DNA of 28,859 nt from Pseudomonadota bacterium (lineage in GTDB: Bacteria > Bdellovibrionota > FAC87 > UBA2466), in contig JAYUGC010000108.1 of the NCBI GenBank assembly GCA_043767805.1, positions 1-28,859 of the forward strand, read 5' to 3'. Position numbers and translations under genes: made by a program. Numbering within the stretch: the first letter of the stretch is position 1; each line of letters starts with the position of its first letter. This document shows, piece after piece, positions 1 to 28,859 of the stretch. Under the pieces are notes generated by a model. The model saw nothing but the letters and a program-made list of their open reading frames with translations. It did no database searches and was not told where the DNA came from.

Positions 1-372
1 CCAGGCGTAGCGCATGGGAGTGAGGCAATAACAAACGTGCATCGCCCCCGGACGGACGATTACTCCCTTAGCGACGCAATGGCTCGTGGAGATCACCAAA
101 TCGAAGCCGTTGAGATCGAACTTTTCCACCGCCATCGGCAAGAGCGGCAAAAGGTAACGGTAATACCGATTCGACTTCGGAAGCCGGCCGAGAGGCGAAA
201 CATGAATGGGATGGCTCTCTATCTTCGTGCCGACCGATCCCTTGCGATGAAATAGGGTGAAGATCTCCGCGTGAGGGTAGAGCTCGCAGAGCGCTTCGAG
301 CACTTTTTCCCCGCCCCGGTAGGTGAGTAACCAGTCATGGACGAGGGCGACGCGATGTGGAGTGGTAGCCAT
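1..372 (-). CDS. Glycosyltransferase family 4 protein (N-terminal part; runs off the window)
   Basis: Not in the ORF track. Manual translation from ATG at 372: MATTPHRVALVHDWLLTYRGGEKVLEAL...FDLVISTSHCVAKG...CYCLTPMRYAW, the usual N-terminus of GT4 enzymes found beside WcaJ-type genes; starts 8 nt after the upstream gene's stop. Confidence 0.9.
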   Translation of the reverse strand, partial: MATTPHRVALVHDWLLTYRGGEKVLEALCELYPHAEIFTLFHRKGSVGTKIESHPIHVSPLGRLPKSNRYYRYLLPLLPMAVEKFDLNGFDLVISTSHCVAKGVIVRPGAMHVCYCLTPMRYAW

Positions 373-380
373 GTTTTTTC

Positions 381-1772
381 TCAGTACGCGTTCCGGTCCC
401 TAAAGCCACGGATCAAAGTGAGCATGAGGATCTTGATGTCGAACCTATGAGACCAGTGCCCGACGTAAAAGAGATCGTAGCGGATGCGCTCTTCGAGAGA
501 AGTGTCGCCGCGCCAGCCGTTTACCTGCGCCCAGCCCGTCACGCCGGACTTCATCTTATGCCTCAGCATGTAGCGCGGAATCTCTTCCCGGAACTGCTCG
601 ACGAAAACCGGCCGTTCGGGGCGTGGCCCTACGAGACTCATGTCGCCTTTTAGGGCGTTGAAGAACTGGGGGATCTCGTCAAGGCTGGTCTTTCTCATCC
701 AGCGGCCGATCGGCGTAGTACGTTCGTCCTCGGGCTTAGCCCATACCGGCCCCGACTGCGCTTCGGCATCCACTCGCATGGAGCGGAACTTGTAACACTT
801 AAATAGCTTCCCGTTCGCGCCGAGCCGCACTTGCGAATAGAAGACGGGGCCGCGCGAAGTCAGCTTCACTAGAATCGCCAGCACCAGAAATACCGGTGAG
901 AACAGAAGCATTAGCGCTATCGCGCCGACGATATCGAAGGTGCGCTTAAAGAAGCGGTCGGTCATCGAGATGGGAGGCCGGTTGAAGGAAAGGAGCGGAA
1001 TGCCGCACTCCTGTTCCGCATGGTAGGTGAAGGTGTTATCTCGGCCGAAGTCCGGCACGACCTTCACGTCGACCAGCTCTCGCGAGAGCTCCTGGAGCAG
1101 TTTCGCGTAGAGCGTCTCTTGATGGGGAGGGAAGGAAAGGACGACACCATCGACCGGCTGGCGCGAAAGCAAAGTCGGAAGGCGATCTAGATCTCCCAGA
1201 TAGGGGACCTTATCTTCCGCCGACGTCCTCGGTCCCAGTCGTCCCACCCACTCGATGGGGTAGGGGTCCGCGGTCCGAATCTTTTCGACGTACATGGTGA
1301 GCAAATCTCCGTGACCCACCAAAAGGATCCGAAGTTTGCGGATGTGGGAGAGGGCCATTCGCCACGCCGCATGCAAGATCAGGCGCTCCGAAATCACGGC
1401 CACGATGACGGAAAGGGCAAAGACGGTGAGAAATCCCCGGGAAACGTCCCGGATGCCGGTGAAATAGAGGGTCGAAACGAAGACCAAAGTCCCTAAAACG
1501 GAGCCTTGGATTACCTTTTTTAGGGGACGGAACCCGAAGGGAATGCGATCGGAACGGTAAGCCCCGACGATATGAAAAACCACGATGAAGACGAGGACCA
1601 AAGGAAGCGATGCGTCGCGGTACATCATGACGTCGGGAACCCCCTTGGGTACCGGCACCCACAGGGTCTCGAAGCGAAGTAGCCAGGTCAGACGCCAGAC
1701 GAGGAAAACCGTGAGGGCATCGCAGACTTTTACGGCGGTGGCGTAGAGAAAAAAAGCCTTGGCGTAGTTCAT
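381..1772 (-). CDS. wcaJ: Undecaprenyl-phosphate glucose phosphotransferase (priming glycosyltransferase, WcaJ/CpsE family)
   Basis: N-terminal TM helices, central CoA-binding-like region, C-terminal sugar transferase motifs KRTFD, KFRSM, SLDEIPQ, MSLVGPRPE, GVTGWAQVNG. Confidence 0.92.
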   Translation of the reverse strand: MNYAKAFFLYATAVKVCDALTVFLVWRLTWLLRFETLWVPVPKGVPDVMMYRDASLPLVLVFIVVFHIVGAYRSDRIPFGFRPLKKVIQGSVLGTLVFVSTLYFTGIRDVSRGFLTVFALSVIVAVISERLILHAAWRMALSHIRKLRILLVGHGDLLTMYVEKIRTADPYPIEWVGRLGPRTSAEDKVPYLGDLDRLPTLLSRQPVDGVVLSFPPHQETLYAKLLQELSRELVDVKVVPDFGRDNTFTYHAEQECGIPLLSFNRPPISMTDRFFKRTFDIVGAIALMLLFSPVFLVLAILVKLTSRGPVFYSQVRLGANGKLFKCYKFRSMRVDAEAQSGPVWAKPEDERTTPIGRWMRKTSLDEIPQFFNALKGDMSLVGPRPERPVFVEQFREEIPRYMLRHKMKSGVTGWAQVNGWRGDTSLEERIRYDLFYVGHWSHRFDIKILMLTLIRGFRDRNAY

Positions 1773-1827
1773 GGTATCGGGCGGAAGTTAACCATGAAGG
1801 CTTAACTGCCAACAACCGCTTTTTTAT

Positions 1828-1855
1828 TTGATTCGTCAGGTGAAAAAACTATAAT
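1828..1855 (+). promoter_or_regulatory. Putative sigma-70 promoter of ihfB
   Basis: TTGATT (1828-1833), 16 nt, TATAAT (1850-1855); GGAGG Shine-Dalgarno before the GTG at 1909. Confidence 0.55.
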
Positions 1856-1908
1856 AATAAGGTACTTAGGATGCAGTCCCGAACGGTATCGACCCCCACG
1901 GAGGCGAT

Positions 1909-2184
1909 GTGACGAAATCTGAATTGATCGAGCACCTGGCGCGTAAGGCAAATCTCACGAAAAAGAAGGCCGAGGAGCTGGTCAACACCATCTTCGATGC
2001 GTTCTTCATGTCGATGGTTAAAGGGGATCGCATCGAGATCCGCGGATTTGGGAGCTGGTTCGTAAAGAGCTACAAATCCTACGTCGGTCGTAATCCCAAG
2101 ACCGGAGCGGATGTCTTTGTTCCTGAAAAGAAGCTGCCCTTCTTCAAGGTCGGCAAGGAACTGAAAAAACGCATCGACTCGTAA
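1909..2184 (+). CDS. ihfB: Integration host factor beta subunit (HU/IHF family)
   Basis: MTKSELI..., RIEIRGFGS, GRNPKTG, PFFKVGKELK signature; 91 aa. Confidence 0.88.
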   Translation: MTKSELIEHLARKANLTKKKAEELVNTIFDAFFMSMVKGDRIEIRGFGSWFVKSYKSYVGRNPKTGADVFVPEKKLPFFKVGKELKKRIDS

Positions 2185-2190
2185 TTTTTT

Positions 2191-2248
2191 TTTGCCTTTT
2201 AAAAAGGCAAATAAAAACGGGGCCCCTTTCGGGAGCCCCGTTTTTTTT
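2191..2248. terminator. Bidirectional rho-independent terminator (two adjacent hairpins)
   Basis: TTTGCCTT/AAGGCAAA hairpin (2191-2211), then AAAAACGGGGC...GCCCCGTTTTTTTT (2213-2248) with A- and T-tracts on either side, between convergent genes. Confidence 0.85.
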
Positions 2249-2267
2249 GAACTTCGTTGCTTACCGC

Positions 2268-2885
2268 TTACTGAAAAGCGGAGCCCGCCGTCTTCGACAC
2301 CCGATACATCAGGTGAATCGCGCCGCCGGCAATGGCCGTGACGATGATGAATGTCAGGACGTTGAAGGAACCGTAATTGTTCGGCGCGATCATGCAAAAG
2401 AGCATGGGGCCGGACAGAAACGTGTTGATCTTGGAGAAGAAGGCCGCCCGTTTGGCGAGTCCCGCCATCTCCGGAGGCGCTTCCCCGCGCTTCGTCCAGC
2501 CGATGAGCTGCTTTTGCGCCGGCCAGATGATGAACCAGACGTTAAACCACATGATGGTGCCGAGCAGGGCGCCGATCAAAATCCAGATCGCCCGTCCGCT
2601 CAAGTTACCGTCGGCATCGAGCCACAAGTTGCCGTGCCCGTACTTCAAGAGAAGCAGCATCAACCCGACCAGGAAGGTCACCATGGCGCCCCAGCGGAAC
2701 CAAAACAGAGCCCGCGGGAGCAGCTCCGGATTCACTCTGGGCTTCAAATCCTTTTCGAGCTTCCCCTGGAAGGGGAGATTCACGAAATTGAAGAAGTAGA
2801 GCATTCCAATCCAGGTGATCCCCGCGAGGATGTGAATCCAACGGAGGAAAAAAAGCGTATTTGAATACCAGTCGTCGAGAGCCAT
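2268..2885 (-). CDS. Urate hydroxylase PuuD-family membrane protein (no C-terminal cytochrome c domain)
   Basis: RWIHILAGITWIG.LYFFNF, ALFWFRWGA, GTIMWFNVWFIIWPAQK motifs; no CxxCH. Start moved to ATG 2885 because AGGAG lies 10 nt upstream. Confidence 0.75.
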   Translation of the reverse strand: MALDDWYSNTLFFLRWIHILAGITWIGMLYFFNFVNLPFQGKLEKDLKPRVNPELLPRALFWFRWGAMVTFLVGLMLLLLKYGHGNLWLDADGNLSGRAIWILIGALLGTIMWFNVWFIIWPAQKQLIGWTKRGEAPPEMAGLAKRAAFFSKINTFLSGPMLFCMIAPNNYGSFNVLTFIIVTAIAGGAIHLMYRVSKTAGSAFQ

Positions 2886-3206
2886 GATCCCCAATCTCCT
2901 TTGATAGAACGAACTCAATAAAGTGTGGGCATTTCACCACTCTAACTCGTCGTGCGCTACCTTTTTCTTGGGACTGTAGAGGCCTTGTCTTCTCCTCTGA
3001 AACCTAACGCTAGTATTCACCGCGCACTCCGTGAATACACGGCGAGGGGCAGAGTTACCTGGGTGTTCTCGCGGTATGCACCCCCTGTTGGAAAACTGTC
3101 GTCGTTTTTACGACTCCTTTTCTCTTTGGTTCACGACGCTTAGCGCGAAGACCGTTAGTAGGGTGACGGTAAGATTTCTACTGTCTCGAATATCGTCGGT
3201 ATAAAA

Positions 3207-3219
3207 CATCAATGACTTA
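3207..3219 (+). promoter_or_regulatory. Putative IHF binding site
   Basis: cATCAAtgacTTA matches WATCAAnnnnTTR at all but the first base, has an upstream A-tract, and lies about 30 bp before a sigma-54 -24 element. Confidence 0.5.
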
Positions 3220-3247
3220 GGGTTTAGACTGGTTGTCTTCACCCCCC

Positions 3248-3263
3248 TGGCAGCAAACGTGCA
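3248..3263 (+). promoter_or_regulatory. Putative sigma-54 promoter of exported protein A
   Basis: TGGCAGCAAACGTGCA: GG-N10-GC spacing (GG 3249-50, GC 3261-62). Confidence 0.65.
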
Positions 3264-3300
3264 TTTTAGTCCTTCGAATAATTGCATCTGGGGGATTCAA

Positions 3301-4305
3301 ATGCCGGTACAGGCGGGCAAGAAAAAAGAAGGACGGAATTTTTACTCCGCCCTTCTCTGTGCCCTCCCCCTTCTGCTTGGGTCCGCTTCCGCGCACGCCG
3401 AATTGCAACAACAGCAACAAGGTGGCGTGGGCGGAGTCCTCAACGGCATTGCCGGTATCGCGGGCGCCTTGAGCGGCATCGGAACCGCGGCCATCGAAGC
3501 TTCGAAGGAGAGGGCCATCGAAGGAATTAATGCGGCGACTTCGGTCGCCACGACCCGCATCTCCGCCGATACGTCCATGTATATCTCGTCGAATAATACC
3601 CGCGTCGCTCTCGAGCAGACCTGGGCCGCGGAACGGATCAACGCTTACAATCAGCAATCGACCACGTCTCGTCTCGGCGCTCAGCTCGCCGAGCTCCGCT
3701 CCGCTCGCGAGAGCCAAGCTTCTCTAGAAAGAGAGCGGATGAAGAACGAGCGCGAGCTGAACGATATGCGCATCAATCTCGCCTATCAGCAGGCGGATGC
3801 GAACTATAAGCTCGCGCAAATGGGCTTGCAGTCCCAGCTCGTACAAGCGGGCCTCAGCACCGGTTTCGTCCGTAAGAACTCCGGCTCGTCGATAACGGCG
3901 ACCACGCTCCTTGGCGCTCGCATCCGCGAGGCCACGCAGCCGAACCGCTTGCTTTCGTCCATCGGAGCTCCGCCTCCTAACTACGGCACGCTCCCGGTCG
4001 CGCGCCTGCATCCGGCGCAACGCTACCCGAGCGCTTTGGCGGGAACTTTGTCGGCGAATGGCCTGGTGCGAGGCTCCAGCTTGGGTATGCCGGTGCGGCT
4101 CGCTTCCGCCTCTCCCATGCTCCAATCGGATTTGGTCAATTTTCAGCAAAGCGTCGCGCCTCGGTATGAGAACCGAGGCGAGATGCGTGCGCGCAGTAGT
4201 GTCCTTGTCGGGGGACTATCGCAGCAATCAGGTCACACCGGGTACGGCGTATCGGGCCGCCCGGTCATGGGCCGGCCTAGTGGTAGAGCGTTTGCGGAAC
4301 GTTAA
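3301..4305 (+). CDS. Exported hendecad coiled-coil protein A (unknown function; paralog of the C-terminal module of 4640..6979)
   Basis: Start reassigned to ATG 3301 (GGGGG SD-like run; downstream of the sigma-54 site). Signal peptide ending SASAHA|E, Gly/Ala hydrophobic helix, about 120-aa coiled coil, low-complexity tail. Confidence 0.8.
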   Translation: MPVQAGKKKEGRNFYSALLCALPLLLGSASAHAELQQQQQGGVGGVLNGIAGIAGALSGIGTAAIEASKERAIEGINAATSVATTRISADTSMYISSNNTRVALEQTWAAERINAYNQQSTTSRLGAQLAELRSARESQASLERERMKNERELNDMRINLAYQQADANYKLAQMGLQSQLVQAGLSTGFVRKNSGSSITATTLLGARIREATQPNRLLSSIGAPPPNYGTLPVARLHPAQRYPSALAGTLSANGLVRGSSLGMPVRLASASPMLQSDLVNFQQSVAPRYENRGEMRARSSVLVGGLSQQSGHTGYGVSGRPVMGRPSGRAFAER

Positions 4306-4526
4306 GCTTCCTCGGTTTTCCTTTCCCACACCATTGGCTTTTCCCGCACGGTGCCTGCGAATCAGTCGCAGTGTCGAAGGGCTGTACATCGCTAGCTCAT
4401 ACATTTCGGAGAGTTAGCGAAAATGCCTAAACGCGATCCTAAACCCTCATCAGCCGTCTAACAGACGCACAAAGTGAAACCTCAATCGGAATGCGGTTTT
4501 AAACACAGGTTGTCTTCAGGGGGGCT

Positions 4527-4542
4527 TGGCAAGGGAAGTGCA
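4527..4542 (+). promoter_or_regulatory. Putative sigma-54 promoter of exported protein B
   Basis: TGGCAAGGGAAGTGCA (GG 4528-29, GC 4540-41), preceded by the same GGTTGTCTTCA 11-mer as promoter A. Confidence 0.65.
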
Positions 4543-4639
4543 CTATTAGCCCAGTAGGAGCCCACGGCTCCTTTGCTGAACTCCCCGTTGTACGTAATCT
4601 CCCCACACATGCTCAAACGTTCCTTTTTTTGGGAATAGC

Positions 4640-6979
4640 ATGCATCACGGTTACGACATAAGAGTTCCCGGAGCCATCAGGAGAGTGCTTACCGCGCTTT
4701 CCCTCGGCTTGGCTCTCTGTCTCTCCGCCGAATCGCGTGCGATTAGCAGCGAAGGCCTGGTCGCCATGGCCTCAGTCCAGGGCGTACTCATTGCCATTGC
4801 CAACGTGAACCGCGCGATGCGCGACGCCGCTGAAAATCCGATGGATAAGTGGCGCCGTGAAGCCGTGCAATCCGCCATCCGCGCGATGCCTCCCGCGATC
4901 ATCGCCCTGGCCGCCGATTTCAAAGCCGGACAACTTCATGACAAAGACTTCCCCATGGTTCAGGCCATGCTGGGCGGCTTCGTCGATGTGAACGCGGCCG
5001 ATAACTACAAAAAGTTTTTGAACAAGCCCAGCGCCGATCTCATTCCGCAAGTGGGCAGCAATTTCCCGCAACAGTTCCTGGGCGGCGCTTCGGGCCCCTC
5101 GGGTCCTTCCGCGGGTCACCAAACCGTCACTTTTGACGACAATGCTTCCAAGGGCTCGGCTCCCGCTCCGGTCGCCATGGTCAACTCCACTTCCGAAGTG
5201 AAGGCCGCGGCGATGAAAGGCATCGGCGAGAAGCAAGACAAAGCCATGGACTCGCTCCGCGTGACTTTTGAAGACGAAGCCAAGAAGGCCGATGGTTCTT
5301 CCGTGCCCAAGGGCGAAACTAAGTTCGGCTTCAGCGCCGCGCCTGTCGACGACAGCACCATGAGCCGTCTCGAGCGCGCCATGGCCGCCTCGGTTTCCAA
5401 TCCTGCGAGACATTCCGCTTCGTCAGCTCAGGCCGGCTCCGCTAGCTCGGCTCTCACCGGTAGCGGCACGCTTATCCGGCGCGCTCCGGCCGCCGTCGAA
5501 AACTCTTTGGACGCGGACTTCTTCGGCAAGCCCGAGGATCTTAAAAAAGGGAAACCTCGCGCGGACTTCCATCTTAAAGTGAAGCCCAAGTACTGGCAGA
5601 TGAGCCCGTACATTCAGCTCATCGAAAGTTTGATGATTAAAGAGGCGCACGCCGAGGGCGGCTGCAAAGACTGCCAAGGCGGCGGGAAGGGGGGCGGCGG
5701 CGGACAACAAGCGGCGCAAATCCTCATGGGCATTGCGGCCATCATGGCGTCCATCGCGCCTATGATTGTCGCCGGCATCCAGGCCGACGCGGAAAAAGAA
5801 ATCGCGGCCACCCAAGCCAAGGCCCAAATCGAGATGACCAATATCTCGGCCAATACTTCCAAGTTTATATCGAACCAAAACACAGAGGTCACTTTACAAC
5901 AGACCGCGGCCGCCGAGCGCATCAACCGTTTGAACCAAGACGGCGTCAGCCAGCGCCTCGACATGCAGCTCGCCGAGCTCCGCAATGCGCGGGAAGACGC
6001 CGGTCAGCGCGAGAAAGATCGTTTGGCCGAGGAACAACGCTTGAACGGCCAGCGCATCGCGCTCGCGCAGAAGCAAGCCGACGATAACTTGAAGCTCGCG
6101 CGCCAAAGCTTGAATGCGCAGCTGACCCAAGCCGGTTTGACCTCCGGTTTCGGCAACTCCAGAAATTCCGGCAACGGCCTGACCTCGACGACTCTTGCCG
6201 GCAACGTCGGCACGACCGCGACGAAGGGCACGACTTCTTCGGCGAGCACGGCGACGGCCAGCACGAGCCGCGTCGGCGTAAAGGAAAGTAGGATTTCCTC
6301 TGCTTCGTCTTCCTCTTCGTCTTCTTCGGGTCTCGGCGTTTCGCTCGGCGATTCGGCTTCCGTCGCTTCGAGCGGCTCTAGCTCAGGCGGCGGCGCGGGA
6401 ATCACCATCGCCGATCGCATCCACGGCGGCTCCTCGTCGAACCGCGCGGCGTTGCCTGCGGCGGACGGCCGGTCTCGGCTTTTGACCTCGGCTTCGGGTG
6501 GTGTTCCTTCAGCGCCTGGCGCGAGCGCTTCCTCATCGGTTTCCTCGGGCTCGGCTTTGGCCGCGGCTAACGTCGTGCACGGCCCTGCTTCTTCCACGGC
6601 CGCCACGCGCGCCATCACGCCGGGCAAGCCTTTGGTCGCCTCGTCGAACGATGCGCGGGCTCTATCGGCTTTACTCAATGGCTCCGCTCACCGCGCGGTA
6701 CGCGGTTCCTCGAACGGCCAGCGCGTCGCGATTACGAGCAGCGACGCCAATATGCTGCTACCCGGTTCCACGAACTCTGATTTGACCAGCTTTACCGAAC
6801 AGGCCCAAACCGCCGACAGCACGAGCTTCGCGGCGACGAGACGCCCCAAGGTTTATCAAGATTCCTCACCGGGTCCCGAGGACCTGGTGGTGCGCACGGT
6901 GGCGAGTCCCAGCGGCGTGCACAATCCGCCCATCGCGGGCGCGAGCGGTCATGGAGGCTCCCGAGCCATCACAGACTAA
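4640..6979 (+). CDS. Large exported protein B with internal hendecad coiled-coil module and Ser/Gly-rich tail (unknown function)
   Basis: 779-aa ORF; N-terminal signal peptide (RRVLTALSLGLALCLSAESRA); block 5771-6151 aligns without gaps to 3487-3867 of protein A. Confidence 0.85.
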   Translation: MHHGYDIRVPGAIRRVLTALSLGLALCLSAESRAISSEGLVAMASVQGVLIAIANVNRAMRDAAENPMDKWRREAVQSAIRAMPPAIIALAADFKAGQLHDKDFPMVQAMLGGFVDVNAADNYKKFLNKPSADLIPQVGSNFPQQFLGGASGPSGPSAGHQTVTFDDNASKGSAPAPVAMVNSTSEVKAAAMKGIGEKQDKAMDSLRVTFEDEAKKADGSSVPKGETKFGFSAAPVDDSTMSRLERAMAASVSNPARHSASSAQAGSASSALTGSGTLIRRAPAAVENSLDADFFGKPEDLKKGKPRADFHLKVKPKYWQMSPYIQLIESLMIKEAHAEGGCKDCQGGGKGGGGGQQAAQILMGIAAIMASIAPMIVAGIQADAEKEIAATQAKAQIEMTNISANTSKFISNQNTEVTLQQTAAAERINRLNQDGVSQRLDMQLAELRNAREDAGQREKDRLAEEQRLNGQRIALAQKQADDNLKLARQSLNAQLTQAGLTSGFGNSRNSGNGLTSTTLAGNVGTTATKGTTSSASTATASTSRVGVKESRISSASSSSSSSSGLGVSLGDSASVASSGSSSGGGAGITIADRIHGGSSSNRAALPAADGRSRLLTSASGGVPSAPGASASSSVSSGSALAAANVVHGPASSTAATRAITPGKPLVASSNDARALSALLNGSAHRAVRGSSNGQRVAITSSDANMLLPGSTNSDLTSFTEQAQTADSTSFAATRRPKVYQDSSPGPEDLVVRTVASPSGVHNPPIAGASGHGGSRAITD

Positions 6980-7096
6980 AAGGAAAAAAGCTGCTTCGGG
7001 GGGTGGTCGTAAAGACCATACGAGTTGGGGGAAGGGACCGGGGGGTACCTTCCCCCTCTCATTTGTGGTCTCGTCGGCTTCGACGGGTAATCTAAT

Positions 7097-7166
7097 TTCT
7101 CATACTAGATCTAGATCTCATGCTGTCCCCTCGGGGGAAGAATGAGTTCTAGATCGAGAATTAGAA
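7097..7166. repeat. Imperfect 25-bp inverted repeat with hexamer periodicity
   Basis: Arms 7097-7121 and 7142-7166 are complementary at 21/25 positions; the loop contains TCCCC-TCG-GGGGA. Confidence 0.7.
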
Positions 7167-7221
7167 TGAGCTGTCCGCGGTTTGAGCAGTCTCCCGCCTT
7201 TAAGATCGTATACTTACGGTA

Positions 7222-7269
7222 TTCGCCTTCGGCGTCCCTCGATTCGTCGACACTTTCGCCTTCGGCGTC
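7222..7269. repeat. 15-bp direct repeat TTCGCCTTCGGCGTC (2 copies)
   Basis: Exact copies at 7222-7236 and 7255-7269; each contains the dyad CGCC-N3-GGCG. Confidence 0.8.
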
Positions 7270-7311
7270 TCCATAAAAACTCCTAATTCTCAATAGTTAC
7301 CATCGCTATCT

Positions 7312-7327
7312 TGGCTTGGGTCCTGCA
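7312..7327 (+). promoter_or_regulatory. Putative sigma-54 promoter of exported protein C
   Basis: TGGCTTGGGTCCTGCA (GG 7313-14, GC 7325-26). Confidence 0.55.
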
Positions 7328-7375
7328 ATTACAAGGCTTTGTATTCAGCTTGTGTACGCGCTTGGTGGGAAAACT

Positions 7376-8233
7376 ATGAAGAACCTTTTGGCGATTATTC
7401 TCCTCCTTTCCTCCTTCTCCGCTTTTGCGGAGAATCGGGGTGTGGCCGCGGTTTTGGGGCTTAAGGACTCGTCGGTCGCGGATGCGGTCGAAAGCGGAGC
7501 CGGGGAGGCCTGGAATAAGTTTGAGAAAGAGAACGATGCGACTCTCCGTAAGATGAATGAGGAGAAGTCGGTGTTTCTTCGCAATGCGCCCCACCGGGAG
7601 AGCGCGCCCGAAGCGCCGGCCAAAGTCGAAGTGGCGCGGGAACGGGGTGGCGTGCAAGCGCAGCTTCGCCGTACTGAAGTCGAGAAGGAAAGAAACCTCG
7701 CCCTTCAGCAGCTCGAGTTTCGCCGTAACGTCGAAGACGCCATGAAGCGCATTCTTTCTTTCAGCCCTTCGATTCGCCCCGGCGCGGAACGCGCCGAAGT
7801 GCCGCGGGCCGTGGACGCGATGCCTGAATCGCAGATTCAAGGTGTGGAGGTCGCTCCCGCGTCTCCGAGAGATCGTCTTTTACAATCCGCCGCGAATCGC
7901 CCGAGTCCTTTTCGCGGTGTAAGCCATCCGAGCGAAGAGTGGCAAGGAGCCCCGTCTCGTTCCGAAGAGAGCGTCTCCGATCCGCGGGATAGTTCGCCGG
8001 AACGGTTCCAAGCTTCTCCCGACGATGACGAAGGCAAGCCCGTCCGGGTGAGCGCCACGGGCGACAGCGACGGCGCGGATTTTCCCGTCATCAACATGCG
8101 CCAGGGCAGCCGCAAGGCGGCGCCGGCCATCACTAAAATTTCCGGCGTGGGCAAAGGGCCCGAAGGCACTTCGAGTTATTTGAAAGCCCTCCCGGGACTT
8201 CAGTCGAATCCGCAAAACCACAGCGGCTTCTAA
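7376..8233 (+). CDS. Exported protein C (unknown function; short coiled coil plus disordered tail)
   Basis: ATG 7376 gives a textbook signal peptide MKNLLAIILLLSSFSAFA|E; GGTGGGA upstream. Confidence 0.8.
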   Translation: MKNLLAIILLLSSFSAFAENRGVAAVLGLKDSSVADAVESGAGEAWNKFEKENDATLRKMNEEKSVFLRNAPHRESAPEAPAKVEVARERGGVQAQLRRTEVEKERNLALQQLEFRRNVEDAMKRILSFSPSIRPGAERAEVPRAVDAMPESQIQGVEVAPASPRDRLLQSAANRPSPFRGVSHPSEEWQGAPSRSEESVSDPRDSSPERFQASPDDDEGKPVRVSATGDSDGADFPVINMRQGSRKAAPAITKISGVGKGPEGTSSYLKALPGLQSNPQNHSGF

Positions 8234-9249
8234 TTCACGACAGGCAAGAGCGTCTCATAGACGTCGGCGTATTGATTGGCGAGAGAGAAAGGATCGAAAG
8301 TGCCTTTCGCGGCGAGCTCCGCGCGCGCAGCTTCCGTTCTCGCTTTGAGCGTCTCAATCGGCGGGGAATCCACCAAGAAACGATTTAGGTTCAGATTGGA
8401 ATCGGGAAGAAGCTCGCCGAGGGCCGCGTGCTTTTCGTCGAATACCGACGGCACTCGCCAGTAAACCGATTCCAGAAACAGCGTGCCCCAATCGAACGGG
8501 CTCGCGTCGAGATAAAAACAAATGCTCGCGCTCTCTAGCCATTTTAGCCACGCCGTCGGCGTGAAGCTCTCGCGAGAATCGAGCGCCAAGGACTTCACTC
8601 TCAAGTTCGGATAGCGGGAGCTCAAGATCCCTTCGAGCCGGCGGTTCACCCGCGTTCCCCAGAGAAGCAGCGCGAGCCCCTTTTCATTTGCCACCGCGGG
8701 ACCGGGACTGAAATGGACGTACCGGCGTACGGTAGGCTTCAACGTATTGATTTGGCTTGGAGGGACATGGAACCGGCTTTTCAAAAGGTCCGCGTCTTTC
8801 GCGCTCGGCACCACGTACTTGTGATTCACGCCGACCGGAATCGAGCCGGGCAGTCCCGACCGAGACCCGATGAGCGTATTGATGGTCTGCAATTCCAAGT
8901 TGGGGCGAAGGCTTCCCGGAGAGCGAAAGCGGTGAAACGCGCTAAGCTGAGCCTTCTTCGCGAACTGGGTTTCCCAAAGCCAGTAAAACGGAGAGCGTCC
9001 GATGCGACGGCGGGTATTAAAGCGCCGAAGCTGGCCAGAAAAAACCTGATTGGGATGGCTCACCAAAACCGTGCGCTGCTTTTCCACCCATTCGCCGGGT
9101 CCTTTGGCTTCCCCTTGAGAGGCCACGAGCTGGTCGATGAGCTCCTGCGCTAGCATGCCGCGGGCGGGAAAGTCGGCGGCCGCGCGGCCGTCGATACACA
9201 GGCGAGGGGTATGAGGCATGGCCCGTTCTAACATCAGCTTCGACGCCAT
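8230..9249 (-). CDS. Highly divergent GT4/GT-B-like protein
   Basis: Residual GT4 landmarks: N-terminal CIDGR, VVPSAKDADLL..RFHVP, ASICFY...DWGTLFLESVYWRVP. Alternative start ATG 9219. Confidence 0.55.
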   Translation of the reverse strand: MASKLMLERAMPHTPRLCIDGRAAADFPARGMLAQELIDQLVASQGEAKGPGEWVEKQRTVLVSHPNQVFSGQLRRFNTRRRIGRSPFYWLWETQFAKKAQLSAFHRFRSPGSLRPNLELQTINTLIGSRSGLPGSIPVGVNHKYVVPSAKDADLLKSRFHVPPSQINTLKPTVRRYVHFSPGPAVANEKGLALLLWGTRVNRRLEGILSSRYPNLRVKSLALDSRESFTPTAWLKWLESASICFYLDASPFDWGTLFLESVYWRVPSVFDEKHAALGELLPDSNLNLNRFLVDSPPIETLKARTEAARAELAAKGTFDPFSLANQYADVYETLLPVVN

Positions 9250-9263
9250 TTCAACCGCGCCCC

Positions 9264-9279
9264 TGGAACGGCCTTTGCT
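9264..9279 (+). promoter_or_regulatory. Putative sigma-54 promoter of the ComEC-type MBL gene
   Basis: TGGAACGGCCTTTGCT, one mismatch from TGGCACG-N4-TTGCW; predicted start site about 2 nt before ATG 9292. Confidence 0.65.
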
Positions 9280-9291
9280 AAATCGGGGACC

Positions 9292-10176
9292 ATGCTAAAA
9301 GCCGTTTTACTCGGGATTTCCCTCGCCCTCATCGCCTTCTTCGGCGCGCAAAGGGCGTGGCGAAGATGGCTCGATCCCAGCCTGAGAATCACCTTTTTCG
9401 ACGTGGGCCAAGGGGACTCGGCGCTACTCGAATGGCCGGGCGGGGAAACCTGGCTAATCGATGCGGGCGGCGGCCAGCCCGGGCGGGATCTCGGAGCGCG
9501 GGTCCTCTTTCCGGAGCTGACCCGTAAGGGAGTGCTCACGCTGGATGCCGGCATTTTAAGTCACCCCGATCAAGATCACGGGCTGGGGTTTGAAAGCTTG
9601 TTCTCGGACCTTTCGGTCGGAACGTTTCGTTTCAACCGCAAGTTCTTGGGCGAACCTGGTCTGATGCATCGGCTGAGATGGCTCGCTCTGACCAAAGGGA
9701 TTTCGCTGGATCCAGTCGAGTGGGAGCGCCGGGAAGGTTTCGCCGACTTTTTAGCTTTGGGCGAGGGCAGCGGAAAAAACGATCGCACGCTCGCCGTGAG
9801 CGTGTTCTTTGGAGGATGCCGCATCCTGTTCACCGGCGACATGGAAAAGGACGGCGAGGCCGAGCTCATTCGCCGCTGGCCGCGTTTACGCGCGGACTTG
9901 CTTAAAGTGCCGCATCACGGCAGTCACACTTCCTCGACGCCGGCTTTCCTCGAAGCGCTGCGGCCTAAGTGGGCGGTGATTTCGGTGGGGAAGAGCAATA
10001 CTTACGGCCACCCTCGGCCGCGAGTGCTTGAGCGCTACCGCGCGAGACACGTTTCCGTGCTTCGAACCGACTTTCACGGCTACGTGAGCTTTCGCATCCT
10101 TCCCACGGGAGAAATCTCCTGCGAGAGCGCGCTAGGCAATTGCGGAGAAGCTCGTTGTCAGGCGACCGCCAACTGA
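9292..10176 (+). CDS. Stand-alone ComEC/Rec2-type metallo-beta-lactamase-fold hydrolase with one N-terminal TM anchor
   Basis: [39 protein letters not shown] motifs; lacks the multi-TM Competence domain. Confidence 0.85.
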
Positions 10177-12146
10177 CGGCGCCGCAGCCCTTGGATGGTA
10201 TCTCTGAGCTCGGCGGCTTTTTCGAAATCGAGATCCTTTGCCGCTTTCTTCATGAGCGTTTCGAGCCTCGAGATCTCCTTCGGCAAGAGTTTCGTGCTGA
10301 TCTCGGGCTTCGTCTTGTCCGCCTTCACGTCGAAGTAGTCCATCGCCTCTGGCGCGTACATCGACTCTTGAATGTTCTTCACCACGCTCGTGGGCGTAAT
10401 GCCATGAGCCGTGTTGTAGTCCTCCTGGATCTTACGGCGGCGGATGGTCTCGCTGATGGCAAAAGCCATCGATGGTGTTTCCTTGTCGGCGTAGAGAAGG
10501 ACGGTGCCTTCCAAGTTTCTCGCCGCTCGGCCGATGGTTTGGATGAGAGACGTTTGGCTTCTCAAGAAACCTTCCTTATCGGCGTCCAAAATGCCGACGA
10601 GCGAGCACTCTGGAATGTCCAGGCCTTCTCGGAGCAGGTTGATGCCGACGAGCACGTCGAACTCGCCCAGCCGAAGCTGGCGCAGGATTTCCACGCGCTC
10701 GATGGTATCGATATCGGAGTGTAGGTATTGCACTTTCAGCCCGAGCTTTTGGTAATACTCGGTCAAATCTTCCGCCATGCGTTTCGTGAGAGTCGTCACC
10801 AGCGTGCGCTGGCCTTTTTCGACGCGTTTTCGGATCTCGCCGTACAAATCGTCGACGGCTCCGCGCGCGGACTTCACGATGATGGTCGGATCGGTCAGGC
10901 CCGTGGGACGGATGATCTGCTCGATCACTTTGCCACGCACCTTTGCCATCTCGTACTTTCCGGGAGTCGCCGAGACGTAAACGACCTGGTTCATGAGCGT
11001 CTCGAACTCCGAAAAATTCAGCGGCCGGTTGTCCAGAGCCGAAGGCAGCCGGAAGCCGTGCTCCACCAAAGTCATTTTGCGCGAGCGATCGCCGCGGTAC
11101 ATGCCGCCCACTTGAGGGACGGTGACGTGGCTCTCGTCGATGAACATCAAAAAGTCGGGCGGGAAGTACTCGATTAAAGTCGGCGGCGGCGCCCCTGGGC
11201 CACGGCCGGTGAGATGGCGGCTATAGTTCTCGATGCCGTTGCAGTAGCCCATCTCTTCGAGCATCTCGATGTCGTAGTAGGTGCGACTCTCCAAGCGCTG
11301 CGCCTCGACCAGCTTATTGAGCTGTTTCATCTCATTGAGGCGCACGCCGAGCTCGTTTTGAATGGACTTGATCGCGCGCTTCAGCTGATCCTTTTCGGTG
11401 ACGTAGTGACTTCCGGGAAAGATCTGCAGATTGATGACGTCTTCCACCACGGTTCCCGTGAGGGGATCGATTTTCGAAATCTTTTCGACTTCGTCGCCCC
11501 AGAACTGAATGCGGTAGGCGTGGGTTTCTTCGTAAGCGGGAAAAATCTCGATGACGTCGCCTCGCACGCGGAAAGTGCCGCGATGAAAATCCACGTCGTT
11601 GCGCTCGTACTGGATTTCCACGAGATGCATCAAAAGATTGTCGCGCCGGTACTCTTGGCCGGGAGCCAGCTCGATGAGCATTTCGCGGTAGAGCTCGGGA
11701 GATCCGAGACCGTAAATGCAAGACACGCTCGCGACAATGATGACGTCTCGCCGGGAGAGCAGGCTCCGCGTGGCGGAATGCCTCAGCTGATCGATCTGGT
11801 CGTTAATGGCGGAATCCTTCTCGATGAAGGTATCGCTCGACGGGATATAAGCTTCGGGCTGGTAGTAGTCGTAGTAGCTGACGAAATACTCCACCGCGTT
11901 GTGAGGGAAGAGACTCTTGAACTCGGCATAGAGCTGCGCGGCCAAGGTCTTATTCGGCGCGAGAATCAACGACGGCTTTTGAAGGCGCTGGATGGTGTGA
12001 GCCACCGTGAAGGTCTTTCCGCTTCCGGTGACGCCAAGCAGAACCTGTTCCTTCTCCCCAGCCTGCAAGCCAGCCGTGAGCTTATCGATGGCTTGGGGCT
12101 GGTCTCCTCTGGGCTCGAACTCGCTGACGAGTTGGAATTGCGGCAT
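10158..12146 (-). CDS. uvrB: Excinuclease ABC subunit B
   Basis: [40 protein letters not shown]-terminal UVR motif; start set at MPQF (ATG 12146). Confidence 0.97.
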
Positions 12147-12167
12147 GGACCGAGTATACCCGCCCCC

Positions 12168-13133
12168 ATGGACCTGACAAATTTGTCCCTCGCTCCCTTG
12201 AACGGGCTGACCGTTGCGGTTCTTGGTTATGGGAATCAGGGGCGCGCTCATGCTCTCAATCTCCGGGATTCGCGGGTCAAAGTGGTCATCGGAGCGCGGG
12301 AAGGCAAGGGAGCTCAAGCGGCTAAAAAGGACGGGTTTTCGCCCCTGTCTCCTTTAGAGGCCGTGCGCGCGGCCGAAGTCGTAGTGTTTCTCTTTCCGGA
12401 CCAGATTATTCCCTCGGTCTATGGGGAGGTGACCGCGGAGCTCAAAGCCGGGAGAAAGACGGTGGGCTTCGCCCACGGTTTTGCCCTGCATTTTGGTTAT
12501 CTGCCGATCCTTCCGGAATGCCGCTACTTTCTGGTGGGGCCGAAAGGGGCAGGGGCCGTTTTGCGGGACCGGTTCGAGAAAGGCGAAAGCCTGCCCGGCG
12601 TATTCGCTTTGGGCCCGAACGCCGATGCCTCGACGCGCGCTCTCGCCACGGCTTACGCGAAGGGAATTGGCGTCGCCGGCTCCTATCTGCTCGAGACTAC
12701 GTTTGCGGAGGAGACCGAGTGCGATCTTTTCGGCGAGCAGGTGGTACTTTGCGGCGGTCTCATGGAGCTCATGCGCCAGGCCTCCGATACTTTAATCCGG
12801 CACGGGCACAACCCGGAGATGGCGTTCTTCGAGACTTGTTACGAGGTAAAGACCATCATCGATCTTTGGCTGAAGCATGGGCCGAAAGGCATGGGGGAGG
12901 CGATCTCTCCCACGGCTTATTTCGGCGGCAAGACCCGAGGTGCCCGTCTCGTCGACGAGCGTGTGACGGCCGAGCTCGACGTCATCTTCCAGGAAATCCG
13001 CAGCGGGGCCTTTGCCCGCGAGTGGATGGAGGAAGTCGCGAAAGGGGCGCCCCGCCTCGCCCAGTGGCACTCGGAGGACGCGAAAAGCGCCTTGGAAAAA
13101 GTGCACGCCAAGGTAAAACCCCATCTCACCTGA
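12168..13133 (+). CDS. ilvC: Ketol-acid reductoisomerase (class I)
   Basis: [41 protein letters not shown]; start ATG 12168 (the longer track ORF is antisense to uvrB). Confidence 0.92.
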
Positions 13134-13216
13134 GCGAATCCGAACGAATTCGTTCGATTCATGTCAGTATTTCCCCGCCCCGGCCTTTGCTATCAAGGAC
13201 TCCATAAGGAGTTCAC

Positions 13217-13609
13217 ATGAAATCTATCTCTAAGTTAATCGTAGTTTCCCTCTTCACTTTGCTCGGCACCGCGCACGGCGCCCAGACCACGCTCCGCTGC
13301 CAGAGCGCGCAAAAAGCGCTGAACGCGGTTCGTTCGGTGACCATTCAGCAACAAACCGGAGATTTGTTCGGCCGCGTCGGTACGGGCGTCGCCGCCGTCC
13401 AGGTCGTGGTAAACGGCACGCTTCGGCTCCACCGCATCCCGGTGAGCAGTTATTACTCCAAAGGATTTTTCATCAACATTTTCCCGAGCGGGAATGCCGC
13501 TCGCACGGCGTTCTATCTCCACGGCAACGACCGCAGTCCGGACCTCATCACCGGCGAGATCGGCTACGGTTCTCTGCACTTTCCCGTCAATTGCCGCTTC
13601 CTAAATTAG
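13217..13609 (+). CDS. Small exported beta-rich protein with one Cys near each end of the mature chain
   Basis: AGGAG SD, signal peptide ending AHG/AHGA, LRC near the N-terminus and VNC near the C-terminus. Confidence 0.8.
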   Translation: MKSISKLIVVSLFTLLGTAHGAQTTLRCQSAQKALNAVRSVTIQQQTGDLFGRVGTGVAAVQVVVNGTLRLHRIPVSSYYSKGFFINIFPSGNAARTAFYLHGNDRSPDLITGEIGYGSLHFPVNCRFLN

Positions 13610-13628
13610 CGCCTAAGAGGTCACGGGA

Positions 13629-13740
13629 CACGGGTCCCGGGTCCGATGAAGTCTATTAGATCTAGTCCTCCCGCACGCGTCGTTAACGGCGGGTCCGAGA
13701 GGTGTGGATCAAGAAGTCTTCCTCGTACCCGGAACCCGTG
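13629..13740. repeat. Long imperfect inverted repeat (26-bp arms) built from heptamer-like units
   Basis: 13629-13654 and 13715-13740 are complementary at 22/26 positions, with further inner pairing. Confidence 0.7.
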
Positions 13741-13830
13741 ACTTCCCCGGTCGAAGCGCGAAACGAAGAGGTTGAGGCGCGGGCCAGCTTTAGGTTGGCG
13801 TGCTTCCTCAACCCAGCTAAATTCCCACGG

Positions 13831-15267
13831 ATGTCTGAGAAGCACATTGCTTGGTTTTGGGTCGCTATCGCCTTTTTGGTGGCCTCGACCCGTGCTTTTG
13901 AGAACGGCCTTTCTCTCGACCCCGCTCTTTTTTCGGCGATTGCGAGAAACTTCAGCCGCGACGGCATCTGGTGGAGCCAAAAAGCGAGCGAAACACTTTT
14001 TCCTCAGTACTACGAGCATCCCTTTCTTCCGCTTTGGCTGCAGGGAATTCTCTTCAGGGTTTTTGGCGCGAACGACACGACCTCTCGGTACTTGGGTCTC
14101 ATCGCCGGCCCAGGCTCTTTCTACTTTCTCTATAAGATCGGAGAGCGGATCTGCGATAAGCGCTTTGCCTCCCTGCTTTGTTTTCTATGTTTGCTCTCGG
14201 CGCATTTCATCGGCCGCATGGGGACTTTCTATACCGAGATCTCGCTCACCTTCTTCATGCTGGGCGCGCTTCACTTCTTCCTGCGATCCTTGGATGAGAA
14301 GCCGCTTCGGTGGGGAGCTTGGTCCGGAGTGTGTCTGGGTCTCGCCGTCTGGTGCAAGGGGCTTGCCGTGGCTCCCCTGGTCGCGACCTTCGTCGTTCTC
14401 GCCGTTTATCGTCAGCGTCTAGGAGTCTTTCGCTCGCCGGCCTTGTGGCTTTCTCTCGGCATCGGCGCTTTGTTCACCGGTGGGTTCTGCGGTTTGCAAA
14501 ATGCGTTCGGCTCCTATCCCTATTGCTCTCGCTATCTGGAAGGCGCTCTTTTAAAAAAGGTAATGGGCCCGGGAGCCGCGGTGGGCGCTCCCCGGTTTTG
14601 GATCGTATTTTTCTCGACGCATTCGCTGCATTGTTTTCTCGCCTTCGCCGGCATCGTGGCGGGCTTTCGCCGCAAGGTGCCCGCTTGGCCCATGGTAGTG
14701 GGAGTCGTGGCGTCGGCACTTTTTTTGGCCGCCGGCTCCACCTTGGGAAAAACCCATTACCATTATTACTACCCGATCTATCCGATGGTGAACTTGCTCT
14801 CCGCTTGTTTTCTCTATTCCGTCGCCGTGAAAGAAGGGTGGGCCTGTCAGTGGCATAAAGGGGCGGCCGGGTTTGCCTTGAGCTACATGGTGCTCTGGCA
14901 ACTTTTGCCGTTTCACATGCGACGGCCTATTCAGTCCGACTGGCCGCAGCTCGCCGGGGTGGTGAAAGCGTTGAAGGCGAAAAAGGTCGACCATATCGAA
15001 GCGGTCGGGATTGCCTACATCGATTGGATCTACCGGGAGATGGCGCTCTGGTATTGGGACGTCGACACGATCACGGAGCAGGACATCGACCAGGTGAACG
15101 GACCGCTCGTCATCGCACCGATTTCTTTGAGCGGCGCGGAAGCGAAGCTTCTGGGGCGCGGCTATCTCAAGTGCGCCTCCTCTCCTCAATACGATCTCTT
15201 CGTGAGGGAGGCCGAGCTTGCCGAAATCTGCCGGCGAGCGCCTCTCGATCCGGCCCTCGTTCGTTAG
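13831..15267 (+). CDS. GT-C membrane glycosyltransferase (ArnT/PMT-like, GT83/GT39)
   Basis: Many TM helices, DPALFSAIARN and YYEHPFL loop motifs, KG motif; start ATG 13831 behind TTGGCG-17-TAAATT. Confidence 0.8.
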   Translation: MSEKHIAWFWVAIAFLVASTRAFENGLSLDPALFSAIARNFSRDGIWWSQKASETLFPQYYEHPFLPLWLQGILFRVFGANDTTSRYLGLIAGPGSFYFLYKIGERICDKRFASLLCFLCLLSAHFIGRMGTFYTEISLTFFMLGALHFFLRSLDEKPLRWGAWSGVCLGLAVWCKGLAVAPLVATFVVLAVYRQRLGVFRSPALWLSLGIGALFTGGFCGLQNAFGSYPYCSRYLEGALLKKVMGPGAAVGAPRFWIVFFSTHSLHCFLAFAGIVAGFRRKVPAWPMVVGVVASALFLAAGSTLGKTHYHYYYPIYPMVNLLSACFLYSVAVKEGWACQWHKGAAGFALSYMVLWQLLPFHMRRPIQSDWPQLAGVVKALKAKKVDHIEAVGIAYIDWIYREMALWYWDVDTITEQDIDQVNGPLVIAPISLSGAEAKLLGRGYLKCASSPQYDLFVREAELAEICRRAPLDPALVR

Positions 15268-15635
15268 TCTTTGTCTTCCGGAAGGTTTTTGGCGCGCCAG
15301 TCGCGGATGCCGCCGTCCATGGAGAGGACGTTCGTGTAACCCATCTGCTGAAGCGCGTCCGCGGCCAAGGCCGAGCGGAAGCCGCCGCCACAGTACAAAA
15401 TAATTTCGGCGGCTTTATCCGGAATGATCGACTCGATGTCGCGCTCGATGACGCCTTTGCCGATGTGAAGGGATCCCTTCGCACGCCCTTGCTTCCACTC
15501 ATCGTCCTCGCGGGTATCGACGAAGTGAAACTTATCGCCTTTGGAGAGACGTTTCCAAACCTCGTCGACGTTGGTCTCGCGCACGCGGGCTTTGGCCGTC
15601 TCCACCATTTTCATGAAACCGGGAGAATGAGACAT
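15264..15635 (-). CDS. Single-domain rhodanese / sulfurtransferase
   Basis: DTREDDEW, LYCGGGFRSALAA, MDGG; GGAGGA SD before ATG 15635. Confidence 0.9.
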   Translation of the reverse strand: MSHSPGFMKMVETAKARVRETNVDEVWKRLSKGDKFHFVDTREDDEWKQGRAKGSLHIGKGVIERDIESIIPDKAAEIILYCGGGFRSALAADALQQMGYTNVLSMDGGIRDWRAKNLPEDKD

Positions 15636-15749
15636 TTTACTTCCTCCAAAATTGGAGAAAGTTAAGCACGTGCCGCGGAGCGAAGCAACCACGCGCATTG
15701 ACCCCTCAACTCCCTAAGGGTAAGTCGGATCAGGGGGATCGAACTCATC

Positions 15750-17438
15750 ATGGACGAAATCAGCCGCCGAGAGCTCTTGAGACTAGCGAGTGCCTCGCTT
15801 GCGACCCTGGCGTTTGGGGGATGTGCTTCCCAAATCGTTCGTCAGAGGGACGGGGCAAGCGCCGCCGACCCTTTCGCCGCGTTCTCGCCCATTCAAAGAG
15901 ATCTCGGTGACGTCGTTCCCCGGGAATTTTCAGGCGATTATCGGCCTGAGCTCGTCCATAAGATGCTCTGGGACAAAGCCTCCTATCTTAAAGAGCAGTT
16001 CGGCGGCGTTTGGCCGAAGGCCACGGAATCGACTGAAGTCGCGATCGTTGGCGGCGGGATGAGTGGCCTGCTCAGCGCTTATCAGCTTCAAGATCTCAAC
16101 CCCATCGTTTTAGAGCGTCACCCTCGTTTCGGAGGAAATTCCCGGGGGGAATCCTGGCGCGGCATCGACTACTCGCTGGCCACCGCTTATTTCACGGTTC
16201 CTGAAGCGGGCTCTCCCATCGATTCGCTTTTTAAGGACGTCGGGATCGACAAGATCCTCAGAGTTCGCGCTGTCAACGATCCCATCTTCATCGACGGCGT
16301 CCGCTATGACGATGTTTGGAACAAGGGCACGGTCCCCGAGTCTCGTGCCCAATTCAAGCAATTCGAAGGGCATCTTCAGGATGTCCTCGCCGGAAGAAAC
16401 GGGCAAAAATACCCGGACATTCCCATCGTTGAGACTTCCGAACGGGCGCGTATCGCCGCCCTCGATAAAATGTCTTTCATGGAGTACTTGCAGAAGCTTT
16501 TCAAGGCTCCCCTGCACTCTCACGTGGAACGGGTTGTGGAGCATTATTTCTGGTCCGCCAGCGCGAGCTCGGCGTATGAGATCAGCGCCGCAGGCGCTTT
16601 GAATTTTTTCGCGGCGGACTTTGGCTCCATGGCGGTTACCCCCGGCGGCAACGGCGCCATCGCGGAAGCCGTGCTGAAAAAACTCCATGCGAAGCTTCCG
16701 GCGGGATCGCTCCGTCCCGGCTCGACGGTGATTAACGTCAAGACTGATGCCAAAGGTTCCACCGTCTATTACGTCGATTCCGCCGGAGCGCTCAAAGCCT
16801 TACACGCTCGTGCCGTGGTCATGTCCTGCCCCAAGTTCGTCGCGGCGAAGGTCATCGACGACTTTGAGCCCGCCCGTAAGAAAGCCATCGCGCGCCTGAA
16901 ATACCGTAGCTACGTGCTGGCGAACGTCATGGTGGATAAGCCCATCAAGGACGACTTCTACGATCTCTTCTTTTTTACGAAGAATGAGATGAGCGAGAAA
17001 GACGTACCCAAAGCGGCGCTCCTGCAAAAAGCCACCGACGTGGTGTACGGCAGTTTCGCGAAAGTGGATCCGAACCGCACGGTGCTGACCTTGTTTCGAG
17101 GCTATCCCTACGACGATTCGAGGCCCGCGCTCTACCAGGAGTCGGCCTATCGGGAGCTCCGCGCCGATTTCGAAAGCCAGATTCTCAATCTCGTTTTCCC
17201 GATGCTCGGCATTCCGGCGAGCGCTCTAGTGGATTTACGGGTGACGCGCTGGGGGCATCCGCTTCCGGTGAATGCCAAAGGCCTCATCTCCGACGGCACC
17301 ATCGATGCCATTCGCAAGCCCTTCAAGAAGCGCGTTTTCTTCGTCGAGCAAGACAACTGGATGTTACCTGCCTTCGAGACGACGTTCAGCGAAGCCGCTC
17401 ATTGGGCCCCGCTGGTAAGAGCTAGCCTGAAGAGCTAG
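15750..17438 (+). CDS. Tat-exported FAD-dependent oxidoreductase (amine-oxidase-like fold), probable lipoprotein
   Basis: SRRELL twin-arginine motif, FGGC lipobox-like site, VAIVGGGMSG dinucleotide-binding motif, RWGH. Confidence 0.85.
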   Translation: MDEISRRELLRLASASLATLAFGGCASQIVRQRDGASAADPFAAFSPIQRDLGDVVPREFSGDYRPELVHKMLWDKASYLKEQFGGVWPKATESTEVAIVGGGMSGLLSAYQLQDLNPIVLERHPRFGGNSRGESWRGIDYSLATAYFTVPEAGSPIDSLFKDVGIDKILRVRAVNDPIFIDGVRYDDVWNKGTVPESRAQFKQFEGHLQDVLAGRNGQKYPDIPIVETSERARIAALDKMSFMEYLQKLFKAPLHSHVERVVEHYFWSASASSAYEISAAGALNFFAADFGSMAVTPGGNGAIAEAVLKKLHAKLPAGSLRPGSTVINVKTDAKGSTVYYVDSAGALKALHARAVVMSCPKFVAAKVIDDFEPARKKAIARLKYRSYVLANVMVDKPIKDDFYDLFFFTKNEMSEKDVPKAALLQKATDVVYGSFAKVDPNRTVLTLFRGYPYDDSRPALYQESAYRELRADFESQILNLVFPMLGIPASALVDLRVTRWGHPLPVNAKGLISDGTIDAIRKPFKKRVFFVEQDNWMLPAFETTFSEAAHWAPLVRASLKS

Positions 17439-18556
17439 CCGAGCACTTTGTGGTAAGCGGCTACCGTCTTTTCCGCAGCTTCGTCCCAGGTGTACTTGCG
17501 CACGACGGCTCGGCCTTTTTGTAAAAGCTCCGCGCGCCGCGCGGGCTCGAGACAACGCTCCAGAGCGCGGTGAATGGAGCTCGGATCTCTCGGATCGAAA
17601 TATTCTGCCCCGTCCTGGGAAACCTCGGGAATGGAACCGGTCTTCGCGGCGGCCACGGGAACGCCCGCGGCCATGGCTTCCAGGGGAGGAAGGCCCATGC
17701 CTTCGTAGAGCGAAGGATAAACGAAAATGTCCGCCGCCTTATATAAGCCTCGTAGCGTGGGCTCGTCAGGAAGGTCGATATGATGCGCTTTGACCCCTAC
17801 CTTTTCCAGCATTTCCTTTTCTTCCCCTACGAGCGGCATACCCGCGGAAACGAAGGCGTAGTCGTTTCTTCCGGCGAACTTCGCGTAGGCCTCCGCCCAG
17901 CCGCGGAAGTTCTTATGCTGGGATCTCGCGCCTAGGTAGAGAAAAAAGTGTTCGGGCAGTTGGAGCTGGCGGCGAAAGGCTCTAGACGCTTCGGCGGTAG
18001 GTTCTTCGGCGAAGAAAGCCGCGTCTATCCCGAAGTAGACGACATCGACCTCAGACCGGGAAATTCCGTAGTAGTTGCAAAGGTCGTTTTTCGTCGTTTC
18101 AGAAATCGCCAAGATGCGGGCCGAGCGCCGGACGGTTCGCTCTTTCAGGCGAATCAGGTCCTCGTAATAGCCGGCTGAGAACTCTTTATTGAAGAGCTCG
18201 GGGATGGTGTCGAGGTAGACGGACACCATGGGTATCTCGGCATTGGGTGGAAGTGAGTAATAGTACGAGTGATAGAGGGTGGGCTCGCTGCTCGCGGTTT
18301 GTTTCAGGTAACGATATTTCGCGAAATGCTTCTTTTGCTGCCCCAGCCACGAGCGGAGTTTTCCATTGGGTAGCCATCGATGGGTTTTTTTTGCCGTCCC
18401 TCCGGAAGGCTTTTCCTCGAACGCGTTGGTGGGCGAGGGAATCAAATCGAGGTGGACGTCCGAGTAGCGAGAGAGTCGCGGCATCAACGCCTGAAAATAG
18501 CGGTAGGAGGACCCCCATTTCTCATACACTTCGCTGCCGTCCAGAATCACTCGCAT
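17435..18556 (-). CDS. Glycosyltransferase family 4 (group 1)
   Basis: AISETTKNDL, HKN, FVYPSLYEGMGLPPLEAM (intact EX7E). Confidence 0.92.
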   Translation of the reverse strand: MRVILDGSEVYEKWGSSYRYFQALMPRLSRYSDVHLDLIPSPTNAFEEKPSGGTAKKTHRWLPNGKLRSWLGQQKKHFAKYRYLKQTASSEPTLYHSYYYSLPPNAEIPMVSVYLDTIPELFNKEFSAGYYEDLIRLKERTVRRSARILAISETTKNDLCNYYGISRSEVDVVYFGIDAAFFAEEPTAEASRAFRRQLQLPEHFFLYLGARSQHKNFRGWAEAYAKFAGRNDYAFVSAGMPLVGEEKEMLEKVGVKAHHIDLPDEPTLRGLYKAADIFVYPSLYEGMGLPPLEAMAAGVPVAAAKTGSIPEVSQDGAEYFDPRDPSSIHRALERCLEPARRAELLQKGRAVVRKYTWDEAAEKTVAAYHKVLG

Positions 18557-18651
18557 CGGGAAGAGTATAACATAGGAATCATTAGCGATTTTCTACGCGG
18601 AGCGCTCCCCCGGAGAGGCCCAACGAATTTCGGGGCCCCCCATCGCTCGGC

Positions 18652-18680
18652 TTGCGAGCCTGAGCTCGGACCATTAGAGT
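18652..18680 (+). promoter_or_regulatory. Putative sigma-70 promoter of tRNA-Arg
   Basis: TTGCGA, 17 nt, TAGAGT, followed by a C-rich discriminator just upstream of the tRNA. Confidence 0.6.
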
Positions 18681-18691
18681 CCTCCTCCAGC

Positions 18692-18763
18692 GGCCCCATA
18701 GTTAAATGGATATAACGGGGGATTCCTAATCCCCAATTACAGGTTCGATTCCTGTTGGGGCCA
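18692..18763 (+). tRNA. tRNA-Arg(CCT); CCA not encoded
   Basis: Cloverleaf: acceptor GGCCCCA/TGGGGCC, D arm GTTA/TAAC, anticodon stem GGGGA/TCCCC with loop TT-CCT-AA, T arm ACAGG-TTCGATT-CCTGT. Confidence 0.95.
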
Positions 18764-18773
18764 TGTCTTTCGG

Positions 18774-19022
18774 TTACGGAAGTTCCTTCATTCCGCCCAT
18801 GGCCTCGTCATAGGACTCGAGCAGAATTCCCATCCCGCGATAAGAAACCCAGACCAAACCGAGAGTGATCCCCGTGAAAACCACGGTGTAGATCCATTTG
18901 GTGCGACGCGGGTAATAAGGATTTTTCCACACCAAGGGCAGAACGAACGGACCCACCACGCAGAATCCGGCGATTAAGGCCCAGGTCGTTTGGTAAATTT
19001 TCGGTTTTGGCTTTTCTTCCAC
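18774..19022 (-). CDS. Small membrane protein (82 aa)
   Basis: Hydrophobic core WALIAGFCVVGPFVLPLVWKNP...KWIYTVV; GTG 19022 lies 6 nt after a perfect TATAAT. Confidence 0.7.
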   Translation of the reverse strand: MEEKPKPKIYQTTWALIAGFCVVGPFVLPLVWKNPYYPRRTKWIYTVVFTGITLGLVWVSYRGMGILLESYDEAMGGMKELP

Positions 19023-19073
19023 CTTCCCATTATACAGGCTATTGCGAGAAGGTTCGCTATCACTTGGTTCCTT

Positions 19074-19841
19074 ATGTTTGGTAGGCGTTGTTTCCTTTTC
19101 CTGCTTTGTCTCTCGGCGCAGGCAAGCGCGCGCGAGTGCCGGTTTGAGAGCAATCCGCGCGTTCTTTTCGAGAAAGGCGCGAGCTCCACTCAAGGAAGCC
19201 AATTGTTGCAGGTTTGGGATGAACGAGACGATCCGGTCTTTTTATCCCGCCGGATGCCGCGGTCCACTTCGCTTACCGCCTTTTTGAAGTACGTGCGCTC
19301 TCGAGTGGCCGACGTGTCTCAGGCTTCTCTGCTAAGAAAATCCATTCAGAGCTTCCCTGACAACGCCGATCGAAGAAACGCCAGTCTCGTCTATCAACAA
19401 AGAAGGAAGTGGATTCGCCCGGCCGGTTGTCTCGAGGCGCTTCTCTTTTCCCGCCAGACCGAGCGCCTCGATATGGCGTCCCAGCCGACGGAGCTCACCG
19501 CTTTCGTCCTGAAAGCCAAGCGAGGCAGTCGAGTGCGCCTCTATTACTTCACCGTCAACCAACCCGGTATTGGCGGAATGGGAACCTTGATGACTCCCGT
19601 GGAAGCGGACTTGGCGTCGGGAAACTGGCGGCCTTGGATGAGCCTCCACAATCACAACTTCGATTTCGCAGGCGCTCGGCTCGGGGGCACCGTGGCTCCG
19701 AGCGCCGCCGACGCCCAGTTTTTTCAATCCGCCGCGTCGGATTTTGGGCTCGAGACAGCGTGGATCACCAACGGCTTCGACACGCTGAAACTCCGCCGCC
19801 GGGACTTTCGCCGCCTCTCCGCGCCGTCTCGAAAAAATTAG
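19074..19841 (+). CDS. Exported protein with JAMM/JAB-like metal-binding motif
   Basis: Signal peptide MFGRRCFLFLLCLSAQASA; E(19491)...HNH(19647-55)...PSAAD(19698-712). Confidence 0.7.
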   Translation: MFGRRCFLFLLCLSAQASARECRFESNPRVLFEKGASSTQGSQLLQVWDERDDPVFLSRRMPRSTSLTAFLKYVRSRVADVSQASLLRKSIQSFPDNADRRNASLVYQQRRKWIRPAGCLEALLFSRQTERLDMASQPTELTAFVLKAKRGSRVRLYYFTVNQPGIGGMGTLMTPVEADLASGNWRPWMSLHNHNFDFAGARLGGTVAPSAADAQFFQSAASDFGLETAWITNGFDTLKLRRRDFRRLSAPSRKN

Positions 19842-20372
19842 CCGGCTCCTCATCGGTTCTTTAAGAAGGGCTTATTGGCGGCGGGCGGAGTCGACCCGCG
19901 TGGAAGAGGGCGCCCTCGCTGGAGACGAAGACGCTGATCTTTCCTTTTCCAGCGCCGAAACCCGTGAGGATGTCGTGGCGAAGCTCGAGCCCGTGATCCG
20001 CGCGGTGCTTGCCACGAACCAAGTCGCCTGCAGATTCTGGAGTCTGAGACCGCGGATACTCTGCCTCTCATCGAAAACGGCGAACGTCCGGAGCACCGCG
20101 CTTACGCGCGCTCCGTCGGTATCGCGACCAGCGACTGGGCTTCTCGGGGCGAGCGGGGCAGGGTGTATCAGGTTCCGAAAGCCGCTTTTCATAAAGGAAT
20201 GGAGCAGGCTTTGCGCCTGGGCGCCTACCTCGCGGAACGGGCGTCTCACTCGCAAGGCAAGCAATGGGAGCTCTATCAGCTAAAGACCGAGTTCGCGCTT
20301 TCTCTGTCAGGCTCGGTAGGTCTCGTCAATTTAGGTGGCACGGGCGCCGCGGAAATGACTTTTTCCAGGTAA
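19840..20372 (+). pseudogene. Frameshifted, probably 5'-truncated gene remnant
   Basis: Protein-like sequence in one frame up to ...ATNQVA (GCC 20026-28) continues in the -1 frame (CTG 20028-30, LQILESE...EMTFSR*); one extra C would join them. No clear start or SD. Confidence 0.5.
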
Positions 20373-20482
20373 GGAGCTTTCATGCAAACTCGCCTTTTGG
20401 CTTTGGCCTTTCTCTTGGCGTTACCGGCAGAAAGAGACCTCCAGCTACCAGCCCGTCGGGCCGGTGTGGTAGATCTCAAGGC

Positions 20483-21538
20483 GTGGGTGTTTGGTTCATT
20501 TTGGCTCGTTTCCTGGCCCTTGCGGCCATCGCCGCGCCGGCCGCGCTTCCCAAGAAAAATGCCTTCGAGGCATTAGATCGTTATCTCTTCTCGCCCACTT
20601 CCCATACGGACGGCGTCGTCGTCTGGAAGGGAAATCAAATTCTCCTTGAACGTTACGCCCACGGTTACGGCGAGAAGTCCCCGCATCTGGTTTGGTCCGT
20701 CACGAAAAGCGTCTCCAACGCGCTTATCGGCATGGCCGTTTTGGACGGCAAGATGCGGCTCACGGACTCGATCTGTCTTTACTTCCCGGACGTGAAGAGC
20801 GAAGCGTGTGAAGTTACTCTCGATCATCTGCTTCGCCATGCGAGCGGCTTTAGCTGGAAGGAAAGTTATGAAGGCGGAGGATCTCCCACGGAGTCCTCCG
20901 TGCTGGCCATGCTCTACGGCGAAGGCCGGGGAGACATGGGCGGCTTTCTCGCGCACCATCCTTTGGAAGCCAAGCCCGGCACGCTGTGGAAGTACTCGAG
21001 TGGCGGCGTGAACCTCGCGCTTTCCGCTTTGCAAAAGACACTCGGCGCGAAAGCGTTCGACGAGTTTCCCTGGCGCCGCCTTTTCGATCCTCTCAAGATG
21101 GAGCGAGTGACTTTCGAGCGCGACGGGAAGGGCGTCTTCGTGGGATCGTCCTACCTTTATATAACGCCCCGGGATCTCGTGAAGTTCGGCCAGCTCTTTC
21201 TTCAGGATGGAGTGTGGGAAGGTAAGCGCCTCTTGCCCAAGAACTGGGTGAAAGACTCGCTCACGCCGACCGAGGCTTTGAAGAACGAGCCCCCTCCCGG
21301 AGCCAAACGCCAATCGGCGGGCGCGAGCTGGTGGCTCAATATTCCCGTTCCCGAAGGCAAGGTCGACGCCGGGTGGCCCGGCTCTCCGCGAGACACGTTC
21401 GCGGCTTCCGGTCATTGGGGCCAGGTCTTGTTCGTCGTGCCCTCTAAAGGGGTCATCGCCGTTCGGGTGGGAGACGATCGCGGAGATACGTTTAGTGAAT
21501 CGACTTTTCTGCAGCACGTGCTGGAGGCAATTCCGTGA
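20483..21538 (+). CDS. Serine hydrolase, beta-lactamase class C-like family
   Basis: WSVTKS (SxxK), YSS, GHWGQ; GTG 20483 gives a signal-like N-terminus. Confidence 0.88.
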   Translation: MGVWFILARFLALAAIAAPAALPKKNAFEALDRYLFSPTSHTDGVVVWKGNQILLERYAHGYGEKSPHLVWSVTKSVSNALIGMAVLDGKMRLTDSICLYFPDVKSEACEVTLDHLLRHASGFSWKESYEGGGSPTESSVLAMLYGEGRGDMGGFLAHHPLEAKPGTLWKYSSGGVNLALSALQKTLGAKAFDEFPWRRLFDPLKMERVTFERDGKGVFVGSSYLYITPRDLVKFGQLFLQDGVWEGKRLLPKNWVKDSLTPTEALKNEPPPGAKRQSAGASWWLNIPVPEGKVDAGWPGSPRDTFAASGHWGQVLFVVPSKGVIAVRVGDDRGDTFSESTFLQHVLEAIP

Positions 21539-21837
21539 GGCGCGCTTTCGCTGCTTGCCTAGCGCTCTTGTTCCTTACGGGAGCGGCTCGCACTTACGAT
21601 AATTCGAAAATCACCATCGTGCTCTCTTTTTCCGCTAAGGCGTATTGCTCTTGTCGCTTCGTGAACGAGCTTCCCGAGGCGGATTGCCGCAAGTACACGG
21701 ACGTCGGGCCCAAGGCGCCCGTCCCTCGTTTCAGCGTGAACGCTGGCGAGAAGGCGGTAACGGCGAGTTACTTTTTCTTTTTTCGCCAAACCGCGCGTTT
21801 CGAAGGTCCTCGCTTCGGTTGCCGGCTCGATCCGTGA
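21535..21837 (+). CDS. Small exported Cys-rich partner of the serine hydrolase
   Basis: GTGA overlap with the upstream stop; signal peptide; AKAYCSCRFV...C...FGCRL. Confidence 0.75.
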   Translation: MRRAFAACLALLFLTGAARTYDNSKITIVLSFSAKAYCSCRFVNELPEADCRKYTDVGPKAPVPRFSVNAGEKAVTASYFFFFRQTARFEGPRFGCRLDP

Positions 21838-22301
21838 TCGGTTTCGTGCCAAGCACTCACCTCTTAAGTTGAATATCCGGTTTTTTCTCTTTCACAGTTT
21901 GGTCTGAATACCCAATTGTGTTTTTCGTAGCCGACATCGACACCCGATTCCTTCACAATCTCACAATCTTTCGGGGAATCGCTAATTTGCGCAAAGCGGC
22001 TTACGGCGGAAGTTTGAGTGTCTAAGAAAAAGCGGGTCTATGCACTCGAAAGCTCACCGCTTTTCTAATTGTGTCGGAGGCAGCGAAAAAAAGTTCGCCA
22101 CCTGACAAGGGTTTCCACACCCGACTGTATTCTAGGCGAATTCGGGCGCTTCTCTCGTCGAATCCGGCGTTTATCATTCTTCACAATTTCCGGTCCACCC
22201 GTTGCACTAACCCCTCTCGACCATAACGACGAAACATATCTCGAGGGGCCCACCGGCCTTTTCAGTCCTTTTTCAAAAAACTCTGAGGGGGGTTTTCGAA
22301 G

Positions 22302-23108
22302 ATGCTTATGCGGTACGTATGCGGAAATGCGCGCTTTGGCGCGCTTTTATTGATCTCGTTGCTCGCGATGGGTTGTCAGAAGGATCGCTATAGCGGTGAC
22401 CTTCCGTCTCCTAGCCGTGACCTCGCCTCCACCATCTCCGATTCGGAGTATCCGGCGGTCGTGCTCGTCGTCGCTCCTTTGGGCGCGGGCATCTGCACTG
22501 GAACTTTCATCTCCGAAAAAGCCGTGCTCACCGCCTCTCATTGCGTGAGCGATCCCGGCACCTACACCGTCCGCTCTTCCTTCGGCACCTTCACGACCGC
22601 CACGAAACGCGCGCTGGGCGCGGGCGTGGTGGACGACCCGAACGACATCGCGCTCCTCGTCTTCGACCGCGCGGTGGCGAGCCGGGAAAAGGGCCAAGTG
22701 TACGATCTTCACGACAGCGTCCGCCAAGGCGACGTGCTTCGCCTGGTCGGTTACGGCTGTAACGACATCAACACTCGCCGCGGCAGTGGCGTGAAACGCA
22801 CCGGCACGAACGCGGTGGCCGAAGTGGATGACTACATCAACTTCCTGACCCCGACCTCTTCGTCGACCAGCGGCTCGCGCGGCATCTTCGGACCTTCGAA
22901 TCGCGCGGCTTCCTGCTTCGGCGACTCGGGCGGCCCGGCGGCGGTCGAAGTGAACGGCACCTTGGAAGTCGTCGGCGTGACCCACGCTGGTGGCGCCGAA
23001 GGTTCCAACCAAGTTTCCCAGTACGCGAACGTGGCCACCCAGAGCGAGAACCGCAGCTTCCTGAGAAGCATGAACAGCGATTTCGGTCTCGACATTCGGG
23101 GAATCTAG
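22302..23108 (+). CDS. Trypsin-like (S1) serine protease, lipoprotein
   Basis: Catalytic motifs TASHC, DIAL, GDSGG; lipobox LAMGC. Start could be ATG 22308. Confidence 0.92.
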   Translation: MLMRYVCGNARFGALLLISLLAMGCQKDRYSGDLPSPSRDLASTISDSEYPAVVLVVAPLGAGICTGTFISEKAVLTASHCVSDPGTYTVRSSFGTFTTATKRALGAGVVDDPNDIALLVFDRAVASREKGQVYDLHDSVRQGDVLRLVGYGCNDINTRRGSGVKRTGTNAVAEVDDYINFLTPTSSSTSGSRGIFGPSNRAASCFGDSGGPAAVEVNGTLEVVGVTHAGGAEGSNQVSQYANVATQSENRSFLRSMNSDFGLDIRGI

Positions 23109-23296
23109 TCGGGTTTGAAAGGGAATCGGACCGGCCCTCGGAAGTTGCTACCGGGGCGGTCCAAAGGCTTGGCTCGAAAGTACTTGGCGGTAAAGGCACC
23201 CCTCACCTGGACCGCGAATGCTTTCAGCCAATATGGCACGAGCCAAATGCTGAGCACCGACAATAGGTCAGGTGGAGAAAAGGGAGCACCCCTCAC
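23105..23296 (-). CDS. Possible small protein (63 aa) with one hydrophobic segment
   Basis: GTG 23296 follows GGAGAGAGG; fills the gap and its stop overlaps the protease stop (CTAG). No recognisable family. Confidence 0.3.
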   Translation of the reverse strand: MRGAPFSPPDLLSVLSIWLVPYWLKAFAVQVRGAFTAKYFRAKPLDRPGSNFRGPVRFPFKPD

Positions 23297-23396
23297 TTCC
23301 TCTCTCCACCTGGCCGTCGGGCTCAAGCGGGCCGGAATCCGAGCCCTTCGTCGCCTCCCCGGTCTCCACTCTCTGCCACTCGTGCCTCAAACTCGC

Positions 23397-23412
23397 TGGC
23401 CCTCTCTTTGCT
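23397..23412 (+). promoter_or_regulatory. Putative sigma-54 promoter of the Tad secretin/ATPase pair
   Basis: TGGCCCTCTCTTTGCT (GG 23398-99, GC 23410-11). Confidence 0.65.
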
Positions 23413-23425
23413 AATCGTCTCTCTC

Positions 23426-24433
23426 GTGCCTCTCTTCATTCTGCTCGTTCTATCTAGTGCCTTGGCCCACGCCGAAGTTCTCTCCGTCGGGGGAAGCCTG
23501 ATGCTGGATGTTCCGGGTCTCGTTCGCGCCGCGGTCGCGGACGGAAAAATCGCGCGCGTGAGAGCCGTGCCCCCTCGGCAGCTCTTCGTCACGGGTCTCA
23601 CTGCTGGCCGCACGCGGGTGACCGCTTGGGACGGGGCGGGGAAAGCCCATGACTTCGACCTGGAAGTCTTGCCCTCGAAACTTTTCCGGGCGTCGTTTGG
23701 AGACGGCCCGGTTCCCGTGGTCAAAGTGGACTTGGAGTTTTTGGAAGTGGATTTGGCCTCGGGCTCTCGGGTCGGTCTCAAGTGGCCGGACGTGGTTGAG
23801 GGCGCCCTATCGGGTAGCGCGCGAGGAGATGCCGCGACGGTCGCGGGTTCTTACGCGGCGACGGTCACTTCCGGAAAGGCAGTGCTTGAAGCTCTGGTTA
23901 CCGAGGGCAAAGCGCGGATTCTCTCGCGGCCTCGGCTCTTCGTGCGGCTGGGGGAAGCCGTCGAGTTTCATTCGGGCGGAGAATTTCCCGTGCCCACCGC
24001 TTCGGAGCGCGACGGCCATCTCTATCCCAAGATCGAATGGAAGACGTTCGGCCTTTCCACCAAGGTAAAGCCCGAGAGCGGGGACGGCATTCATTTGAGC
24101 TCGGACGTGCAAGTGGAAATCAGCGAGACCGACGCGAGCCTCTCGGTCAATGGCGTGCCTTCTCTCAATCGACGTAGGCTCACCACCAAGATGGAGTCTT
24201 TGGACAGCGAGACGGTGCTGCTCTCCGGTCTCATTCGCCGGGTCGTCACCAAAACGAAAGAGGGCGTGCCGCTACTCTCTTCTATCCCGTTACTCGGCCT
24301 TCTCTTTTCAAAAACCGTGGACTCCGAAACCGATTCGGAGATCGTCATCGCCCTGACTCTTTCTTTTCGGACTCGCGACGATCACCAGCGCGAAGTGATC
24401 GGAGCGCGAGAGCGCTTGGAGCCTTTGCCGTGA
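23426..24433 (+). CDS. cpaC: Tad/Flp pilus secretin (CpaC/RcpA family), compact form
   Basis: Signal peptide ending AHA|E, N-terminal domain (VADGKIARV...G.T.VTAW), secretin motifs HSGGEFPVP, GVPLLSSIPLLGLLF. Start set at in-frame GTG 23426, downstream of the promoter. Confidence 0.85.
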   Translation: MPLFILLVLSSALAHAEVLSVGGSLMLDVPGLVRAAVADGKIARVRAVPPRQLFVTGLTAGRTRVTAWDGAGKAHDFDLEVLPSKLFRASFGDGPVPVVKVDLEFLEVDLASGSRVGLKWPDVVEGALSGSARGDAATVAGSYAATVTSGKAVLEALVTEGKARILSRPRLFVRLGEAVEFHSGGEFPVPTASERDGHLYPKIEWKTFGLSTKVKPESGDGIHLSSDVQVEISETDASLSVNGVPSLNRRRLTTKMESLDSETVLLSGLIRRVVTKTKEGVPLLSSIPLLGLLFSKTVDSETDSEIVIALTLSFRTRDDHQREVIGARERLEPLP

Positions 24434-25383
24434 ACGAGTGGGAAACTTTGCTTCTCGGGGAAGCGAAAGGCCTGGTCCCCTGGTTTTCCGATCCGCGGGT
24501 TACGGATGTTTTCGTTAACGGCACGGCTTCGCTTTATGTTGAGCGGGGAGAGGGTTTGGAGAGTCACCCCACGCTCCTTTCGGAAGCAGGCTTACGAGAT
24601 TTCGTGGAACGTCTGGTGCTTCCTCTCGGGCGTCGCGTGGACGCCGCGCAACCTTTCTTGGATGGCCGGGTGGGAGAGCTCGGCCGCTTCCATGCGATCT
24701 TTCCTCCGGCCGTGCGCGGAGCGCCTCATCTGAGCTTTCGCATTTTTCGCCGTGGTGAAAAGGCTCCGCTCGAAAGCTTTGGGCCGACTTCCTTTATAGA
24801 AGAGGGGCTCGCTGCGGGGCAGAACTGGATTCTTTGCGGCGCGACTGGCACCGGAAAGACGACGCTCCTCTGCCGGCTGCTCGAGCGAGCCGCTCCGGAG
24901 GAGCGCATTCTCATCGTGGAAGAGAGCCGCGAGATTCAGCTCGATCACCCGCACGCCGTAACTTTAGAAGGCCGGCCCATGGGACCGGAAGGGGTCGGAG
25001 AAATTTCGCTCCGCGCGCTCCTTCGCCAAGCGCTCCGCATGGGACCGGATCGGTTGGTGCTGGGGGAATGCCGGGGCGAGGAGGCTTTCGACTTGGTTCA
25101 GGCCATGAACACCGGTCACCGCCGTTCGCTGAGCACGCTTCACGCCAATTCCTGCCGAGACGCCCTTCGACGGTTGGAAAGTCTGGTTCTGCTCGGTAGC
25201 CGAGGGGCAACTCTGCCCGCCGTTCGGGAGTGGGTGGCCGGCGCGGTTCAGGGCGTCGCCTTTCTAGAACGCCGCGGAGGGGTCCGCCGCATCACGGAAG
25301 TGCTTGAAGTGCGGGGTTTGGAAGGGGAAGTCTATAGAATCACTCCCAAATACAAAGAAGCAGAGGCTTTACCGCGTAGGTGA
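24430..25383 (+). CDS. cpaF: Tad pilus assembly ATPase (CpaF/TadA family), short form
   Basis: Walker A GATGTGKTT, IVEESRE, LRMGPDRLVLGECRG, MNTGH, TLHAN; GTGA overlap with the secretin gene. Confidence 0.88.
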   Translation: MNEWETLLLGEAKGLVPWFSDPRVTDVFVNGTASLYVERGEGLESHPTLLSEAGLRDFVERLVLPLGRRVDAAQPFLDGRVGELGRFHAIFPPAVRGAPHLSFRIFRRGEKAPLESFGPTSFIEEGLAAGQNWILCGATGTGKTTLLCRLLERAAPEERILIVEESREIQLDHPHAVTLEGRPMGPEGVGEISLRALLRQALRMGPDRLVLGECRGEEAFDLVQAMNTGHRRSLSTLHANSCRDALRRLESLVLLGSRGATLPAVREWVAGAVQGVAFLERRGGVRRITEVLEVRGLEGEVYRITPKYKEAEALPRR

Positions 25384-25445
25384 CATCCCCTCTTGCGTCA
25401 GAAAACAAAGTATGCGAATTTACGGCACCTATTTAGGAGTTAGTC

Positions 25446-25655
25446 ATGAAGGCCGGAATTCACCCCGAGTATACTGAAACGAACATCCGCTGCGCTTGCG
25501 GCAACGAGTTCACCACCCGTGCGACCGTAAAGAACATCCGGGTTGAAATTTGCTCTAACTGCCACCCTCTCTATACGGGCAAGCAGAAGCTTGTGGACGC
25601 CGAAGGTCGTGTCGAGCGCTTCCGCAAGAAGTACGGCGAAAAGCGCAAATACTAA
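25446..25655 (+). CDS. rpmE: 50S ribosomal protein L31 (zinc-binding type)
   Basis: [32 protein letters not shown]. Confidence 0.97.
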
Positions 25656-25669
25656 GCGTTTTTTTTCCC

Positions 25670-26740
25670 ATGTTTCAAAAACTGGATGAAGTCGAAGCTC
25701 ACTTCAATTCCATTGAAGCGCGCCTTAGCTCGCCCGAGATGGCGGGCGATACCGACCTATTGCAAAGGCTTTCCAAAGAGCACAGCGATTTAGTGCCGTT
25801 GGTCTCGCTTTACCGTGAGTACCGGATGGCGAAGAACGCCTTCGTCGAGAATCAGGAATTGCTGAAGGGCAATGACGCCGAGATGCGCGAGCTCGCGCTC
25901 GAAGAGAACCGCGAGCTGGAGCCGAAGCTGCAAGAGATCGAGAAGCGCCTGCAGATCTTGCTGCTGCCCACCGATCCCAATGACGACAAGAACATCTTGC
26001 TCGAAATCCGCGCGGGAGCGGGCGGAGATGAGGCCGCGCTTTTCGTGGGCGAGCTCTTTCGCATGTACACGAAGTACTCGGAGCGCCGCCGCTGGGCCAT
26101 CGACATGATGAGCGCGAGCGACAGCGAAGCGGGCGGTTTCAAAGAAATCATCTGCATGGTGCGCGGCGAGAAGGTGTTCTCGCTTTTGAAATTCGAGAGC
26201 GGCGTGCACCGCGTGCAGCGCGTCCCGAAAACGGAAACTCAAGGCCGCATTCATACCAGCACGGCGACCGTCGCCGTTTTGCCGGAAGCCGAAGAGCTCG
26301 AGTGCACGATCAATCCGAACGATTTGAAGATCGACGTCTACCGCAGCTCGGGCGCCGGCGGACAGAGCGTAAATACCACCGACTCCGCGGTGCGCATGAC
26401 TCACTTGCCGACGGGACTCGTGGTTGCCTGTCAGGACGAGCGCTCGCAGCTCAAAAATAAGTTCAAAGCTCTGAAGATTCTCCAAACGCGCCTCAAAGAT
26501 TTGAAGCAGCGCGAGCAGGACGAGAAAATGGCGGCCGACCGCAAAGGCCAAGTGGGAACGGGCGATCGCAGCGAAAAGATCCGCACCTACAATTTTCCGC
26601 AAGGCCGCGTGACCGATCACCGCATCGGCGTGACTATTTTTCAGATCGACGCCTACATGAACGGCGACATCGACGAGATGATTTCGAAGACCTCCGCTCA
26701 CTTTCAGGCGGAAGCGCTCAAATCCAATGAAAATACGTGA
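25670..26740 (+). CDS. prfA: Peptide chain release factor 1
   Basis: GVHRVQRVPKTE (PxT), GAGGQSVN, RTYNFPQGR. Confidence 0.97.
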   Translation: MFQKLDEVEAHFNSIEARLSSPEMAGDTDLLQRLSKEHSDLVPLVSLYREYRMAKNAFVENQELLKGNDAEMRELALEENRELEPKLQEIEKRLQILLLPTDPNDDKNILLEIRAGAGGDEAALFVGELFRMYTKYSERRRWAIDMMSASDSEAGGFKEIICMVRGEKVFSLLKFESGVHRVQRVPKTETQGRIHTSTATVAVLPEAEELECTINPNDLKIDVYRSSGAGGQSVNTTDSAVRMTHLPTGLVVACQDERSQLKNKFKALKILQTRLKDLKQREQDEKMAADRKGQVGTGDRSEKIRTYNFPQGRVTDHRIGVTIFQIDAYMNGDIDEMISKTSAHFQAEALKSNENT

Positions 26741-27584
26741 GCTTATCTTCCAGGGACGGGACCGCCTCACGGTGGCTCACGTTCAGTGCGCCGATCCGCT
26801 CTCGCACATGAAACAGATCGTGGAGCACTGCTTAGGGATCGATACCTCCGGCCTTTACGTGGCCTGGGAGAACGAGATGGCGGCGGATAAAGTAAAAGCC
26901 GTGGAAGCTTTCTTGGAGCGGCGCATGAAGGGTGAGCCCTTTCAGTACATCGCGGGGTGCGAGTATTTTTGGAAGAGCCGATTTAGCGTTGGGCCCGGTG
27001 TGCTCATTCCCCGCCGCGAGACGGAGTGGGTGGTCGAAGCCCTGTTAGAGCTCGAGCCCAGACAAAAGGCGCGCTTCAGTGAGCTTGGGGCCGGATCGGG
27101 AAATATCGGTTTGTCGCTGCTGCTCGATCGCCCGCAATGGGAATGGTTCGGGTACGAGCTCAATCCCGAGACGATTCCCTATTTAGAAGCGAACCGAAAG
27201 TCACTTTTGGCTCCAGGATCCGTCTATCACATCGAGTCCGGGGACTTTTTCCAGAAGGCCGGGGCGGACGCGCCTTTTGATTGGATTGTTTCCAATGCGC
27301 CCTATGTTACGAGCGGAGAGATGCCGGGACTCGCTAAAGAGATTCACCATGAACCAGCCATGGCTTTGGACGGTGGGCAAGACGGGCTCGACGTCATCCG
27401 CAAGCTCGTCCAGTCGGCGGCTAAGTGGTTGAGACCGGGCGGAGGTATCGTCGGCGAAATGTCCGGCGAGCAGGGCCCCGCGGTGCAGAAACTTTTGAAG
27501 GATTTCGGATTCGAGCAAAGTCGGGTAATACGGGACTATTCCGGGCACGATAGAGTTTTCGTCGGGCGTTGGGGGGGGAAGTAA
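26727..27584 (+). CDS. prmC: Release factor glutamine methyltransferase
   Basis: GEPFQYI, VLIPRRETE, LGAGSG, SNAPY, EP..ALDGG.DGL; follows prfA. Confidence 0.93.
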   Translation: MKIRELIFQGRDRLTVAHVQCADPLSHMKQIVEHCLGIDTSGLYVAWENEMAADKVKAVEAFLERRMKGEPFQYIAGCEYFWKSRFSVGPGVLIPRRETEWVVEALLELEPRQKARFSELGAGSGNIGLSLLLDRPQWEWFGYELNPETIPYLEANRKSLLAPGSVYHIESGDFFQKAGADAPFDWIVSNAPYVTSGEMPGLAKEIHHEPAMALDGGQDGLDVIRKLVQSAAKWLRPGGGIVGEMSGEQGPAVQKLLKDFGFEQSRVIRDYSGHDRVFVGRWGGK

Positions 27585-28855
27585 TGGACGCATTAGTCAT
27601 TCGAGGGCCCGCGAAGCTGAGCGGCACGGTCCAAGTGAGCGGGTCGAAAAACACCGCGCTTCCCTTTCTCTTTGCCTCGCTTCTCTTCGACGAAGAAATC
27701 AAGTTTGAGAACGTGCCTCGGCTCTGGGACATCGAGACCACGCTGAGCATTCTGGGGCTCATGGGATGCGAGACGAACTGGAATAAAGAGGAGAACACGG
27801 TCTCCATCCTCCCGAAAATATCGGACCCGCTCGCGCCCTACGAATGGGTCCGCCGCATGCGCGCGGGAATTCTTGCCTTGGGCCCGCTCGTTGGAAAAAG
27901 CGGCAGGGCGAGGGTGAGTCTTCCTGGCGGTTGCGCCATCGGCGCGCGCCCCGTGAATTTTCACATCGAAGCGCTTCGTCAGATGGGCGTCGTGGTGGAA
28001 GTGGAAGAGGGCTACATCGTCGCGCGCGCGAAATACGGTTTGAAGGGCGGTCGGCTGCGGTTTCCCGAAGTCACCGTGACCGGTACCGAGAACGCTTTGA
28101 TGGTGGCCGTTCTCGCCGAAGGCGAGACGATCATCGAAAATGCGGCGCGAGAGCCCGAAGTGACCGCGCTTTGTGATTTCATGGTGGCCTCCGGCGCGCG
28201 CATCGAAGGCATCGGCACACCGACGTTACGCATTCGCGGAGTGAGAAAGCTAAAACCGCCAGCGAAACCCGTACGCATTCCCGCCGATCGGATCGAAGCG
28301 GGCACTTGGATTTCCGCGGCCGTCGCGACGAAAAGCGCTTTGCGCCTGGAAGGGTGTGAAGCGGCCCGCATGGAATCCGTGCTGTCTGCCTACCGCGCCA
28401 TGGGCACGAAGCTCACCATTTCCGCGAAGGGCGACGTCATCGACGTCGAGCCGCCGGACGTGTGCACTCCCATTGATTTGGTGACCGATCCTTACCCCGG
28501 CTTTCCGACCGACATGCAGGCGCAGATCATGGTCAACATGATGTTCGCCAAAGGCAGAAGCCGCGTGAAGGAAACCATCTTCGAAAATCGCTTCATGCAC
28601 GTCGCGGAACTTCGCCGCCTGGGAGCGAACATCGAAGTTTCCGGCAATGAGGCCATTATCGAAGGGCCGGTGCGCTTGAAAGGCGCGCCGCTCATGGCGA
28701 CCGACTTACGCGCGAGTGCCTCGCTCGTCGTGGCCGCGCTCGCGGCCGAAGGTTCCACGCAAGTAAGCCGCATCTATCACCTGGACCGCGGTTATGCGCG
28801 TCTCGATCAAAAATTGACCGCACTCGGAGCCGACGTTAAGCGTGTCGTGGAGTAG
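27584..28855 (+). CDS. murA: UDP-N-acetylglucosamine 1-carboxyvinyltransferase
   Basis: SGSKN, LPGGCAIGARP (active-site Cys), YPGFPTDMQAQ, ATDLRA, HLDRGY; TAATG overlap with prmC. Confidence 0.97.
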   Translation: MDALVIRGPAKLSGTVQVSGSKNTALPFLFASLLFDEEIKFENVPRLWDIETTLSILGLMGCETNWNKEENTVSILPKISDPLAPYEWVRRMRAGILALGPLVGKSGRARVSLPGGCAIGARPVNFHIEALRQMGVVVEVEEGYIVARAKYGLKGGRLRFPEVTVTGTENALMVAVLAEGETIIENAAREPEVTALCDFMVASGARIEGIGTPTLRIRGVRKLKPPAKPVRIPADRIEAGTWISAAVATKSALRLEGCEAARMESVLSAYRAMGTKLTISAKGDVIDVEPPDVCTPIDLVTDPYPGFPTDMQAQIMVNMMFAKGRSRVKETIFENRFMHVAELRRLGANIEVSGNEAIIEGPVRLKGAPLMATDLRASASLVVAALAAEGSTQVSRIYHLDRGYARLDQKLTALGADVKRVVE

Positions 28856-28859
28856 CTAA

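Follow-up and report, generated by a model that had tools for sequence, protein, structure and literature searches.

Two paralogous proteins with Sec-type signals and a polar helix of invariant length are possible subunits of a membrane-anchored helical tube

What is the function of two exported-looking proteins that share a long, gap-free helix, encoded as a gene pair in the genome of a Bdellovibrio-like bacterium with no phage genes around them? The window analyzed here is a stretch of 28,859 nucleotides (contig JAYUGC010000108.1, forward strand), and the pair, genes A and B, lies near its start (Table 1). A first-pass annotation had likened the shared region to the DNA pilot protein H of phage phiX174 and had proposed an envelope-spanning tube built from eleven 11-residue units. 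The explanation that we judge best, though we hold it tentatively, is that A and B serve as subunits of a straight alpha-helical tube or bundle that is multi-stranded, anchored in a membrane and of constant length (about 18 nm).

Table 1. Positions of genes A and B and of their features in the window.
Feature	Positions	Strand	Residues and basis
Gene A	3301..4305	+	334 aa, short form of the family; ORF and translation; orthologue at locus L003 60% identical; 5 relatives found in one search
A putative signal peptide	3301..3399	+	1-33, ends AHA↓E; basic n-region, hydrophobic core and A-x-A site by reading
A hydrophobic Gly/Ala-rich helix	3427..3495	+	43-65
A invariant-length polar helix	3487..3849	+	63-183 (block positions 1-121); no indels, AF2 helix, 40/11 periodicity
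A helix-end motif QAGLSTGF	3844..3867	+	182-189
A disordered Ser/Ala/Gly/Thr-rich basic tail	3868..4302	+	AF2 pLDDT about 45-69
A tail motif RLLSS	3946-3960	+	
A tail motif VRGSSLGMPV	4066-4095	+	
A tail motif SDLVNF	4126-4143	+	
A tail motif GHTG	4231-4242	+	
Gene B	4640..6979	+	779 aa, long form of the family; ORF and translation; orthologue at locus L003 58% identical; 21 relatives found in one search
B putative signal peptide	4640..4741	+	1-34; n-h-c pattern by reading, site SRA↓I; AF2 helix 11-29
B N-terminal small helical bundle	4748..5044	+	37-135; AF2 pLDDT 90-95; conserved in long forms
B internal signal-peptide-like element	5543..5653	+	302-338; basic stretch, KPKYW, weakly hydrophobic helix, AHA↓E
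B acidic/Gly-rich linker	5654..5710	+	includes CKDC pair at 5663-5674
B hydrophobic helix	5711..5779	+	358-380; within AF2 helix 356-498
B invariant-length polar helix	5771..6133	+	378-498
B helix-end motif QAGLTSGF	6128..6151	+	497-504
B disordered tail	6152..6976	+	AF2 model
B tail motif RLLTS	6476-6490	+	
B tail motif VRGSSNGQRV	6698-6727	+	
B tail motif SDLTSF	6776-6793	+	
B tail motif GHGG	6947-6958	+	

Translation and alignment of positions 3487-3867 of A with 5771-6151 of B reproduce the described block of 127 residues with zero gaps and 64 identities. The hydrophobic helix ahead of the block, the QAGL(S/T)(T/S)GF ending and the richness in Gln, Asn and Arg (25% of the block in A, 29% in B) were likewise recovered. 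When full-length A and B are compared by BLASTP, 77/161 residues are identical (E 5e-40) and the sole gap lies past the block. The extent of the relationship had been understated, as both tails contain a common series of four short motifs: RLLxS, VRGSSxGxxV, SDLxxF and GHxG. Judged by similarity, A and B are members of an unnamed protein family, for which a search of 1.84 billion cluster representatives returned 140 representatives (50% identity) at E<=1e-3 and 93 at <=1e-10; there is no relative in Pfam, NCBIfam or the PDB. Because A falls within a 43-row clade that contains short forms throughout (SH-aLRT 97) and is separate from B, the two types are old, retained paralogues.

The length of the helix is invariant across this family. 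Among the 127 module-covering proteins (65 short and 62 long forms) out of 149 matched, the 122 residues past the hydrophobic helix (between A residues 62 and 184) contain zero gap or insert columns, which is the outcome of the check for indels that had been called for. The helix-end motif is strongly retained, with G122 in 116/127 members, L123 in 106/127 and G126 in 111/127. AF2 models a single helix over residues 59-182 of A (pLDDT 94-98) and 356-498 of B (pLDDT about 88-93), although a long helix with high pLDDT is what AlphaFold generically returns for sequences of this kind.

The periodicity of this helix differs from the one first described. The helix-band maximum is matched by 219/300 and 150/300 shuffles for the two single sequences and by 366/500 for the family mean profile, and neither 3.67 nor 3.5 residues rises above shuffles, so the proposed choice between hendecads and heptads favors neither one and the eleven 11-residue units are not borne out. 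In the spectrum of mean hydrophobicity across the family, the highest peak instead lies at 2.22 residues (0/500 shuffles reach its power of 62.8); it is the second harmonic of 40/11, or about 3.636 residues per turn. The period of 3.635 residues per turn was taken from the data, a choice for which the shuffling of the whole spectrum accounts; at this period the second harmonic reaches 12.8 versus a permutation mean of 3.2 (0/2000), and it is at noise level at 3.60 and 3.667. The corresponding register is 11-11-11-7, three times over, and because it amounts to 40 residues per 11 turns, the helices are expected to run without supercoil.

Because this second harmonic is strong, the helix surface resolves into two seams, a variable charged stripe and a conserved Gln/Asn/Arg line. 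With an ideal helix assumed and Ala counted as hydrophobic, the hydrophobic seams lie at 330-90 and 180-300 degrees, the charged stripe at 90-180 degrees (DEKR about 0.4) and the amide line at 300-330 degrees (QN 0.56). The line comprises positions 4, 15, 26, 37, 44, 55, 66, 77, 84, 95, 106 and 117; Asn, Gln or Arg is the majority residue at nine of these 12 in the family and is present at 10/12 in A and 10/12 in B, with a mean fraction of 0.70 versus 0.26 overall and an autocorrelation that peaks at lag 40 (0.40). Conservation is much lower in the charged stripe (0.96 versus about 1.8 bits), a difference reached by 0/5000 permutations. By simple arithmetic, the small residues that are invariant in the hydrophobic helix and in the polar helix over its first third map to the two seams. 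The complete absence of indels also makes sense from this perspective, since each inserted or deleted residue would turn all downstream seams by about 99 degrees. The seams are separated by 146 degrees (bootstrap 122-169), as would fit about 10 helices (range 6-33) set at the corners of a polygon. This two-seam pattern is the one expected of a straight multi-helix tube wall like that of phiX174 H, which suggests such a wall here. The Gln/Asn/Arg line is one residue wide, and a narrow polar core in a lower-order bundle would also fit.

The published account of the H tube (PMC7354561) describes a decamer of 121 residues and 170 Å in which 11/3 and 7/2 units are mixed, with Asn, Gln or Arg at 18/23 inward positions. 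A and B resemble H (4JPN/4JPP) in having a Gly/Ala-rich hydrophobic N-terminal helix, a continuous helix of about 121-122 residues and about 17-18 nm, a mixture of 11/3 and 7/2 units, and a Gln/Asn/Arg line. They differ in that their units are interleaved 11-11-11-7 three times and straight, whereas in H three hendecads precede 11 heptads; in that about 125 residues separate the hydrophobic helix of H from its tube, whereas the two are contiguous here; and in that over the wider 275-345 degree arc Asn, Gln or Arg is the majority at just 12/23 positions, below H. Furthermore, H is a decameric virion protein without a signal peptide, whereas A and B are chromosomal paralogues with Sec-type signals and long disordered tails. 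The H-like architecture of the earlier proposal is thus independently supported by the long helix, its fixed length, the seams and the polar line. Parallel long helices around an axis also form fixed-length conduits in the C-terminal helical needle of PqiB/MlaD and the cytoplasmic funnel of CorA. A similar arrangement is proposed for A and B; however, globular domains drive assembly in those proteins, whereas the helix of A and B stands alone between membrane helix and disordered tail, and searches of the PDB by sequence and by fold gave no match.

We propose that A and B each enter the Sec pathway, as the reading of their N-termini suggests: both have an n-h-c segment with a small-x-small end, in line with the Sec signals first ascribed to them. 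Among short forms, 54/65 have an N-terminal 12-residue window with a mean Kyte-Doolittle (KD) hydrophobicity of at least 2.0, and the rows inspected have a small-x-small site ahead of Glu or Asp. Cleavage would follow A-x-A, at the normal signal site in A and, in B, also at an internal AHA↓E that aligns with the putative cleavage site of A. The residues A336 and A338 of this signal-peptidase-like element are at least 90% conserved in the 62 long forms, and we infer the additional cut in B at this point. The mature chain would then begin with a short acidic/Gly-rich stub, followed by a Gly/Ala/Ile helix of about 20 residues in the membrane that runs unbroken into the 122-residue polar helix. 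We further propose that the polar helices pack side by side through the two roughly opposite seams, in A-A and/or A-B contacts, with the Gln/Asn/Arg line toward the axis and the variable charged stripe toward solvent. Such a tube may enclose a lumen that permits passage. The disordered tails, basic across the family (KR 10.4% versus DE 5.8%) and with residues at least 90% conserved (G258 and S259 in A, G689 in long forms for B), presumably recruit a partner or cargo through their four motifs.

Where would such a tube reside? The hydrophobic helix has conserved G(-13), A(-11), A(-6) and P(-3) in the family, and its 19-residue KD mean is 1.32 in A, with a family median of 1.81 and values of at least 1.6 in 80/127 members. 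About 20 hydrophobic residues that come directly behind the point of signal-peptide cleavage would ordinarily stop transfer, so that the long helix would be expected in the cytoplasm. As a probable stop-transfer anchor, the hydrophobic helix argues against the periplasmic tube first suggested, and we lean slightly toward an N-terminus-out/C-terminus-in topology, like that of phage procoat, in which case the tube would be cytoplasmic and would not span the periplasm. Filamentous-phage procoat is laid out in a similar way, with a signal peptide that is cleaved off, a short acidic stub that is translocated, a single hydrophobic helix and a C-terminal part that is basic, although the coat has about 50 residues, whereas A and B continue for about 300-440 past the anchor, including the rigid helix. 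The location cues point in different directions: the hydrophobic helix has a flank charge of -1.30 on its N side and -0.38 on its C side, whereas Cys, at 2.9% in the family's linkers, is nearly lacking beyond them (0/17,780 residues in the helix, 11/24,683 in the tail).

Co-folding of three A with three B modules, in line with the A+B modeling suggested earlier, gave an ipSAE of 0.44 (runs 0.47, 0.43 and 0.44) against 0.00 for the best of three controls, with at least 93% of contacts agreeing between runs and partner pLDDT of at least 64; the verdict was 'weak support'. The mark used is passed by 116/157 solved complexes and 2/215 mismatched pairs, and at 0.60 or under by just 18/157 solved complexes plus both passing mismatches, in a calibration set that, unlike the A+B runs, did not involve own alignments and 3+3 copies. 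This single job returned neither an interface nor an oligomer geometry.

The most serious alternative, which we consider rather unlikely, is that A and B are type I inner-membrane proteins, inserted like procoat, that form a low-order (2-5 stranded) anchored stalk without a lumen. The rigid 18-nm cytoplasmic helix would then be a spacer or scaffold, the tail motifs would recruit partners and the Gln/Asn/Arg line would be a buried core. Such a stalk is favored by the hydrophobic segment 4-25 residues past the signal peptide, the more acidic N-side flank, the basic tails with four conserved motifs in otherwise disordered sequence, and the narrowness of the polar line. B is moreover laid out like a bitopic receptor, in which a 4-helix bundle in the periplasm is followed by a membrane helix and then by a long one, and among Foldseek matches of its N-terminal bundle a periplasmic sensor domain ranks best (4k0d_A), although its E of 0.17 is not significant. 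However, a coiled coil with a single core would be expected to give a first harmonic, and none is significant at 3.5, 3.6, 3.635 or 3.67 residues. About 270 degrees of circumference are conserved, beyond what would be buried in a bundle of 2-4 strands; the seams are far apart; and the 12 axial positions hold only polar or small residues and no large hydrophobic one.

It is also conceivable, if improbable, that the hydrophobic helix passes through Sec and the fully exported proteins assemble in the periplasm or outside the cell as a weapon or conduit, a periplasm-scale pore or tube in the outer membrane or a prey membrane used on prey or for nucleic-acid transfer. The Sec-type signals, the marginal, Gly/Ala-rich hydrophobic helix of A, the near-lack of Cys common in exported proteins and a length close to the 170 Å given for H in the account cited above are consistent with export. 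The one related locus with an organism name comes from a Pseudobdellovibrionaceae MAG, a lineage with a predatory lifestyle. Full export is nonetheless not the default expectation, because the helix of most members matches an ordinary transmembrane segment in hydrophobicity. The genes next to the pair include none for a secretion system, a secretin/ATPase pair lying 16 kb away, and family profile searches gave no prey-related or toxin match; use of A and B on prey is pure speculation. Pfam names in the rest of the window (UvrB, IlvC, PrfA, PrmC, MurA, glycosyltransferases, secretin and T2SS-E ATPase) agree with the earlier statement that no phage genes are nearby, and the neighbors, with synteny compared in one close relative, offer no functional hint.

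Very improbable, in our view, is an extruded fiber whose subunits, like inovirus coat protein or pilin, are stored in the inner membrane and polymerize so that their helices form the filament wall. The likeness to M13 procoat fits such a subunit, and a two-seam helix suits any wall of side-by-side helices. Yet the adjoining genes encode no assembly ATPase or platform protein, the combination of a helix some 145 residues long with 150-280 residues of disordered tail has no counterpart among known pilins and coat proteins, and no family match was found.

Least probable of all is that A and B are captured or domesticated homologues of a Microviridae pilot protein, H or gokushovirus VP2. VP2 (phiMH2K; phrog_16516, phrog_5158 and related) also begins with an Ala-rich hydrophobic helix containing Pro, like the Gly/Ala-rich one of H, and has a polar helical region with a Q-x-AGL motif (QTAGLN); its proteins differ in being 130-320 aa, of variable length, without a signal peptide and on phage genomes of about 4.5 kb. 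Phrog_5158, a VP2-type family (matched by VP2 of Bdellovibrio phage phiMH2K at E 5.2e-19 and by 15/15 tested VP2 relatives), has weak, composition-level matches to 14/65 short and 3/62 long forms (best E 3.2e-4), but these fall on its positions 180-299, missing the VP2 core at 56-146, and unrelated PHROGs score equally or higher on long forms. H itself falls in phrog_1471. Although 4jpn, the H tube, was one of only two PDB profile matches at E<=10, it ranked second, at E 2.8. The hhalign values were 6.8% against H and 2.1% against VP2 (1.2% for the 127 modules against 85 VP2, 0.4-0.5% against 37 long VP2). The module HMM scored at best 7.5 bits on the 85 VP2, and reverse HMMs at most 18.7 bits with bias similar in size. 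No match was found by tblastn in 50,697 phage records or by Foldseek in BFVD at E<=1e-3, and PDB profile, hhalign, Foldseek and BFVD searches gave no sequence or fold relative among known tubes. Homology to Microviridae pilot proteins is thus unsupported and close to refuted.

The case for the membrane-anchored tube is computational throughout. If the proposal is correct, this unnamed family would use a fixed-length helical tube design so far known from the DNA-injection protein of a small virus.

The two genes at the centre of this locus, the short A and the long B, encode paralogues whose likeness extends past the block in which it was first noticed. The first-pass annotation had aligned 127 residues of each protein (3487–3867 and 5771–6151) without gaps, at 64 identities, and had described a Gly/Ala-type hydrophobic helix before this block, a wealth of Q, N and R within it and a QAGL(S/T)(T/S)GF ending; all of these were recovered in both proteins, with Q/N/R making up 25% of the block in A and 29% in B. 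BLASTP carries the match beyond the 127 residues (77/161 identities, E 5e-40). The paralogy also reaches the tails, where four motifs recur in a single order, so that B can be described as a protein of the A type plus an additional N-terminal region. Around these motifs, which judging from sequence are probably docking sites for some partner, the tails are disordered, basic and rich in Ser, Ala, Gly and Thr. A search of the six-frame translation of the window with an HMM of the shared module, which includes the hydrophobic helix and the long polar helix behind it, returned the copies in A and B and no third one.

Features of the A/B locus and of its surroundings in the window
Feature	Position	Strand	Remark
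Gene A	3301–4305	+	334 aa; head to tail with B
Gene B	4640–6979	+	779 aa; head to tail with A
Internal signal-peptide-like element	5543–5653 (B residues 302–338)	+	Present in 62 long forms
CxxC pair of B (CKDC)	5663–5674		In the linker before the hydrophobic helix
Tail motifs RLLxS, VRGSSxGxxV, SDLxxF, GHxG	A tail 3946–4242; B tail 6476–6958	+	Order identical in A and B
Terminator-like hairpin	7040–7056		3' of B; promoter/terminator scan
Gene downstream of B	7316–8233	+	No Pfam, NCBIfam or PHROGs match; signal-peptide-like start; 46% identity in the related locus L003
Gene downstream of B	8230–9249	-	No Pfam, NCBIfam or PHROGs match; 74% identity in L003
ComEC/Rec2-like gene, two genes from B	9292–10176	+	Stand-alone 294-aa protein resembling the C-terminal metallo-beta-lactamase part of ComEC/Rec2
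tRNA-Arg (CCT)	18692–18763	+	Sole RNA family match in the window
Trypsin-like protease	22302–23108		Just upstream of the secretin
Secretin (PF00263 and pilus N-terminal region), then directly a T2SS-E/CpaF-type ATPase	23408–25383	+	Other Tad/T2SS components not obvious nearby

The surroundings are those of a bacterial chromosome segment (GC ~57–60%). Pfam and NCBIfam identify a polyprenyl-phosphate sugar transferase, HU, a urate-oxidase-N membrane protein, a ComEC-type MBL domain, UvrB, IlvC, glycosyltransferases, a beta-lactamase-fold protein, the protease, the secretin and its ATPase, PrfA, PrmC and MurA. No phage genes were seen across the window, as the first-pass annotation had held for the neighbourhood, and the context of A and B is chromosomal housekeeping. 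Searches of Pfam, NCBIfam and PHROGs gave nothing usable for the A/B pair or for the two genes that follow it. The promoter/terminator scan found 0 promoter-like sites, a result that is uninformative on whether the genes form an operon. The ComEC/Rec2-like protein matches TIGR00361 at positions 438–663 only (E 7e-42, below the family cut-off) and is not evidence for the idea of a nucleic acid conduit.

A and B belong to a sizeable family without a name. A collection clustered at 90% identity contains 5 relatives of A and 21 of B, and phmmer, run with the 172-residue module on 1.84 billion cluster representatives, found 140 proteins at E<=1e-3, 93 of them at <=1e-10. These proteins come in short forms of ~260–450 residues, with the module right behind the N-terminus, and long forms of ~550–925 residues, with the module at ~330–560. 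None contains a Pfam domain, and the only name they bear is 'hypothetical protein', from MAGs labelled 'Deltaproteobacteria bacterium' or 'bacterium'; the 10 members looked up in their clusters were all singletons, hypothetical or nameless. A quick maximum-likelihood tree built on 127 modules places A inside a clade of 43 rows consisting entirely of short forms (SH-aLRT 97) and B among the long forms; the short/long label changes 18 times in it, as against 42.5 in shuffles. On the evidence of this tree, the short and long types are apparently old paralogues, both of which have been kept.

A search of reference genomes with a five-sequence alignment matched 147 stretches, 1 of which was confirmed. 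This is L003, a locus in a MAG of a closely related member of the Pseudobdellovibrionaceae, where the gene order is as in the window. Of the survey of homologues and neighbourhoods envisaged by the first-pass annotation, the homologue part gave the 140 relatives and the neighbourhood part yielded no independent synteny, L003 being so close. The module HMM also matched a minus-strand ORF of L003 (11518–13704), a homologue of UvrB, at E 5.8e-14 in two short stretches, and the UvrB of the window gave no such match; masking or low complexity may account for it.

The family has in common a helix of ~122 residues whose length does not change. The module alignment holds 127 of the 149 matched proteins, those covering the module, after 22 partial rows were dropped. 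Across these 127 members there are 0 gap and 0 insert columns between A residues 62 and 184, and the gap-free correspondence of A and B noted at first extends over this segment to all of them, whereas the linker before this segment and the tail after it vary in length. Structural statements here are predictions, and statements on signal peptides, transmembrane segments and coiled coils rest on simple hydrophobicity measures. With family alignments, AlphaFold2 predicts A residues 59–182 (pLDDT 94–98) and B residues 356–498 (pLDDT ~88–93) each as one unbroken helix that includes the hydrophobic part, followed by a disordered tail. B residues 37–135 form a small, confidently predicted helical bundle, behind which come ~170 disordered residues. 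Foldseek returned 0 matches for A in the PDB, nothing at E<=1e-3 for B in the PDB or for A in BFVD, and the ESM Atlas gave no usable match for A or the N-domain of B. These results speak against an alpha pore-forming toxin of the ClyA/Hbl type, a folded-back helical bundle with a hydrophobic head: the predicted helix is single and not folded back, and Foldseek gave no PDB match for A or, at E<=1e-3, for B.

The periodicity of this helix is not the one originally read from the sequence. The proposed division into eleven hendecads does not hold: neither 3.5 nor 3.67 stands out in A, in B or in the mean profile of the family. We reject a canonical heptad coiled coil, since the family-profile power is 1.0 at 3.5 and has its peak, 62.8, at 2.22, and likewise a right-handed hendecad (11/3) coiled coil with a single core stripe, given a power of 9.1 at 3.67 and a band maximum reached by 366/500 shuffles. 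The spectrum of family mean hydrophobicity is instead dominated by the peak at 2.22 residues, a power equalled in 0/500 shuffles. We set aside a beta-strand reading of this period on the grounds of the helix-former composition and the predicted helix. The peak arises by aliasing from the second harmonic of a helix that makes one turn per 3.635 residues (40/11). The second harmonic has a value of 12.8 at 3.635, where permutations average 3.2 (0/2000), and the first does not rise above noise there; neither harmonic does so at 3.667, and there is nothing at 3.60. The 40/11 register explains the absolute ban on indels, since one added residue would turn everything downstream by ~99 degrees. The autocorrelation of N/Q/R also has its maximum at lag 40.

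Plotted at 40/11, the helix shows four distinct faces. Two hydrophobic seams lie at 330–90 and 180–300 degrees, Ala-rich at first, near the membrane, then rich in Leu and Ile, and carry near-invariant small residues at G(-13), A(-11), A(-6), A1, A5, A7, A12 and A16 (arithmetic on the alignment). A charged stripe 90 degrees wide (DEKR ~0.4) is conserved at 0.96 bits against ~1.8 bits in the other three faces (0/5000 permutations), which leaves about three-quarters of the helix circumference under constraint. The fourth face, with QN 0.56 and hydrophobic 0.12, is a thin line of amide residues on which a conserved Pro(-3) also falls. It runs through block positions 4, 15, 26, 37, 44, 55, 66, 77, 84, 95, 106 and 117, in steps of 11-11-11-7 that occur three times, and N, Q or R is the majority residue at 9/12 of these positions in the family and occupies 10/12 in A and 10/12 in B. 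We infer from this residue pattern that the line would face a lumen.

A straight helix with two opposite seams, a variable exposed stripe and a conserved polar line is the pattern demanded by the wall of a many-stranded tube, and not that of a classical coiled coil of 2–4 strands. The seams are separated by 146 degrees (bootstrap 122–169), which in a regular ring corresponds, as a crude estimate, to ~10 helices (range 6–33). Co-folding of three A and three B modules was classed as 'weak support', with an ipSAE of 0.44 (0.47, 0.43 and 0.44) against 0.00 for the best of three controls; the runs agreed in at least 93% of contacts at a partner pLDDT of at least 64 and came with no contact list. 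The mark applied here was reached by 116/157 solved complexes and by 2/215 mismatched pairs, but of those passing at 0.60 or under only 18 were among the 157 solved complexes and both passing mismatches were there too, and our custom alignments and 3+3 copies differ from that calibration set. The score is compatible with co-assembly of A and B and silent on a lumen.

The closest known object is the tube of the phiX174 DNA pilot protein H. According to PMC7354561, residues 151–271 of H form a decameric tube of 170 Å, in which three hendecads lead through a transition to eleven heptads; N, Q or R occupies 18/23 inward positions. Tubes of alpha helices that conduct nucleic acid through a polar lumen are known from a phage pilot protein, and PMC7354561 mentions one calicivirus example. 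With H, whose units are given in Table 1 of that source, the predicted helices of A and B share a continuous length of ~120 residues and a register that mixes 11/3 with 7/2, though the units follow in another order. H is decameric; for A and B seam geometry suggests 6–33 helices, and the 3+3 co-folding, the one oligomer test, scored as above. H is also a virion protein encoded in a microvirus genome and has no signal peptide, whereas A and B are chromosomal and have Sec-type N-termini. The spectrum of H itself has a 2.23-residue peak, which is not significant for a single sequence.

Common ancestry with the pilot proteins found no footing in our searches. For H, hhalign gave 6.8% over 21 columns, and the hmmsearch of the PDB, which produced nothing significant for the family, listed 4jpn_A at E 2.8 (10.9 bits, bias 12.2). 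For VP2, the gokushovirus pilot protein, hhalign gave 2.1% (VP2 of Bdellovibrio phage phiMH2K), 1.2% (127 modules against 85 VP2) and 0.4–0.5% (37 longest VP2), while HMM scores in both directions were no bigger than composition bias (forward <=7.5 bits). A tblastn search of 50,697 phage records gave nothing. The PHROGs family phrog_5158 was matched by 14/65 short and 3/62 long forms (best E 3.2e-4). This family is of the gokushovirus VP2 type, being matched by phiMH2K VP2 at E 5.2e-19 and by 15/15 VP2 relatives, alongside families named 'pilot protein for DNA ejection'. Because the matches cover positions 180–299, outside the VP2 core (56–146), and because unrelated PHROGs score equally well or better for the long forms, we treat them as shared composition and periodicity. 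The likeness is thus one of working principle and not of ancestry, and membership of A and B among the pilot proteins cannot be claimed.

Short forms start with a Sec-type signal peptide that ends in small-x-small and is followed by E or D, and 54/65 have a hydrophobic core with a 12-residue Kyte-Doolittle (KD) mean of at least 2.0. The Sec signals first proposed for both A and B stand by this hydrophobicity heuristic, with n-h-c organization and small-x-small sites whose predicted cleavage is AHA↓E in A and SRA↓I in B. In short forms the signal peptide is followed by 4–25 acidic/Gly-rich residues and then by the hydrophobic helix of ~20 residues, consensus ILFGIAAIIAAIAPMVVAAI. Long forms have, in addition, a second signal-like element directly before the linker, in which a basic stretch and KPKYW precede a weakly hydrophobic helix of ~15 residues, frequently a Pro, and A-x-A↓E. 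In the 62 long forms the residues at A336 and A338 of B are at least 90% conserved, and the internal A-x-A↓E of B aligns with the signal cleavage site of A; short and long forms would therefore acquire mature N-termini of one kind. The element suggests either that long forms are processed internally or that a gene fusion took place long ago. CxxC pairs also occur, in many of the long forms and some of the short ones, in the acidic/Gly-rich linker, where Cys accounts for 2.9% of residues, as against 0/17,780 in the helix and 11/24,683 in the tail.

The signal peptidase site must lie on the periplasmic side of the membrane, and the hydrophobic helix begins 4–25 residues after it; this helix either spans the inner membrane or is fully translocated, a choice that bears directly on the envelope-spanning tube proposed by the first-pass annotation. 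We lean slightly toward a type I arrangement, in which it would cross from periplasm to cytoplasm, in the manner of phage procoat, and leave the long helix and basic tail in the cytoplasm. The hydrophobicity of the helix across the family (19-residue KD median 1.81; >=1.6 in 80/127), the flanking charge (-1.30 on the N side and -0.38 on the C side; C minus N >0 in 74/124) and the basic tail itself favor this arrangement. Full translocation, with a periplasmic long helix, would accord with the marginal hydrophobicity of the helix of A (KD 1.32) and with the near-absence of Cys from helix and tail. No one of these lines is decisive.

Taken as a whole, the following model is improbable in our estimate. 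A and B would be the chromosomal, cellular counterpart of the H tube: a straight nanotube of at least six strands, perhaps ~10, made of two paralogues of ancient origin that signal peptidase matures, in one case at an internal site. A ring of Gly/Ala transmembrane helices would anchor the tube, its lumen, lined with amide and guanidinium groups, would conduct nucleic acid or another polar polymer across a membrane of a Bdellovibrio-like bacterium, and the basic disordered tails would form the end that captures the cargo or a partner.

In full-text literature searches and family libraries we found no description of a cellular, Sec-delivered tube of free-standing helices. Even if the helix is a mere stalk, 122 residues with 0 indels in 127 diverged members constitute an unusually strict molecular ruler. 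The tube model also offers experimental handles in the seam positions, the line positions and the cleavage sites. If it is true, the family would provide a bacterial case of internal signal-peptidase processing and a natural 40/11 straight-helix barrel of use to protein designers, and the Bdellovibrio-like lineage would possess a conduit of a new type, in the envelope or a membrane.
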